Part shown: in pieces, positions 1 to 64,000 of the stretch
How the letters are laid out: each line of letters begins with the position of its first letter
Position numbering within the stretch: the stretch's first letter is position 1
Assembly (NCBI GenBank): GCA_004298335.1
Contig: SCTG01000102.1
Coordinates: 21,413 to 85,412 of the forward strand
Direction: 5' to 3'
Length of the DNA stretch: 64,000 bases
DNA from: Nitrospirota bacterium
GTDB lineage: Bacteria > Nitrospirota > Nitrospiria > Nitrospirales > NS-4
The notes under the pieces: generated by a model
Database searches by the model: none
What the model was told of the DNA's origin: nothing
The model's input: the letters and a program-made list of their open reading frames with translations, nothing else
Program-made: the position numbers and the translations under genes

Positions 1-100
1 CGGAGACCAGGCTGTATGTTAAACGTGTGCTTCGAAGTCACCGGGAGTATCGGCGGGTGAGCGGGCGGGAGTGCGCGGCGCCGTTTGAGAAGGTCTGCTG

Positions 101-358
101 ATGGCGAGCGGAAACAAAGTCGACGCCCTTGAAGCCAAGGTCAAGGAGATCATCAAGCACTCCGCCGAATTGAAGCGGCGGACGGCGACGCTGGAGACCC
201 GTCTCCGGGACGCCGATGCCAGGGTGGCCCGTCAGGCCGCCGACGCCCGGCGCTGGGAGAAGGAGCGCGACTGGATACGCGGGCGCCTGAAGAAAATCCT
301 CGGTGAGCTCGCATTGATTGAAGGCGACGGCGACAAGGACGAGGGAGGTGCGCGGTGA
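101..358 (+). CDS. small coiled-coil protein translationally coupled to zapA (ZapB-like role possible, not established)
   Basis: 85-aa ORF rich in charged and Leu heptad-like sequence (EAKVKEIIKHSAELKRRTATLETRL). Its TGA stop overlaps the GTG start of the next gene (GTGA at 355-358). Confidence 0.5.
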   Translation: MASGNKVDALEAKVKEIIKHSAELKRRTATLETRLRDADARVARQAADARRWEKERDWIRGRLKKILGELALIEGDGDKDEGGAR

Positions 359-645
359 GCCAGACGTTTGAGGTCGAGATCTACGGCCAGCGGTACGCCG
401 TCCGGGGGGAGGCCGATCAGGCCTACGTGGTCGACCTGGCCCGCCAGGTTGATGAACAGATGCGGACGCTGGCGGCGGGCATGAAGACGGCCACGCCGAC
501 GAAGGTGGCGGTCCTGACGGCCCTGAATCTCGCGCACGAGCTTCATCAGGCGCGCAAGCTTCAGCAGGAGAACGCGGAGAGCGTGGAAAAGCTTGCTGAA
601 GGGCTGCTCGAATCGATCGAGGAGACGCTCGGAGGTTCCCGGTAG
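355..645 (+). CDS. zapA: cell division protein ZapA
   Basis: 96 aa. The N-terminal segment VEIYGQRYAVRGEADQAYVVDLARQVDEQM followed by a helical tail fits the ZapA family pattern. Confidence 0.7.
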   Translation: MSQTFEVEIYGQRYAVRGEADQAYVVDLARQVDEQMRTLAAGMKTATPTKVAVLTALNLAHELHQARKLQQENAESVEKLAEGLLESIEETLGGSR

Positions 646-656
646 GGTCTTTTGTC

Positions 657-685
657 TTGAAAGGCGGCAGGCGTTTTGTTACACT
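657..685 (+). promoter_or_regulatory. sigma70-like promoter TTGAAA-17 nt-TACACT
   Basis: TTGAAA at 657-662, 17-nt spacer, TACACT at 680-685. It sits 12 nt after the zapA stop, and the next CDS starts only at 1163. Confidence 0.5.
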
Positions 686-1162
686 GCGAATGAACGGGGA
701 AGTGGAGAATTCCGTTGGTGAGACGCCCTGCGAGAGCGGGGCCCCGAATGAAGGCAGATGAGGTTGACGTACTGAGCGCAAGCGGCTTTCGACAGACTGA
801 ACGGCGAAGTTCGGATACGCGAAGATGGTAAGAGGGTTCGAGCCTGAGCGGTCGCAGGTCCCGGCAGGGGTCTGTGGCGGGCATGATCAGGGTCCGGAAA
901 ACCCGCGGGGTGGCGTGTGCGGTTCGATGTGGATGCGGGGGAATCGCTGTTGATGGCGTTCCCTCAAGAGTTCAAGCCACCTCCTGAAATGTCTCGCGGC
1001 GTATCTTTTTGCGCCTTTGGTCGGTCGGTCGGCCCGCTGTCGTAATCAACCGTCCGTCTGCTTTCCCGCCAACGCATTCTATCTCCCGCTCCTGGTCTGT
1101 GTGCGCCGGGCCTGTCGGCGACGTCCTGAAGGACGGAGCCGCTGTTCTCGGCACGAAGGGGG

Positions 1163-2737
1163 GTGGACACCATTACGGAACTAGCCATCATTATCGTTGC
1201 GGTTGCGGTGGGTGCGGCCATCGGAATCGGCTTGCTCTGGCTCGTTCAGGGCAAGGTGGTCGCGTCGCGGCTTCGTGAAGCTGAAGAGCGCGCGGCGCAG
1301 ATCGTCAAGACGGCCGAGAAAGAGGCGTCGACGCGCGCCCGGGAGGCTCAGGTCGAGGCCAAGGGCATGATCGTCCAGGCCAGGGCCGATTTGGAAAAGG
1401 AGATGCAGGCCCAGCGGGCGGAGATTCTCGCCCTGGAGAAGCGGCTGTTGCAGAAAGAGGAAGCGCTGGACCGCAAAGTCTCCAACTGCGATCGGCGCGA
1501 ATCCGAACTCCAGAAGAAGGATAAGGCGACCGCGCTCCGTGAAAAGGAGATCGAGGAAAAGGCAGCCGACGTGGAGCGCCTGAACCAGGAACGGACGAAG
1601 GCCCTCGAATACGCGGCCGGCATGACGGCCAACGAGGCCAAGGCGTCCCTGCTGGCGCAGGTCGAGAGCGAGGCCAAGTTCGAAGGCGCCAAGATGATCA
1701 AGCGGATCCAGGATGAAACCAAGGAGACTGCCGACCGGGAGGCGAAGGATATCATCACCCGGTCCATCCAGCGGATCACCCGGGATTACGTATCGGAAGC
1801 CACCATCTCGGTGGTGTCGATTCCCAACGACAGCATGAAGGGGCGGATCATCGGGCGGGAAGGCCGGAACATCCGGGCGCTCGAGGCCGCCACGGGGATT
1901 GATCTGGTGGTGGACGAGACACCCGAAGCGGTGCTCATCTCCGGGTTCGACCCGTTGCGCCGGGAGATCGCCAAGGTGTCGTTGGAGCGGCTGATGGCGG
2001 ACGGCCGGATCCATCCGACCCGCATCGAAGAGGTGGTGGAAAAGGTCAAGAAGGATCTGGACAAGATGATGATCGAGGAGGCCGAGAAGATCCTCTTCGA
2101 ACTGGGGATTCCCAACGTCAACATGGAGATCGTGAAGCTGTTGGGCAAACTGAAGTTCCGGACGAGCTACGGCCAGAACAACCTGTACCATGCGCGGGAG
2201 GCGGCCTACATCTGCGGGATCATGGCCTCGGAGCTGGAACTGGATGTGAAGCTGGCGCGGCGCGGCGCCCTGATGCACGACATGGGCAAGGCGCTGAGCC
2301 AGGAGGAGGAGGGGCCGCACGCCATCATCGGCGGAGACTTCGCCAAAAAGTACGGCGAGGAGCCCCGCGTCGTCAACGCCATCGCCGCGCACCACGAGCA
2401 GGTGGAGCCCATCTGTCCCGAAACCGTGCTGGTGGCCGCGGGCGAAGCGCTGTCGGCGGCCCGGCCGGGCGCCCGCCGCGAGACCGTCGAGGCCTACATC
2501 AAGCGGTTAGAGAAGCTGGAGAAGCTGGCCGTGGATTACAAGGGCGTGGAGAAGGCCTACGCGATCCAGGCCGGACGGGAGATCCGGGTGATCGTGAAGC
2601 AGGAGGCGATCTCGGACGCCGAGTGCGCCGTGCTGTCGCGGGACCTCGCCCGCAAGATCGAGCAGGAACTCACGTATCCCGGCCAGATCAAGGTCACGGT
2701 GATCCGCGAGAGCCGGTACGTGGATGTTGCGAAGTAA
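1163..2737 (+). CDS. rny: ribonuclease Y
   Basis: 524 aa with an N-terminal TM helix, a long coiled-coil, a KH domain (GRIIGREGRNIRALE) and an HD domain (HDMGKA...AHHE). GTG start preceded by GAAGGGGGG. Confidence 0.9.
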   Translation: MDTITELAIIIVAVAVGAAIGIGLLWLVQGKVVASRLREAEERAAQIVKTAEKEASTRAREAQVEAKGMIVQARADLEKEMQAQRAEILALEKRLLQKEEALDRKVSNCDRRESELQKKDKATALREKEIEEKAADVERLNQERTKALEYAAGMTANEAKASLLAQVESEAKFEGAKMIKRIQDETKETADREAKDIITRSIQRITRDYVSEATISVVSIPNDSMKGRIIGREGRNIRALEAATGIDLVVDETPEAVLISGFDPLRREIAKVSLERLMADGRIHPTRIEEVVEKVKKDLDKMMIEEAEKILFELGIPNVNMEIVKLLGKLKFRTSYGQNNLYHAREAAYICGIMASELELDVKLARRGALMHDMGKALSQEEEGPHAIIGGDFAKKYGEEPRVVNAIAAHHEQVEPICPETVLVAAGEALSAARPGARRETVEAYIKRLEKLEKLAVDYKGVEKAYAIQAGREIRVIVKQEAISDAECAVLSRDLARKIEQELTYPGQIKVTVIRESRYVDVAK

Positions 2738-2755
2738 GCACGGGCAGAGGCCGCA

Positions 2756-3535
2756 ATGAAGATTTTATTCATCGGCGACATCATCGGCGAGCCGGGCCGG
2801 AAGACCGTGGCCCGGCACGTGCCGAAGCTTGTCCGGGAACGGGGCGTGGAGTTCGTCATCGCCAACGCCGAGAACGCCGCCGGCGGATTCGGCATCACGC
2901 CGGACATTGCGCGGGAATTGTTTGCGGCCGGCGTGCACGTCATCACCAGCGGCAACCACATCTGGGACAAGAAGGAGATCATCGAGTACATCAAGAAAGA
3001 GCCCCGGCTGCTGCGGCCGGCCAACTACCCCAAGGGGGATCCCGGAAACGGCAGCGTGGTGGCGACGGCGCTGTCGGGCGAAAAGGTCGGCGTGCTGCAG
3101 CTGATGGGGCGGGTGGCCATGCCGACGCTGGACTGCCCGTTCCGGGTGGGGCGGCACGAGGTCGAGGCGCTCCGGCGCGAAGTGCGGACCGTGATCGTGG
3201 ACATGCACGCGGAGGCAACCTCCGAAAAGATGGCGATGGGCTGGTACCTGGACGGGGACGTCAGCGGCGTGTTCGGCACGCACACGCATGTCCAGACGGC
3301 CGATGAGCGGATTCTGCCCAAGGGGACGGCGTATCTCACGGAGGTCGGCATGGTCGGCCCGACCGAGTCCGTGATCGGCATCACGAAGGAAATCGCCATC
3401 GAGAAGTTTCTGACCCAGATGCCGCGCCGTTTCGAAGTGGCCCCCGGGCCCTGCGTGTTTTCGGCCGTGCTGTTCGACGTGGACACGGCGGTGGGGAAAG
3501 CCGTCTCCATCGAACGACTCCGTATTCAGGACTGA
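2756..3535 (+). CDS. ymdB: YmdB-type metallophosphoesterase (2',3'-cyclic-nucleotide 2'-phosphodiesterase family)
   Basis: MKILFIGDIIG...ANAENAAGGFGIT...TSGNHIWDKKE motifs. Conserved position directly after rny. Confidence 0.85.
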   Translation: MKILFIGDIIGEPGRKTVARHVPKLVRERGVEFVIANAENAAGGFGITPDIARELFAAGVHVITSGNHIWDKKEIIEYIKKEPRLLRPANYPKGDPGNGSVVATALSGEKVGVLQLMGRVAMPTLDCPFRVGRHEVEALRREVRTVIVDMHAEATSEKMAMGWYLDGDVSGVFGTHTHVQTADERILPKGTAYLTEVGMVGPTESVIGITKEIAIEKFLTQMPRRFEVAPGPCVFSAVLFDVDTAVGKAVSIERLRIQD

Positions 3536-3539
3536 CGAG

Positions 3540-4898
3540 ATGCCCGGCGGACCGCCTCCGCGAGCCCTCTACACCGTTTCGGCCCTCACCGCTCTTCTCC
3601 GCCTGCACATCGAGTCCGCGTTTCCCGATGTCTGGGTGGAAGGGGAAGTCTCCAACCTGCGTGTGCCCACCTCCGGCCACGCCTACTTCACGCTGAAGGA
3701 CGCCAACAGCCAGATCCGGGCGGTGCTGTTCCGATCCGCCGGACGCGCCCTGCGATTTGCCCTGCAGGACGGCATGCAGCTGATCTGCCGGGGCCGCGTG
3801 ACGGTCTACGAGCCGCGGGGCGATTACCAGGTGATCGTCGAGCACGCCGAGCCGAAAGGCGTGGGGGCGCTGCAGCTCGCCTTCGAGCAGCTCAAGGAAC
3901 GGCTGGCGGCCGAAGGCCTGTTCGAGCAGGCAAGGAAGCGGCCGCTGCCGTTCCTGCCCCACCGGATCGGGGTGGTGACCTCGCCGACGGGCGCGGCCGT
4001 CCGTGACATCATTCAGGTCGCTCGTAAACGATTTCCCGGGATTGAGATCGTGCTGAATCCCGTGGCGGTCCAGGGCGAGCACGCGGCCGGCGAGATCGCC
4101 CGCGCGATTGAGGAGCTGAACGAGCTCGGCGGCTTTGATGTCCTGATCGTCGGGCGTGGCGGAGGGTCGCTGGAGGATCTCTGGCCGTTCAATGAAGAGA
4201 TCGTCGCCCGGGCCATCGCGGCCTCACGCATTCCCGTCGTCTCGGCCGTGGGGCATGAGATCGACTATACCATCGCCGACTTTGTGGCCGACGTACGGGC
4301 GCCCACGCCGTCGGCGGCCGCGGAACTGGTGGTGCGTGACCGTCGGGACCTGCTCGGCCGAGCGAAGAGCCTGTGGGAACGGACTGCGCAGGCCATGCGC
4401 ACGGACCTCCGGGACCGCCGCGCGCGCGTCGAAGCCGAGCGGCGCGGCCTTCTCGATCCGACGGCGCTGGTGGCGCGGGCCATGCAGCGCCGCGACGACC
4501 TCGAAATGCGCCTGCGCCTGGCCCAGGCAAACCGTCTCGGCGGCGTGCGGGCGGCGGTCGAGGCGCTGCGGCAGGAGGTCATGCTGCGCAGCCCGGTTCA
4601 GCGGATCCAGCGGGGCCTGGCCACGCTGCCTCACCTGCAGTTGCGGCTCCATCAGCGGATGCGGACGGCGCTCGAACTGGGGCGGCGGTCCCTGCAGGAG
4701 GCGGTCGGCGCGGTCCAGGCGCTGAGTCCGTTGGCAATTCTGGCGCGGGGGTACAGCATCACCCGCCGGTGGCCCGACCTGACGATCCTGCGCGCGGCGT
4801 CGGACGCGGCGCCCGGGGAAACGGTGCACGTGCGGCTGGCCTCGGGCGAACTGCTGTGCGAGATCCGGCGCGTCGGCGAGAAACTGTTGCCGGATTGA
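3540..4898 (+). CDS. xseA: exodeoxyribonuclease VII large subunit
   Basis: 452 aa with an N-terminal OB fold (VWVEGEVSNLRVPTSGHAYFTLKD), a catalytic core (GVVTSPTGAAVRDI...RGGGSLEDLWPFN) and a coiled-coil tail. Confidence 0.9.
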   Translation: MPGGPPPRALYTVSALTALLRLHIESAFPDVWVEGEVSNLRVPTSGHAYFTLKDANSQIRAVLFRSAGRALRFALQDGMQLICRGRVTVYEPRGDYQVIVEHAEPKGVGALQLAFEQLKERLAAEGLFEQARKRPLPFLPHRIGVVTSPTGAAVRDIIQVARKRFPGIEIVLNPVAVQGEHAAGEIARAIEELNELGGFDVLIVGRGGGSLEDLWPFNEEIVARAIAASRIPVVSAVGHEIDYTIADFVADVRAPTPSAAAELVVRDRRDLLGRAKSLWERTAQAMRTDLRDRRARVEAERRGLLDPTALVARAMQRRDDLEMRLRLAQANRLGGVRAAVEALRQEVMLRSPVQRIQRGLATLPHLQLRLHQRMRTALELGRRSLQEAVGAVQALSPLAILARGYSITRRWPDLTILRAASDAAPGETVHVRLASGELLCEIRRVGEKLLPD

Positions 4899-4945
4899 TT
4901 CGTGAAGCAGGCGGCGTATAATGCGGGACACGGAGGCAGGATCAC

Positions 4946-5212
4946 GTGGCAACGGTGAAATTTGAAGAGGCGCTGGCTCGCCTGGAAGCGATCGTGGCGG
5001 AACTGGAGCGGGGCGAACTGCCGCTGGATGACTCCATGCGGATCTTCGAGGAAGGCATCAAGCTGTCCAAGGTGTGCCTCAAGATGCTCGATGACGCCGA
5101 GCGCAAGGTGGAAATTCTCGTCAAGGACAAGGACGGCCGGAGACGGACGCGTCCGTTCGAATTAGAGGGAAAGAGTGAAGCCGGTTCGGGCAACGGCGAC
5201 GTTGAAGACTGA
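4946..5212 (+). CDS. xseB: exodeoxyribonuclease VII small subunit
   Basis: FEEALARLEAIVAELERGELPLDDSMRIFEEGIKLSKVC is the typical XseB sequence. GTG start, and adjacent to xseA. Confidence 0.85.
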   Translation: MATVKFEEALARLEAIVAELERGELPLDDSMRIFEEGIKLSKVCLKMLDDAERKVEILVKDKDGRRRTRPFELEGKSEAGSGNGDVED

Positions 5213-5993
5213 CTCGGGAAAAGACTCCGTCTTGGCGGAGTCGACCCCACGCAGGGGCAAGGCGACGGAGCGGTTGGACCTGGTGATGGTTCGCCGCGGA
5301 CTCGCGGAAAGCCGGGAACGGGCGCAGGCACTGATCCTTGCCGGCGCCGTCAGCGTCGCCGGGCAGGTGGTCAGCCGGGCGTCCCAAACCGTGCCGCCGG
5401 AGAGTCCGATCGAGATCGCCGGGCCTGCGCACCCCTACGTCGGGCGGGGCGGCCTCAAGCTGCAGGCGGCGTTGGACGCCTTCGGGATCGATCCGGCCGG
5501 CCTGGTCACGCTGGACGTCGGGGCCTCGACGGGAGGCTTTACGGACTGCCTGCTCCAGCGCGGCGCGGCGCGGGTCTATGCCGTGGATGTCGGCTACGGC
5601 CAACTGGCCTGGCGCCTCCGGCAGGATTCCCGCGTCGTGGTGATCGAACGGTGCAACGCGCGGCACCTGGACCGGTCGCATGTTCCCGAGCCGGTGGCGT
5701 TGGCCGTCGTCGACGTGTCGTTCATTTCCCTCACCATGATTCTTCCGGCCGTCCGCCCGTGCCTGGCTCCGGGCGGGCAAGTGGTGGCATTGCTCAAGCC
5801 GCAGTTCGAGGTCGGCAAGGGGAAGGTGGGCCGGGGCGGCATCGTGCGGGACGAGCGTCTCCGGCGGGACACCGTGGAGAAAGTCCGCGGCGCCGTCGAA
5901 GCCCAGCGCTGGGAGTGGTGCGGGGAGATCACATCGCCGATCGCCGGGCAGAAGGGGAACATCGAATTCTTGATCAGGCTGCGTCCGGCATGA
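5175..5993 (+). CDS. tlyA: TlyA-family rRNA 2'-O-methyltransferase
   Basis: S4-like RLDLVMVRRGLAESRERAQALI plus the methyltransferase motif LDVGASTGGFTDCLLQRGA. The start is uncertain: an in-frame TTG at 5232 would remove the 38-nt overlap with xseB. Confidence 0.8.
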   Translation: MKPVRATATLKTDSGKDSVLAESTPRRGKATERLDLVMVRRGLAESRERAQALILAGAVSVAGQVVSRASQTVPPESPIEIAGPAHPYVGRGGLKLQAALDAFGIDPAGLVTLDVGASTGGFTDCLLQRGAARVYAVDVGYGQLAWRLRQDSRVVVIERCNARHLDRSHVPEPVALAVVDVSFISLTMILPAVRPCLAPGGQVVALLKPQFEVGKGKVGRGGIVRDERLRRDTVEKVRGAVEAQRWEWCGEITSPIAGQKGNIEFLIRLRPA

Positions 5994-6919
5994 AGATTCT
6001 GGTGACGGGGGGCGCAGGGTTCATCGGGTCGCACATCACGGACCGGCTCGTCCAGGAAGGGTACGGGGTCGTGGTTGCCGACAACCTGGCGACGGGCAAG
6101 CGCCGGAACGTCAACCGCGCCGCCAAGTTTTACCGCACCGACATCCGGAGCTGGTGGCTGGAGCGGGTGTTTCGCCGGGAGCGTCCCGCCGTCGTGTGCC
6201 ACCATGCGGCCCAGATGGACGTGCGGCGCTCCGTGCAGGACCCGATGTTCGACGCTGACACGAACATCCTGGGCACGCTGAACGTCCTGCGGTACGCCAT
6301 CAAGTACGGGGTGCGCAAGGTCATTTTCGCGTCCTCCGGCGGGGCCGTGTACGGCGAGCCTGAAAAGCTGCCGGTCTCGGAGTCCCATCCCACGCGGCCC
6401 GGGTCGCCCTATGGCATCAGCAAGGCGGTGGGGGACGAGTACCTGCGCTATTTCCGCGACGCCGACGGGATCGAGTACGTGAGCCTGCGGTACGCCAACG
6501 TGTACGGCCCGCGCCAGGATCCCTACGGGGAGGCGGGCGTAGTGGCCATCTTCACGCAGAAAATGCTGCAGGGCGAACAGCCGATCATCAACGGGAACGG
6601 CCGGCAGACCCGCGACTTTGTCTATGTGGACGACGTGGTCGAGGCGAACATCGCGGCCCTGGGCAAGGAGGCCCACGGGATCTATAACGTGGGAACGGGG
6701 CAGGAAACGACCATCAACGAGCTGTTCAGTCTCCTGGCGGGGCTCATCAACCCGTCCGTCCGCGAGGTGCACGGGCCGGCGAAAAAGGGCGAGCAGTTGC
6801 GGATCGCGCTCGATTCATCCCGGATCCACCGGGAGCTGGACTGGGAGCCGAAGGCCTCGCTGAAAGACGGGCTGGCGCGGACCGTCGAGTACTACCGGCA
6901 GCTGGGGCGCACGACCTGA
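5990..6919 (+). CDS. NAD-dependent epimerase/dehydratase (UDP-glucose 4-epimerase-like)
   Basis: MKILVTGGAGFIGSH Rossmann motif and YGISK catalytic YxxxK. The ATG overlaps the tlyA stop (ATGA). The longer track ORF from 5651 is an unsupported N-terminal extension. Confidence 0.85.
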   Translation: MKILVTGGAGFIGSHITDRLVQEGYGVVVADNLATGKRRNVNRAAKFYRTDIRSWWLERVFRRERPAVVCHHAAQMDVRRSVQDPMFDADTNILGTLNVLRYAIKYGVRKVIFASSGGAVYGEPEKLPVSESHPTRPGSPYGISKAVGDEYLRYFRDADGIEYVSLRYANVYGPRQDPYGEAGVVAIFTQKMLQGEQPIINGNGRQTRDFVYVDDVVEANIAALGKEAHGIYNVGTGQETTINELFSLLAGLINPSVREVHGPAKKGEQLRIALDSSRIHRELDWEPKASLKDGLARTVEYYRQLGRTT

Positions 6920-6923
6920 GCCC

Positions 6924-7244
6924 TCAGTAGATGGGGACCGACGGGTCGATCTGCTGGGACCAGGCGATGATGCCCCCCGTGAGGTTTTTCACGTTCTTGA
7001 ACCCCTGTTGGAGGAGAAACTGGGTGGCGTCCATGCTCCGCATCCCCATCTTGCAATGGATGACGATCTCGCCGTTGGGATCGATGTTCTTGTATTCGGT
7101 GCCCAGCGTGCCCAGCGGAATGAGCTTGGCGCCTTCAATTTTGGCGATGTTATATTCCCAGGGCTCCCGGACGTCGATGAGGACGACCTTCTCGCCCTGA
7201 TCCATTTTCTGTTTCAGTTCCTGGACCGTGATGGTGAAACCCAT
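6924..7244 (-). CDS. single-domain rhodanese-like sulfurtransferase
   Basis: 106 aa. LIDVREPWEY...IVIHCKMGMRS active-site loop with Cys. Confidence 0.8.
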   Translation of the reverse strand: MGFTITVQELKQKMDQGEKVVLIDVREPWEYNIAKIEGAKLIPLGTLGTEYKNIDPNGEIVIHCKMGMRSMDATQFLLQQGFKNVKNLTGGIIAWSQQIDPSVPIY

Positions 7245-7326
7245 GGCGCGAATCCTCCCTGTGGAGATGATAGTAAGGCGTCGTTCTTCTTGCTGTCAAC
7301 CGGCGGACTTGTAAAACGGGGGCGCG

Positions 7327-7671
7327 TTGGACGACCCGATCAAAACGACTGAAGGCGGCGACGCCATTGTGGTGCTGATTACGGCGGCCTCGCGGGAGGA
7401 GGCCGGACGGATCGCCCGGCGGCTGGTTGAGGATCGGCTGGCCGCCTGCGTCAATATCGTGCCCCACGTGCGGTCGCTCTTCATCTGGGAGCAGAAGCTG
7501 TCCGAGGAGGACGAGGTGCTCCTGGTGGTCAAATCGCGCCGCGCCCGGTTCGGGCAATTGGCGGCGGCCGTCAAGCAGCTCCACAGTTACAGCGTGCCGG
7601 AGATCATCGCCCTGCCCGTCGTCCTGGGGTCCGCCGACTATCTCCGCTGGGTGTCCGAGTCGACGCCCTGA
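7327..7671 (+). CDS. cutA: divalent-cation tolerance protein CutA
   Basis: EEAGRIARRLVEDRLAACVNIVPHVRSLFIWEQKL...HSYSVPEIIALPV matches the CutA1 family pattern. TTG start is uncertain. Confidence 0.8.
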   Translation: MDDPIKTTEGGDAIVVLITAASREEAGRIARRLVEDRLAACVNIVPHVRSLFIWEQKLSEEDEVLLVVKSRRARFGQLAAAVKQLHSYSVPEIIALPVVLGSADYLRWVSESTP

Positions 7672-7746
7672 AGGCGTTCCGCTACGCCAAAACAGGCAAA
7701 TCTCTCATAAAAATGCCGACTTTGTTCGAAAATGCACGGAGGCTTA

Positions 7747-7774
7747 TTGACATTTTCTGAAGCGGTATGATACT
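7747..7774 (+). promoter_or_regulatory. candidate promoter TTGACA-16 nt-GATACT upstream of the M23 peptidase gene
   Basis: Perfect -35 in a locally AT-richer intergenic stretch. The -10 matches 4 of 6. Confidence 0.35.
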
Positions 7775-7813
7775 CGTTACACCCTACTTTTTAATGGCCC
7801 GGATTCTGGATTT

Positions 7814-8740
7814 ATGAGCCAATCTGACCACGAATTTCATATCGTTGTTTTTCCGGGTGCGACCTCTCGTCCCCGCCGGTTCAGCATCAGGCGGCGGACC
7901 GTCAAAATCCTCCTGATCGCCGGGTTGCTGGCCGTTATCGTTGAGGCGCTGTTTCTGGTTCAGTACGTGACCCGGAGCGGGGAGATCTGGGAATTGGAGG
8001 CCCTCCGGTCCGAAGCGGTCCAGCATCGCCAGCAGGCCAGCGCGCTGTCGTCCTCGCTGGAAGATCTCCGCAAGCAATTATCGACCATGCGGGAAGTGAA
8101 CATCCGGATCCGGATGATGCTGGGGCTGGACCCGCCGAAGGTGCCGCCGTCACCGTTGGGCCTGGGCGGGAAGGAAGAGTCCAGCGTGGCCACGCAGCCT
8201 GGCGGGATGGGGGGCGAACGCGAGAGCCTCGTGAGCATCTCAGCGCAATTGCAGCAGAAGCTCACATGGTTGAAGGATGAGGCCATCGTCCAGGAACACT
8301 ATCTGCAGGAACTGAAGGGCATCATCGGTGAACGGAAGGCGCAATGGGCATCCACGCCGTCGATCTGGCCGGTGCGCGGTTGGGTGTCCTCGGGGTTTGG
8401 GCGGAGGATTTCGCCGTTCACGGGCAATGACACCATGCATGGCGGCGTGGATATCTCGGCGCCGATGCGCACGCCGGTGATCGCGCCTGCTGCCGGAACG
8501 GTCACCTTCGCCGGCAGCGAAGCGGGCCTGGGCAACACCGTCAGCCTCTTGCACGGGTACGGCATGCGCACGATCTACGGGCACTTGGACAAGCTCAAGG
8601 TGAAGACGGGCCAGCCTGTCAGGCGGGGAGACATTCTCGGCTGGGTGGGCAATACGGGCCTGTCAACCGGCCCGCATCTGCATTATGAAATCGAGGTCGG
8701 CGGGACCGCCCTCGACCCGCTGAAGTACATCATTGACTAG
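7814..8740 (+). CDS. M23 family metallopeptidase (EnvC/NlpD-like, TM anchor plus coiled-coil)
   Basis: C-terminal HGGVDISAP...GNTGLSTGPHLHYEI catalytic motifs are intact. N-terminal membrane anchor and coiled-coil region. Confidence 0.85.
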   Translation: MSQSDHEFHIVVFPGATSRPRRFSIRRRTVKILLIAGLLAVIVEALFLVQYVTRSGEIWELEALRSEAVQHRQQASALSSSLEDLRKQLSTMREVNIRIRMMLGLDPPKVPPSPLGLGGKEESSVATQPGGMGGERESLVSISAQLQQKLTWLKDEAIVQEHYLQELKGIIGERKAQWASTPSIWPVRGWVSSGFGRRISPFTGNDTMHGGVDISAPMRTPVIAPAAGTVTFAGSEAGLGNTVSLLHGYGMRTIYGHLDKLKVKTGQPVRRGDILGWVGNTGLSTGPHLHYEIEVGGTALDPLKYIID

Positions 8741-9698
8741 GCCGGCCGGCTCCCGCCGGCACCGCTGCCGTGCCAGGTTTGAACATTTCCTCGACTGACC
8801 GGCTCTTCCACTCCACGTAGTAATCGGATATCCCGAACGCGCGCATGACGGTCGCCGGCATGTCCATCAGCGACACCGGCTGTTTGATCTCGTATCCCGC
8901 CTTGATGCCCGGCCCCGCCGCGATCCAGGGAATCGTCATGTCTTCAGGCATCGTGGTTCCATGGGTGGTGCCGTGGCCCCCGTGGTCGGCCGAGACGAGA
9001 AAGGTGGTCTGTTCGTAGAGCCCCAGCTCCTTGAACCCCTTGAGGAGCGCACCGATCGCCCGGTCGATGTCCTCGACTGTCCTGAGGTAGGGCGTGCTCA
9101 TCCAGCCGTCGGCATGCCCCGCGACATCGGCCTCGGCAAAGTGGATGAGAAACAGGGAAGGTTTGGTGGAGTCGGTGGCGGTTTTATAGGCGTTGATGAC
9201 GTCAGCGGCGATCTTTTTGGCGGTGCAGCCGGGCTCGTTGATGCTGCACACGTGGAGTGCCAGCCGCCGGTCCTGCTTCGTCACGTGCAGGAGTTTCTCC
9301 TTCTGGATGAACGCAGCGCCCCACTTGCTGCCGTTGAATGTGGCGATTTCGAAGATGGTCGGCGCCTTCAGGTAGCCGCGCTGGGGCTCATACTCGTTCC
9401 AGTCCACCCCGTGGGTCTCGACCGGCAGGCCCGTCAGCATGGACGTGAAAGCGGGCAGGGTCCGGCTGGGAGTGACGGTCTGCGCCTTCATCGTGGAGGA
9501 GCCCCGCTTGATGAGGCTCTCCAGCGCCGGCGCCTTGGCCTGTTTCAGCGCGTCGGGCCGAAGCCCGTCCACGATGATGATGACGACGTTGTCGGCGTAG
9601 GCCGGCGCCTCTGCGGCCGGCGCCTCTGCGGCGAACAAACAGCCAATCAAGAGCAGGACGGCGATCCCGCCCGGAACGATGCGAATGCGGAATGTCAT
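8730..9698 (-). CDS. secreted alkaline-phosphatase-superfamily phosphodiesterase / nucleotide pyrophosphatase
   Basis: Signal peptide, then VDGLRPDAL, TPSRTLPAFTSMLTG...THG and SADHGGHG motifs. Start placed at the internal ATG 9698, which is preceded by GAGGGGG. Confidence 0.8.
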   Translation of the reverse strand: MTFRIRIVPGGIAVLLLIGCLFAAEAPAAEAPAYADNVVIIIVDGLRPDALKQAKAPALESLIKRGSSTMKAQTVTPSRTLPAFTSMLTGLPVETHGVDWNEYEPQRGYLKAPTIFEIATFNGSKWGAAFIQKEKLLHVTKQDRRLALHVCSINEPGCTAKKIAADVINAYKTATDSTKPSLFLIHFAEADVAGHADGWMSTPYLRTVEDIDRAIGALLKGFKELGLYEQTTFLVSADHGGHGTTHGTTMPEDMTIPWIAAGPGIKAGYEIKQPVSLMDMPATVMRAFGISDYYVEWKSRSVEEMFKPGTAAVPAGAGRPSQ

Positions 9699-9807
9699 GC
9701 AACCCCCTCTATGAGTGAAACGGCACAAGCTGCGGCATTCTACACAATGCGTTGAACGGAATGCCACTCGGAATCCCGATTTTCTAGCGGGACGCCCCAC
9801 GCAATCC

Positions 9808-9836
9808 TTGACTCCGGGCTGACCCTTTTGTAGAGT
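9808..9836 (+). promoter_or_regulatory. sigma70-like promoter TTGACT-17 nt-TAGAGT
   Basis: TTGACT 9808-9813 and TAGAGT 9831-9836. It precedes a run of seven co-directional, closely spaced genes. Confidence 0.5.
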
Positions 9837-9864
9837 GAGCGGGCAAGCGCGCTCTCCCGGCAAT

Positions 9865-10206
9865 GTGGAGGTGGCGGTGTCGGATTCCCAGTCCGCGGCG
9901 GTGCCCTTCGCGGCGCAAGCCGTGTCGTTTCATGAGATGCTGGCGACGGGCAAAATCCCCGACGGGCTGCTCTCCAGCCCGTACGTGGCCGAGCAGTTCG
10001 TCGAACGGCTTGTCCATTACGTGCTCAGCATTCCGGCCGGCAGCTACTCGATGGCCAACCTGTCCAAGCTACTCGAGCAGGTGGACCCCCGCCAGCAGGT
10101 GTCCTTTTTCAAGAAGCTGAAGGAGACGAGCCCGGAGAGCCTCAAGCATTTCGCCCCCCTCTATTACGGGTTCATGTCCGAGTTCAGCGATCTGCTCTTT
10201 ACCTAA
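9865..10206 (+). CDS. hypothetical protein, Cys-free, no recognised family
   Basis: ORF in the track from 9835, but that GTG lies inside the predicted -10, so the start is moved to in-frame GTG 9865 (GTG 9877 or ATG 9937 are also possible). No signal peptide and no Cys. Confidence 0.45.
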   Translation: MEVAVSDSQSAAVPFAAQAVSFHEMLATGKIPDGLLSSPYVAEQFVERLVHYVLSIPAGSYSMANLSKLLEQVDPRQQVSFFKKLKETSPESLKHFAPLYYGFMSEFSDLLFT

Positions 10207-10255
10207 GCCCCGCCTGTTTGAAATCCCGTTCGGTTCGGCATACACTGCGGAACGT

Positions 10256-11710
10256 ATGGACTCACTTGTCGAGGGCTTTGCGGCGCGGGCCGCGCGCATT
10301 CCGGTTCACGGGATCGGCCTGTCCGTGGACGTGTTCAGTCCCGATCTGTTGGAGCTGCATCGGACGCTGGAGCAGGCCGGTATCCGACCCGACTATCTGG
10401 AAATCTTCAAGGCTCCGGTGAGGGACCTCGCGCGCGTCCGGGCGGCATTGCCTGGCGTGCCGCTGGCCTATCACGCCGAAGGTCTGTGGCTGATCGATCC
10501 GGCCATGCGCTCTGCGACGCCGTGGCGGCAGGCTGTCGAGACGATCGCCCGCCATGCGGAGGCGATCGGCGCGGGATGGGCCAACCATGAATGCGCCGGC
10601 AAGCAGTTCGGCGGCTACTCCTTCGGGACGTATCTGCCGCCATTACTGACGAATGCCGCGGCGACGGCGGTGGCTGCCAATGCGATGTGGGCGCAGGAGG
10701 GCCTGGACGAGTGGTTTGCCCGAAAAGGCAGGCCCGACGCCGCTCCGTTGTTGCTGCTTGAACTGCCCCCTCTGACCTACTTCGGGTTCGGCAATCTGCC
10801 GGTCTCGGAATTTTTTGCGCGGATTGCCGAAGGGGCGTCACTTGGACTGGTGCTCGACATCGGTCACCTCTGGACCCACTGGCGGTATCGTGAGCGCCGG
10901 CGCTTCCGGAGCCTGGAGGCCTTTGCGGCGGAGTTCCTGGCGACGTTTCCGTTGGACCGGGTCGTGCAGATTCACCTCGCCGGCCTGGGGCTGCACGAAG
11001 ATGGGGACCCGGCGGACCCTCTTCCGCACTGGATTGACCGGCACGACGCGCCCGTCCCGGCCGTCCTCTTCGATCTCCTCAGGCAGGTCCTGGGCCATCC
11101 GGCGCTGGCTGCTCTCAAGGGGATTGCGCTGGAGGTGGATACCAAAGCAGTGCCGGCCATCGTTGAAGAATTCAGACGGCTCTTGGAAGAGCCTGCCTGT
11201 CGGAAGGCGTTGCTCAACGCGCCGGAACGTGCCGGCTTGCCGATGACAATGGTGAGAGAACGTGTTGCCGGGAGCGCCGATCGGGAGTTGGCCGAACTTT
11301 ATGGGGCCTATGCGCGGGTGGCTTCCGGGCGGGAGTCCCTGGAGCAGAGCGCCATCGCCCCACTGGGCGGAGGTCTCGATCCGGAGGGCCTGCACCGGTA
11401 TTTCACCCGCTACCTGCCGCACGAGCTTGTGTGCTGGGGAGGGGACCTCGCCGAGCTGTTTCCTGCCGTCTGGACATCGTTGGAGAAGCGGGGCATCACC
11501 GCCGCGGACTTTCTCCGGTTCTGGTTCGGGCGGCCCCGTCCGGTCGCCGCCCCCTATGACTTCTTCTACGTCAAGCTGGATCGCTGGGTGGAATTCATCG
11601 GGGAGGCCGCTCCCGATCTCATGGGGCAGGTGCAAAAAGAGGCGGAGATTTTGCGCGCGCTCCACACCGAACTGAACGATGAGCCTGCCGTGCTGGGGAA
11701 CCGGACGTGA
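10256..11710 (+). CDS. divergent DUF692-family (MNIO-type, xylose-isomerase-like TIM barrel) protein with an extra ~150-aa C-terminal domain
   Basis: Colinear with the remembered DUF692 motif series: GIGLSVD, YLEIFKAP, PLAYHAEG, ANHECA, YLPPLL, LLLELPP, LVLDIGH, IHLAG, WIDRHDAPVP, LEVD. At 484 aa it is much longer than typical DUF692 proteins. Confidence 0.6.
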   Translation: MDSLVEGFAARAARIPVHGIGLSVDVFSPDLLELHRTLEQAGIRPDYLEIFKAPVRDLARVRAALPGVPLAYHAEGLWLIDPAMRSATPWRQAVETIARHAEAIGAGWANHECAGKQFGGYSFGTYLPPLLTNAAATAVAANAMWAQEGLDEWFARKGRPDAAPLLLLELPPLTYFGFGNLPVSEFFARIAEGASLGLVLDIGHLWTHWRYRERRRFRSLEAFAAEFLATFPLDRVVQIHLAGLGLHEDGDPADPLPHWIDRHDAPVPAVLFDLLRQVLGHPALAALKGIALEVDTKAVPAIVEEFRRLLEEPACRKALLNAPERAGLPMTMVRERVAGSADRELAELYGAYARVASGRESLEQSAIAPLGGGLDPEGLHRYFTRYLPHELVCWGGDLAELFPAVWTSLEKRGITAADFLRFWFGRPRPVAAPYDFFYVKLDRWVEFIGEAAPDLMGQVQKEAEILRALHTELNDEPAVLGNRT

Positions 11711-12429
11711 GCGCGGTTCGCGTCAACAAGTACTTCACGGAGCAGGGCTACTGTTCCCGCCGCGCCGCCGACCGCATGATCAAGGACGGCCGCGTTCGGA
11801 TCAACGGCCGCGTGGCGGTGCTGGGCGACCAGGTGGCAGGCGCGGACGTAGTGAGCGTGGACGGGCTGGTGGTGAAGAGCCGGCCCCGTCCCGTCTATCT
11901 GGCCTATCACAAGCCGGTCGGGGTCACGTGCACGACGGAGCCACACGTGGAAGGCAACATCCTCCAGGCAGTGGGCTATCCCGAGCGCATTTTCCCCATC
12001 GGCCGCCTGGACAAGGACTCGTCCGGCCTGATCCTGCTGACCAATGACGGCGACATCGTCAATCTCATCCTCCGGGCCGAGTTCGGACATGAGCGGGAGT
12101 ACAGAGTCACGTTGGACCGGCCGTACTCGCCGACTTTTTTGCGCTGTCTGGAACAGGGCGTGCTCGTGCGGGGCGAGAAGACCCGGCCCTGCCGGACCGC
12201 CAGGGGGGATGCCACCACGTTCCGGATCATGCTGACGGAGGGACGCAACCGGCAGATCCGCCGCATGTGCTCGGCGCTCGGGTACCGCGTGGTGCGGCTG
12301 GTGCGGGTCCGCATCATGCACATTCGCCTGGGGGATCTCCCGGTCGGACAGTGGCGGGAGCTCACACCCAGGGAGCAGGAGAAATTGATCGCGGCCGTTG
12401 GTATTACAGAAGAAAAAGCCGCGTCATGA
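11707..12429 (+). CDS. rluF: RluF/RsuA-family pseudouridine synthase
   Basis: S4 domain (RVNKYFTEQGYCSRRAADRMIKDGRVRING), catalytic GRLDKDSSGLILLTNDG, and NRQIRRMC. GTG start overlaps the upstream stop (GTGA). Confidence 0.85.
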   Translation: MSAVRVNKYFTEQGYCSRRAADRMIKDGRVRINGRVAVLGDQVAGADVVSVDGLVVKSRPRPVYLAYHKPVGVTCTTEPHVEGNILQAVGYPERIFPIGRLDKDSSGLILLTNDGDIVNLILRAEFGHEREYRVTLDRPYSPTFLRCLEQGVLVRGEKTRPCRTARGDATTFRIMLTEGRNRQIRRMCSALGYRVVRLVRVRIMHIRLGDLPVGQWRELTPREQEKLIAAVGITEEKAAS

Positions 12430-14615
12430 TTCCCCCTCGCGTCCTGCTGCTCATCCCTCCGCTCACCCAGCTCAACACGCCCTATCCCTCGACTGCCTAT
12501 CTGGCGGGTTTTTTGAAGCCGCGCGGCTACGAGACGTTCCAGGCGGACGTCGGGATCGAGATGGTCCTCGCGCTCTTCTGCCGGAACGGGCTTGAGCGCG
12601 TGTTCGACCGGCTCGGCCGGATGCCCGGAGACCTGCCGGGGGAAGCACGCCAGATGCTGGCCTTGCAGCGGGCCTACGTCGACTCGATCGACGCCGTGAT
12701 CGGATTTCTCCAGGGGAGAGACCCGGCGCTGGCGCCGCGTATCTGCCAGGGCGGCTTCCTTCCGCAGGGACCGAGATTCGCCGCCGCCCGGACGCAGGCC
12801 GCCGGCGGTTTCGGCGCGCTGGACCGTGCCCGGTACCTGGCCACGCTCTATCTGGAAGATGTGGCCGATCTTGTCCACGAGACCGTGACGCCGCATTTCG
12901 CCATCAACCGCTACGCGGAGCATGTGGGGGCGTCGGCCACGTCCTTCGATTCAATGGCGCGCGCGCTTGCCGAGCCGCCCGGCTTGACGGATGAATTGAT
13001 GCTGGAGGCCTTGTGGCGGCACGTGGACGAAGCCGACCCGGCCCTCGTCGGCCTGACCGTGCCGTTTCCAGGCAACCTGTACGGCGCGTTCCGGATCGCC
13101 CAGGCGCTGAAGGCCCGGCATCCGTCCCTGCGGGTCGCGCTCGGCGGCGGCTACGCCAACACGGAACTCAGGCGGCTGAGCGACCCGCGTCTGTTCGACT
13201 ACGTGGACTACGTGACGTTGGACGACGGCGAGCGCCCGCTGCTCTGCCTCCTGGAACATCTTGCGGGCAAGCGCGACGAAGCTGAGCTGCGGCGGACGTT
13301 CCTGCGGTCTCAAGGGAAGGTTGTGTGGCGGGACGGCGCCCGCGACCCCGAGTTCGGAATGGCGGATCTCGGCACGCCGACGTATGCGGGGCTGCCGCTC
13401 GATCGGTACCTGTCCGTGCTGGACACGCTGAACCCCATGCACCGGCTCTGGTCCGACGGCCATTGGAACAAGCTGACCGTCGCCCACGGCTGCTACTGGA
13501 AGCAATGCACCTTCTGCGACGTGGGCTTGGACTACATCGGCCGCTACGAAGCCGCGCCGAGCGGCATCCTGGCCGATCGCATCGAGGCTCTGATCGCCGA
13601 GACGGGGCGGCGCGGGTTCCACTTCGTGGACGAGGCGGCGCCGCCGGTCGGTCTCAAGGAGCTGGCGCTGACGTTGCTGGAGCGCGGGGTGACGATCTCG
13701 TGGTGGGGAAACATTCGCTTCGAATCGGCGTTCACGCCGGACCTCTGCCGCCTCCTGGCAGCCTCCGGCTGCATCGCCGTCAGCGCCGGGCTGGAAGCGG
13801 CTTCCGACCGGCTTCTGGAGGCCATGAAGAAGGGCATCACCGTAGGCCGGACTGCGCGCGTTGCAGCGGCCTTCCGTGGGGCTGGCATCATGGTACACGC
13901 CTATCTCATGTATGGGTTGCCGGGAGAAACGGTCGCCGAGACGGTGGACAGCCTGGAGCGCGTGCGGCAACTGTTCGTGCAGGACCTGATCCAATCGGCC
14001 TTCTGGCACCGGTTCGTGGCGACGGCCCACAGCCCGATCGGGCTGGACCCGGCGGCGCACGGCATCCGGATCACCGGCCCCGCGTTCGGCGGGTTCGCGG
14101 AGAACGATCTCACCCATGATGATCCGCTGGGAGAGGCGCCCGAATCGCTCGGCGAGGGGTTGCGAAAGGCCTTGTACCATTATATGGAGGGGGAGAGCCT
14201 CGCGGCAGACGTGCGGAGCTGGTTTGCGCGGCCCGTGCCGAAGCCGAAGGTGCCACGTGCGTGGGTCGCCCGCGTTCTTGCGGAACAGCCAGCAGGCGAC
14301 GATCCCATGGCGGAGCGGCGTTTTGTCTGGGTCGGCGGCACGCCCGTCGTCGAGCCGTCCGGGAAGAGCCGGTGCCGGGTGATCCTTCCCACTCGCGTCA
14401 AGGACGTGCAGGCGCGGATGGCGCCGGAGAAAGCGGACTGGCTGGTGGAGTTGATCCGCACGGCCACGCCCGCGCGCGACCGGAGGCCCGCAGGGTATCC
14501 TTCGCTCAAGGAGGTCCGGGCCGGGTATCCGTTTGGCGGGACCCGCGGGTTCGACGCCCTGTTGCGGTCGCAATCCTGGCGGCACGCGCGGGCGGCCGGG
14601 CTGTTGCTCGTCTAA
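12426..14615 (+). CDS. B12-binding-domain radical SAM protein (729 aa)
   Basis: N-terminal LLLIPP...YPSTAYLAGFLK B12-binding-like region, cluster motif HGCYWKQCTFCD, and downstream SAGLEAAS / GLPGET radical SAM core motifs. ATG overlaps the rluF stop (ATGA). The track's earlier start at 12267 is rejected. Confidence 0.8.
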   Translation: MIPPRVLLLIPPLTQLNTPYPSTAYLAGFLKPRGYETFQADVGIEMVLALFCRNGLERVFDRLGRMPGDLPGEARQMLALQRAYVDSIDAVIGFLQGRDPALAPRICQGGFLPQGPRFAAARTQAAGGFGALDRARYLATLYLEDVADLVHETVTPHFAINRYAEHVGASATSFDSMARALAEPPGLTDELMLEALWRHVDEADPALVGLTVPFPGNLYGAFRIAQALKARHPSLRVALGGGYANTELRRLSDPRLFDYVDYVTLDDGERPLLCLLEHLAGKRDEAELRRTFLRSQGKVVWRDGARDPEFGMADLGTPTYAGLPLDRYLSVLDTLNPMHRLWSDGHWNKLTVAHGCYWKQCTFCDVGLDYIGRYEAAPSGILADRIEALIAETGRRGFHFVDEAAPPVGLKELALTLLERGVTISWWGNIRFESAFTPDLCRLLAASGCIAVSAGLEAASDRLLEAMKKGITVGRTARVAAAFRGAGIMVHAYLMYGLPGETVAETVDSLERVRQLFVQDLIQSAFWHRFVATAHSPIGLDPAAHGIRITGPAFGGFAENDLTHDDPLGEAPESLGEGLRKALYHYMEGESLAADVRSWFARPVPKPKVPRAWVARVLAEQPAGDDPMAERRFVWVGGTPVVEPSGKSRCRVILPTRVKDVQARMAPEKADWLVELIRTATPARDRRPAGYPSLKEVRAGYPFGGTRGFDALLRSQSWRHARAAGLLLV

Positions 14616-14623
14616 CGGCTGGG

Positions 14624-15367
14624 ATGAACGTGGCGGACTACGCGGTGCAAGTCTTCACGAACAAGGGTGCCGTGGCGCACGCGGCGGCAGAGGTGTTCGT
14701 CAACCTGGCGCCGCAGCCTGGCGGGAGCCGGCGGCCGTTCCGCGTGGCGTTGGCCGGCGGCGAGACGCCCCAGGCCTTCTACGAGCGGCTGGCGTCCGCG
14801 GAGTGCCGGCATCGGGTCGCGTGGGAGCAGGTCTCGTTTTTTTTCGGGGATGAGCGCGCGGTGCCGCCCGATCATCCGGACAGTAATTACCGGATGGCCC
14901 ATGGCGCGCTGTTCCGCCCTCTGGACATTTCCGGCGAAAACGTTTATCGGATGAAGGCGGACATGCCCGACCTGGAGGCTGCGGCCGCGGACTATGAGCG
15001 CGAGCTGCACACCGCGTTCGAGGGCGAGCGCGTGCCGCACTTCGACATGATTTTGCTCGGCATGGGGCCGGACGGGCACACGGCGTCGCTCTTTCCGGGC
15101 AGTCCCGCGCTCGCCGAGTGCCGGCGTCTGGTGGTGCCGGTGACGGACGCGCCCAAGCCGCCGCCGCGCCGGCTCACGCTGACGGTGCCGGTGCTGAACG
15201 CCGCCCGGCTCGTGCTGTTCATGGCGACAGGCGCGGACAAAGCCCAAGCGCTCCGGGAAGTGCTGAAGGGGACCGCGTCGCCCGATCAATACCCGGCCAA
15301 GCATGTGCGGCCGGGGCCGGAACGTCTGGCCTGGCTCGTGGACGAGGCGGCCGGAGGCGCTCTCTGA
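14624..15367 (+). CDS. pgl: 6-phosphogluconolactonase
   Basis: FRVALAGGETP...FFFGDERAVPPDHPDSNY...LLGMGPDGHTASLFP motifs. Internal ATG chosen 9 nt after the upstream stop. Confidence 0.85.
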   Translation: MNVADYAVQVFTNKGAVAHAAAEVFVNLAPQPGGSRRPFRVALAGGETPQAFYERLASAECRHRVAWEQVSFFFGDERAVPPDHPDSNYRMAHGALFRPLDISGENVYRMKADMPDLEAAAADYERELHTAFEGERVPHFDMILLGMGPDGHTASLFPGSPALAECRRLVVPVTDAPKPPPRRLTLTVPVLNAARLVLFMATGADKAQALREVLKGTASPDQYPAKHVRPGPERLAWLVDEAAGGAL

Positions 15368-15377
15368 AGGAGGCAGT

Positions 15378-16220
15378 ATGCTTGAAACCGTCGATCTGAC
15401 CCTGTCGTTGACCAAGGAAGCCTACAAGAAAAAGGCCCCTCCGCTGCGCGAGAAGCTCCGGCTCTTGCAGTATCAGTGCAAGAATGCGGAGATCCCCATC
15501 GTCATCGTGTTCGAAGGCTGGGACGCGTCCGGCAAGGGGGGGGTCATCGCGCGCCTGCTCGAGCGGATCGACCCCCGGGGATTCAAAGTCCATCCGGCGC
15601 GTCCGCCGACGACCGAGGAAGAGGCCAAACCGTTCCTCTGGCGCTACTGGGTGCGGCTTCCGCAGGACGGCGAGATCGCGCTGTTCGACCGGTCCTGGTA
15701 TGGCCGTGTGATGATCGAGCGGGTGGCCAAGATGGTTCCCAAGAAAGTCTGGCGGAGAGCGTTCGAGGAGATCAGCCAGTTCGAGCGGCAAGCGGCCGAT
15801 GACGGCGCGGTGATCGTCAAGTTCTTTCTCCACATCTCCAAGAAGGAACAGCGGCGTCGGCTCAAGAAACTGGCCAAGGACAAGTTCGAACGATGGCGCG
15901 TCACCAAATGGGACTGGAAGCACCACAAGGACTACGACAAATATGTGAAGGCGATCGAAGAAATGGTCGCCAAGACGGACGCGCCGTACGCGCCCTGGAC
16001 GATTGTCGAGGCGACGGACAAGCGGTTCGCCGAGCTCAAGGTCTTTGCCACTCTGGTGAAGGCGATGGAAACGGCGATCGCCTGGCGGAAGGTCCACGGC
16101 ACGGAAATCGGACGGAGCAAAGTGGCGCGGGAAGCCAAGAAGGCGGCGCCGTCGGCCAAGCCGGCGGGAAAGGAGAAGGGACATGTTCGAAAAGGTGGAT
16201 CTCAGCAAAAAGTTGCCTGA
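15378..16220 (+). CDS. ppk2: polyphosphate kinase 2 family protein (first of a tandem pair)
   Basis: FEGWDASGKGG Walker A and the FDRSWYGRV lid motif. ATG 15378 preceded by GAAGGAGG. Ends in a Lys/Ala-rich tail. Confidence 0.85.
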   Translation: MLETVDLTLSLTKEAYKKKAPPLREKLRLLQYQCKNAEIPIVIVFEGWDASGKGGVIARLLERIDPRGFKVHPARPPTTEEEAKPFLWRYWVRLPQDGEIALFDRSWYGRVMIERVAKMVPKKVWRRAFEEISQFERQAADDGAVIVKFFLHISKKEQRRRLKKLAKDKFERWRVTKWDWKHHKDYDKYVKAIEEMVAKTDAPYAPWTIVEATDKRFAELKVFATLVKAMETAIAWRKVHGTEIGRSKVAREAKKAAPSAKPAGKEKGHVRKGGSQQKVA

Positions 16221-16884
16221 AAAGCGCTACTGGGAAGAGATCAAGAAGTGGCAGGTGCGTCTCCGCGATCAGTCCATGCGGCTCTTCAACGAGAAGCGGA
16301 TGGCGGTGGCCGTCTTCGAAGGCTGGGACGCGGCCGGCAAGGGCGGCAGCATCAAGCGCGTGACCGAGACGCTGGACCCCCGCGGCTTCAACGTGAATAC
16401 GTTCGCGGCGCCCAGCGGGGAGGAGGGGCGCCATCATTACCTCTGGCGGTTCTGGAAGGCCCTTCCTCCGTTGGGGCAAGTCGCCATCTTCGACCGGTCG
16501 CATTACGGGCGGGTGATGGTGGAGCGGGTGGAAGGGTTTTGCACCGAGCAGGAGTGGAAGCGGGCCTTCCGCGAGATCAACGAGTTTGAATGGCAGTTAT
16601 CGAACTTCGGAACGGTGGTGGTGAAGTTCTGGCTGCACATCGACCAGGACGAGCAGCTGCGGCGGTTCAAGGGGCGGGAGCTCGATCCCTTCCGGTCCTA
16701 TAAGCTCACGGACGAGGACTGGCGCAACCGGGCCAAGTGGGATGATTACCGGGGCGCGGTGGAGGAGATGATCGAGAAGACCAGCACGGCCTGGGCGCCC
16801 TGGACCATCGTGGAGGCCAACGACAAGTTCTACGCGCGGGTCAAGGTGGTGCAGACGCTCACGAAAGCGCTGGAAGCGGTGTAG
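16183..16884 (+). CDS. ppk2: polyphosphate kinase 2 family protein (second of a tandem pair)
   Basis: FEGWDAAGKGG and FDRSHYGRV. Its own ATG is preceded by AAGGAG. Overlaps the upstream ppk2 by 38 nt in another frame. Confidence 0.85.
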   Translation: MFEKVDLSKKLPEKRYWEEIKKWQVRLRDQSMRLFNEKRMAVAVFEGWDAAGKGGSIKRVTETLDPRGFNVNTFAAPSGEEGRHHYLWRFWKALPPLGQVAIFDRSHYGRVMVERVEGFCTEQEWKRAFREINEFEWQLSNFGTVVVKFWLHIDQDEQLRRFKGRELDPFRSYKLTDEDWRNRAKWDDYRGAVEEMIEKTSTAWAPWTIVEANDKFYARVKVVQTLTKALEAV

Positions 16885-16908
16885 CGGACCCGGGACGCAC
16901 TCGTTGCG

Positions 16909-18351
16909 TCAGTCCGGGAGAGCCTGGACGCAGACGCCCAGGTCCAGTGACAATTCGAGCCCGCTCTGGTAACGCTGGGCCACTTCTTTGCACAGCGCCC
17001 TGTCGATGATGGCGGCGCAGCACGGCGGCAGATCCGTCCGAAGCTGGACCGGCGACCGGTGCGGCTTGTTGGCGATCTGGAAGAGCAAGGACGCAATGCT
17101 CTCCCCCTGGAAGGGGCGCTCGCCCGTCAGCAGCTCGTAGAGGACCACCCCCAGGGAGAACAGGTCCGAGCGCCCGTCCACTTTCTCTCCGGCAACCTGC
17201 TCCGGCGACATGTAGCTCGGCGTCCCGAGGATCACGTTGGTTTGGGTCTTGGTGGACGTGGTGATGCGGGCAATGCCGAAGTCCGTGAGCTTGACGGCGC
17301 CGCCCTTCGCGATCATGATGTTCGCCGGCTTGATGTCCCGGTGCACAACCCCCTGGCTGTGCGCATGGTCGAGCGCCTCGGCGACGGTGGCCACGAGCTT
17401 CAGCACGCGCTTGACCGGCTGCAAAGTCTCCTTGCGGCACCAATCCTTCAGCGTAATCCCCTCCAGCACTTCCATGGCGATGTAGCCGAGGTCGCCCTCT
17501 TCCCCGGCGTCGTAAATCGTCACGATGTTCGGATGGGATAAGCGCCCCGTCGATTCGGCTTCCCTGAAAAACCGGCGCTTGATTTCCGCCAGCTCGCCCG
17601 GCTCATCCACATCAAAAGGGACGGTTTTGAGCGCGACGAATCGCTGGATGGTGGGATCCTTGCCCAGATAGACCACGCCCATCGCCCCGCGGCCCAGCTC
17701 GTTGAGGACCGCATACCGTCCCAGCGTACGTCTCGGGCCGGCGGGGGCGACTCGAACAGTCTTCTCCTGGCGGTCCTCCTGGCGATCGCGCGGCTGCGAC
17801 TGGGCGCGTGGCGGCGTCGGCAGCGGCATGGTGCGCTCCGGCTCTTCGCGGATCTGTCTCTTGGGGGGAGTTTCGTGTTCGAACGGATCGGGGTCCGGGC
17901 GGGGCATCGCTTTCTCTACCGGCTTTGCCAGCAACGCCGAATTGCGCGCCACCGTCAGAACCAGCCACAGGGCCGCACCGATGGCTCCGAACAGGAAGAT
18001 CGAGTTGTAGAGACCGGTGTCCATCACGGCCAGGAATGGTCCTGTGAGTGGCCGCATGACCCTGTGCCCGGCCAGAATCACAACCAGCAGGGTCGCCGGC
18101 GGGATGGTCCGGCGCAGGAAGGAAAGCCCCTTTCCATCATCAGGAATTTCGGCGGCCGCCCGCTGGCCGAACATCCAAAACAGCAGGATGGCCGCCACAT
18201 GTCCCGCGAACTTTGTCAATCTTGAAACTGGCAGGTTCGCGCTGCCGACGCTCATCTCTTTGAACATGGGGAGGTCGCCCACGTGCGCGCCCAGCCACAG
18301 GACCGCGACAATCGCGATTCCAAAACGCCAGACCCAACCCCAGTCGCTCAC
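16909..18351 (-). CDS. Hanks-type Ser/Thr protein kinase with an N-terminal polytopic membrane domain
   Basis: GRGAMGVVY...ALK, HRDIKPANIM, DFGIA and SPE motifs lie in the C-terminal half. About four hydrophobic helices lie in the first ~150 aa. GTG start preceded by GGAGGTGG. Confidence 0.85.
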   Translation of the reverse strand: MSDWGWVWRFGIAIVAVLWLGAHVGDLPMFKEMSVGSANLPVSRLTKFAGHVAAILLFWMFGQRAAAEIPDDGKGLSFLRRTIPPATLLVVILAGHRVMRPLTGPFLAVMDTGLYNSIFLFGAIGAALWLVLTVARNSALLAKPVEKAMPRPDPDPFEHETPPKRQIREEPERTMPLPTPPRAQSQPRDRQEDRQEKTVRVAPAGPRRTLGRYAVLNELGRGAMGVVYLGKDPTIQRFVALKTVPFDVDEPGELAEIKRRFFREAESTGRLSHPNIVTIYDAGEEGDLGYIAMEVLEGITLKDWCRKETLQPVKRVLKLVATVAEALDHAHSQGVVHRDIKPANIMIAKGGAVKLTDFGIARITTSTKTQTNVILGTPSYMSPEQVAGEKVDGRSDLFSLGVVLYELLTGERPFQGESIASLLFQIANKPHRSPVQLRTDLPPCCAAIIDRALCKEVAQRYQSGLELSLDLGVCVQALPD

Positions 18352-18476
18352 GGTCCACCTCCGCTACCTTGGATGACGGAGACTGCGGATTCGTTCATGC
18401 CGGAAAACCCTTTGCTAAGGCGCAACGTGTATCGAACCGTACACTCAGCTCATCGTAATGTCTAGACCGGGCGGCC

Positions 18477-19247
18477 TCATTTTTTCGCCTGGTCCGGCTT
18501 GAGGTGGCGGAATTTTTTAGGGATGGGCCCGGAAGGGACGTCCGGGTTGCCGAGCCATGAGGGGCGGCTGTCGTAGTAGTTGACAGGCGCCTTCGGGTCA
18601 GCGGCACGGAAGGCCGTAAATCGTTGCAGCGCCCGCTCGTGGGTCCGCTTCGACATCCGGTACTTCTTGTGCGGCATCTTCAAGAGATAGCGCTCGACCT
18701 TCCAGACGTTCTTCGGCGAGAACCGCCAATCGTAGTCGCCCAAGTCCCGCAGATTGCCCACGCCGTAGCCGCAGAGCCGGCCCGTATAGTCCACGTAGGG
18801 CTCCACGTAGGTCAGTACCAGCTCGCGGACCGACCGGAAGACAGGCTTCCGTCCCTGTAGCCCCGCCTCGCGCGAGCGCCCGACGGCCCCCCAGCGCCCG
18901 TTCTGCTTGAAAAGATAGAGGACGTGATCGAGCTTGTCCGTCGACTCGAGGCTCAGCAGGAGCGGGGTGTGGCCGTACTGCTCCAGGATGACGGCGGCCG
19001 TGATGGCGGCTTCCAGGCAATGGGCGGTTCTCTTTGCGATCGCGCCCCGGAACGAGCGGAGCGTTTCCTTGGATTTTTCCCAGTTGTAGGGGAGCTTGTC
19101 GAGGAAGGCCTGGACCTGGCGCGGCGTGGAGTGGGCCCGGATGATCGCCCATTCCTTGCGGGTGAACGCGGTCTGAGGGGGAATGCCCTCAGCGCCGCGG
19201 CCGAGGCGACGCGCCGCTAGAAGATGCCGGCCTGTTTTTGCAGCCAC
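18477..19247 (-). CDS. hypothetical protein (possible transglutaminase-like Cys/His fold, weak)
   Basis: 256 aa. Only a GTG start is available, and it overlaps the cytochrome c 3' end by 31 nt. AHCLEAA...DHVLYLFKQNGRWG spacing is reminiscent of the TGase-core C...H pattern. Confidence 0.5.
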   Translation of the reverse strand: MAAKTGRHLLAARRLGRGAEGIPPQTAFTRKEWAIIRAHSTPRQVQAFLDKLPYNWEKSKETLRSFRGAIAKRTAHCLEAAITAAVILEQYGHTPLLLSLESTDKLDHVLYLFKQNGRWGAVGRSREAGLQGRKPVFRSVRELVLTYVEPYVDYTGRLCGYGVGNLRDLGDYDWRFSPKNVWKVERYLLKMPHKKYRMSKRTHERALQRFTAFRAADPKAPVNYYDSRPSWLGNPDVPSGPIPKKFRHLKPDQAKK

Positions 19248-19579
19248 CGGATGTAGGGGATGATCTGGACGAGGTCGTCTTTGGTGACGCCGGGAATCTT
19301 GGGCATGTCGCCGAACTTCCAGTGATGCGCGCGCACGCCCATCTCGGGGGCGCGGTAGAACGCCATGTCCGCGTGGTGGTTCGGCTCGTAGACCTTGTCG
19401 AGGAACGGGGGGCCTTTTGCGGTTCCCCGCGCGCCGGCGCCGTGGCAGGCGGAGCAGTTGGTGTTGTAGAGAGCTTCCCCCTTGGCGAGGGCTTCAGGAG
19501 GTTTGGGGATGGGGGGATCGGCGGCCAAGGCGGGAAGGGCGAACAACAGTCCGGCGACAAGCAGGCCGGGCAACCACAC
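19217..19579 (-). CDS. class I c-type cytochrome (monoheme), secreted
   Basis: CSACH heme-binding motif. Start reassigned to GTG 19579, giving the signal peptide VWLPGLLVAGLLFALPALAA. That GTG overlaps the upstream TAG stop by 1 nt (TAGTG). Confidence 0.8.
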   Translation of the reverse strand: MWLPGLLVAGLLFALPALAADPPIPKPPEALAKGEALYNTNCSACHGAGARGTAKGPPFLDKVYEPNHHADMAFYRAPEMGVRAHHWKFGDMPKIPGVTKDDLVQIIPYIRWLQKQAGIF

Positions 19580-19932
19580 TAGTGTTTCTCCTTGCTCGCG
19601 CCGGCCGTGTCCTTCGCGTTGCACTCGACCCAGAACCGGTAACGGATGGACGGGTTCTGGTTGCTCTCCGCGTTGGGGTTGTCATAGAGGCAGCGGTCCA
19701 CGGTGTGGATCTCCTCGTCCGTGAACTCGATGGAGACCGGTTCCTTCCAGTAATTGTCCAGGGTGAAGTAATCGGCCCCCTTGGGGATGGCGTCCAGCTC
19801 GGCTTGCATGCGTTTGAACGCCGGTGCGTCGGTGCCCGGAATGTTCTTGTGATTGAGCTTGACGCACCATTTCATCACTTCGGCGATGCCGTAGCGGGTC
19901 AAGGTGATCTTGTGAGTATGCGATTCAGCCAT
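19579..19932 (-). CDS. hypothetical protein, no recognised family
   Basis: 117-aa ORF, first gene of the overlapping three-gene unit, with coding-like composition. No family recognised. Confidence 0.5.
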   Translation of the reverse strand: MAESHTHKITLTRYGIAEVMKWCVKLNHKNIPGTDAPAFKRMQAELDAIPKGADYFTLDNYWKEPVSIEFTDEEIHTVDRCLYDNPNAESNQNPSIRYRFWVECNAKDTAGASKEKH

Positions 19933-20076
19933 CAGGGTTCTCCTCCAAAGCGGGCTCAGTCTACCCGAAGTGCCTGTTTATTGACAAGCCCATTCGTGCC
20001 CGTTTTGCCTTCCGGTCGGCGATAGGGTATTCTCGGAAGATCACGGCGCTCCAGGCGTGTGAGACGAGGGGGTTCC

Positions 20077-20451
20077 ATGAAGCACAATCCCGGCTTTGTG
20101 ACGCTCGTTGAGGAGGCCAGGCGGCGCATCAGGGAATGCACGATCGGGGACGTGAAGATGAAACTGGACCGCGGCGAACGGTTCCACTTTATCGACGTCC
20201 GCGAGGACAATGAGTTCGCGGTGGACCATGCCAAAGGGGCCCTGCATCTGGGGCGCGGCATCCTGGAGCGGGACATCGAAACGGTGATTCCCGACAAGCG
20301 CGCCGAGATCGTGCTGTACTGCGGCGGAGGCTACCGGTCCGCGCTCGCGGCCGAGAACTTGATGAAAATGGGGTACGCCAACGTCGCTTCGATGGACGGC
20401 GGCATCCGCGCCTGGCGGGAAGCGGGCTATCCCATCGAGAAGGGGGCGTGA
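20077..20451 (+). CDS. rhodanese-like sulfurtransferase
   Basis: FIDVREDNEF...IVLYCGGGYRSA active-site loop. ATG 20077 preceded by GAGGGGG. Confidence 0.8.
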   Translation: MKHNPGFVTLVEEARRRIRECTIGDVKMKLDRGERFHFIDVREDNEFAVDHAKGALHLGRGILERDIETVIPDKRAEIVLYCGGGYRSALAAENLMKMGYANVASMDGGIRAWREAGYPIEKGA

Positions 20452-20810
20452 GGGAGTGCCCCCTGCCTCGTGAGCCGATGGGTCCCAGTTTTCGAAGCGC
20501 GCTGATTCTCGGGATCGTGGTCGTGGCCGCGGGAACGGGAGCCTGGGGCGTTCGCACGTATCAACACGGGCAGGCCAATCTGAACGCGTGCGGCGGTCTC
20601 GAGCCGGGCGGTCGGCGGCCCGATCTCATCAAGTCCCTGGGCGCGCCGCAAGCCACCCAGGCGAATCCGGCCCGGACGCGCCTGATCCTGTCCTTCACGA
20701 GTCCGCTCTTTGCCGACAAGCCCATCCGGGCGGTCGTGAATGTCCGGGACGATGTCGTCATGGAAATCGATTGCGGTGACGGGCGGATCAAAACCTATGA
20801 CAAGTACTGA
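20448..20810 (+). CDS. hypothetical membrane-anchored or secreted protein
   Basis: GTG overlaps the rhodanese stop (GTGA). Hydrophobic segment ALILGIVVVAAGTGAWG. Confidence 0.45.
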   Translation: MRECPLPREPMGPSFRSALILGIVVVAAGTGAWGVRTYQHGQANLNACGGLEPGGRRPDLIKSLGAPQATQANPARTRLILSFTSPLFADKPIRAVVNVRDDVVMEIDCGDGRIKTYDKY

Positions 20811-21780
20811 GCGCCGGGCCGCCGTCCGATGGCGGCGGGCCTTGGCCGGAGCGGCGCTGCTGGCGGTTGTGGTGGTGGCGGGGCCTGCCGCCGCGCACCA
20901 CACGAAGCCGCATCAGGAAGCGGTGGCGGCTGCGCAGACTGCGCTCTTTGAGCAGAAAGATCCGCAAGCGGTGAGACGCCTGCTTGAAGGCATGTGGGCC
21001 GATCAGCCGTTGGACGGGGACACGCCCTATCTGTTGGGCCTGGCCTATTTCATGCTCTATGACGCGGCCAAGTCGCTGCCGCAGTTCGAAGCCTGCCGCA
21101 GGATCGAGTCGCGGACGGGCGGCGTCTCGCATCAGCTGGACTGCCTGTACTGGAGCGGGCGGGCCCACGCCTTGAAGGCCGCCCTGGTCTGGTATTACCG
21201 CGAGAACATTCTGGAGGGCGCGATCAAGAGCCAGCGGGCGATGAGTGCCGCTCTCGACCGGTACGAACAGGTTCTGGCGACGGCTCCCGACCATGCCGGT
21301 ACGCTGCTCTCGCAGGCCGAGTACTACATGGCGGCGCCCTACCTGCCGCCGTTCGCTTACGGCGATGTCAACAAGGCCCGTGCGCTCGTGGCGCGGGCCC
21401 TCGTGCTGGAACCCGACAATCCCCGGGCCCATTATCTCCAGGCCCGTCTGGATCTGTACTATAACGGACGCCGGGACTTGGCCCGGACGGGGTTTGCCAA
21501 GGTCCGGCAACTCGTGGACCGCGGCGTGGGAGGGGTGGACGGCATTCTCCTGCGGCGTTGGGTGGACTTTGCGCAGGCCGAAGTGGCGTTCCTCGATCAT
21601 GATTTCACCGCGACGATCGCCTACGCCGACGCCTATCTGCGTCAGGTCCCCGACGGGGCGGAAGGCTACGCGCTCAAGGGCGCCAGCCTGAAGTTTCTGG
21701 GCCAGCAGGCGGCCGGCGAGGCGCTGATCAACAAGGCGCGCGAGTTCAATCCCCACGTGCGCCGGTACCGGGAACCGTAA
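20797..21780 (+). CDS. secreted TPR-like helical-repeat protein
   Basis: Internal ATG 20797 gives the signal-like AGAALLAVVVVAGPAAAHH, followed by repeated Ala/Leu/Tyr-rich helical-pair segments. Confidence 0.5.
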   Translation: MTSTERRAAVRWRRALAGAALLAVVVVAGPAAAHHTKPHQEAVAAAQTALFEQKDPQAVRRLLEGMWADQPLDGDTPYLLGLAYFMLYDAAKSLPQFEACRRIESRTGGVSHQLDCLYWSGRAHALKAALVWYYRENILEGAIKSQRAMSAALDRYEQVLATAPDHAGTLLSQAEYYMAAPYLPPFAYGDVNKARALVARALVLEPDNPRAHYLQARLDLYYNGRRDLARTGFAKVRQLVDRGVGGVDGILLRRWVDFAQAEVAFLDHDFTATIAYADAYLRQVPDGAEGYALKGASLKFLGQQAAGEALINKAREFNPHVRRYREP

Positions 21781-21803
21781 GGAGGTTTCCGTGCGCGGAT
21801 GGG

Positions 21804-21831
21804 TTGACCCTCACAGGAAACCCTGTATACT
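21804..21831 (+). promoter_or_regulatory. candidate promoter TTGACC-16 nt-TATACT
   Basis: TTGACC 21804-21809 and TATACT 21826-21831, about 50 nt upstream of the 21880 ATG. Confidence 0.45.
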
Positions 21832-21879
21832 GGAGCCTGCCGGGAAACGTCCGGAGCGCACCGGGAATGAGGGGGACAG

Positions 21880-22287
21880 ATGAAAACGACGGAAATGCTC
21901 CTGTACGTGCTGTTGGTGCTCTTCGCATGGTCGAACCGCGACCGGATTCCTCCCGAGTACCAGTTCTGGAAGCATAATCAGTCCACGGTCAAGGTTCAAA
22001 ACAACTCGGATCAGGATCTCACGGATGTCGCCGTCGTGGTCTGGGCGACGCCCCATAAGATCGGGACGATCAAAAAGGGCACGGCCTACGAGCTCATCAC
22101 CACCCGCAAGCGGGATGACACCGAAGTCGTTGTCCAGTTCCGTTACGGCCATGAGCTGATCGACCGGTACGCCGGCACGCTCGATGAGGATGACAAGTAT
22201 TGGATGCTGATTACCGTGAACTACGCCGGCGTGGTCGTTGTGCAGGAAGGGGCTGATATACCGGAGGTCGCCGCGCCCGCCCCGTAA
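21880..22287 (+). CDS. hypothetical membrane-anchored protein
   Basis: 135 aa with N-terminal TM helix MLLYVLLVLFAW. RBS GAGGGGGA lies upstream. Confidence 0.5.
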   Translation: MKTTEMLLYVLLVLFAWSNRDRIPPEYQFWKHNQSTVKVQNNSDQDLTDVAVVVWATPHKIGTIKKGTAYELITTRKRDDTEVVVQFRYGHELIDRYAGTLDEDDKYWMLITVNYAGVVVVQEGADIPEVAAPAP

Positions 22288-22291
22288 CGCA

Positions 22292-22885
22292 GTGCCTGCG
22301 CCGTCGCTTCCCCTCATCGTCTGCTTCGGCGACAGCCTCACGGTGGGCTTCCAATCCCCCACGCCGGACTGTCCAGACGGTCTCGAGACTCCCTACGGCC
22401 GCTATCTGGAAGATCGTCTCCGTGGACGCGCGCGCGTCCATGTGAGCGGCATCTGCGGCGAGTTGACCGCCGACATGGTGCACCGCTTTGCGCGCGATGT
22501 GCTGGACCGCCAGCCCGCGTGGGCGGTGATCCTCGGCGGGACGAACGATCTGGGGTGGGCGCGCAGGCCCTCGGAGATCCTGCGCCATCTGACGGCGCTG
22601 TACGAGCAGGCCGACGCCGGAGGCGCTCGTCCGGTCGCGGTGACCGTCCCCTCGGTCCGTGGCTTCGACGACCATATTCCGCCGCGGCGCGAGTTGAACG
22701 GGCTGATCGCCGATTACTGCTCCGACAAGGGGCTGCCCTGCGTGGATCTCTTTACCGCGACGGCGGAATCCGGCACGCCGCGTCTGGCGGAGCCGTACTC
22801 CAACGACGGCCTGCATCTGACTACCGCCGGTTACGAATTGCTGGCGCGGCTGCTGTATGAGCAGGTGTTCGCTAATCGATTCTAG
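22292..22885 (+). CDS. SGNH/GDSL hydrolase
   Basis: FGDSLT block I, GGTNDL block III and DGLHLT block V. GTG 22292 lies 4 nt after the upstream stop. Confidence 0.8.
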   Translation: MPAPSLPLIVCFGDSLTVGFQSPTPDCPDGLETPYGRYLEDRLRGRARVHVSGICGELTADMVHRFARDVLDRQPAWAVILGGTNDLGWARRPSEILRHLTALYEQADAGGARPVAVTVPSVRGFDDHIPPRRELNGLIADYCSDKGLPCVDLFTATAESGTPRLAEPYSNDGLHLTTAGYELLARLLYEQVFANRF

Positions 22886-23684
22886 CCGGCGAGGGAATGT
22901 CCTTGAAGAGGTGGTCGGCGATGCGACGCGCCGTCGCCAACTGGTCCGCCAGATCGGCCGCCGACAGGGCCTGTCTCAGCAGGTCGCCGAGCGCGCCGTC
23001 GCGTTGGACGATGAAGCGGAGGTGTTCGGTGGGGGAGGCGGGCCAGAATCCCCGGAGCTGGTAAAACGCGGTGATGCTCTCGTCCAGGAAAATAGAGATC
23101 AGATGCCGGGCAACGGCCGGATCGGCCTGCCGGTCTTCCGCTTTGCCCAGCCAGTGAAGGACGTCCGTCCGGAGCCGGATTTTTTCATGGATCGTCAGCG
23201 GGGGCGGCCCATGCCGAAAACGGGCGTGGGCTTTCTGCAGGAGCTGGGAGCCGGCCGCCTCCAGTTCGAACAGGACCCGCGCCTTGCGCAGAATGATGGG
23301 CAGGCGCGGCGAGGTCTGCACCTGCTCCTCGGCAACGGCCACGCCGAGGTAGCGGATGTCGATGTTCCGGGTCAGCACCCGGACCAGTTCGTGACTGTTG
23401 TCTTTTCCCAGGACCAGAACCAGCAAATCCACGTCGCTGTGGGGCATCAGCGCCTCCCGGGCGGCCGAGCCCACCAGGATGATGGCGGCCAGATCGCCCC
23501 CGCGCTTGGCTCTGATGTGCCGGACCGCCTTGGCGAGGATCTGCTCGATTTCGGGGGCCGGCGCCGCCTTCTCCGGCGCGCAGGCCGTGTCGGCCTGCGG
23601 GACCGGTTCGCATGCGGGAAACTCGGCGGGTGCGGCTTCCGTCACGGCCTGCTCGGGCCCCGGCTCGTACGTGCGGTCTTCCAT
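22872..23684 (-). CDS. nucleotidyltransferase-domain protein (Pol-beta superfamily, KNTase-like helical C-terminus)
   Basis: LVGSAAREALMPHSDVDLLVL matches the GS...DxD NTase signature. Start placed at internal ATG 23684. The longer track ORF overlaps the upstream small gene. Confidence 0.7.
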   Translation of the reverse strand: MEDRTYEPGPEQAVTEAAPAEFPACEPVPQADTACAPEKAAPAPEIEQILAKAVRHIRAKRGGDLAAIILVGSAAREALMPHSDVDLLVLVLGKDNSHELVRVLTRNIDIRYLGVAVAEEQVQTSPRLPIILRKARVLFELEAAGSQLLQKAHARFRHGPPPLTIHEKIRLRTDVLHWLGKAEDRQADPAVARHLISIFLDESITAFYQLRGFWPASPTEHLRFIVQRDGALGDLLRQALSAADLADQLATARRIADHLFKDIPSPARID

Positions 23685-23688
23685 GGGC

Positions 23689-23925
23689 CTAGGATCCGGA
23701 GACCTGTTGAATCCGCGGCCGGGCGGCGGTGAGCCAGTCCTCGAACGGAACGTCGGCGTCCACGACGATCTCGATCTTCCCGTTGGGCAGCTTGCGGACG
23801 GTGCCGGGGCTGGCGGCCGCCAAAGGAATTTCGATCCATTCGCGGTCGAGCTCAAGCTCATCCGTGAGCTCCAGGATACGGGTGATCTGGGCGAACGTCA
23901 CGTCTTTGGGCAGGGGTGTCGTCAT
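23689..23925 (-). CDS. hypothetical small protein (78 aa)
   Basis: ORF ends 5 nt before the NTase start. Acidic, and no family recognised. Confidence 0.4.
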   Translation of the reverse strand: MTTPLPKDVTFAQITRILELTDELELDREWIEIPLAAASPGTVRKLPNGKIEIVVDADVPFEDWLTAARPRIQQVSGS

Positions 23926-23960
23926 GATGAGGACGCATTCTAGCATACCCGCGGCTCGCG

Positions 23961-23989
23961 TTGACAATCATGGGGGTATCACATAGAGT
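23961..23989 (+). promoter_or_regulatory. sigma70-like promoter TTGACA-17 nt-TAGAGT upstream of the PhzF-family gene
   Basis: TTGACA 23961-23966 and TAGAGT 23984-23989. The gene starts at 24010. Confidence 0.5.
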
Positions 23990-24009
23990 AGCCAACCCGG
24001 GGGTGGCGG

Positions 24010-24939
24010 ATGACCGATCGGCGAACCGTCAGGTTCTATCAGGCCGATGTCTTCACCGATACCGTTTTCGGGGGCAACCCCGTGGCGGTGATCCCCGAAG
24101 CGGACGGCCTGGACGTCTGGGAAATGCAGAAGATCGCCCGGGAGATGAATCTCTCCGAGACCGTCTTTGTGCTGGCCCCCACCGATCCTTCCGCGGAGTA
24201 CCGTCTCCGGTTCTTCACGCCCACCCGGGAGATTCCCTTCGCCGGCCATCCCGTCCTCGGCGCCTTTTACGTGCTGGCCCATCTGGGCGTCCTGCGTCTG
24301 CAGGAGCCGGTCACGCGCGTGCACCAGGAAACCAGCGTCGGGGTGTTTCCCCTGGACCTCACGGTCCGGGACGGGCTGGTCCGCCACATCATGATGGGTC
24401 AGCCGAAACCGGAGTTTCTCGGGATGGTGGAGCCGCTCCGCGACCTCTTTGAAGTGGCCAAGGCGGTGTCGGTGCCCAAGACGCAGATCACGGGGACCGG
24501 GCTCCCTGTGGAAGTGGTGTCGACGGGATTTCCGGTCATGATCGTGCCGGTCCGCACCCTGACGGCGGTCTCCAAGGCGAGTCCCAATATCGGGCTGCTC
24601 AACAGCGTCTGCGAGCAGCACAAGGCGCAGGGCCTGATGCTGTTCACGACGGTCACCGTCGAGGAGCGGTCCACGGTCCACACGCGGATGTTCGCCTCGC
24701 CGGTCGGAGTCGTCGAAGACCCTGCCACGGGGTCCGCCAGCGGCGCCCTCGGCGCCTACCTCGTCAAGCACGGCGTGGTGGACGTCGGCCCGACGACCGA
24801 GATCATCTGCGAGCAGGGCTATGAGGTGGACCGGCCGTCCAGGCTGACCGTGCACGTCCATTCGGACGACGACGAGATCCAATATGTCAACGTGGGCGGG
24901 CAGGCGGTCCTGGTGATCGAGGGCGTGGTGACGTTCTAG
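24010..24939 (+). CDS. PhzF-family isomerase
   Basis: FYQADVFTDTVFGGNPVAVI...EMNLSETVFV...RFFTPTREIPFAGHP is the typical PhzF/YddE sequence. Confidence 0.85.
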   Translation: MTDRRTVRFYQADVFTDTVFGGNPVAVIPEADGLDVWEMQKIAREMNLSETVFVLAPTDPSAEYRLRFFTPTREIPFAGHPVLGAFYVLAHLGVLRLQEPVTRVHQETSVGVFPLDLTVRDGLVRHIMMGQPKPEFLGMVEPLRDLFEVAKAVSVPKTQITGTGLPVEVVSTGFPVMIVPVRTLTAVSKASPNIGLLNSVCEQHKAQGLMLFTTVTVEERSTVHTRMFASPVGVVEDPATGSASGALGAYLVKHGVVDVGPTTEIICEQGYEVDRPSRLTVHVHSDDDEIQYVNVGGQAVLVIEGVVTF

Positions 24940-24941
24940 CG

Positions 24942-25970
24942 ATGAAGGCGGCACGCTTTCACCAGCACGGCGGGCCCGAGGTTTTGCGGTACGAAGACGC
25001 CCCGGTTCCGACGCCGGGACCCGGCGAGGTCCTGGTCCGGGTCAAGGCCTGCGCGCTCAATCACCTCGACATCTGGATCCGCCAGGGCGTCCCGGCTTTC
25101 CAGGTGCCGTTGCCGCACATCGGCGGGTGCGACGTGGCGGGTGTCGTGGAGCGGGTTGAGGGTGACGGTTCCGGACTCAAACCGGGCGACCGGATCTTTG
25201 TCGCGCCGGGGCTGTCCTGCTGGCGCTGCACGTTCTGCCTGAGCGGGCGGGACAATCTCTGCCTGTCCTACCGGATGCTGGGCGCGCAGGTCGACGGGGG
25301 GATGGCCGAGTATGTGAAGGTGCCTGCGATCAACGTGCTCCCGATCCCCGGCGCGCTGACGTTCGAGCAGGCCGCCGCGTTTCCCCTGACGGCGGTCACC
25401 GTCTGGCACATGCTGTTTGGTCTCGCCAAGCTTCAGCCGGCGGAAGACGTGCTGGTTCTCGGGGCGGCGGGCGGCGTCGGCAGCATGGCGGTCCAGATGG
25501 CCCGCGCCGCGGGCGCCCGGGTCCTCACGACCGTGGGCTCGGAGGACAAGATCGAGAAGGCCAGGGCGCTGGGCGCCGAGGTGGTGATCAATCACGCGCG
25601 GGACGACATCGCCGAGCGCGTGATGCGCGCGACCGGCGGCCGCGGGGTGGACGTGGTGATCGAGCACATCGGCCCGGCGACCTGGGAACAGAGTCTCAAG
25701 TCGCTGGCCAAGGGCGGGCGCCTGATTACCTGCGGCGCGACGTCCGGACCGGAAGTCCGGGTGGACCTGCGCTTCCTCTATATGCGCCAGACGACCGTGA
25801 TCGGCTCCATCATGGGCACCAGGGACGAGTTGCTGGCGGCCGCCAAATGGATGGACGAGGGACGGATACAGGCGGTGATTGATTCGGTCGTCCCCATGAA
25901 GGAAGCCCGGGCGGCTCACGAGCGCATGCTGGACCGCAAACTGTTCGGGAAGATCGTCCTGACGCCCTGA
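24942..25970 (+). CDS. zinc-type alcohol dehydrogenase / quinone oxidoreductase family (MDR)
   Basis: GGCDVAGVV, a structural-Zn Cys cluster (CWRCTFCLSGRDNLC) and the GAAGGVGS NAD(P) motif. Confidence 0.85.
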   Translation: MKAARFHQHGGPEVLRYEDAPVPTPGPGEVLVRVKACALNHLDIWIRQGVPAFQVPLPHIGGCDVAGVVERVEGDGSGLKPGDRIFVAPGLSCWRCTFCLSGRDNLCLSYRMLGAQVDGGMAEYVKVPAINVLPIPGALTFEQAAAFPLTAVTVWHMLFGLAKLQPAEDVLVLGAAGGVGSMAVQMARAAGARVLTTVGSEDKIEKARALGAEVVINHARDDIAERVMRATGGRGVDVVIEHIGPATWEQSLKSLAKGGRLITCGATSGPEVRVDLRFLYMRQTTVIGSIMGTRDELLAAAKWMDEGRIQAVIDSVVPMKEARAAHERMLDRKLFGKIVLTP

Positions 25971-25974
25971 AGGG

Positions 25975-26502
25975 CTACTTCGTCATCTCGCGGGCCATGT
26001 GGCCGAGTTCGTCCAGGATGAGTTTGTCCATGGCGAGCAGGGCGGCCTTTTCCGACCCCGGGATGGAGATGATGATCGTGCCCTTGTAGAGGCCGGCCGT
26101 GGCGCGGCTCATGATCGCCGCGGAGCCGATGTCCTGATAGCTGAGGTAGCGGAAGATCTCGCCGAAGCCGTCCAGCCGCTTTTCCAGCAGGCCGTCGATC
26201 GCCTCGAACGTGGAGTCCCGCCGGGAAATGCCCGTCCCGCCGTTCACGATGATCGCCTGCACGTGCCGATCCTTGGCGCCCTGCTTGATCAGTTTCCGGA
26301 TGACCGAGGGGTCGTCTTTCACGAGGTGGTAGGAGACGACCTGGTGGCCGCGTCCCTTCAAGGAGCTCATGATCAGCGCGCCGCTCGCGTCGGTTTCAGG
26401 TGTGCGCGTGTCGCTGCAGGTGATGACCATGCAGGAAACGGATCGCGGCGCGGCCGCCTTGTGCTCCTTGTGAGACGGCTTGCGCTGTGGCTCGGCGGGC
26501 AT
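25975..26502 (-). CDS. moaB: molybdenum cofactor biosynthesis protein B (MoaB/MogA family)
   Basis: ITCSDTR...IIVNGGTGISRRDST...PGSEKA motifs. Confidence 0.8.
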   Translation of the reverse strand: MPAEPQRKPSHKEHKAAAPRSVSCMVITCSDTRTPETDASGALIMSSLKGRGHQVVSYHLVKDDPSVIRKLIKQGAKDRHVQAIIVNGGTGISRRDSTFEAIDGLLEKRLDGFGEIFRYLSYQDIGSAAIMSRATAGLYKGTIIISIPGSEKAALLAMDKLILDELGHMAREMTK

Positions 26503-26511
26503 GGCGAACGC

Positions 26512-26838
26512 TTACCCCCACACCTCATCCGGCATCCTGAGCCGGTCCACGGGCTTGCCCTTGCCGATGTGCTCGTCGAGTATGACCGGCACGTCGGCTT
26601 CGGTCACGCTCTTGTACCAGACGCCGTCTGGGTAGACGACGACGGTGGGGCCCATCTGGCAGGGACCCAGGCAGTCCGTCGGGGTCACGATGACCTTGCC
26701 CATCAGGCTGCGCTCCATGACGCCGAAATTGAACTGGTTGAGAATCCCCATGGCGCCGCGCTCGCCGCAGGATCCTTTGGGGTGTCCCGGCGGGCGGGTA
26801 TTCTTGCACACGAGGATATGATACTTGGGCTTGGGCAT
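26512..26838 (-). CDS. thioredoxin-like [2Fe-2S] ferredoxin
   Basis: HILVCKN...GSCGERG...DCLGPCQMGP has the four-Cys spacing of this family. Start at internal ATG 26838. Confidence 0.75.
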   Translation of the reverse strand: MPKPKYHILVCKNTRPPGHPKGSCGERGAMGILNQFNFGVMERSLMGKVIVTPTDCLGPCQMGPTVVVYPDGVWYKSVTEADVPVILDEHIGKGKPVDRLRMPDEVWG

Positions 26839-26876
26839 GGTGACTCCTTTGGGTGGTGTGGGCTGGCCGGGTTGAA

Positions 26877-27092
26877 TTAGTGGCCGCAACCGCCTCCGGG
26901 GCTGCAACTGCTGCCGCCGGACGGATCGGCGTCTCCCGAGCCGTAGGTCTTGGCCGCGAACCGTGAGATCAGGCGCTCGACGCGGGTCGTCCCGCATTGC
27001 GGGCAGGCGGTCTCGCCGGGTTTGGTATGGATGGACTGCATGAGGGCGAACTGGTTGGAGCAGCCCGCGCATTGGTATTCATAGATGGGCAT
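26877..27092 (-). CDS. FmdB-family zinc-ribbon protein
   Basis: MPIYEYQCAGCSNQF...CPQCG is the canonical FmdB/CxxC_CxxC_SSSS N-terminus, followed by a Gly/Ser/Cys-rich tail. Confidence 0.75.
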   Translation of the reverse strand: MPIYEYQCAGCSNQFALMQSIHTKPGETACPQCGTTRVERLISRFAAKTYGSGDADPSGGSSCSPGGGCGH

Positions 27093-27102
27093 GGGGTCTC
27101 TC

Positions 27103-27564
27103 CTATCGTCGCGGGCGCTGGTCTTCCCACCAGTCCACGCACTCAGGGGGGAGTTTCCAGTGTTTGATGCCGGCCAGCACGAAGTCAAGATAATGGTCCT
27201 GCGGCTTGAACTTGCCGGCGGGCTTGGCGGTGTGCGTGGTGACCATTTCCTTCTCGGGGGTCTGGCCTTCGTCATGCTCCGGATAGACGTTGATGGTGGA
27301 GTGGCGGAAGGCGCCGGCCGGCACCTCGTCCCCGTATTGATCGAGGATTTTGAGGTCCTCCTGCGTGATGTCGAACACGGCCCCCCAGACCCGGTCGCCG
27401 ACGGACGGGGTGAGGCTGGCCATCCCGCAGCGCCACTGGGACGACCAGCGGGGAAAGGTCAGGGTGTGGTCCGGCACGTACGCCCGGTGCAGAAAGGTGG
27501 CTTCGGGGGCCCGCTCTTTGAGTTGAGTGGGATGAAGGGTCTCGCTGTAGATAAAGTATTTCAC
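27103..27564 (-). CDS. gamma-glutamylcyclotransferase-like (AIG2/GGCT fold) protein
   Basis: N-terminal YFIYSETL..QL resembles the YFAYGSNL motif. The GAVFDI...LD..E segment fits the family. Divergent. Confidence 0.5.
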   Translation of the reverse strand: MKYFIYSETLHPTQLKERAPEATFLHRAYVPDHTLTFPRWSSQWRCGMASLTPSVGDRVWGAVFDITQEDLKILDQYGDEVPAGAFRHSTINVYPEHDEGQTPEKEMVTTHTAKPAGKFKPQDHYLDFVLAGIKHWKLPPECVDWWEDQRPRR

Positions 27565-27617
27565 GCGTGGTACTTGTACAGAATGGCGTTTCGGCTTGTC
27601 AAGTCGGCGGACCGGTC

Positions 27618-28049
27618 ATGAACCCGGAACCGCGCCCTCGTTCCCCGTTTCTCGTCTGGCTTGAATGGGGCGCCGTGGTCCTGCTGGTCGGCGGCGTCGC
27701 CGGCTACATTCTCTGGAAGCCCCTGGACCCGATGGGCGATCCGCGGGCCGCGCAGGCCCTGGCATTGGTGCAGACGCATCCGGCGCGCTCGGCCCCCTCG
27801 ATCCGCCAGGCCATCGACGACGTCATGAAGGCCAACCGGACGGCGGACCGGGTGCCCTCCATCAGCGACTGGTCGGTGCGGCCGGATGCGCCGGCCGGCG
27901 AGCGGGACAGCTATCACGTGCGGCTGGTGGTGCGCTTGCCGGGCGATCAGAAGCATCGGTGGATCGAGTGGGAATATCTCTGGAGGGTCCGGCTGTCGCC
28001 TCCCGCCGTGGTGCCGCTGTCGCGGCCGGCGGTGGAAGTCATGCCGTAG
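27618..28049 (+). CDS. hypothetical membrane-anchored protein
   Basis: Start at ATG 27618. One TM helix (WGAVVLLVGGVAGYILW). No family recognised. Confidence 0.4.
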   Translation: MNPEPRPRSPFLVWLEWGAVVLLVGGVAGYILWKPLDPMGDPRAAQALALVQTHPARSAPSIRQAIDDVMKANRTADRVPSISDWSVRPDAPAGERDSYHVRLVVRLPGDQKHRWIEWEYLWRVRLSPPAVVPLSRPAVEVMP

Positions 28050-28067
28050 CCCCCTCCCACCGTAACG

Positions 28068-28610
28068 TTACTTCTTGCTGTGGTGGTCAATGCCGATGTA
28101 CGCCTCGATGAAGCGGTCGATCCGCGCCTCATCGAAATCGTTGAACTTGTCGAGCCGCGTCCAGGCCGTGAGGGCGATCCGCGCGTCCATGTCGGGATAG
28201 GGCGCCAGGATCAGGTGCATGTATTTCTTCTCCTTGTCGGCGCGGGCTTTGTATTTGAAGAAGACGCCCTCCAGTTTTTTCACCAGGTCGGGGCAGTCCT
28301 TGGGGCAGTTGTATTGGATGACCACGCCGCCGTCTTCCAGGTTGTGCACCTGGTATTCCTTGGGAATGGGTTTGTCATAGGCTCCCCACGGGGCGATCCC
28401 GGGCATGTGCGGGCCCGATGTGGGGGGATCGCTGTTATAAGGCGCGTGGGGATCGCCCAGTCGTTTGATGTGGATGTTGCCGAGGTCTGGAAACTCTTTG
28501 CCGAGCGGGGCGTTCGCCGGAAGGACCGCCTTTTGTTCAGCCCCGGTTGGTGCCGGGCCGGCGCCCAGCAGCCCCGACAGCACGATCAGCGCGACCAGCC
28601 GGCGCATCAT
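28068..28610 (-). CDS. secreted DUF3105-domain protein
   Basis: Signal peptide, then PPTSGPHMP...HNLEDGGVVIQY...LILAPYP...ALTAW motifs as remembered for DUF3105. Confidence 0.6.
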   Translation of the reverse strand: MMRRLVALIVLSGLLGAGPAPTGAEQKAVLPANAPLGKEFPDLGNIHIKRLGDPHAPYNSDPPTSGPHMPGIAPWGAYDKPIPKEYQVHNLEDGGVVIQYNCPKDCPDLVKKLEGVFFKYKARADKEKKYMHLILAPYPDMDARIALTAWTRLDKFNDFDEARIDRFIEAYIGIDHHSKK

Positions 28611-28918
28611 GGCGCGACGGAGACCGAGATTTTGCCGTCTTCGACCTTCACCTGATAGCAGGCCACGCTCATGTCGGGGTTTTTGACGTACTGGCCTGTT
28701 TTGATGTGGTAGCGGTAGCCGTGCCAGGGGCAGATGACGACGTCGCCCTTGATCTTGCCCTCACCCAGGGGGCCGCCGGCGTGCTGGCATATGTTGTCGA
28801 TGGCATAGATCGCCCCCTCCAGGTTGAAGAGCGCCACCTCGACGTTCTGCACCGCGACGACTTTCGCGGTCCCCGGAGGGATATCCGAGAGATCGGCGAC
28901 GTGGACAAATGATCCCAT
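28607..28918 (-). CDS. Rieske [2Fe-2S] ferredoxin
   Basis: CQHAGGPL and CPWHGYRY Rieske boxes. Start at internal ATG 28918. The stop overlaps the DUF3105 start by 4 nt. Confidence 0.8.
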   Translation of the reverse strand: MGSFVHVADLSDIPPGTAKVVAVQNVEVALFNLEGAIYAIDNICQHAGGPLGEGKIKGDVVICPWHGYRYHIKTGQYVKNPDMSVACYQVKVEDGKISVSVAP

Positions 28919-29099
28919 GGCCCGGATTGTAATCTGCGCCCGCCGGGACTGCAAGACAGGGCCTGGAATCCTTATGCCCGGCGGGGGCTGGACTGGATTT
29001 TCGCATCGGCCTATGCTATACGAACCTGCATTGTCAGGCGACGCCCCCTGCCGAAACGGGGCGTGATTGATCGGATTTCGTTTTGCCGAAAGGGGGTCT

Positions 29100-29645
29100 A
29101 TGGAGCTCACCCTGCTGCTGAACGCCACATACGAACCGCTCCGGGTCCTGAACTGGCAGAAGGCCATTACCCTGCTGTGGCAGGGGAAGGTCGAAGTGCT
29201 CGAAGTCTATGACCGCGAAATCCACGGCGTGTCGATTTCCGTCAAGCTGCCGGCGGTCATGCGGCTGCTGAAGATGGTCAAGATCCGCGAGGCCCACCGC
29301 TCGGTCAAGTTTTCCCGGATCAACATCTTTACCCGCGACGGGTTCAAGTGCCAGTACTGCCGGCGGAAGTTCAAGACGGAGGACCTCACGTTCGACCATG
29401 TGGTGCCGATCGCCAAGGGCGGCACGAAGACCTGGGAGAACATCGTGACGGCCTGCTGGGCCTGCAATAACCGAAAGAGCGGGCGGACGCCGGACGAGGC
29501 GTCCATGCACTTGCTCAGGAAGCCGGTCAAGCCGAGGTGGCATCCGGTGGTCACGATCACGATCGGCATCCGGAACACGCCGGAAAGCTGGCGGGACTAC
29601 CTCTACTGGAACATGGAACTGGAGTCCGACATCCCGGAGCCGTAA
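29100..29645 (+). CDS. HNH endonuclease family protein
   Basis: CQYC...FDHVVPIAKGG...N...CWACNNRK forms the HNH/zinc-finger core. ATG 29100 preceded by AAGGGGG. Confidence 0.8.
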   Translation: MELTLLLNATYEPLRVLNWQKAITLLWQGKVEVLEVYDREIHGVSISVKLPAVMRLLKMVKIREAHRSVKFSRINIFTRDGFKCQYCRRKFKTEDLTFDHVVPIAKGGTKTWENIVTACWACNNRKSGRTPDEASMHLLRKPVKPRWHPVVTITIGIRNTPESWRDYLYWNMELESDIPEP

Positions 29646-29665
29646 CCGGGAGAGTTTCAGGGAAG

Positions 29666-29699
29666 GGGAGGTCGCCGTCGGCGGCCTCCCTTTTTTATT
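29666..29699 (+). terminator. rho-independent terminator after the HNH gene
   Basis: GGGAGGTCGCC-gtc-GGCGGCCTCCC hairpin with one G-U pair, followed by TTTTTTATT. Confidence 0.7.
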
Positions 29700-29701
29700 G
29701 C

Positions 29702-30172
29702 CTACCTGATCCGATTGAGAACGATCGCGACGTCCTTGGCGCCCGCCATGGTGGGATTTTTTGCAAACTCCCCTTCAATATCACCGGGCCGCGCGGGACC
29801 GGCGTTGCCGTCCTTGTCCAGGCGCGCGATGACCGCCACCATGCCCTTGAGCTCGGAGCCCTGGAGCATCACGTCGGCGTTCGTGACCTCGAACGGCTGG
29901 GGGAACTTGGGGTGTTCGATCCGAAGCGCCGCGAGGGGACGGGGAGGGCCGCTCGGCCGTCGGACGATCACGAAGAGGACATCCGTGGGGGCCACCTGGG
30001 AGGCCAGGGCGGGATCGATCGTGACGGTGCCTGCAATCGACCCGGCGGCTTCCTTGCCTCCGTGGAGAATGCCCTGCCAGGCCGCCACGCCGGCCAGGAG
30101 CACGATGCCGACGAAAATCAGAGGAGCAGCGAATTTCTTGTTCACGGCGGGATTATAGCCGACGTGCGCCAT
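29702..30172 (-). CDS. membrane-anchored protein resembling the C-terminal domain of cytochrome c biogenesis factor CcmI/CycH (tentative)
   Basis: TM anchor, then GTVTIDPALA...VLFVIVRRPSGPPRPLAALR...ARLDKDGNAGPARPGDIEG. This follows the pattern I remember for CcmI C-terminal domains. Confidence 0.45.
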   Translation of the reverse strand: MAHVGYNPAVNKKFAAPLIFVGIVLLAGVAAWQGILHGGKEAAGSIAGTVTIDPALASQVAPTDVLFVIVRRPSGPPRPLAALRIEHPKFPQPFEVTNADVMLQGSELKGMVAVIARLDKDGNAGPARPGDIEGEFAKNPTMAGAKDVAIVLNRIR

Positions 30173-30249
30173 GGGGACAATGTATTTACCTCGGTTCGAA
30201 TGATACGGTAAGATGCGGTTGTTGCTGTGAGGATCGCGGAGGAACAGAC

Positions 30250-30879
30250 ATGAAGATCGGCTTTCAGATCAATCTCGACGTCAAAGACCGTGCGTGCCTG
30301 GTGGTGGGAGGAGAGGGCGAGGCGGCGGAAAAGACCAACCGGCTGCTGGAAGCCGGGGCCAAGGTGACCATCGTCAGCCCGAAGCTGAACGATGAGCTCA
30401 AGGGCCTGGCCGCCTCGGCCAGGATTCTTCACCGGGGCCGCCGGTTCAAGGGTTCGGACGTGGATGGCGGAGTCTGGCTGGTCATGAACACGGTGAAGAC
30501 GGATGAAGTCCTGAGCCGCGATCTATTCAATCTCGCCAGGCAGAAGGGGTTTTTGCTCTGCTCCACCGACCAGCCGGACTATTCGACCTTTACCATGCCG
30601 GCGCTGGTCGCCAGGGGCCCGCTGCGGATCGCCATCAGCACCAGCGGGGTCTCGCCGGCGCTCGCCAGCCGGTTGCGGCAGGACCTCGAGCCGGTGTTCG
30701 ACGAGCGTTTCGAAGTGTTTTTGGAATATCTTGACGCGTATCGGGCGCATCTCCAAGACACCGAAACAAATGTCGAGAAACGCCATCAGTTATTGCGTGA
30801 TACGGTATCAAAAGTAAAGCTTCAGGCGAAGATTGAGTTTCCCAAGGTCGAGAGGAAGGCCGAGGAGAAAGGGGCATAG
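30250..30879 (+). CDS. sirC: precorrin-2 dehydrogenase / sirohydrochlorin ferrochelatase (SirC / CysG N-terminal type)
   Basis: CLVVGGGEGEAAEKTNRLLEAGAKVTIVSP Rossmann region and PLRIAISTSGVSPALASRLR motif. Confidence 0.75.
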   Translation: MKIGFQINLDVKDRACLVVGGEGEAAEKTNRLLEAGAKVTIVSPKLNDELKGLAASARILHRGRRFKGSDVDGGVWLVMNTVKTDEVLSRDLFNLARQKGFLLCSTDQPDYSTFTMPALVARGPLRIAISTSGVSPALASRLRQDLEPVFDERFEVFLEYLDAYRAHLQDTETNVEKRHQLLRDTVSKVKLQAKIEFPKVERKAEEKGA

Positions 30880-30882
30880 ACG

Positions 30883-31191
30883 ATGGTGTTGCTGGAGTTC
30901 AGCATGTCGCCCCTGGGGAGGGGCGAGAGTGTGGGGAAGTACGTGGCCCGGTCGCTGGAGATTGTGGATAGGAGCGGGGTGGACTACCGCCTCAACCCCA
31001 TGGGCACGGTGCTGGAGGGCGAGTGGGACGACGTGTTCGGCGTCGTAAAGAAATGTTACGAGCGGATGCGCAAGGACTGCGGGCGCATCTCCTGCTCGAT
31101 CAAGGTGGACTACCGCAAGGGCGCCAAGGGGCGGCTGGGCGGGAAAGTCGCGAGCGTGGAGAAAAGGCTGGGGAGAACACTGAAGACCTAG
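30883..31191 (+). CDS. MTH1187/YkoF-family (DUF77) thiamine-binding-like protein
   Basis: LEFSMSPLG.GESV..YVA..L.....SG..Y.L.PMGT.LEG.W..V matches the family consensus. Confidence 0.75.
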   Translation: MVLLEFSMSPLGRGESVGKYVARSLEIVDRSGVDYRLNPMGTVLEGEWDDVFGVVKKCYERMRKDCGRISCSIKVDYRKGAKGRLGGKVASVEKRLGRTLKT

Positions 31192-32171
31192 AACACCGAG
31201 AACTTGAAGTAGCGTTTCGGATCCTTCTTGATGTCCGCGATCAGTCCCTCCACTTCACTCAACACCTTGTCCGCCCGTTTGTAGAGCTGGTCCTGGTTCA
31301 CCAGCTTGCCGAGCGTGCCGTCGCCGCGCTCGATCTTTCCCATGAGCGCTTCGCTTTTGGCGGTGACGCCTTCCAATCGCTGATACAGGGCCGGATCGCG
31401 GGCCAGTTTTCCCAGGGTGCCATCCGGTTGATTGAGCAACGCCCCCAGTTTCTGCATCTCCCCGACGGCCGCCGTCGCCCGGTCGTAGAGCGCGCGGTCT
31501 GTCATCAGCTTGCCGACGGTACCGTCGCCGCGCTCGATGCTGGCGAGCAAGTGGCTGGTCTTTTCGGAGAGGATATCGACCTTCCGGATCAGCTGGGCGC
31601 TGTGATCATAGAGCGTCGAATCGGTGACGAGCTTGCCGGCCGTGCCTTTGCCGGCGTTGATGTTGGCGAGGATCCCCTTCAACTCGCGCAACGTCTGGTC
31701 CACGTTCTGGAGCGTGGCCGTCGCGCTCCCGGCGACGCCGGTGATATCGGCGGCATCGCCGCGTCCGCTCAGGACGGCGCCGTCCGACAGGGGCGGCTGC
31801 TTCGGCGACCCGGCGAGGAGGTCCAGATACTTGTCTCCCAGCAGCCCCATCGGGCGGATCATGATGGCGGCGTCATCATGGAGAAGCGGACGCATCTCGG
31901 TGTTGACGGTGAAGGAGAGGATGACTGTTCCTTTGCCGGGGTCGATGAGCACACCTTTCACGTTGCCTACATCCACGCCGCTGATCCGGACGGGCGCGCC
32001 GACCTTGATGCCCTGGCTGTCGTCCAGGGAGGCCTGAAAGGTGGCGGCGGAAGCAAACACCCCCATGCCGCTGTTCAGGTTCATGATGGTGTACAGGATC
32101 GCGGCGATGCCGAAAATGAGCACCACGCCGACCTTCACTTGGGCCCAGGTCGTGTCGGTTCGCCGCATCAT
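31188..32171 (-). CDS. mlaD: MCE-domain protein MlaD
   Basis: N-terminal TM helix, MCE domain (GIKVGAPVRISGVDVGNV), then repeated GT.GKL coiled segments. Confidence 0.8.
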   Translation of the reverse strand: MMRRTDTTWAQVKVGVVLIFGIAAILYTIMNLNSGMGVFASAATFQASLDDSQGIKVGAPVRISGVDVGNVKGVLIDPGKGTVILSFTVNTEMRPLLHDDAAIMIRPMGLLGDKYLDLLAGSPKQPPLSDGAVLSGRGDAADITGVAGSATATLQNVDQTLRELKGILANINAGKGTAGKLVTDSTLYDHSAQLIRKVDILSEKTSHLLASIERGDGTVGKLMTDRALYDRATAAVGEMQKLGALLNQPDGTLGKLARDPALYQRLEGVTAKSEALMGKIERGDGTLGKLVNQDQLYKRADKVLSEVEGLIADIKKDPKRYFKFSVF

Positions 32172-32983
32172 GCCGATGCCTGTTCCGCTTTTTCAGGCAT
32201 CGGAGGAACAACGCGGATCCCTCCGTCCTTGTGTGGGAAGCAGCCGGGTTCCGCCAGCACTTCCTCCGGCCTGAGGAACGTCCTGATGCGGGGATCGTCG
32301 GAAGCCTGGAGTGCATCGACGGAGCCGTCAAAAATCTTCTCCCCGCGGTGGATCATGATGAGGCTGTCCGCCACGCGATAAGCCGTCTCCAGATCGTGGG
32401 TGACGACGACCTGGGTCACTTGTTCCTCCGTGTGCAACTGGCGCACGAGATCGCTGACGAGGTGAGTGTTGATCGGATCGAGCCCTGCGGTCGGCTCGTC
32501 ATAGAGGATGATCTTGGGCTTGCAGGCCAGGGCGCGTGCAATGGCGACCCGCTTTTTCATGCCGCCGCTCAGTTCGGCCGGCATCTTATTGACGGTATCC
32601 TCCAGCCCCACGAAACAGAGGCTTTTGACCACGCGTTGTTCGATGGTGTCGTCGTCCAGCGCGCCTTCCTCCCACAGGCGGTAGCCCACGTTCTCGCGCA
32701 CCGTCAGCGAGTCGAACAGCGCGGCGCCTTGGAAGACCATGGCCATCTGGGCGCGAATGGAAGCCATCTGCCGCTCGGCCATGCCGACGATCTCCTGCCC
32801 GTTGACGACGATCGACCCGGACTCCGGGCGCAGGAGTCCCAGGATCAACCGCAGAGTGGTGGTCTTCCCGCAGCCGCTCCCGCCGAGAATGACTTGCGTG
32901 GTGCCGTGGGGCACTTCCATGGAAATGTCTTTCAGGACCTGCCTGCCGTCGAATTTGAGAAAGACGTGGGAAAACCGGATCAC
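32168..32983 (-). CDS. mlaF: ABC transporter ATP-binding protein MlaF
   Basis: Walker A GGSGCGKTT, signature LSGGMKKRV and Walker B ILYDEPT. Confidence 0.9.
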   Translation of the reverse strand: MIRFSHVFLKFDGRQVLKDISMEVPHGTTQVILGGSGCGKTTTLRLILGLLRPESGSIVVNGQEIVGMAERQMASIRAQMAMVFQGAALFDSLTVRENVGYRLWEEGALDDDTIEQRVVKSLCFVGLEDTVNKMPAELSGGMKKRVAIARALACKPKIILYDEPTAGLDPINTHLVSDLVRQLHTEEQVTQVVVTHDLETAYRVADSLIMIHRGEKIFDGSVDALQASDDPRIRTFLRPEEVLAEPGCFPHKDGGIRVVPPMPEKAEQASA

Positions 32984-32986
32984 GGC

Positions 32987-33769
32987 TCACCACCCCCAAT
33001 AGATGAACAGCTTCGTGAGGAAGAAGTCCGACACCAGGATCAGGATGGACGAGGTGACCATGGCGTGCGTCGTCGAATGCCCGACTCCCACCGTGCCTCC
33101 CGACGTCGTGATGCCGGCGTAACAGCCGACCATGCAGACGATGAAGCCAAACACCAGCGGTTTGAGCAGGCCGTACACGAGATCCATCGGTCCCAGCGCC
33201 GCGAAGGCCCATGTCCAATAAAAAAAGGTGTCGATGCTCAGGGAGAAATGGGCGATCAGGTAGCCGCCGACCATGGCGATGCCGTCCGTGATGACGGTCA
33301 GCACGGGAACCATGACCAGCGAGGCGATGAGGCGCGTGGTGATCAGCTTCTTGATGGGGTCGGTGCCTTCGGCCCGGAGCGCGTCGATCTGCTCGGTGAC
33401 CTGCATCGTCGCCAGCTCGGAGGCGATGCCGGAGCCGACCCGTCCGGCGATCATCAAGGCGGCGAGCACGGGACCCAGCTCGCGGACGACCGACGCGCTC
33501 ACGAGCTTGGAAACGTAGGGGACGGCGCCGTAGGGCTCGAGCTGGATGGCCCCCTGGAGGGTCAGGACCATGCCCGTGAAGATGCCCGTCAGGACAACAA
33601 TGAAAATGGAGCCCACGCCGATGCGGTTCATGTGGTAGATGGTTTCCTGGACGTACCACGGCCTCCGGAAGGCTCCCGTCGCGGCGGTCGCGCAGAGCTG
33701 CGCGAAGTCCTGCACCGTGGCGGCGTAGCCTTTGAGGGTATCTTCGATGCGGGTCACGGCAAGGTCCAT
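32987..33769 (-). CDS. mlaE: ABC transporter permease MlaE
   Basis: 260 aa, multi-TM, MlaE/YrbE family motifs (REL.P...A....GR.GS..A.E...M.V.EQIDAL). Confidence 0.85.
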   Translation of the reverse strand: MDLAVTRIEDTLKGYAATVQDFAQLCATAATGAFRRPWYVQETIYHMNRIGVGSIFIVVLTGIFTGMVLTLQGAIQLEPYGAVPYVSKLVSASVVRELGPVLAALMIAGRVGSGIASELATMQVTEQIDALRAEGTDPIKKLITTRLIASLVMVPVLTVITDGIAMVGGYLIAHFSLSIDTFFYWTWAFAALGPMDLVYGLLKPLVFGFIVCMVGCYAGITTSGGTVGVGHSTTHAMVTSSILILVSDFFLTKLFIYWGW

Positions 33770-33869
33770 GGAGCCGTCCCTTTCAGTGAAGCAACCGAGG
33801 TGGCGGCACTATACCGAGTTTTCAGGATTCAGGCAAGCGAGGGCAGGACGGGCTTCCCGCGACCGAAGG

Positions 33870-34967
33870 TCAATCCTCCAGATAGACGCGCGTTGTCCGC
33901 GGGCCGATCTGGCAGAGGATTTCGTAGCTGATGGTGTTTTGCCAGGCCGCCAGGTCATCCGCGGTGATCGCGGCCGAACCCTGCCGTCCCAAGAGGACCG
34001 CCTCATCACCGGGCCGTATCGCCGGATGGTCGGTCACATCCACCATGGTGAGGTCCATGCAGACGCGCCCGACCACCGGGGCCGGCCGGCCGCCGATGAG
34101 CACGCGGCCTTTGTTGGAAAAAGCGCGGCTATAGCCATCCGCGTAGCCGACCGGCAGCACGGCCAACGTCGACGGCCGCGGGGCGACGAAGGTCCCGCCG
34201 TAGCTGACCGGCTGTCCTTTCTCCACGTGCTTGATCTGGACGACGCGGGTTTTCCAGGCCAGGGCCGGCCGAAGATCCGAGGAAGGCGTCGGCCCCGAGG
34301 CATAGCCGTACAGCATGAGGCCCGGACGGACGAGATCAAACAGGCTCGATGGATACTTGAGAATCGCCGCGCTGTTGGCGATATGGGCTGTGGGGACTTT
34401 CAGCCCCGCCGCCCGGATCGCTTCCAGGAACGCGCGGAATCGCACCAGTTGCTGTTCGGTCTTTTCCCTGTCCGGCTCATCGGCCGAGGCCAGGTGACTC
34501 ATCACGCCCTCGAGTCGCAGAGTGGGCGGCCAGCCTGAGCGGAGGAGCGCCAGGGCCTCCTCCGGGGTAATGCCGAGACGGCCCATGCCGGTGTCGACCT
34601 TGAGATGAACCGGCAGGGGGAGGGTGCGAGGGTCTGCGAGCCGGGCGGCCGTTTCGACGGCGTCCCGCGACGGCAGGACCGGCGTCAGAGTGGATCGCTG
34701 CATCGCCGGGATGTCGTAGACGCCGCCCATCACCAGGATCGGCGCGGTGATGCCGGCGCCCCGCAGCTCCAGTCCTTCCTCCACCGTGGCGACGCCCAGC
34801 TGGTGCGCGCCGGCGGAGAGGAGAACCTGCGACACAGGAACCGCCCCGTGGCCGTAGGCGTCGGCTTTCACGATGGCCAGGACGGCGGCCGTGCCGACAC
34901 GGCGCGTGACTTCCTGGAGATTGTGGCGGAGAGAGGGGAGATGGATCTCGGCGACGGTGGGATTCAA
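33870..34967 (-). CDS. alr: alanine racemase
   Basis: AIVKADAYGHGA PLP-lysine motif and typical C-terminal domain. The start overlaps the frr stop by 4 nt. Confidence 0.9.
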   Translation of the reverse strand: MNPTVAEIHLPSLRHNLQEVTRRVGTAAVLAIVKADAYGHGAVPVSQVLLSAGAHQLGVATVEEGLELRGAGITAPILVMGGVYDIPAMQRSTLTPVLPSRDAVETAARLADPRTLPLPVHLKVDTGMGRLGITPEEALALLRSGWPPTLRLEGVMSHLASADEPDREKTEQQLVRFRAFLEAIRAAGLKVPTAHIANSAAILKYPSSLFDLVRPGLMLYGYASGPTPSSDLRPALAWKTRVVQIKHVEKGQPVSYGGTFVAPRPSTLAVLPVGYADGYSRAFSNKGRVLIGGRPAPVVGRVCMDLTMVDVTDHPAIRPGDEAVLLGRQGSAAITADDLAAWQNTISYEILCQIGPRTTRVYLED

Positions 34968-35521
34968 ATTTCGGTGATCTCCGCCTCCTTCTTTTTGACG
35001 ATCTCATCCACTTTCAGGATGTACGTATCGGTCAGTTTCTGGATTTCGTCATGGGACTTCTTGGCCTCGTCCTCGGTCAGGTGCGAGGCCTTCTGGGCCT
35101 TCTTGATTTCCTCGAGCACGTCCCGCCTGATGTTGCGGATGTGGACCCGGACTTCCTCGGCGATCTTCTTGGCCAGCTTCACCAGGTCCTTGCGGCGGTC
35201 TTCGGTCAGCGCCGGGATCGGCAGGCGGATCAGCTTGCCGTCGTTGGCGGGAGTCAGACCGAGGTCGGATGCCAGGATGGCCTTTTCGATGTCCTTGATG
35301 ATCTGGGGATCGAACGGCTGGACGGTGAGGAGCCGGCTCTCGGGCACCGCGAGCGTGGCGACCTGCTTGAGCGGCGTGGGCGTGCCGTAATAATCCACCT
35401 TGACGTGGTCCAGCAGCCCCAACGAGGCCCGTCCCGTGCGGATGACGGCCATCTCGTGGCGCAGGTGCTCGAGCTGGCCGTCCATTTTGTCCGTGGCTTT
35501 TTTCTTGAGCGCGGCTTGCAT
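34964..35521 (-). CDS. frr: ribosome recycling factor
   Basis: 185 aa. IRTGRASLGLLD...V.YYG..TPL.Q.A is the canonical RRF sequence. Confidence 0.95.
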   Translation of the reverse strand: MQAALKKKATDKMDGQLEHLRHEMAVIRTGRASLGLLDHVKVDYYGTPTPLKQVATLAVPESRLLTVQPFDPQIIKDIEKAILASDLGLTPANDGKLIRLPIPALTEDRRKDLVKLAKKIAEEVRVHIRNIRRDVLEEIKKAQKASHLTEDEAKKSHDEIQKLTDTYILKVDEIVKKKEAEITEI

Positions 35522-35537
35522 GGCGTCCCCCTGGAAG

Positions 35538-36911
<1,374 letters not shown>

Positions 36912-37679
36912 TTAGACTCCGGCCCCGGCGGCCTGCACGGTCCGCATCTCGGCCGGCGTCAGCGCCCCGGGCTTCTCGTCCTCGGCGCGCTGGGCGCGCA
37001 GGTGCAGGCCCTCGATCACGGCGTCGGCGATTTTGGAAGTGATCATCCTGACGGAGCGGATCGCGTCGTCGTTTCCGGGAATGAGATATTCAATGCCGTC
37101 CGGGTCGCAATTCGTGTCGACGATGGCGACGATGGGAATGCCCAGCCGGTGCGCCTCCAGGATGGCGATGCGCTCCCCCCGCGTGTCGGCCACGTAAATG
37201 CAGCCGGGGAGGCCGTTCATGCCCTTGATGCCACCCAGGTTCTCTTCGAGGCGCTGGCGCTCCTTCTCCAGCCCGGCGACTTCCTTCTTGGGAAGGCGCT
37301 CGTAGGTGCCGTCGGTTGACGCGGCCTCGATCTTGCGCAATTTATCGATGCTCTTGCGGATGGTGTTGAAGTTCGTCAGCATCCCGCCCAGCCAGCGCGA
37401 CGAGACGGAAAACATCTGGCACCGCTTCGCCTCTTCTTCGACGATGTCGCTGCTCTGCCGCTTGGTGCCGACAAACAGGACGGACTCTCCCTGGGCGACG
37501 GTTTGCCGTACGAAGTCGTAGGCGGAGTCGAAGCGGGCGAGGGTTTGTTGCAGGTCGATGATGTAAATGCCGTTTCGCTCTCCGAAGATATAGCGCTTCA
37601 TCTTCGGGTTCCATCGATTGGTCTGGTGGCCGAAGTGCACACCGGCCTCCAGCAGGTCCTTGATCGTGATCGCTCCCAT
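36912..37679 (-). CDS. rpsB: 30S ribosomal protein S2
   Basis: [19 protein letters not shown] is the canonical S2 N-terminus. Confidence 0.95.
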
Positions 37680-37870
37680 AAAACCGTCACCCCCTTTCCT
37701 TTGCCGGCGCGACCCGCGTCCGTCTTGACGACGGGGCGGGAGGATTCCTCAGGTCCTTAGTGCGTCGACCTCTCGTCCGCAACGGCGAACGTGCAGAGAT
37801 TGTGAATGATTCCAGCCGCTTCCGAACGGCGGCCAGTCCTGCCGGCATGACGACCGGCTCAAACCTTTAA

Positions 37871-37900
37871 AAATTAACACGTTACCGGTTGATTGTACAA
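37871..37900 (-). promoter_or_regulatory. candidate rpsB promoter TTGTAC-18 nt-(TGt)TAATTT, extended -10
   Basis: Read on the minus strand in the only AT-rich patch of the argJ-rpsB gap. Implies a ~185-nt leader. Confidence 0.4.
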
Positions 37901-37916
37901 GCGAAAAGATTGTCCG

Positions 37917-39122
37917 TCACGACCGGTAGGAGGCGTTGATTTTAATGTAGTCAGGCGCGAGGTCCGTGGTCCAGACCGTGGCTTCGGCGTCGCCCGATCC
38001 GAGAGCGACCGTCACGCTGAATTCACGGGCTTTCATGACGGCGTTCGCCTGCGCCTCCGCATCGGAGCCGAGTCCCATCCCGCGGCGGACGATCTGAACA
38101 GGGCCGACCATGATGGCGATGCGGCCTTCGGCAATTCTGGCTCCGGACCGTCCCAGCGCCGCCATGATGCGGCCCCAGTTGGCGTCTTCTCCGAACCAGG
38201 CGGTTTTCACCAAGCTCGACGTGGCGATGGTGACGGCCGCGCGAAGGGCGTCGGCTTGGGTCCGGGCGCCTTTCACGCGCAGTTCCACGAATTTGGTGGC
38301 CCCCTCGCCGTCCCACGCGATCTTTTTGGCCAGGTCGAGGCAGACATGGTCCAGGAGCGACTGGAATCGGCGCGCGTCGGCGCTGCCCGGCTTGAGCGGC
38401 CGGTTGCCGGCCATCCCGTTGGCCAGGCACAGCACCATGTCGTTCGTGCTAGTGTCGCCGTCCACCGGGATGCGGTTGAACGACTGCTCCGTGGCCTGCC
38501 GGAGTCCTCGCTGCAGCATCGCGCGCGGGACCTGCGCGTCGGTGGCCAGGTAGGCGAGCATGGTGGCCATGTTCGGATGGATCATGCCGGACCCCTTGGC
38601 GATCCCGCCCACCGTGACCGTGCGTCCTCCGATCGTGTCGGAGACGGCGGCGGTCTTGACGGTGGTATCGGTCGTCATGATGGCGCGTGCGGCGTCCTCT
38701 CCTCCGTCATGATGGAGGCGGGCGGCGAGCAACGGGATGGCCGCTTCGAGTTTCTCCATGGGGAGGGGTTTCCCGATCACGCCGGTCGAACCGACATAGA
38801 CGTCTTTGGGGGGGATGCCCAGGGCGCTGGCCGTCAGTGCCGCCATGGCGACGGCGTCCTTGTAACCGCCGCGGCCGGTGCAGGCATTGGCGTTTCCGCT
38901 GTTGACGATGATGGCCCGGCCTTTCCCCCGGCGCAGCCGCTGGCGGTCCAGGAGGAGTGGAGGGGCCACGACCGCATTGGTGGTGAAAACCCCTGCCACC
39001 GTCGCGTCCCGCTCGGACACGATCAGGGCCAGGTCAGGCGAGTCGCCTTTTTTGATGCCGGCGGCCATCCCGGCGGCCAGGATCCCGGTCACGGCCGTGA
39101 TGCCTCCTGTGACGACTTTCAT
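37917..39122 (-). CDS. argJ: bifunctional ornithine acetyltransferase / N-acetylglutamate synthase
   Basis: GGITAV.G..AAG...GIKK, MATMLAYLATDA autoprocessing-site region and C-terminal INASYRS. Start at internal ATG 39122. Confidence 0.9.
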   Translation of the reverse strand: MKVVTGGITAVTGILAAGMAAGIKKGDSPDLALIVSERDATVAGVFTTNAVVAPPLLLDRQRLRRGKGRAIIVNSGNANACTGRGGYKDAVAMAALTASALGIPPKDVYVGSTGVIGKPLPMEKLEAAIPLLAARLHHDGGEDAARAIMTTDTTVKTAAVSDTIGGRTVTVGGIAKGSGMIHPNMATMLAYLATDAQVPRAMLQRGLRQATEQSFNRIPVDGDTSTNDMVLCLANGMAGNRPLKPGSADARRFQSLLDHVCLDLAKKIAWDGEGATKFVELRVKGARTQADALRAAVTIATSSLVKTAWFGEDANWGRIMAALGRSGARIAEGRIAIMVGPVQIVRRGMGLGSDAEAQANAVMKAREFSVTVALGSGDAEATVWTTDLAPDYIKINASYRS

Positions 39123-39160
39123 TTTGTTGCCCCGGTCATGTCTGTGAATCGATTGCCTGG

Positions 39161-40177
39161 TCAGGGATAGAGGCCGGAATCCTGCAGGCCGAGCGTTTCG
39201 TCCCATCCTTGCATCAGGTTGAACGCCTGCACCGCCTGGCCGGCCGCTCCCTTCACCAGGTTATCGAGGGCGGCCATGAGAATGGCCGTCCCTGTCCGGG
39301 GATCGGCGAAGGCCGCCACGTCGCAGAAGTTCGCCCCGCGCGTATGGCTGGGATTCGGAGACTGTCCCGGGTTCAGCACGCGGACAAAGGGTTCTCCTTT
39401 GTAGAACTCTCTGTACAGGACGGCCAGTTGCTCCGACGTGCGGGCTTGCTTGAGCCGCACGTAGGCCGTGCTGAGGATGCCCCGGGTCATGGGCACGAGG
39501 TGAGGCGTGAACGTCACCGTCGCGCCGAGCTCCTGCTCGATCTCCGGGATGTGCCGGTGCGCCCCCAGTTTATAGGCTTCCATGGATTCGTTGGCCTCGG
39601 GAAAATGATAAGCGGGGGCCGGTGTCCGTCCGGCGCCGGAGATGCCCGATTTCGCGTCAATGATGATGTGATCGCCCAGTAACCGGTGCTTGGCCAACGG
39701 CGCCAGCGAGAGGAGCGCGGCGGTCGGATAACATCCCGGCGAGGCGATCAGCGACGCCGACCGGATCGCGTCCCGGTGCAGTTCAGGCAGTCCGTACACG
39801 GCGGTCTTCAGGAGATCCGGACAGGGATGGGGCGCCTGGTACCAGGTCTCGTAGTTCTTCGCATTTTTCAGGCGGAAGTCGGCGCTCAGGTCGATGACTT
39901 TCCGCCCGGCCTTGAGAAACGCCTGCGCAGGCCCGGCCGATTTTGTGTGGGGGAGGGCCAGGAAGATGACCTCGGCCCTGGCGGCCACCTGTTGCGGGTC
40001 CAGGGATTCACACAGCAGGTCCGGCCCCCTCAGGTTGGGGAAGAGGGATTGGACCGGTTTTCCGGAAGACTGTTCCGACGTCACGACGGTGACCTGGGTT
40101 TTGGGATGGCACAACAGCAGGCGCAGGAGTTCCCCCCCGACGTAGCCGCTCGCACCGACCACTGCAACCGATGTCAT
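39161..40177 (-). CDS. argC: N-acetyl-gamma-glutamyl-phosphate reductase
   Basis: VAVVGASGYVGGELLRLL and active-site SPGCYPTA. Confidence 0.9.
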   Translation of the reverse strand: MTSVAVVGASGYVGGELLRLLLCHPKTQVTVVTSEQSSGKPVQSLFPNLRGPDLLCESLDPQQVAARAEVIFLALPHTKSAGPAQAFLKAGRKVIDLSADFRLKNAKNYETWYQAPHPCPDLLKTAVYGLPELHRDAIRSASLIASPGCYPTAALLSLAPLAKHRLLGDHIIIDAKSGISGAGRTPAPAYHFPEANESMEAYKLGAHRHIPEIEQELGATVTFTPHLVPMTRGILSTAYVRLKQARTSEQLAVLYREFYKGEPFVRVLNPGQSPNPSHTRGANFCDVAAFADPRTGTAILMAALDNLVKGAAGQAVQAFNLMQGWDETLGLQDSGLYP

Positions 40178-40188
40178 CGACAGACTCC

Positions 40189-40221
40189 AATAAAAAAGGG
40201 AAGGCCGAGGGGCCTTCCCTT
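40189..40221 (-). terminator. rho-independent terminator after rpsI
   Basis: Minus strand reads AAGGGAAGGCC-cctc-GGCCTTCCCTT followed by TTTTTATT. Confidence 0.7.
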
Positions 40222-40242
40222 CGAAAAGGGTGACAGCCCCGT

Positions 40243-40638
<396 letters not shown>

Positions 40639-40663
40639 GTGCGCGAAGTCTCCTATTTAGAAC

Positions 40664-41095
40664 TCACAGCGCCAGTGCTTCGGGCTGCTGGGCCTGATGG
40701 GGATGCGTCGGTCCGACATAGACGTTCAGTTTCCGTCCCATTTGTTTGCCGAGCGTGGTCTTGGGCAACATCCCTTTGATGGCCCGTTCGACGATCACGG
40801 ACGGCTTGCGCGCCAGCAGATCCTTCACGGTCTCCGATTTCAAGCCTCCCGGGTAGCCTGAATGCCGGTAATAGGTCTTCTGTCTGACCTTGTCTCCGGT
40901 CAGGTGAATCTTCTCGGCGTTCACGACGATCACGTGGTCGCCCGTATCCACGTGAGGAGTGAAAATCGGCTTGTGCTTGCCCCGCAGGACGATGGCCACT
41001 TGTGTGGCCAGGCGGCCCAGGGTCTTGCCGTCGGCGTCGACGACGTACCACTTTCGCTTGATGTCCGCTTCTTTTGCGGAATGGGTCCTTGTCAT
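40664..41095 (-). CDS. rplM: 50S ribosomal protein L13
   Basis: KWYVVDA.GK.LGRLA...A..LRGKHKP.FTPH.D.GD.V.V.NA is canonical L13. Confidence 0.95.
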
Positions 41096-41113
41096 GATGC
41101 GCTGCTCCTCGTG

Positions 41114-41584
41114 CTAGACTGTGCCGCCGAACTCTTTTGACCCCAGCATCTTCAGCCACGGATCGACGTTTTCAGGCGCCAGGCGGTCCAACACGTCCTG
41201 CGCCACGTAGATCGGGCTGCTGGTCCGCACGGCCAGGGCGATGGCGTCGCTCGGCCTGGAGTCCACGGTCAACTCGGACTGCTTGCTGTTCAGGTAAATC
41301 GAGGCATAGTACGTGTTGTTCTTGACGTCCGTCACGACGACCTTCGAGATTTTCAGGCCCAACTGCTCGGTCAGGTTCCGGATCAGGTCGTGACTGAGCG
41401 GCCGTGGAGGAATGACGCCTTCCATGGCCAACCGGATGGCCGTGCCCTCCGCAACCCCCACCCAGATCGGGAGGGTGTTGGCCTTGCTCTCATCCTGCAG
41501 GATCACGACCTGGCTGTCCGAATTGGGGATCGCGTCAGGCATGACTCCTTGCACCGTTAATTTTACCAAGCCGCTCTCCATCAT
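41114..41584 (-). CDS. bifunctional nuclease family protein (DUF151/BFN), paralog A
   Basis: LPIWVG..EG.AI..A.EG...PRPL.HDL......LG.....V.V.D....TYYA......S.......D.RPSDAIALA.R matches the DUF151 pattern. Confidence 0.75.
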   Translation of the reverse strand: MMESGLVKLTVQGVMPDAIPNSDSQVVILQDESKANTLPIWVGVAEGTAIRLAMEGVIPPRPLSHDLIRNLTEQLGLKISKVVVTDVKNNTYYASIYLNSKQSELTVDSRPSDAIALAVRTSSPIYVAQDVLDRLAPENVDPWLKMLGSKEFGGTV

Positions 41585-41638
41585 CGAATCAATTGAAGCT
41601 GATCGCGGAAGCTGTTGCCGAGAGGGACGGAAGACCCG

Positions 41639-42094
41639 TCACGCGTCGAACTTGCCGAAGTCCTCGGGCTTGAGATTCTCCAGCCAGCGGTCCATCTCTT
41701 CGTTGCTGTGCTTGCGGATGACATCGTCGTTCACGAAAATAGGGGTCTTGGCCCGCAATGCCAGCGCAATCGCATCGCTCGGTCTGGCGTCGATCGAGTA
41801 CTCGGAATCTTCATAGAGGAGGTGGACTCTCGCATAATAGGTGTTTTCTTTGAGGTCGGTGACCACCACGCTGATGACCTTGGCGTCCGCGGTATCCAGC
41901 ACGGTTTTCATGAGATCATGGGTCATCGGCCTGGGAGTCGTGATTCCTTCCATGGCAAAACTGATGGCGCTGGCTTCAGGCTTGCCCACCCAAATGGGAA
42001 GCATCTCGGTGTTGCTGTCGTCCCGCAGAATGATGATGTAGGCATTGGTATAGGGGTCAAACATCAACCCCCGGACGTGCATCTGGGTCAGCAT
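41639..42094 (-). CDS. bifunctional nuclease family protein (DUF151/BFN), paralog B
   Basis: Same motif series (MLPIWVG, PRPMTHDL, TYYARV, DARPSDAIALALR). Aligns colinearly with paralog A. Confidence 0.75.
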   Translation of the reverse strand: MLTQMHVRGLMFDPYTNAYIIILRDDSNTEMLPIWVGKPEASAISFAMEGITTPRPMTHDLMKTVLDTADAKVISVVVTDLKENTYYARVHLLYEDSEYSIDARPSDAIALALRAKTPIFVNDDVIRKHSNEEMDRWLENLKPEDFGKFDA

Positions 42095-42213
42095 GCAACA
42101 CCTAAAAACTGTTCTTTACCTACCACTTTCGCCTCGTCGTTGTCAAACTGAGCGTTGCGAACCGCCGGTTTTTCTCGAGGGGTATGCGGCGACGTCCTTC
42201 CGGCCACGAGTCG

Positions 42214-42465
42214 TTACTGCGCTGGCTGTTCCGGCTTCGGCAATTTCAGGAAGCCGAGCATCTGCTCTCTGACGAGCGCACGGCCGCTTTCCTCGCCGAG
42301 GTTCACGCGGTATTCATTAATGACCATCACGCGCATCTTGACCCACTCGGCCCAGCAGGGCGCGCAGACGCCGGCTTTCACCTGAAGTTCAAGCTTGCCC
42401 AGATACAACGGTTCGGTGATTGCTTCACCCTGATTGCCACAACGGACGCATTGGACCTGTGCCAT
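42214..42465 (-). CDS. yggX: YggX-family Fe(2+)-trafficking / oxidative-damage protection protein
   Basis: 83 aa. V.C.......G.....Y.G.LG..V...VC..CW.EW......VINEYR.NL pattern resembles YggX. Confidence 0.6.
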   Translation of the reverse strand: MAQVQCVRCGNQGEAITEPLYLGKLELQVKAGVCAPCWAEWVKMRVMVINEYRVNLGEESGRALVREQMLGFLKLPKPEQPAQ

Positions 42466-42549
42466 AACGGGAGTCTCCTTTTTTCTCTTCCTGGCGGGCG
42501 GATTCTAGCATAGCCATGCTTCTGAAAGGAAACGCCGCGGCCACCCGCC

Positions 42550-42578
42550 TTGACGGGTCTCGGGTGTCGTGCTAGAAA
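42550..42578 (+). promoter_or_regulatory. candidate tRNA-Leu promoter TTGACG-17 nt-TAGAAA
   Basis: The -10 ends 19 nt upstream of the mature tRNA 5' end. The -10 matches 4 of 6. Confidence 0.4.
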
Positions 42579-42597
42579 CGCGGGACCAGCCGTGCCT

Positions 42598-42683
42598 GCC
42601 CGGGTGGCGAAATGGCAGACGCAGCGGACTCAAAATCCGCCGGTGGCGACACCATGGGAGTTCGACCCTCCCCCCGGGCACCA
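42598..42683 (+). tRNA. tRNA-Leu (anticodon CAA), CCA encoded
   Basis: Hand-folded cloverleaf. Acceptor GCCCGGG/CCCGGGC, D stem GCG/CGC, anticodon stem GCGGA/TCCGC with loop CTCAAAA. Long variable arm (GGTG-gcga-CACC) and T arm GGGAG-TTCGACC-CTCCC. Discriminator A plus CCA, 86 nt total. Confidence 0.85.
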
Positions 42684-42825
42684 TTCCGGCGACTGAGCAG
42701 TATACTCGTTGCTCTTTGTGGCCGTTGCGAATGGGTGAAACGATCACAAGTGCCGGATATTCAATACCTCAAGAACTCTTCGCTGGCCGCGAAAAATCCT
42801 TGAATTTTTCTGCCTTATTACCCTC

Positions 42826-42854
42826 TTGACAGAGGGTAAGGCCTGCGCTATAGT
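42826..42854 (+). promoter_or_regulatory. near-consensus sigma70 promoter TTGACA-17 nt-TATAGT
   Basis: TTGACA 42826-42831 and TATAGT 42849-42854, about 100 nt upstream of the 42961 ATG. Confidence 0.6.
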
Positions 42855-42960
42855 GCCGCCACCTTTCGCCTGAATAAAGAGTGATGTCTCAGGAGAAAGT
42901 GGCGGCGTACAGGCGCCGTCGGTCATCATACATAAATCTCCTGGGGGGAGGTGAATCATT

Positions 42961-43524
42961 ATGAACAGGTTCTTAGCAGTCGGTGCAATTGCCCTTTTCT
43001 CCATAATGGTCGCAGGAACGGCGATGGCGCAAGAGCGGCCGGTGTTGCAGGATGGTTTCCAGGGGACCGGCGCAGCCGGCGGTGTGGATAACGCGTACAT
43101 GCTTCAGTTGCTCTCGAAGCCTGAAACGATCTATGGGCGTCTCTGGGGCAAGGATATGGCGGCGGGCAAGATCTATGTCGAGACCGGTGGTGGCGCTCTC
43201 GTCACGATCAAGCTGGGCCCGGAGACTAACGTGGAAAGCTTCAAGGCCCTCGGAGTCGGCAACGACGTGGAGGTTCAGGCCAAGCGCAATTACCGGAGAC
43301 TGGGAGCGGGCGCCTTTGCCGCGGACATTCCCGATGGCGATCCGATCGCGCTCTCGGCCACCGTGCTCCGCGCGGCCGATAATCCGACCAACCTTGTCCC
43401 GCAAGCCGGCTATAACCCGGACACGGATCGTGCGATTTTCAGCAAGGATTCGTCCACGATGGGCGGCGAAGGCGGAAAGTGCTTCCAGTGTTATGAGGGC
43501 GCAGCCTCGGACTACGGCAAGTAA
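42961..43524 (+). CDS. secreted hypothetical protein
   Basis: Clear signal peptide MNRFLAVGAIALFSIMVAGTAMA-QE, RBS GGGGGAGG, Gly-rich, and C-terminal CFQC. No family recognised. Confidence 0.55.
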   Translation: MNRFLAVGAIALFSIMVAGTAMAQERPVLQDGFQGTGAAGGVDNAYMLQLLSKPETIYGRLWGKDMAAGKIYVETGGGALVTIKLGPETNVESFKALGVGNDVEVQAKRNYRRLGAGAFAADIPDGDPIALSATVLRAADNPTNLVPQAGYNPDTDRAIFSKDSSTMGGEGGKCFQCYEGAASDYGK

Positions 43525-43582
43525 GAACGATTCGAAGTCACTCGGTGTGGCGACGCGCGTACACACCGGATGAGGGGTAGGT

Positions 43583-44344
43583 TCAAATCGGGCGGTGGCC
43601 TTCCGGCCACCGCCCGATTTCTTTTTCAGAGGTTTCCTCTCGATCCAGCCGCTTTCGTTTCGGAGCCCCTTCGACCACGAGCGTGATCTCGCCCTTCGGC
43701 GGATGGCTTTGAACGTGCGCCAACAACTCGTCCAGCGTTCCGCGGTGAAACTCCTCGAACCGCTTGGTCAGTTCACGTCCCAGCACGGCCCGGCGATTGC
43801 CGAGAATGGACCGCAGGGACGCCAGGAGCTTTCCGATGCGGTGGGGGCTCTCGAACAGGATCAACGAGGCGGAATCCTCCCGAAGGCTCTCGAGGCGCTT
43901 CGAGCGGGGGCCGTCCTTGCGCGGCAAAAATCCCTCAAACCGGAAGGCATCGGTCGGCAGACCTGAGGCCACCAGCGCCGCCAGGACGGCTGACGGGCCC
44001 GGAATGGGCACGACCCGGATGCCCGCTTCGATTGACCGCGTGATCAAAAAGTAGCCGGGGTCGGAGATGACCGGAGTGCCTGCGTCGGACACGAGCGCGA
44101 CGTCGGTGCCCGAGCGGAGCCGTTCGAGCAGGACGGCCGTCTTGTCTTCTTTGTTGAAGTCGTGGTAGCTGGTCAATGGAGTGGCCACGCCGAAGTGCGT
44201 GCAGAGCTGCTTTGTGTGGCGGGTGTCTTCGGCGGCGATGATGCCGACTTCCTTCAGGACACGCACCGCGCGCATGGTGATGTCCTCCAGGTTTCCAATC
44301 GGGGTGCTGACGATATACAGCGTGCCGGCTTGGGGATGATCCAT
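43583..44344 (-). CDS. rsmI: 16S rRNA (cytidine1402-2'-O)-methyltransferase
   Basis: GTLYIVSTPIGNLEDIT.RA...L......IAAEDTR.T..L is the canonical RsmI N-terminus. Confidence 0.9.
   Translation of the reverse strand: MDHPQAGTLYIVSTPIGNLEDITMRAVRVLKEVGIIAAEDTRHTKQLCTHFGVATPLTSYHDFNKEDKTAVLLERLRSGTDVALVSDAGTPVISDPGYFLITRSIEAGIRVVPIPGPSAVLAALVASGLPTDAFRFEGFLPRKDGPRSKRLESLREDSASLILFESPHRIGKLLASLRSILGNRRAVLGRELTKRFEEFHRGTLDELLAHVQSHPPKGEITLVVEGAPKRKRLDREETSEKEIGRWPEGHRPI
43585..43627 (+). terminator. rho-independent terminator (overlaps the 3' end of convergent rsmI)
   Basis: 16-bp perfect stem AAATCGGGCGGTGGCC-ttcc-GGCCACCGCCCGATTT followed by TTTCTTTTTC. Confidence 0.75.
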
Positions 44345-44445
44345 GAGGGCATCCTAGCGGAATTGCCGCTCGGCATCAAAGTCCCGGGCGGCCGCCGCGA
44401 CTTTTTCATGCCAGGCTGATGTGCTAAGATGCCGCGCGGATCGCG

Positions 44446-44949
44446 ATGGAATATTCATTCTGCCCGAAATGCGGTGCGGCGCTGGCGTATCGTTCGGTCA
44501 AAGCGGGCGAGCCCGACCGCCTGGTTTGCCGGGGCTGCGGCTTCATTTTCTACCTCGACCCCAAGGTTGCGGTCGGGACCATCATCTCGACCGACGAGGG
44601 CATTGTGCTGCTCAGGCGGAGCATCGAGCCGGCCTATGGAAAGTGGGTGTTTCCGGGCGGACTTGTGGATCGGGGCGAGCGTGCCGAGGAAGCGGCGATT
44701 CGGGAGACGCGGGAAGAGGCCTGTCTCGACGTCCGTCTGACCGGGCTGTTGAACGTCTATTCCTATGCCGAGAATCCTGTCATTATCATCGTGTACACCG
44801 CCGAGGTGATCGGCGGCCGGCTCGCGGCCGGCGACGAGACGCTAGAGGCGCGCTGCTACCCGTCGTCGGCGATCCCCTGGCCGGAACTGGCCTTTCCGAG
44901 CACGACGGAAGCGTTGCGGGATTTTCTTAAAACCCCGCTGAAAAGGTAA
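44446..44949 (+). CDS. NUDIX hydrolase with N-terminal zinc ribbon
   Basis: CPKCG...CRGCG ribbon, then the Nudix box GGLVDRGERAEEAAIRETREEACL. Confidence 0.85.
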   Translation: MEYSFCPKCGAALAYRSVKAGEPDRLVCRGCGFIFYLDPKVAVGTIISTDEGIVLLRRSIEPAYGKWVFPGGLVDRGERAEEAAIRETREEACLDVRLTGLLNVYSYAENPVIIIVYTAEVIGGRLAAGDETLEARCYPSSAIPWPELAFPSTTEALRDFLKTPLKR

Positions 44950-44967
44950 GCAAACAGCAGGGTTTGC

Positions 44968-44997
44968 TTGACTCCCCCCGGACCCCATCTCTATAAT
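44968..44997 (+). promoter_or_regulatory. sigma70-like promoter TTGACT-18 nt-TATAAT ahead of the heme block
   Basis: TTGACT 44968-44973 and a perfect TATAAT at 44992-44997. Confidence 0.55.
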
Positions 44998-45062
44998 GCC
45001 GGAGGGGGAAGCGTATCCTCTTAGAATAAAATTCCCTCGAAATTCAGCGGACTTGTGGCGAT

Positions 45063-45866
45063 ATGAACGTTCTCTTTTTCGAGATCACCCTCCTTTTTTA
45101 TTTTTTGGGCACCACTCTGTTTTTAATCCACTTGGCCGGGCGGTGGGAGAAGGGCGCGCAGTTTTCATTCGCCGTGGCGGGGATCGGGTTCTGCTTTCAC
45201 ACGCTCGCGCTGGTCTCACGGATGATCGAAGGGGGGCACATTCCACTGACGTCGATGCACGAAGCGCTGTCCTTTTTTTCCTGGGCGCTGGTCCTGGTGT
45301 TCCTGGTCGTCGAACTCCGCTACCGTGTGCATATCCTGGGCTCGTTCATCCTGCCGTTGGCCTTCATCTCATTGATTTCGGCCGCCGCCCTGCCCAAGGA
45401 AATCAGGGCGCTGGAGCCGATCTTCCGTAACGTCTGGATGCACGTCACGCTGTCCCTGCTAGGCACCGTCGCGTTTGCGGTCGCCTTCATTGCCGGATTG
45501 ATGTATCTGATCCAGGAACACATGCTCAAATCCAAGCATCTGGACGGCCTGTATCGCAAACTGCCGGCGCTGGATTTCCTCGATGAACTCAACGGCAGGG
45601 CCATTTCCTTCGGGTTCCCGCTGCTCACCCTCGGGATCATCACGGGCGCGCTGTTCGCAGAGTTCGCGAGGGGATCATTTTTGAACTGGAACGCCGAGCA
45701 GATCGGCGCGCTGGGAACCTGGCTTTTCTACCTGATCGTGCTGCTGGGCCGCGTGACGGTCGGCTGGCGCGCGAAAAAAGCCGCCTATCTGACGGTCGTC
45801 GGGTTTGCGGGAGTGGTCTTTACCCTGGTGGGTGTCATTCTGAAAGGGCAGCATCCCTTTGCGTGA
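45063..45866 (+). CDS. cytochrome c assembly family protein (CcsA/HemX-like) upstream of hemA
   Basis: 267 aa polytopic membrane protein with a W-rich segment (GSFLNWNAEQIGALGTWLFY). Position is analogous to hemX in hemAXCDBL-type clusters. Confidence 0.7.
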   Translation: MNVLFFEITLLFYFLGTTLFLIHLAGRWEKGAQFSFAVAGIGFCFHTLALVSRMIEGGHIPLTSMHEALSFFSWALVLVFLVVELRYRVHILGSFILPLAFISLISAAALPKEIRALEPIFRNVWMHVTLSLLGTVAFAVAFIAGLMYLIQEHMLKSKHLDGLYRKLPALDFLDELNGRAISFGFPLLTLGIITGALFAEFARGSFLNWNAEQIGALGTWLFYLIVLLGRVTVGWRAKKAAYLTVVGFAGVVFTLVGVILKGQHPFA

Positions 45867-45869
45867 GCC

Positions 45870-47186
45870 ATGAACATCATTGCGATCGGATTGAACCATC
45901 GAACGACGCCGGTCGAACTGCGGGAGCGGCTGGCCGTGACGGAGACCCGCCTGCCCGAAGCGTTGGCGCGCCTGAAGCGGTGGCCGGGGATCGACGAAGG
46001 GGTCATTCTTTCCACCTGCAACCGCGTTGAGCTGTACGCCGTGGTCAAGGACACGGAGCTTGGCCTGGAGTCCCTGCGCGAGTATATGGTGACGATCGCC
46101 GATGACGTCGGCCCCGAGCTGGTGGAGCCCCACCTCTATCGGCTGGACGGGGCCGAAGCCGTCAGGCATCTCTTTCGTGTCGCGGCCAGCCTGGATTCCA
46201 TGGTCATCGGCGAGCCCCAGATCCTGGGCCAGGTCAAGGATGCGTTCGAAGCCGCGCTGGCCGGAAAGTCCACGGGCGTGGTGCTCAATAAGGTGCTCAA
46301 AAAAGCGATCTCGGTGGGCAAGCGGGTGCGGACCGAAACCGGGATCGCTGAGAACGCCGTGTCGGTCAGTTACGCGGCGGTCGAGCTGGCGAAGAAAATC
46401 TTCCAGAACCTGGCGGAGAAGACGGTCCTGCTGGTCGGCGCCGGAGAAATGGGCAAGCTGGCCGCGCGGCATCTCGTCAACGCGGGCGTGCGCCACGTGA
46501 TGATTACCAACCGGAACTACGACCGCGCGCTGGACGTCGCCAAGCGGTTCAACGCCCTGCCGGTGCCGTTCGATGAATTCCATCATGAAATGGCGGGCGC
46601 CGATATCGTCGTCTGCGCGACGGCCGCCGATTCGTTCGTGATCAATCCCGAAGACGTCCAGCGGGCGATTCACTCGCGCCGAAACCGCCCGATGTTCCTG
46701 ATCGACATTTCGGATCCGCGCAATATCGATCCGGCGGTGGGGGGCCTCGATAACGCGTATCTCTACAATATCGACGATCTTCAGGGACACGTGGACATGA
46801 ACGTGGAGCAACGGCTCCGGGAGGCTCTGAAGGCCGAGGACATCGTCAGGGCGGAAGTCCCTTCCGTCGTCATGTGGCTGAAGTCGCTGGAGGTCGTGCC
46901 GACGATCGTGGCGTTGCGACGCAAGGCCGACGAGATCCAGCGGGCCGAAATCGACCGGATCCTGGCCAAGCTCGGTTCGCTGTCTCCCCGGCAGCGCGAG
47001 CTGGTGGAAGAGCTGGCATTGGCGATCACGAACAAACTCTTGCACAGCCCGTTGATCGCGCTGAAGGCCGAGGCGGATTCCCCGAACGGGTCGCTCTTCG
47101 CGGAAACGACGCAGCGCTTGTTCGACCTCGAGAAGGAACTGGAACGCGCTTCCAAGGAACCGCCTTCCGGGCAGGAGCGAGGATGA
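45870..47186 (+). CDS. hemA: glutamyl-tRNA reductase
   Basis: GLNHRTTPVELRE, LSTCNRVELY active-site Cys and GAGEMG NADPH motif. Confidence 0.9.
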   Translation: MNIIAIGLNHRTTPVELRERLAVTETRLPEALARLKRWPGIDEGVILSTCNRVELYAVVKDTELGLESLREYMVTIADDVGPELVEPHLYRLDGAEAVRHLFRVAASLDSMVIGEPQILGQVKDAFEAALAGKSTGVVLNKVLKKAISVGKRVRTETGIAENAVSVSYAAVELAKKIFQNLAEKTVLLVGAGEMGKLAARHLVNAGVRHVMITNRNYDRALDVAKRFNALPVPFDEFHHEMAGADIVVCATAADSFVINPEDVQRAIHSRRNRPMFLIDISDPRNIDPAVGGLDNAYLYNIDDLQGHVDMNVEQRLREALKAEDIVRAEVPSVVMWLKSLEVVPTIVALRRKADEIQRAEIDRILAKLGSLSPRQRELVEELALAITNKLLHSPLIALKAEADSPNGSLFAETTQRLFDLEKELERASKEPPSGQERG

Positions 47187-47458
47187 GCCAGGCGGCCAGC
47201 CCCCAGGTCTTTACCTGCCCGCGTTGCAAGGAGACGTATTGGGGCGGGGCGAATGACGTGCTGCCCGATTGCCCACGCTGCGGATACGATTATCGCAAGC
47301 GGGAGGGGTTCAGGCTCGATCTGCTGTTCCTGATGGTTTTGATCATGGCGATGTTCGGCTTTCTTCTGTTGACATCGACCTATAAGAGCGGGAGCGCGGG
47401 GTCTTCAACGCCTCAGGCGGTCCACGGGGACATCCCCGAGAAACTGCCGGGGCGGTAG
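47183..47458 (+). CDS. zinc-ribbon membrane micro-protein (91 aa), hypothetical
   Basis: ATG overlaps the hemA stop (ATGA). CPRC-x16-CPRC ribbon, then TM helix LLFLMVLIMAMFGFLLL. It is part of a longer track ORF (46874..47458) whose 5' part overlaps hemA. Confidence 0.5.
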   Translation: MSQAASPQVFTCPRCKETYWGGANDVLPDCPRCGYDYRKREGFRLDLLFLMVLIMAMFGFLLLTSTYKSGSAGSSTPQAVHGDIPEKLPGR

Positions 47459-47535
47459 CGGGTGCGGGAGGGGCGCGGGTACCCGCTCCTGCGGGTGGTG
47501 GGCCTCCTCCCGCTGTCGAGGAGTATGTCGAAGGC

Positions 47536-48477
47536 ATGAAACAGGCGGTCCGCGAACTGGTCATCGGCACGCGTGGGAGCAAGCTTGCCCTGTGGCAGGC
47601 CGAATGGGTGCACGCGCGGCTACACGAGCTGGAGCCGGGTCTTCCGGTGTCGCTCAAGCGGATTAAAACGACCGGAGACAAGATCCTCGATACGCCGCTG
47701 GCCGCCATCGGCGGCAAGGGGCTGTTCGTCAAGGAAATCGAGGACGCGCTTCTGCGAGGCGAGATCGATCTGGCCGTGCACAGCATGAAGGACGTCCCGA
47801 CGCATCTGCCTGCGGGGCTTGCGATTCTCTCCATGCCCGAACGGGAGGACCCGCGGGACGCTCTCATCAGCCGGGACGGGGCGACACTGGCCCGGTTGAA
47901 GACAGGGGCGCGCATCGGGACCAGCAGTTTGCGGCGGCAAGCGCAACTTCTCAATGTCCGCCCCGACCTGTCCATCCATATCCTGCGCGGCAATCTGGAC
48001 ACCAGGCTCCGCAAGCTCGAGGCGGGCGAGTATGACGGGATCATTCTGGCGGCCGCGGGCCTGCGCCGGCTCGGCTGGACCGATCGGATCACGGAGTATC
48101 TTGCCCCCGATGTCTGCCTGCCGGCCATCGGCCAGGGCGCGCTTGCGCTCGAAGGCCGTTCGGACGATACCTTCGTGCGGGATGTGGCCGCGCGCCTGGA
48201 GCATCGTCCGACCCGGATCGCCGTGACGGCCGAGCGCGCGCTGCTCGAACGGCTGGAAGGCGGATGTCAGGTGCCCATCGCGGCGCATGCCACGATTCTG
48301 GGCGAGTCGTTGTCCATGACCGCGCTGGTAGCCGGAGTCAATGGGCGGCGCCTGGTTCGTGATTCGATCCAAGGCTCTGTCACGGAGGCCCATAGCCTGG
48401 GCATCCGGCTGGCCGAGCGCTTGCTCGAACGTGGAGGCGACGAGATTCTGAAAGAAATTTACGGGACGGCGCCATGA
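47536..48477 (+). CDS. hemC: porphobilinogen deaminase (hydroxymethylbilane synthase)
   Basis: IGTRGSKLALWQA..V...L, TTGDK and LEGGCQVPI motifs. Confidence 0.9.
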   Translation: MKQAVRELVIGTRGSKLALWQAEWVHARLHELEPGLPVSLKRIKTTGDKILDTPLAAIGGKGLFVKEIEDALLRGEIDLAVHSMKDVPTHLPAGLAILSMPEREDPRDALISRDGATLARLKTGARIGTSSLRRQAQLLNVRPDLSIHILRGNLDTRLRKLEAGEYDGIILAAAGLRRLGWTDRITEYLAPDVCLPAIGQGALALEGRSDDTFVRDVAARLEHRPTRIAVTAERALLERLEGGCQVPIAAHATILGESLSMTALVAGVNGRRLVRDSIQGSVTEAHSLGIRLAERLLERGGDEILKEIYGTAP

Positions 48478-50012
48478 AGACGGGCAAAGTCTATCTCGTA
48501 GGAGCGGGGCCTGGAGATCCGAAGCTGCTGACCCTTCGGGGCAAAGAATGTCTGGAACAGGCCGATGTGGTGCTCTATGACTATTTGGCCAATCCTGCCC
48601 TCCTGGAGCATGTGCGTCCGCAGGCGGAGCGCATCTATGTGGGACGTCGGGGGCGCGGGGAGTATGGCGACCAGGCGGAGATCAACCGCGTGATGATCGA
48701 ACAGGCGCGCGCCGGCAAGGTCGTGGTCAGGCTTAAGGGCGGCGATCCCTTTGTGTTCGGCCGGGGCGGGGAAGAAGCCGAGGCGGTCGCCGAGGCCGGG
48801 ATTTCCTTCGAAGTCGTTCCGGGTGTCACGGCGGCCGTCGCCGCTCCTGCATATGCCGGCATTCCGGTCACCCACCGCACGCTGGCCTCCAGCGTGGCGT
48901 TGGTTACCGGCCATGAGGATCCGCTGAAGCCGTCGCCGACGGTCGAATGGGACCGGCTGGCTTCGACGACCGGAACGGTCGTGTTCATGATGGGCATGAA
49001 GAATCTGCCCTCCATCGTGGCGCATCTCACGGCCTCCGGCCGTCCGGCCAGCACGCCGGTGGCGTTGATCCGGTGGGGGACGCGGGCCGAACAGCAGACC
49101 ATTGTCGGCACGTTGGCCGATATCGTCGCGAAGGCGGAGGCGGCGAAACTGGAGCCGCCCACTGTCATCGTCGTGGGCGAGGTCGTGCGGTTGCGCGAGA
49201 AGCTCAACTGGTTCGAATCCCGCCCGCTGTTCGGGACGACGGTCCTCGTGACCCGTCCCCGTGAGCAGGCGGCTGAGTTCGCCGATCTCCTGACGGCCCA
49301 CGGCGCCCACGTGATCGCCTTTCCGACAATTGCCGTTGTTCCGCCTGCGGACTGGAGCGCGCTCGATCGGGCCATTGCCGATCTCGCCGGCTACGACTGG
49401 CTGATCTTCACCAGCGTCAACGGCGTGCGGTTCTTTTTCGAGCGCCTGCGGATTCTGGGGCGCGATGCCCGGGCGCTGGGACGCGCGCGTCTGTGCGCGA
49501 TCGGCCCGCGGACGGCCGAGGCCCTGGCCGGAGCCGGCTTCACGGCCGATCTGGTGCCGGCCGAGTACCAGGCGGAAGGCCTCATCGAGGCGTTCAAAAA
49601 AGAGCGGCTCCAGGGCGTCCGCGTGCTGATCCCGCGGGCCGAGGTCGCCCGCGATCTCCTGCCGGACGAGCTCAAGGCCAGAGGGGCGGATGTCACGGTG
49701 GCGGCGGCCTACCGGACGATCCGTCCGGAAGCGGATGCGGAGACGATCAAGGAGCGGCTCCGCCGGAAGGAAGTCGGCGTGGTCACGTTCACGAGTTCCT
49801 CCTCCGTGCGGAACTACGTCGAACTGTTCGCCGATCAGAGCGAGGCGTGCGCCTTGACGGCGAACGCGACGGTGGCCTGCATCGGGCCCATCACGGCGGA
49901 CACGGCGGCATCCTATGGGCTGAAGGTCGCCATCCGGGCGAAGGAAAATACCATTCCGGCCTTGGCGGAGGCCATTGTCGGGCATTGCGCGCATTCATCG
50001 TGCGACGCGTAA
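48474..50012 (+). CDS. cobA: fused uroporphyrinogen-III C-methyltransferase / uroporphyrinogen-III synthase
   Basis: N-terminal half carries VYLVGAGPGDP.LLT.....L..ADVV.YD and GGDPFVFGRG (SUMT). The C-terminal half is HemD-like. Confidence 0.85.
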   Translation: MKTGKVYLVGAGPGDPKLLTLRGKECLEQADVVLYDYLANPALLEHVRPQAERIYVGRRGRGEYGDQAEINRVMIEQARAGKVVVRLKGGDPFVFGRGGEEAEAVAEAGISFEVVPGVTAAVAAPAYAGIPVTHRTLASSVALVTGHEDPLKPSPTVEWDRLASTTGTVVFMMGMKNLPSIVAHLTASGRPASTPVALIRWGTRAEQQTIVGTLADIVAKAEAAKLEPPTVIVVGEVVRLREKLNWFESRPLFGTTVLVTRPREQAAEFADLLTAHGAHVIAFPTIAVVPPADWSALDRAIADLAGYDWLIFTSVNGVRFFFERLRILGRDARALGRARLCAIGPRTAEALAGAGFTADLVPAEYQAEGLIEAFKKERLQGVRVLIPRAEVARDLLPDELKARGADVTVAAAYRTIRPEADAETIKERLRRKEVGVVTFTSSSSVRNYVELFADQSEACALTANATVACIGPITADTAASYGLKVAIRAKENTIPALAEAIVGHCAHSSCDA

Positions 50013-50052
50013 TCATTCATGTCAACCGAACAAGACAAGGGGAGGGAGCAGC

Positions 50053-50445
50053 ATGGTGCCGGTTAAATCGGTCATGATCCCTGTGGAGAAGGTCCGTACG
50101 GTGGACCGGGATGCCACAATCAAGAGCGCGGCGGAACAGTTGCGGGATCGCAACATCGGCAGTCTGTTCGTCACGAAGGGGGGCGAGATCATCGGGATCT
50201 TCACCGATACGGATGTCGTCCGTCGGTGCGTGGCCGGCGGTCTCGACCCGAACAAAGCCACCGTCGAACAGGTCATGTCGGCGCCGGTGCTGATGATCGA
50301 CGAAAACAAGACGCTGCTGGACGCCAACGACCTGATGGCCAAGTCCCACGTGCGCCATCTGGGGGTGTCCCGCAGCGGCAAGCTTGTCGGCATGATCTCG
50401 GTCCGGGATTTGGTGGTCTTTCTGACCAACCTGCCTCGAAAGTAG
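50053..50445 (+). CDS. CBS-pair domain protein
   Basis: 130 aa with two CBS repeats (IGSLFV...GIFTDTDVV; [19 protein letters not shown]). ATG preceded by AAGGGGAGGGA. Confidence 0.8.
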
Positions 50446-50453
50446 GACGCGCG

Positions 50454-51428
50454 ATGCCGTTTCCTCAAGACCGCCTGCGCCGCCTTCGGGCGACCGAGGG
50501 GTTCCGCCGCATGGTGCGGGAGACGCGACTCTCCCCGGACAACCTGATCGCGCCGTTCTTCGTGGTGGAGGGGCGCGATGAGCGCCAGCCGATCGGGTCG
50601 ATGCCGGGCCAGTGGCGGCTGTCGGTGGATCATCTGATCAAGGACGCCGGCGAGGTGTATGCCCTGGGCGTGCCGGCCATCCTGTTGTTCGGAGTCCCCG
50701 CCAGGAAGGATGAGACGGGCAGCGAGGCCTGGACGCCCGACGGGATCGTGCCGCGGGCGATCCGTGCGGTGAAAGATCGGGTGCCCGACCTGGTCGTCAT
50801 CACCGACCTGTGCGTCGATGAGTATACGACGCACGGCCATTGCGGAATCGTGCAGGACGGACGGATCCTGAACGATGAGACCCTGGAATGTCTGCAGAAG
50901 ATGGCGCTGAGCCACGCCCGGGCGGGCGCCGACATGGTGGCGCCGTCGGACATGATGGATGGGCGGGTTGCCGCCATCCGCCGGGCGCTGGACGCCGAGG
51001 GCTTTTCCCAGGTGCCCATCATGGCCTATGCGGCCAAGTTCGCCTCCTGCTTTTACGCGCCGTTCCGGGAAGCCGCGGCGTCGAGCCCGCAATTCGGCGA
51101 CCGCCAGTCCTATCAGATGGATTCCGCCAACATTCGGGAAGCGCTTCGCGAGATCGAGCTGGACATCCAGGAGGGCGCCGACATCGTCATGGTCAAGCCC
51201 GCGCTGCCGTACCTTGACGTGATCCACGCGGCACGACGCGCCTTTGACCGGCCGGTCGCCGCCTACCAGGTGAGCGGGGAATACAGCATGATCAAGGCGG
51301 CGGCCCAGAACGGGTGGCTGGATGAACGCCGGGCCATGCTGGAGACCCTGGTGTCCATCCGGCGCGCGGGGGCCGATCTGATCCTCACCTATTACGCGAA
51401 GGAGGCCGCCCGGGCCTTGCACGGATGA
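50454..51428 (+). CDS. hemB: porphobilinogen synthase (delta-aminolevulinic acid dehydratase)
   Basis: RLRRLR....R.MV.ET.L...NLI.P.FV N-terminus, and the active-site region including [11 protein letters not shown]. Confidence 0.9.
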
Positions 51429-52381
51429 GGGTACTGCAACGTCTCCAGGACTGCGCAGGACTGCCCGTTCCCGTCGTGACCATCGGCAACTTCGACGGGG
51501 TGCATGTGGGGCATCGGGCCGTGTTGCATCTGGCCTGCGGGCGCGTGCGCGCGCAATGCGGCACGGCCATCGTCCTGACGTTCGAACCGCATCCGCTGCG
51601 CGTATTGGCTCCAGGCGTGAAACTGAAGTTTCTCAGCGATCCCGAAGAAAAGCTGGCGCTGCTTGAGGAAGCCGGCGTGGATGTCGTGGTCCGTCTGCCC
51701 TTTACGCGCGACTTCGCGTCGCAGACACCGGAAGAGTTCATGGGCCAGGTCCTGCGGGACGGGTTGGGCACGCGTGAATTGTATGTGGGCCAGAATTTTC
51801 GATTTGGCAAGGAGCGGAGCGGCACCATTCAAATGCTGAGAGAGGCGGGTCCGAGGCTGGGCTTCACGGTCCATGCCATCTCGCCGGTGGTGGTGGACGG
51901 AACGCCTGTGAGCTCGACGCGGATCAGGAACCTGGTCCAGTCGGGGTCGATGGATGAGGCGGCGCTGTTGTTGGGGCGGCCCTACCAACTCAAGGGGACG
52001 GTTGTGCGGGGAAGCCGCCGGGGGGGCGAGTTGGGCTTCCCTACCGCCAATCTTCTGCCCCCGGCGGGCCGCGTGCTCCCCCCGGATGGCGTGTATGCGA
52101 CTCACCTCCGGATGGACACGCAGATGTGGGGCGCTGTGACGTACATCGGCATGCGCCCGACGTTCGGCACGGGCGAGCGCATCATTGAAACGTATCTACT
52201 GGAAGGCGATCATGATCTCTATGGGAGCGAGGTGGGGATCATGTTTCATGAGCGTCTGCGCGGGGACCAGGTTTTCGAATCGGCCGATGCGCTGGCACGG
52301 CAGATTGCGGCCGATGTCGATCGGGCGCGTGAGATCGTGCGCAGACTCTCCGGCGCGACGGCGCGTTCCATGTTATCGTGA
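51425..52381 (+). CDS. ribF: bifunctional riboflavin kinase / FAD synthetase
   Basis: [14 protein letters not shown]-adenylyltransferase motif and C-terminal GFPTAN...GVYA riboflavin kinase motif. ATG overlaps the hemB stop. Confidence 0.9.
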
Positions 52382-52389
52382 GGAGCGCT

Positions 52390-53835
52390 ATGGATACTCT
52401 CCGCGACAGGGCTCTCCATCCCGTCCTCCGGCAGGTCGCGGAGGCCGCCCGGCGCAAGCGGCTGATTCAGCCCGGCGACCGTGTGCTTGTCGCCGTTTCG
52501 GGAGGGCCGGATTCCGTGTGTCTCCTGATGGCTCTTCATGAGATGCGCGAGCGGTCCCTGGCTCCGGGGACCGAGCTCCGTATCGCCCATGTCAATTACG
52601 GCCTGCGTGGAGAAGAGTCGGAGGGAGATGAAACCTTCGTTCGTGAACTAGGGAGGAGACTGGACGTGCCGGTGAGCTGCGAGCGGGTGCGTCCCATCCC
52701 CCAATCCGGAGGGACGCTCCAGAGCCGGGCGCGGGACGCACGGTATGCGTTTTTTGAACGCATGCTGCGGGAGCACCGGATGACGGCTGTGGCAACCGGC
52801 CATACTGCCGATGACCAGGCGGAAACCGTTCTGCTATGGCTGATGCGGGGGGCTGGAACGCGCGGCCTGGCCGGCATTCCAGTGAAACGTGAAGGGGATG
52901 TCATCAGGCCTCTGCTCGGCGTAACCAGGCAGCAGGTTCTGGATTATCTCGCATCGCGCGGGATGCCCTACCGTTCGGATTCCTCGAATGGCACTCCGGT
53001 GTACCGTCGGAATCGGATTCGTCAGGAAATTCTGCCGGCCTTGCGTGCCTTGAATCCACGCATTGTCGAGGCGCTGGCCCGCGGAGCCGACATTCTGTCG
53101 GCTGATGCCGTGGTGTTGCATGAGATCGAACAGGAACGGTGGAGGGCTATCGCGAAGGATGCCTCTCCGGGGCACGTTGTCCTCGACGCCGACCGGTTGG
53201 CCGCTGAGCCGTTGGGCTTGCAACGTCGGTTGGTCAGGCGGGCGCTGGCTGCGGCGCGGGGAGGTGGGGAGGGACTGACCTTCCGCCATGTGAGCGATAT
53301 CCTTGAGCGTGTTCTGAAAGGAACTCGTGGAGCGGGGCTGAACCTTCCCGGCGGTCTCCGGGTGGAGCGCGACCGTGATCGCATCGTGATGGCGTACAGC
53401 GCGCGACAAGAGGCAAACGTTTTTCTGACGCAGTTGGCGGCCGGTATCCCGTTGCCGGTTCCCGGAGAAGCCAGGATCGGCGGCGGCCTGCGGTTGCTGA
53501 CGGTCGAAGGGAAGCACGGCTCCCCTGATGGCCGGACTGCGTTCGCGGTTGACAGTGACCGACTCGGAGGTCCGCTGACCGTCAGGACCTGGAGGCGCGG
53601 AGACTGGTTTTGCCCGTTCGGCATGGGTGGGCGCCGGAAGAAGCTGCAGGATTTCTTCGTGGATCGGAAGGTTGACCGGAAGCTGCGGGGTGTCATTCCC
53701 CTGGTGGTCGCTCCGGCCGGGATCGTGTGGGTGGCCGGCTATCGTGGAGACGAACGGTTCGCGGCGGGGCCTGCGACCGTCCATCCTGTGACGCTTTCAA
53801 TCGCTCCGCCCGTTGTAATGGAGGACGACGACTAG
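52390..53835 (+). CDS. tilS: tRNA(Ile)-lysidine synthetase
   Basis: VAVSGGPDSV PP-loop motif. ATG 52390 preceded by GAGGAG. GTG 52378 is an alternative start. Confidence 0.85.
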   Translation: MDTLRDRALHPVLRQVAEAARRKRLIQPGDRVLVAVSGGPDSVCLLMALHEMRERSLAPGTELRIAHVNYGLRGEESEGDETFVRELGRRLDVPVSCERVRPIPQSGGTLQSRARDARYAFFERMLREHRMTAVATGHTADDQAETVLLWLMRGAGTRGLAGIPVKREGDVIRPLLGVTRQQVLDYLASRGMPYRSDSSNGTPVYRRNRIRQEILPALRALNPRIVEALARGADILSADAVVLHEIEQERWRAIAKDASPGHVVLDADRLAAEPLGLQRRLVRRALAAARGGGEGLTFRHVSDILERVLKGTRGAGLNLPGGLRVERDRDRIVMAYSARQEANVFLTQLAAGIPLPVPGEARIGGGLRLLTVEGKHGSPDGRTAFAVDSDRLGGPLTVRTWRRGDWFCPFGMGGRRKKLQDFFVDRKVDRKLRGVIPLVVAPAGIVWVAGYRGDERFAAGPATVHPVTLSIAPPVVMEDDD

Positions 53836-53836
53836 C

Positions 53837-54385
53837 ATGGACGGCATTTTCGGCAAACCCCTCGTGACCCAGGAAGAAATGCGGGCGCGCATTCGCGAAC
53901 TGGGGCGCCAGATCACCGCCGATTATGCGCAGAAGGATTTGATCATGATCGGGATTCTGAAGGGCGCCTACGCTTTCTATGCCGACCTCGCACGGGCCGT
54001 CCGTTTGCCGCTCAAGGTGGATTTTCTGGTCGTCTCCAGTTATGCCGGGAAAGCCAAGTCGTCCGGAAAGATCAAAGTCTTGACCGAACTGACCGAGGAC
54101 ATCGCTGGCCGGGATGTATTGCTGGTGGAGGACATTGTGGATTCAGGGTCCACCGTCCAGCACCTCAGGAAAACACTCGAGGCCAGGAAGCCGAAGTCGA
54201 TCAAGGTGTGTGCGCTGTTGAGCAAGCCGTCCCGCCGGAAGGTGGATGTCGCGGTGGACTATGTGGGCTTCAAGATTCCCAACAAGTTCGTCGTCGGGTA
54301 CGGGCTCGATTACCAGCAAAAATACCGGAATCTTCCGTATCTGGCAGTGCTGGACAAGGTTGATGAAGAAGGCGAGCCCGTCTGA
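53837..54385 (+). CDS. hpt: hypoxanthine phosphoribosyltransferase
   Basis: VLLVEDIVDSGST PRPP-binding motif, in tilS-hpt-ftsH synteny. Confidence 0.9.
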   Translation: MDGIFGKPLVTQEEMRARIRELGRQITADYAQKDLIMIGILKGAYAFYADLARAVRLPLKVDFLVVSSYAGKAKSSGKIKVLTELTEDIAGRDVLLVEDIVDSGSTVQHLRKTLEARKPKSIKVCALLSKPSRRKVDVAVDYVGFKIPNKFVVGYGLDYQQKYRNLPYLAVLDKVDEEGEPV

Positions 54386-54450
54386 GGCCACGCGTATTGT
54401 GTCCCTGCGGGAGGGTATGTTAGAATGAGCCACATTTTTGGGGGCCTGGG

Positions 54451-56262
54451 ATGAATTCCCGCGTGAAAAATCTGATCTTCTGGGTCGTGGTCGGCCTGTT
54501 CATGATCATGCTCTTCAACCTGTTCACGTTCCAGGGCCAGTCACCGGATGAAGATGTCAAGTTCAGCGAATTCGTGGCCAAGGTCGAGCAGGGCGACGTC
54601 CGGGAAGTCACCATCCGCGGCAGCCATCTCAACGGTCTGTTCAAGGACGGGCGCCCGTTCAAGACCTACACGGTCGAGTATCCCGAGATGGTGAAGCTGC
54701 TCCGTGACAACCATGTCACGATCAACGCGAAACCCCCTGAAGATAGTCCATGGTACGTCACACTTCTCGTGACGTGGGGGCCGTTTGTCCTGTTCCTGGC
54801 CCTCTGGTTCTTCTTGATGCGCCAGATGCAGATCGGCGGCAACAAGGCGCTGTCATTCGGCCGCAGCCGCGCGCGTCTGCTGACGGAAGACCGCAAGAAG
54901 ATTACCTTTTCAGACGTCGCCGGAATCGATGAGGCCAAGGAAGAAGTCGTCGAGATCATCGAATTCCTGAAGGACCCGCACAAATTCCAGAAGCTGGGGG
55001 GACGCATTCCGAAGGGCGTGTTGATCGTCGGTCCCCCGGGGACCGGCAAGACGCTGCTTGCCAAAGCGATTGCGGGCGAAGCAGGAGTCCCCTTCTTCAG
55101 CATCAGCGGCTCGGATTTTGTGGAGATGTTCGTCGGCGTGGGCGCTTCCCGCGTGCGCGACCTGTTCGAGCAGGGCAAGAAGCACGCGCCGTGCATCATC
55201 TTTATTGATGAGATCGACGCGGTCGGCCGGCTCCGCGGAGCCGGACTGGGGGGCGGCCATGATGAGCGGGAACAGACGCTCAACCAGTTGCTTGTCGAGA
55301 TGGATGGTTTCGATACGACGGAAGGGGTCATCCTGATCGCGGCCACCAACCGGCCGGACGTGCTGGACCCGGCGTTGTTGAGGCCCGGCCGCTTCGACCG
55401 GCAGATCACCGTCAACCGGCCGGACGTACGGGGGCGCGCCGAGATTTTGAAGGTCCACACGAAGAAAGTTCCGCTTGGCAAAGACGTCGACCTCGCCATT
55501 ATTTCCCGCGGGACGCCCGGTTTCTCGGGCGCCGATCTCGAGAACCTGGTCAATGAAGCCGCGCTCCTGGCGGCGAGGCTCAACAAGACCGTCGTCGAGC
55601 TGAAGGATTTTGAGTTTGCCAAGGACAAGGTGCTGATGGGGGTGGAGCGCAAGAGCATGGTCCTGACCGACCAGGAGAAGCGCACCACGGCCTACCACGA
55701 GGCGGGCCATGCGCTGATGGCCAAGCTCCTCCCGGGGACCGATCCGGTCCACAAGGTCACCATCATTCCGAGAGGGCGGGCGCTGGGCCTGACGATGCAA
55801 TTGCCGGTGGACGACCGGCACAGCTACTCGAAGGAGTTTCTGTACAACACCCTGGCCATTCTCATGGGGGGGCGGGTCGCCGAAGAACTCGTGTTCAAGC
55901 AGATCACGACCGGCGCCGGCAACGATATCGAGCGGGCGACCGACCTCGCCAGGAAGATGGTCTGCGAATGGGGCATGAGTGAAGATCTGGGGCCCCTCAC
56001 GTTCGGCAAGAAGGACGAGGAGATTTTTTTGGGACGGGAAATCGCCACGAGACGGGATTACAGCGAGGAAATCGCGCTCAAAATCGATTCCGAAGTCAAA
56101 CGGCTCGTCACCGAAAATTACGAACGCACCAAGCGCATGCTGCGCGAGAACATGGCCGTCTTGAAGGCGCTTGCTGAAGCGCTCCTGGAGAAAGAGGTCC
56201 TGGAAGGGTCCGAGATCGACCAGATCATCCAGGGAGCGCAACCCCAAGGGGCTTCCGCCTGA
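54451..56262 (+). CDS. ftsH: ATP-dependent zinc metalloprotease FtsH
   Basis: Walker A GPPGTGKT, second region of homology, and the HEAGHAL zinc motif. Confidence 0.95.
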
Positions 56263-56344
56263 GCCATACCCGGAGTGCCCGGCCCCTGGTTCTCCTGAAT
56301 CTTGCCCCTTGTTACCTTTGCCTGTTTCGGGTGTCCCATAAGCC

Positions 56345-57253
56345 GTGGGGACATGTTCCATGAACCTCCCAGGGAAGCGCATGACGTGGACGGCGCGGGA
56401 GTACATCCTGCCGGTCCAGGAGCGCGTCCTCATCATGGGCGTGCTGAACGTCACCCCGGACTCGTTCTCGGATGGCGGGCGCTATCAGGGGGTTGATGCG
56501 GCGGTCGCCCGTGCCGAGGCAATCGAAGCCGAGGGGGCCGATCTGTTGGACCTCGGCGGCGAATCGTCGCGTCCGGGGGCGCGGCCGGTTTCCTTGGCCG
56601 AGGAGCTCGCCCGCGTCCTGCCGGTGGTGACGGCGCTGGCGGGCCGGATCCGGATTCCCATCTCAGTGGATACGACCAAGGCGGAAGTGGCCAGGCAGGC
56701 CCTCGACGCGGGCGCGGCCGTGATTAACGACATCAGCGCTCTCCGCGATGATCCCGGGATGGCGGACGTGGTCGCGCGCGGCCGGGCGGGGCTGATTCTG
56801 ATGCACATGCAAGGGTCTCCGGCGACGATGCAGGAGCATCCGGCTTATGAAGCCGTCGCCGAAGAGGTCGGCGATTTTTTGCAGGCGCGAGTAGAAGCCG
56901 CGATTGCAGCCGGGATCGATCGTGAACGGATCGCGGTGGACCCGGGGATCGGGTTCGGGAAAACCGGCGAGCAGAGCCTGGCGCTGCTGGGCGGCCTTTC
57001 GGTCTTCCACGCGCTGGGGCGTCCGATCGTGATCGGGCCGTCCCGGAAATCCTTTGTGGGCGCCGTGCTGGAGCGCCCGGTCCACGAGAGGGAATGGGGA
57101 ACCGCTGCCGCGGTGGCGGCCGGGGTGCTTGAGGGCGCGCATGTGGTGAGGGTCCATTCCGTCGCGCAGATGAAGGATGTGGCACGCATGGCGCAGGCCA
57201 TCCGGGAGGCCCAGGCGGTGTCCCATGGGCGGACGTCAATCAGCGCGCCATGA
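56345..57253 (+). CDS. folP: dihydropteroate synthase
   Basis: IMGVLNVTPDSFSDGG motif. The true start may be the internal ATG 56360 or 56381. Confidence 0.9.
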   Translation: MGTCSMNLPGKRMTWTAREYILPVQERVLIMGVLNVTPDSFSDGGRYQGVDAAVARAEAIEAEGADLLDLGGESSRPGARPVSLAEELARVLPVVTALAGRIRIPISVDTTKAEVARQALDAGAAVINDISALRDDPGMADVVARGRAGLILMHMQGSPATMQEHPAYEAVAEEVGDFLQARVEAAIAAGIDRERIAVDPGIGFGKTGEQSLALLGGLSVFHALGRPIVIGPSRKSFVGAVLERPVHEREWGTAAAVAAGVLEGAHVVRVHSVAQMKDVARMAQAIREAQAVSHGRTSISAP

Positions 57254-57282
57254 GTGAAAAGAACGCGAGAGAGGAACGAAGC

Positions 57283-58638
57283 ATGCGCCGGTTATTCGGG
57301 ACTGACGGCATCAGAGGCGTGGCGAACGTCGAACCCATGACCAGCGAAACCGCGTTGAAGCTGGGGCGGGCGGCCGCCCATGTCTTCAAGACCCGCCCGG
57401 GCCGCCATCGCATCGTCATTGGAAAGGATACCCGGCTTTCAGGGTACCTCATCGAGTCGGCCCTGACGTCCGGCATCTGTTCCATGGGCGTGGACGTCCT
57501 GTTGGTCGGACCGATGCCGACGCCCGCCATCGCGTTTCTGGCCCGGAGCCTGCGAGCCGATGCAGGGGTCATGATCTCGGCGTCGCATAATCCGTACGAG
57601 GACAACGGCATTAAATTTTTCTCCCGTGAGGGGCTCAAGCTCCCGGACGATGTCGAAGAGCAGATCGAGCAGCTGGTTGTCTCGGGGAGCATCGATTCCC
57701 TGCGCCCGACGGCGTCCGCAATCGGGAAGGCCTTCCGCATCGATGATGCCGAAGGACGCTACATCGAGTTTGTGAAGCAGTCGCTGCCCAAAGGCTTTGA
57801 CCTGGAAGGACTCAAGGTGGTTGTGGACTGTGCGCACGGGGCGGCCTACAAGGTCGCGCCGCATGTCTATCGAGAACTCGGGGCGGACGTGACGGTTCTG
57901 TGCGACAAGCCGGATGGCACGAACATCAATCGGGACTGCGGCGCGATTCAGCCCCGCGTCCTTCAGGAGGCCGTCAAGAAGACGGGGGCCGCGCTCGGCA
58001 TCGCGCACGATGGGGATGCGGACCGGGCCATCTTTGTGTCCGAGGACGGCCGGATCGTAGACGGCGATCAAATTTTAGGGGCGCTGGCGGTGGACCTCAA
58101 AGACCGTGACTGTCTGGCGCGCAAGACGCTGGTCACTACGGTCATGAGCAACCTGGGGCTGGAACAGTCGATGGCGCGGGCCGGCATCAAGCTGGTGCGG
58201 ACGGCCGTGGGAGATCGCAATATTCTGGAACGCATGTTGTCCGAGGACTACAACTTCGGCGGAGAGCAATCAGGGCACATCATTTTTCTCGACCACAACA
58301 CCACGGGGGACGGGCTTGTCTCCGCGCTCCAGGTGATGGCTCTGGTGCGCCGCTCGGGAAAAACATTGTCCCAGCTGGCGGAGCGGACCACGCTCTACCC
58401 GCAGTTGCTGGTGAACGTCAGGGTCCGCGAGCGGAAGGACCTCGCCGGCATCGCTCCCTTCCAGAAGGCGTTGCGCTCGCATGAAGCTGCATTGAACGGG
58501 ACCGGCCGGATACTGGTCAGGTATTCGGGGACTGAACCGCTGGTTCGGATCATGGTGGAGGCGCAGAACTCGGGGACGGTGCAGGAGATCGCCCATCATC
58601 TGGCCGAGGTGCTTCGCACGGAGGTCGGCGAAGCCTGA
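57283..58638 (+). CDS. glmM: phosphoglucosamine mutase
   Basis: RRLFGTDGIRG N-terminus and the SASHNP phosphoserine loop. Internal ATG 57283 preceded by GAGAGGAA. The track ORF starts at 57250. Confidence 0.9.
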   Translation: MRRLFGTDGIRGVANVEPMTSETALKLGRAAAHVFKTRPGRHRIVIGKDTRLSGYLIESALTSGICSMGVDVLLVGPMPTPAIAFLARSLRADAGVMISASHNPYEDNGIKFFSREGLKLPDDVEEQIEQLVVSGSIDSLRPTASAIGKAFRIDDAEGRYIEFVKQSLPKGFDLEGLKVVVDCAHGAAYKVAPHVYRELGADVTVLCDKPDGTNINRDCGAIQPRVLQEAVKKTGAALGIAHDGDADRAIFVSEDGRIVDGDQILGALAVDLKDRDCLARKTLVTTVMSNLGLEQSMARAGIKLVRTAVGDRNILERMLSEDYNFGGEQSGHIIFLDHNTTGDGLVSALQVMALVRRSGKTLSQLAERTTLYPQLLVNVRVRERKDLAGIAPFQKALRSHEAALNGTGRILVRYSGTEPLVRIMVEAQNSGTVQEIAHHLAEVLRTEVGEA

Positions 58639-58640
58639 TT

Positions 58641-61241
58641 TTGCCTGAGCCACGTCACCCCGCTGCGCCGGCAGTGCGGCCGTTGGCGGTGTGGGCTGTG
58701 AGCCTGCTCCTTGGCTCATTCGCCGGTTCCGCGTTTGTATTTTTCCCCTTTTCGATTCTCTGTCTCCTGCTCCTCGTCCTCGGCGGGGTCTTCCTGTTTT
58801 CTTTTCTGGGCCGCTGTTCCCCCGCTTTCGCATGCGCGGTGTTCGGGGCCTTTCTGCTGGGCACGGCCGGGGCCGCCCTGGCTGATGCGCAGTCGGAGTC
58901 CTCTTCCTTGCTGCGATCGGTCGGGCCGGGGAAAGCCGATCTGATCGGCGTGATTGCCGAACCGGTCCGATTCGGGCCGGACCGAGCCGTGGCCGTGGTG
59001 GCCGTCCAGCGTCTGGTGGAGGCTCAGGGCCGGACGCGTTCCCTTGAGGGCCGAATCAGGCTGTCGATTCGAGGGGAGGTGCCTCCCCTGGTTGCCGGAG
59101 AGCTGATCGAGTTTCGAACGAGGCTCAGACCGCCCGGAGGGTTTTTGAATCCGGGCGGCTATGATTATGCCGGCCATCTCAGGCGGTCGGGCATCCAGGC
59201 GGTCGGAAACGTGACGTTGCGCCAGGACGGGTCGACCTTTCGGGTGCTGGCGCCGGGGGCCTTCCCGCTGCTGTCCCGCGTGGATCAGTGGCGCGGCCAG
59301 ACCCGCGAAGCGGCTCTCCGGACTTTGCCGGCCCCGCTTGCCGGGCTGTATCTTGCTTTGGTCACGGGGGAAACCGGGCATCTGACTCAGGACGTCCGAG
59401 ATGCCTTTATGGCTTCCGGGACCACGCATATCCTCTCAATCTCAGGCTCGCATTTGGGATTAATAGGGCTCGTCGTCTTTTGGTGCGTGCGGCGGGCGGT
59501 CCTGGCCCTCCCACCGCGAATGCTGCTCCGGTTGAGTGCGCATACAACGGCGACGCGCGTCGCCGCCGCCGCGACGATCCTTCCCGTGATGCTGTACGCT
59601 CTGTTGGGCGGCGCGGAAGTGGCCACCGTGCGGTCGCTCGTGATGATCCTCATCGTGCTTGCCGCGACCCTTTTGGGCCGGACGCACAGCATCGGGACCG
59701 GTCTCGCCTTGGCCTTGTTGTTGATCGTGGGATGGGATCCGCTGGCGCCCTTCGACATCTCGTTCCAGTTGTCCTTTCTCTCGGTGCTGGTGATCGTGCT
59801 GGTTATGGGCGCGCGTGTTCATTCTGAAGGGGAGACTGTGGCAGGCGGCGTTTCCGAAGAACGCGGGGTCCGGGAGCGGGTGAAGGAAGGGATGGGGGAG
59901 ACACTGCTCGTGAGCATCCTGATCACCGTGGCCAGCGCTCCGCTTGTGGCGACGTATTTCAATCAGGTGGCGTGGGTCGGAGGAGTGTCGAACATCCTGG
60001 TTGTGCCGTTCGTCGGGTTCCTTGTCCTTCCCGCAAGTCTGTTGGCGTGTGTGGGGACGCTTCTCGGCGGGTCGGAGGAATTGTTGGGGAGCGCGATCGT
60101 CCAGCCGTTGCTGAGCACGCTTATCTGGATGGCGCAGGGTTTTGCCGCTGTGCCAGGAGCGGAACTCCGCGTGCCTTCGCCTGCCGTCTGGCAGATGCTG
60201 TTCTTTTACCTCTTCCTGGGCGCATGTTTTCTCTGGTGGCGGCGCACGGCGGGATGGGTTGCGGGGGCATTGGTATTGGGCCTGCTGGTCCTCTGGGCAT
60301 GGGCGCCACGAGACCTGCCGGAATCAGGGACGGTCCGGCTGACATTTTTGGATGTCGGCCAGGGTGATGCCGCGTTGGTTGAAACAGCCGACGGCCGCGC
60401 GATGCTTATCGACGGCGGATCGGCGTCCGATAGCTATGACATGGGGCGGATGGTTGTCGCGCCGTTGCTCTGGGACCGGGGCATTCGGCGGCTCGATCTG
60501 GTGGTGGCCAGCCATCCCCAGCAAGACCATGTTGGGGGGCTGGCCTTCGTCGTGGACAAATTCGAGGTGGGAGAGTTTTGGACGAACGGCGTGAGCCGTG
60601 ACGTGGCGTTCCTCCAGCGGCTCGAAAAGGTGATCGTCGCACGAGGGGTGCCGGTCAGGTCTGTGTCCAGTTCGGGCAATGACGTGTCGTTTGGAGACTG
60701 CCTGCTGCATGTTTTGAATCCGGCTTCTCCTCCCGGTGGAGTCGTTCAGGGGAACGATGGGAAAAGCCTGAATAATCAATCAGTCGTGCTTCATCTTCAG
60801 TGCGGCCGGTCGGCGTTTCTGTTTACCGGGGATGTCGAGCGGGAAGCGGAGAGAGGGCTTGCCGATCGTGGCGACGGTCTGGAGGCCGCGATCTTGAAGG
60901 TTCCCCACCATGGGGCGCGTGGTTCCGTGTACGGGCCATTCCTCAGGACCGTCAAACCCCACGTGGCGGTCGTATCGGTCGGCCGGGCGAACACCTATGG
61001 GCATCCGTCCTCTCTGATGCTGGAAACGTATGCCGGCCTCGGTATTCCAGTTCTGCGAACGGACGTGCATGGCGCCATCACTGTGCTGGGCACGGAAACC
61101 GGCCTTCAACTGGGCTGCGAGTCGGGTCGCCGTCTGAAAAGAATCGGGCTCGGAATGGGCAGAACGGGGACCGAAGGCAGGGAGATTCTGAACTGGCGGC
61201 GGCTCTTCGGCGAACCGGGAAGCTGTAATGCGACTGTGTAA
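58641..61241 (+). CDS. comEC: DNA internalisation-related competence protein ComEC/Rec2
   Basis: 866 aa with a polytopic competence domain (HILSISGSHLG). C-terminal metallo-beta-lactamase domain (LDVGQGDA...SHPQQDHVGG). Confidence 0.85.
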   Translation: MPEPRHPAAPAVRPLAVWAVSLLLGSFAGSAFVFFPFSILCLLLLVLGGVFLFSFLGRCSPAFACAVFGAFLLGTAGAALADAQSESSSLLRSVGPGKADLIGVIAEPVRFGPDRAVAVVAVQRLVEAQGRTRSLEGRIRLSIRGEVPPLVAGELIEFRTRLRPPGGFLNPGGYDYAGHLRRSGIQAVGNVTLRQDGSTFRVLAPGAFPLLSRVDQWRGQTREAALRTLPAPLAGLYLALVTGETGHLTQDVRDAFMASGTTHILSISGSHLGLIGLVVFWCVRRAVLALPPRMLLRLSAHTTATRVAAAATILPVMLYALLGGAEVATVRSLVMILIVLAATLLGRTHSIGTGLALALLLIVGWDPLAPFDISFQLSFLSVLVIVLVMGARVHSEGETVAGGVSEERGVRERVKEGMGETLLVSILITVASAPLVATYFNQVAWVGGVSNILVVPFVGFLVLPASLLACVGTLLGGSEELLGSAIVQPLLSTLIWMAQGFAAVPGAELRVPSPAVWQMLFFYLFLGACFLWWRRTAGWVAGALVLGLLVLWAWAPRDLPESGTVRLTFLDVGQGDAALVETADGRAMLIDGGSASDSYDMGRMVVAPLLWDRGIRRLDLVVASHPQQDHVGGLAFVVDKFEVGEFWTNGVSRDVAFLQRLEKVIVARGVPVRSVSSSGNDVSFGDCLLHVLNPASPPGGVVQGNDGKSLNNQSVVLHLQCGRSAFLFTGDVEREAERGLADRGDGLEAAILKVPHHGARGSVYGPFLRTVKPHVAVVSVGRANTYGHPSSLMLETYAGLGIPVLRTDVHGAITVLGTETGLQLGCESGRRLKRIGLGMGRTGTEGREILNWRRLFGEPGSCNATV

Positions 61242-61297
61242 GGTTTATGATGGTGCCGATGCAGGCCACCTAACCCATTATTATTGCTATATTTTTA

Positions 61298-61325
61298 TTG
61301 ACAGCCTGTCCTGTATCTGTATAAT
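61298..61325 (+). promoter_or_regulatory. consensus sigma70 promoter TTGACA-16 nt-TATAAT with an AT-rich UP-like element
   Basis: TTGACA 61298-61303 and TATAAT 61320-61325. The preceding sequence ATTATTATTGCTATATTTTTA is AT-rich and sits in the most AT-rich gap of the window. Confidence 0.6.
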
Positions 61326-61377
61326 GATACATTAACCATAAGGGGTACCGTGGAGATTGTTGGGTGTGGGGTAATAC

Positions 61378-62175
61378 TTGCACTACGAAGATTTCTGGGG
61401 TCTGAAGAAGGCCCCGTTCGATAACGTTCCTGATCCGCGCTTTTATTTTCCCTCTCCCAGGCATGAGGAGGGATTGCACAGGCTTCTGTACGGAGTAGAG
61501 GCGCGTAAAGGGGCGATCATGCTGACAGGGGAGATCGGATGCGGAAAGACCCTGTTGAGCCGTACCCTCATCCAGCACCTTGCCCACGATCGATTCGATT
61601 TGGCGCTCATTGCCAACCCCAGTTTTGAAGTGTCCGATTTTCTGAAGGAAATCCTCTACCAACTGGGGGTCAACCAGACAGGAACGAAATTGGACATGGT
61701 CCATGCGCTCAACGAGCGGCTGCTGGAAAATCTCAACAAGGGGAAGGATACCGTCCTGGTCGTCGATGAGGCGCAGGCGATCACGGACCTGGCCATTTTT
61801 GAGGAACTGCGGCTGCTGTTGAATTTTCAGCTCAACGACAGGTTTTTGCTGACCCTGATCCTGTTGGGTCAGCCGGAACTGAGAAGCCGGGTGGAGGCGC
61901 TCAAGCAGTTGGCGCAACGGATCGTGATTCGGTATCACTTGATGCCGTTCAATGCCGACGAAGTCGGTGACTATGTCGACTTTCGGATGCAGGCGGCCGG
62001 GGCCTCGCGGGCGGTGTTTACAGCGGAAGCTGTTGTCGCCATATATGAAGCGAGTAGCGGCATCCCGCGGAAAGTGAATACCATCGCGGACCTCGCGCTG
62101 CTGATCGGGTTCATGGAACGGTGCCGGCAGGTAGGACCTGAAGTCGTCAAGAAAGCGTTTGTGGAGGCCCAATAA
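61378..62175 (+). CDS. ExeA/GspA-like AAA ATPase
   Basis: YEDFWGLKKAPF N-terminus, Walker A GEIGCGKT and Walker B VLVVDEAQ. TTG is the first start after an in-frame TAA. Confidence 0.75.
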   Translation: MHYEDFWGLKKAPFDNVPDPRFYFPSPRHEEGLHRLLYGVEARKGAIMLTGEIGCGKTLLSRTLIQHLAHDRFDLALIANPSFEVSDFLKEILYQLGVNQTGTKLDMVHALNERLLENLNKGKDTVLVVDEAQAITDLAIFEELRLLLNFQLNDRFLLTLILLGQPELRSRVEALKQLAQRIVIRYHLMPFNADEVGDYVDFRMQAAGASRAVFTAEAVVAIYEASSGIPRKVNTIADLALLIGFMERCRQVGPEVVKKAFVEAQ

Positions 62176-62181
62176 TCCGCC

Positions 62182-63216
62182 ATGGCACGGCTCAATGAAC
62201 TCGTGAAGAATCAGGGGGGCTCCCCGGTCGAAAGTGCGGATCGTCTCCCTCCAAGCGAGGAGAAACCCGTTTCCTTCAAAAGCATCAAGGCGGATGTTCC
62301 GCGCATTTCCATGGAACAGGACGCGCAGCTCATTCTCGAGGCCGATCAATGGTATGCCAAGGCCGAGATGGAGCTGTCTCCCATCGTGGGGGCCGTTCGC
62401 CAGGCCAAGAAGTTTTCGCTCGATGGGATCACGCAGGTCGTGCAGGGTTTTGTCGATTCCCTCTCCCAGGGCGATCGGCTTCTTGTCAAGGCCATTTCCG
62501 TTGACCGGGGCGGGTTGGTGATCTCCAATCTGAGCAACACGGCCATCATGTCGATCAAGATCGGAATGGGTCTGAAATACGCCCCGGACGATCTGATGCG
62601 GCTGGGGCTCGCGGCCATCCTGCACGACATGGGGATGTGCCTGATCCCTGACGATGTTTTGAACAAGCAGGGCCCGCTGAATCCTGGGGAGCGCGATCTC
62701 ATTAAGCGTCATCCTGAACAGGGAGCCCAGGCGATTCGCCGCTTGGGAGAGAATGCGACATGGATTGCAGACATCGTGCTGCAGGAACACGAGCGAGCCG
62801 GGGGGCAGGGCTACCCCCATGGGCTCAAGGGCGCGGAGATCTCTGAGTATGCGCAGATCATCGGCGTGGCGGATACGTTCGAAGCGCTCTTGCACGCCCG
62901 CCCGCACCGCAAGCGGTTCCTGCCGCATGAAGCGGTGCGAGAACTGGTGGTCAAGGAGAAGGCGTCGTTCCCGACGCGCATTTTGAAGTGCCTGATCCAG
63001 CAGTTTTCGGTGTTTCCCCTGGGGACCAGGGTGCAACTCAATACGGGGGAGATCGGAGAGGTCGTGGAGTTGCATCCGCAGTATCCGCTCCGGCCCATCA
63101 TCAAAATTTACATGGACCCCGGCCGTGTCCCGTTGCGAGAGCCGCGCCTGCAGGATCTCAGCAAGACGTCGTTAGTCCATATCACCGAGGTCGTTCAGGA
63201 CGACCAGCAAGAATGA
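62182..63216 (+). CDS. HD-GYP-type domain protein (degenerate signature) with an uncharacterised N-terminal region
   Basis: HDMGM...HPEQG...EHERAGGQGYPHGL...ADTFEAL. The GYP part is present, but the HHE and DG positions are altered. Confidence 0.75.
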   Translation: MARLNELVKNQGGSPVESADRLPPSEEKPVSFKSIKADVPRISMEQDAQLILEADQWYAKAEMELSPIVGAVRQAKKFSLDGITQVVQGFVDSLSQGDRLLVKAISVDRGGLVISNLSNTAIMSIKIGMGLKYAPDDLMRLGLAAILHDMGMCLIPDDVLNKQGPLNPGERDLIKRHPEQGAQAIRRLGENATWIADIVLQEHERAGGQGYPHGLKGAEISEYAQIIGVADTFEALLHARPHRKRFLPHEAVRELVVKEKASFPTRILKCLIQQFSVFPLGTRVQLNTGEIGEVVELHPQYPLRPIIKIYMDPGRVPLREPRLQDLSKTSLVHITEVVQDDQQE

Positions 63217-64000
63217 CGGCTCACCGAAGTCTCGTCTTTTTGACCAGAGCGGTCGGATTGGTGTGTACGTTGGTCGCCTTGCTGGGCCCATCCTTCGGAT
63301 GCTCGCCGGTCCCTTTCTCGTCGGGCGCGCAGTCTCCTTATGCCCGTCCTGTCAAACCCGAGGATTTGTATATTGAAGAATCCGATGAGGGTGGGCCTCT
63401 CAAAATCGAGCCAGGCGACAGCATTGAAGTGGTGGTGAGGCGTGGGGCCGGAGAAGAACGATCGGCGGTCACGGTGCGGGACAATGGACGAGTGTACGTG
63501 GGGACTCTTGACATAGACGTGAAAAATCTGACCGTGCTGGAGGCGGAAGCCCGCATCACCGAGCAAGTCGCGACCATTATCCGCAATCCTCGCGTTGAGG
63601 TTTCGATCAAGCAGAAGAAACTCCAGTTACGCAAGCAGAGGGTCTACATCATCGGTGGAGGAAGCGGGGCCGGAGCCGGGGCAATTTTAGCCGGGGTCGC
63701 GAAATATGCGGATCTGGACCGTAAAACAACGGTCGGGCAGCTCATTGCCCAGGTCGGTTACAACGATGTTGCGGTGCTGGACGATGTCCGGGTCATCAGG
63801 GGAGATGCCAGAAAACCGGAAGTGATTCCCGTCGATATCCAACGCCTCTTTCAATACGGTGACCGCAGCCAGGATATCGTGCTGAAGGATAATGATATTG
63901 TATTTGTGCCGCGTCAACGTATCGGAGATTGGAATGCGTTTTTGTTAAAGATAAACCCGACTTTGAATCTCCTTCTCGGGTCGACGACGTTGAGTCCGGA
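63213..64000 (+). CDS. polysaccharide export (Wza/EpsA-like) outer-membrane lipoprotein, 3'-truncated by the window edge
   Basis: Not in the supplied track. My own translation from ATG 63213 (ATGA overlap with the upstream stop) stays open to 64000. Lipobox LLGPSFG-C, then IEPGDSIEVVV and LKDNDIVFVP, which are Poly_export/SLBB-like motifs. Confidence 0.65.
   Translation, partial: MTAHRSLVFLTRAVGLVCTLVALLGPSFGCSPVPFSSGAQSPYARPVKPEDLYIEESDEGGPLKIEPGDSIEVVVRRGAGEERSAVTVRDNGRVYVGTLDIDVKNLTVLEAEARITEQVATIIRNPRVEVSIKQKKLQLRKQRVYIIGGGSGAGAGAILAGVAKYADLDRKTTVGQLIAQVGYNDVAVLDDVRVIRGDARKPEVIPVDIQRLFQYGDRSQDIVLKDNDIVFVPRQRIGDWNAFLLKINPTLNLLLGSTTLSP

Follow-up and report, generated by a model that had tools for sequence, protein, structure and literature searches.

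The window, the 64,000-nucleotide stretch of Nitrospirota DNA that was analysed, is a housekeeping region. An open reading frame on its forward strand (10256–11710) encodes a protein of 484 amino acids made up, in order, of a DUF692/MNIO-type TIM-barrel domain (residues 1–320; 10256–11215), a disordered linker (residues 321–339; 11216–11272; pLDDT below 50 for residues 325–337) and a conserved, family-specific C-terminal domain of about 140 residues consisting of helices only (residues 340–475; 11273–11680). An alignment of relatives shows the linker to be highly variable in both length and sequence.

Upstream, on the same strand, lies the gene for a conserved, Nitrospirales-specific protein of 109 residues that contains no cysteine and ends in ...YYGFMSEFSDLLFT, here called small109 (9877–10206). 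Cys is also absent from all of 15 diverse homologues. The earlier note had begun this reading frame at 9865; the frame is real, but homologues support a GTG start at 9877, preceded by GGAGG, over both 9865 and the start of the longest ORF at 9835. The promoter-like site upstream of small109, TTGACT-17-TAGAGT (9808–9836, forward strand), comes from a consensus scan only and is weak, with 9 of 12 matches. The same kind of scan found TTGAAA-17-TACACT (10218–10246, forward strand) in the 49-bp spacer between small109 and the enzyme gene, ending 9 bp before the ATG of the latter. This spacer element, GTTTGAAATCCC...GGCATACACT, is kept in the window and in L001, L013, L014, L016 and L018, and its conservation in these six loci suggests that transcription of the enzyme operon need not depend on small109. 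A search for riboswitches upstream of the enzyme gave no Rfam match in window positions 7000–16000 or in six loci of a second clade, clade B.

Two genes follow on the forward strand. The first encodes an RsuA/RluF-family pseudouridine synthase (11707–12429; Pfam S4 and PseudoU_synth_2), which scores above the cut-off of NCBIfam TIGR00093 and reaches 260 bits with the RluF model, below the cut-off of 318. The second encodes a B12-binding radical SAM protein of about 729 residues, counted from the ATG at 12426 (12426–14615; Pfam Radical_SAM and B12-binding; NCBIfam matches weak only). Overlaps of 4 bp, read directly from the sequence, join the TGA stop of the enzyme gene to the GTG start of the pseudouridine synthase (GTGA) and the stop of the latter to the start of the radical SAM gene (ATGA).

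Judged from its sequence and its predicted structure, the 484-residue protein is a genuine but non-canonical member of the MNIO superfamily. The order of DUF692 motifs that had been read from it earlier (GIGLSVD, YLEIFKAP, PLAYHAEG, ANHECA, LLLELPP, LVLDIGH, IHLAG, WIDRHDAPVP, LEVD) is present in full. The barrel matches Pfam PF05114 (MbnB_TglH_ChrH) over residues 57–297 (E = 6e-12; 45.8 bits, with a gathering cut-off of 25 bits), and PF05114 is present in all listed relatives. When the AF2 model of the whole protein (pLDDT 89, pTM 0.90) was compared with the PDB by Foldseek, the first six ranks were held by TglH, MbnB and 3BWW, with E values from 2e-11, for TglH, to 6e-8 and TM scores, normalised to the target, of 0.69–0.78. 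Structures of the endonuclease IV (Nfo) family came next (E = 1.5e-7, TM 0.59). The LPPLxT motif, an MNIO-type extra, aligns with LPMPFT of 3BWW. The equivalog cut-offs of NCBIfam were all missed: ApyH scored 33.5 against 400, BufB 30.8 against 310, HvfB 16.9 against 360 and ChrH 12 against 600.

Scoring of the metal ligands by alignment, which the earlier note had proposed, found all nine positions occupied. The putative ligands are H73, H111, E169, D201, H204, H240, D261, H263 and E293, and eight of the nine agree in residue type and in order with TglH, the ligand set of which is H71/H107/E151/D184/N187/H216/D229/H231/E258 (PMC10880893). In 28 relatives eight are invariant and H111 is nearly so, with Leu in P0071. 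Seven (E169, D201, H204, H240, D261, H263 and E293) are invariant in an eight-sequence alignment that takes in distant relatives, of which one is an N-terminally truncated fragment without H73 and one has Gln at H111; the ligands of sites 2 and 3 are invariant down to 32% identity. Together the nine would give the barrel a complete di- or trinuclear metal site, with H73, H111 and E169 at site 1, E169, D201, H240 and E293 at site 2, and D201, H204, D261 and H263 at site 3.

The one ligand that departs from TglH is at site 3, where profile alignments place His204 on the Asn that is found in characterised MNIOs (PMC10880893; bioRxiv 10.64898/2026.07.17.739211). LDVNN of 3BWW and DISN of MbnB both line up with LDiGh, which bears out the change from HLDVNN to VLDIGH remarked on earlier. 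D295, two residues after the ligand E293, is invariant in the 28 relatives. MbnB also has an acidic residue just after its last Glu ligand, and Asp240/242 is its proposed general base (PMC10880893); we infer that D295 is the counterpart of this residue, the alignments made here stopping short of that region of MbnB.

The metal is putatively iron and the chemistry putatively that of an oxidase. The metal could instead be zinc or manganese and the chemistry hydrolytic, the latter being conceivable because the site-3 His gives exactly the ligand set of endonuclease IV. Escherichia coli Nfo shares the superfold and has the same residue types at all nine positions, including the D-x-x-H and D-x-H pairs; H69, H109, E145, D179, H182, H216, D229, H231 and E261, checked on the E. 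coli sequence, are residues that we take to be the zinc ligands of the Nfo structure. However, hhalign of the family profile with E. coli Nfo gave a probability of 0.1%, and the enzyme has no PF01261 match at E ≤ 0.1, so that the resemblance is limited to fold and ligand types. Nfo also differs in being a single-domain Zn3 phosphodiesterase of DNA repair that has no partner, and its structural similarity is lower than that of the MNIOs.

The roughly 150 residues that had been noticed beyond the barrel are conserved in relatives. The domain they form is predicted to be entirely helical, with no beta-strands, and is marked by the motifs YxxYA, YLPxExxxWGG, FP, FxxFWF and PYDFFxxK. Among 1.84 billion representative proteins no more than 85 have it, and in each case it is either joined to this type of MNIO or encoded beside it, never in another architecture. 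It has no detectable similarity to DUF2063, RRE, MbnC or TglI. Pfam gave no match in 19 members and a sequence search of the PDB was also blank, while Foldseek returned nothing from the PDB below E = 4, and no TorD/NarJ-type structures. An identity as Nitrate_red_del was considered and rejected as noise, the Pfam match being weak (E = 0.16–0.18) and limited to one of the 19 members.

In other Nitrospirota lineages this domain is a separate gene of 141–147 codons, the start of which overlaps the stop of an MNIO gene of 314–334 codons by 4 bp. Split pairs with GTGA or ATGA overlaps were found in six different samples (L176, L177/L178 and L179–L181), and about 13 clusters hold further split-type enzymes of 300–317 residues. 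The fused form is present in the window and in about 240 genomes, and among the fused proteins P0309 is closely related to a split pair. Since the domain is encoded elsewhere by a separate, overlapping gene, the C-terminal part of the 484-residue protein appears to be a fused partner subunit of a new type; gene fusion and fission, together with the high pTM, point to this role. The earlier suggestion of a fused partner or recognition domain survives as regards the partner, but not as regards a DUF2063 or RiPP-recognition fold.

The family is restricted to Nitrospirota and is a deep branch of the MNIOs. The gene is present in 240 species-level genomes, and the best 80 of these are almost all labelled Nitrospirales or Nitrospiraceae; this breadth, seen across MAGs rather than complete genomes, suggests a core gene. 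In clade A, to which the window belongs, the neighbours are a sulfatase-like phosphodiesterase, an M23 peptidase, RluF, the B12 radical SAM protein, 6PGL and PPK2, and the enzyme gene overlaps RluF by the same 4 bp in 13 of 14 loci. The neighbours in clade B are CBS, LOG, Dus (dihydrouridine synthase) and Maf; Dus overlaps the enzyme gene by 4 bp in 130 of 144 loci and is followed by Maf. One split version, not far from QueC and QueD, is flanked by a TRAM/m5U methyltransferase and by NUDIX, and another has S21 and a DEAD-box helicase downstream. In three further lineages the neighbours are unrelated: TetR/MCP in one, dTDP-sugar genes in another and a DnaJ-domain protein in the third. No RRE protein, leader protease, transporter or exporter of the kind expected of a RiPP cluster was seen at any locus examined, nor was a conserved precursor gene other than the candidate small109 in clade A. 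The pattern of motifs, conservation and purifying selection on both the enzyme gene (dN/dS about 0.2) and small109 is far beyond chance.

MNIOs are currently understood as RiPP-tailoring enzymes that have partners of the MbnC, TglI or DUF2063/RRE type and precursors encoded nearby. Three expectations are broken here, in that the helical partner is new, no precursor or cluster appears to be conserved with the enzyme, and the gene is apparently core across Nitrospirales. The best structural and PDB-sequence match for the barrel is TglHI of Pseudomonas syringae (PDB 8HI7/8HCI), which has the same TIM barrel and depends on another polypeptide to build its catalytic pocket (PMC10880893). TglH is only about 18% identical, with Asn187 in place of His204 and Asn73 in place of the invariant Glu75; TglI, which includes an RRE, is no relative of the helical domain, and the pair belongs to a RiPP/amino-acid-analogue cluster with the scaffold peptide TglA. 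MbnBC of methanobactin biosynthesis (PDB 7DZ9, 7FC0, 7TCR) matches in fold (TM 0.74–0.78), in its multinuclear site and in having an obligate partner. It differs in the fold of MbnC, in the site-3 Asn of MbnB (DISN, aligned with DIGH of the enzyme) and in its substrate, the Cys-containing peptide MbnA, which is encoded alongside.

MovX, from a methanobactin-like cluster of Vibrio, is an MNIO that can dispense with a separate partner because an extra domain is part of its own chain (PMC12452194). That domain, however, is an RRE-like winged helix-turn-helix, whereas the one described here is all-helical without a detectable relative, and MovX is encoded beside its precursor in a RiPP cluster. 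HvfBC and BufBC, which serve oxazolins and bufferins, likewise combine a DUF692 enzyme with a partner, of DUF2063-RRE type, that tunes the state of the cofactor, and in these enzymes the residues of site 3 matter for function even where no metal occupies that site (bioRxiv 10.64898/2026.07.17.739211). Their precursors are Cys-rich and have signal peptides, and the HvfB and BufB models of NCBIfam give the enzyme 17–31 bits against cut-offs of 310–360. The premise of the earlier note that MNIO substrates contain Cys is out of date, since published substrates include Asp, Asn, Phe and homocitrulline (PMC12452194, PMC13174530); MovX, for one, acts on a residue other than Cys, a C-terminal Asn (PMC12452194).

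On balance we favour, with some reservation, the explanation that the enzyme is a Nitrospirota-restricted, self-contained MNIO of two modules, in which the partner is fused and which acts outside RiPP biosynthesis on a conserved cellular target. The helical domain on its flexible linker would be a dedicated partner subunit, now part of the same chain. It probably packs on the barrel and contributes to the substrate cavity or keeps the active cofactor stable, a role analogous to those of MbnC, TglI and HvfC for their MNIOs, to which it has no detectable relation. The gene appears to lie outside RiPP clusters, to be core, to have its own promoter and to be translationally coupled to RNA-modification genes, and its product would most likely use O2 to modify a conserved cellular target oxidatively, as opposed to acting on a dedicated precursor that is secreted. 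Nitrospirales, as nitrite oxidisers and comammox bacteria, have global importance. Because the gene is kept in housekeeping style throughout the nitrite-oxidising members, its function is probably other than that of a classical peptide antibiotic or metal binder; the substrate is probably of the housekeeping type, and the enzyme a new, phylum-restricted variant of the MNIOs. Should a cellular protein or RNA turn out to be the substrate, MNIO chemistry would reach well beyond natural products.

A tentative proposal, to which we give limited credence, is that the MNIO-type enzyme and its private helical partner, fused or split, form a lineage-wide housekeeping system that modifies a component of the translation apparatus. 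The target could be a ribosomal protein, an RNA-modification enzyme, a tRNA or rRNA, or a modified nucleotide. Such a target would explain the coupling to pseudouridine, dihydrouridine and m5U enzymes and the adjacency of S21, the DEAD-box helicase, Maf and NUDIX, and the enzyme would then be the first MNIO-type multinuclear metalloenzyme outside natural-product tailoring. Literature searches turned up no work that connects MNIO or DUF692 proteins with Nitrospira, or MNIOs with ribosomes or tRNA.

It is unlikely that the enzyme acts, as hydrolase or oxidase, on RNA, on a modified nucleoside or nucleotide or on the translation apparatus by means of an endonuclease-IV-type trinuclear site, in concert with the co-expressed uridine-modifying enzymes. 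The idea draws on the agreement with Nfo at nine of nine ligand positions, characterised MNIOs having Asn at site 3, on the rank of Nfo-family structures as next-best fold matches (E about 1e-7) and on four independent RNA-related contexts (RluF; Dus then Maf; m5U methyltransferase/NUDIX; S21/DEAD-box helicase). Yet both sequence and fold are nearer to the peptide-modifying MNIOs than to Nfo (TM 0.69–0.78 versus 0.59; no PF01261 match), and the pI is about 5 for the whole protein and for each of its domains, a uniform acidity that is unfavourable for a general RNA binder. The three lineages with unrelated neighbours also argue against it, gene neighbourhood carries little weight as evidence in compact genomes, and the pattern was spotted post hoc.

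More doubtful is the reading to which the earlier note had inclined, that small109 is a dedicated substrate. The C-terminal domain would recognise it, and the barrel would oxidise a residue in its aromatic tail in the manner of a protein-type RiPP, for example by hydroxylation or cross-linking of Tyr/Phe, as PbsCD acts on Phe. Each of the 14 clade-A loci has small109 directly upstream of the enzyme gene and in the same orientation, with a gap of only about 8–10 nt in L019 and L020, and neither family carries a label outside Nitrospirota. The C-terminal peptide is ...HFAPLYYGFMSEFSDLLFT and variants, and the tail FAPLYYGFMxEFxxLLFT is invariant. Known MNIOs can modify aromatic residues, C-terminal residues and bona fide proteins (PMC12452194, PMC12257519), and surveys have found many precursors unlinked to their enzymes (PMC12452194).

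The conservation of small109 beside the enzyme does not extend past clade A, however. It was next to the enzyme in none of about 130 loci of clade B, the majority clade, that were fetched with upstream sequence, nor is it beside the split and distant versions. In Nitrospira it has an unrelated neighbourhood; in the complete genome of Nitrospira sp. UBC2 (CP092081) about 231 kb separate it (near 1.771 Mb) from the enzyme (near 2.002 Mb). Small109, which has no match in Pfam, NCBIfam or the PDB, is strongly conserved across Nitrospirales. There are 617 homologues, and the 120 listed are 70–96% identical; its dN/dS of 0.08–0.13 indicates purifying selection tighter than that on the enzyme. Identity of this order along the whole length and a dN/dS of about 0.1 make it look like a folded protein rather than a leader and core. 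With the conserved promoter that separates it from the enzyme in the window's clade, small109 is at most a weakly supported candidate substrate.

It is very improbable that the protein is a non-oxidase of the xylose-isomerase-like TIM-barrel clan (a sugar isomerase, epimerase or dehydratase) or an inert scaffold mislabelled by Pfam: some sources label relatives 'sugar phosphate isomerase/epimerase', a few relatives have precomputed PF01261 matches and one distant relative follows dTDP-sugar genes, but the full nine-residue ligand set, which sugar isomerases of the clan do not need, is conserved, the best fold and sequence matches are MNIOs, and purifying selection and an obligatory partner module favour an active, specialised enzyme.

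For the favoured two-module MNIO, the existence of both split and fused forms makes the partner relationship directly testable, and the His in place of Asn at site 3 amounts to a natural experiment that bears on the third metal site, the role of which is debated.

The B12 radical SAM protein was considered as a RiPP co-enzyme like ApyD and rejected. Its gene is present in 11 of 14 clade-A loci and missing from the other three (L005, L019 and L020), from the clade-B operons and from every other context, and it is therefore an operon neighbour and not an obligatory partner. The recurrent 'peptides' upstream of the enzyme in clade B proved not to be coding; they represent a conserved sigma-70-type promoter (TTGTCA-N17-TAGACT) and a divergent -10 element, and a conserved promoter lies directly upstream of the enzyme in both major clades.

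The window is a housekeeping region of a Nitrospirota MAG, with a GC content of about 64%. The enzyme gene (10256-11710, + strand, 484 aa) encodes a protein 100% identical to the database entry 'MAG: DUF692 family protein [Nitrospirae bacterium]', and its translation contains all the DUF692 motifs listed in an earlier note on this DNA. It matches Pfam PF05114 (MbnB_TglH_ChrH) over residues 57-297 (E=6e-12, 45.8 bits; cut-off 25 bits) and scores far under the cut-offs of the NCBIfam models ApyH, BufB, HvfB and ChrH. An AlphaFold2 model built from an alignment of 28 relatives is confident (pLDDT 89, pTM 0.90): residues 1-320 form a TIM barrel and residues 340-475 an all-helical domain, joined by a disordered linker (321-339). 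Among PDB structures searched with Foldseek, the nearest were TglH (8HI7/8HCI), MbnB (7FC0, 7DZ9, 7TCR) and the DUF692 structure 3BWW (E 2e-11 to 6e-8, TM 0.69-0.78), followed by endonuclease IV structures (E about 1e-7, TM about 0.59).

The putative metal ligands are H73, H111, E169, D201, H204, H240, D261, H263 and E293. Eight of the nine are invariant among 28 relatives, one of which has Leu at H111. In an eight-sequence alignment reaching down to 32% identity, E169, D201, H204, H240, D261, H263 and E293 are invariant; the H73 region is missing from one N-terminally truncated fragment and another sequence has Gln at H111. The E. coli Nfo sequence has H69, H109, E145, D179, H182, H216, D229, H231 and E261, which we take to be its Zn ligands. 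Given His204, the residue types of Nfo and the enzyme are equal at all nine positions, and endonuclease IV is the closest system in ligand set; in sequence-level comparison with E. coli Nfo the family is not Nfo-like. The nine positions also map onto the published TglH ligands, H71/H107/E151/D184/N187/H216/D229/H231/E258 (PMC10880893), so that the sole difference is His204 in place of the Asn at metal site 3, N187 in TglH and N175 in HvfB (bioRxiv 10.64898/2026.07.17.739211). In profile alignments LDIGH of the enzyme falls on LDVNN (3BWW), LDLHN (TglH) and DISN (MbnB), and the MNIO-type motif LPPLxT aligns with LPMPFT of 3BWW. An invariant Asp (D295) lies two residues past the last Glu ligand, where it may occupy the site of the general base proposed for MbnB (PMC10880893), a region of MbnB that our alignments stop short of. 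Beyond the ligands, residues of HECAxK (E112, C113 and K116, at 10589-10603) and LEVDxK (D295, K297) are invariant down to 32% identity, including a Cys, C113, two residues past H111; they may have second-shell, catalytic or substrate-mimicking roles.

Searched against 1.84 billion representative proteins, a profile of the C-terminal domain matched only 85, most of them this same fusion (466-508 aa) or pieces of it. Four are full-length proteins that consist of the domain alone (139-147 aa), and the contigs of three carry a 314-334-aa PF05114 gene immediately upstream. In the split pairs (L176, from one sample; L177 and L178, from two; L179-L181, from three) the MNIO stop and partner start overlap by 4 bp (GTGA or ATGA). 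A further search returned about 13 clusters of split-type enzymes (300-317 aa) with Nitrospiria or Nitrospirae as their label; the fused protein P0309 is a close relative of a split pair. Judged from these sequences, the overlapping gene pairs and the fused forms elsewhere mark the domain as a genuine second subunit, fused in Nitrospirales. The note's idea of a fused partner was right in principle and wrong as to the partner's family. In L182 (200-619, contig GC 45%) the stand-alone protein P0259 (139 aa) is preceded by 199 nt that hold no MNIO coding sequence, all three frames being stop-rich, so that in some cases the gene for the partner module may lie apart from that of the enzyme.

On balance, the enzyme is likely to be a self-contained two-module MNIO acting on a conserved cellular substrate rather than a secreted RiPP. 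The barrel would bind a metal cluster, di- or tri-nuclear and by family precedent most likely of iron, and would carry out oxidase chemistry; the helical module, part of this protein but a separate one in other lineages, would by analogy serve the enzyme as MbnC, TglI and HvfC serve theirs. Family membership, the ligand set, the split and fused forms, the phyletic range and the operon structure are observed, whereas the metal, the chemistry, the partner's role and the class of target are inferred. TglHI and MbnBC are the closest characterised systems in fold and ligands; for an MNIO with its own extra domain and a non-Cys target residue, the nearest precedent is MovX. The view of MNIO substrates as Cys peptides is outdated: published substrates include Asp, Asn, Phe and homocitrulline (PMC12452194, PMC13174530).

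Among the genomes scanned, one for each species, 240 contained a relative, and the best 80 of these were nearly all labelled Nitrospirales, Nitrospiraceae or Nitrospira, Ca. Nitrospira defluvii included. In clade A (at least 50% identity; 14 loci, the window among them) the order is M23 peptidase, sulfatase-like (−), small109 (the 109-aa protein directly upstream in the window), enzyme, RluF-family pseudouridine synthase and usually B12 radical SAM. In clade B, covered by more than 140 fetched loci from Nitrospira and relatives (42-48% identity), it is LOG (−), CBS (−), enzyme, Dus, Maf and a hypothetical gene; sub-lineages that lost the upstream CBS gene retain the enzyme-Dus pair. In 13/14 clade-A loci the enzyme stop and the RluF start share 4 bp, as direct reading of the window confirmed, and in 130/144 clade-B loci the enzyme stop and the Dus start do likewise. 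Conserved sigma-70-type promoters lie directly 5' of the enzyme in both clades. None of the loci examined has an RRE protein, a leader protease or an exporter, nor, the candidate small109 aside, a conserved small gene of precursor type. One split version has a TRAM/m5U methyltransferase (−) on one side and a NUDIX gene on the other, QueC and QueD being close by; downstream of another come ribosomal protein S21 and a DEAD-box helicase. Other distant fused versions adjoin TetR/MCP genes, dTDP-sugar genes or a DnaJ-domain gene.

Four independent RNA-related contexts and the endonuclease-IV-type ligand set could point to an RNA- or nucleotide-directed enzyme, a possible but unlikely reading given the closer similarity to MNIOs, a uniformly acidic protein (pI about 5) and three unrelated gene contexts. 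A target in the translation apparatus, if true, would have much greater significance.

Quite improbable is a protein-type precursor role for small109, which adjoins the enzyme in clade A but is unlinked outside it. The gene is real, as the note had supposed (dN/dS 0.08-0.13), and comparison with homologues puts the start at GTG 9877, preceded by GGAGG. Its lack of Cys extends to 15 diverse homologues. There are 617 homologues, with 70-96% identity among the 120 listed and Nitrospirota source labels throughout where given; no relatives were found in Pfam, NCBIfam or PDB. The tail FAPLYYGFMxEFxxLLFT is invariant. Conservation is tighter than in the enzyme and spans the whole length, so that small109 looks like a folded protein, not a leader-plus-core precursor. 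The gene adjoins the enzyme throughout clade A; in Nitrospira it stands apart, after a MoxR/DUF58/transglutaminase operon and before a 122-aa hypothetical gene (near 1.771 Mb in the complete genome CP092081, the enzyme near 2.002 Mb), and the flanking sequence fetched for split and distant loci lacks it. Some MNIO precursors are encoded away from their enzymes (PMC12452194); with this precedent and the perfect clade-A adjacency, small109 therefore stays a candidate substrate. A sugar-isomerase-like or inert protein is very hard to credit.

In the literature library searched, no paper connects MNIO or DUF692 with Nitrospira. What appears new is a subfamily of MNIOs marked by a novel partner module, a site-3 His, no biosynthetic gene cluster and core-gene behaviour in a lineage of biogeochemical importance.

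Several further features were seen around these genes. In the window, the B12-binding radical SAM gene (12426-14615, +; about 729 aa; in 11/14 clade-A loci) has an ATGA overlap with the pseudouridine synthase, indicating translational coupling, and matches PhpK-type and RiPP C-methyltransferase models only weakly. Two successive PPK2-type polyphosphate kinase genes (15303-16220 and 16183-16884, +) after a 6-phosphogluconolactonase-like gene belong, with the enzyme, to one tightly packed same-strand string (window ORFs and L001). The fourth clade-B operon gene (L006/L007 11371-12036 and equivalents; a conserved hypothetical protein of 187-221 aa, no Pfam match, nearly all loci) could have a functional connection with the enzyme. 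The intergenic block 5' of the enzyme-Dus-Maf operon (L021-L092, about 3850-3960) is strongly conserved and contains what look like promoters placed back to back, the + strand reading CTTGTCAAA-N17-TAGACT, and AAGTATAGCAGA giving TATACT on the opposite strand; conserved 'peptides' in all three of its frames are spurious products of this promoter sequence. In the distant fused relatives L093, L096 and L098 the enzyme is divergent from a TetR-family regulator, with a chemoreceptor-like gene downstream and, in L096 and L098, an MFS/HlyD-type efflux pump nearby, which hints at regulated, not constitutive, expression. The conserved 122-aa gene follows small109 in L008-L012 (8001-8783). Just upstream of this region in L011, a spurious-looking ORF contains GFEPATLALARRCSTTELFPH, which resembles a translated tRNA gene; in L010 small109 is directly preceded by a phage-type integrase and a Rep_trans gene, an arrangement compatible with an integration hotspot.
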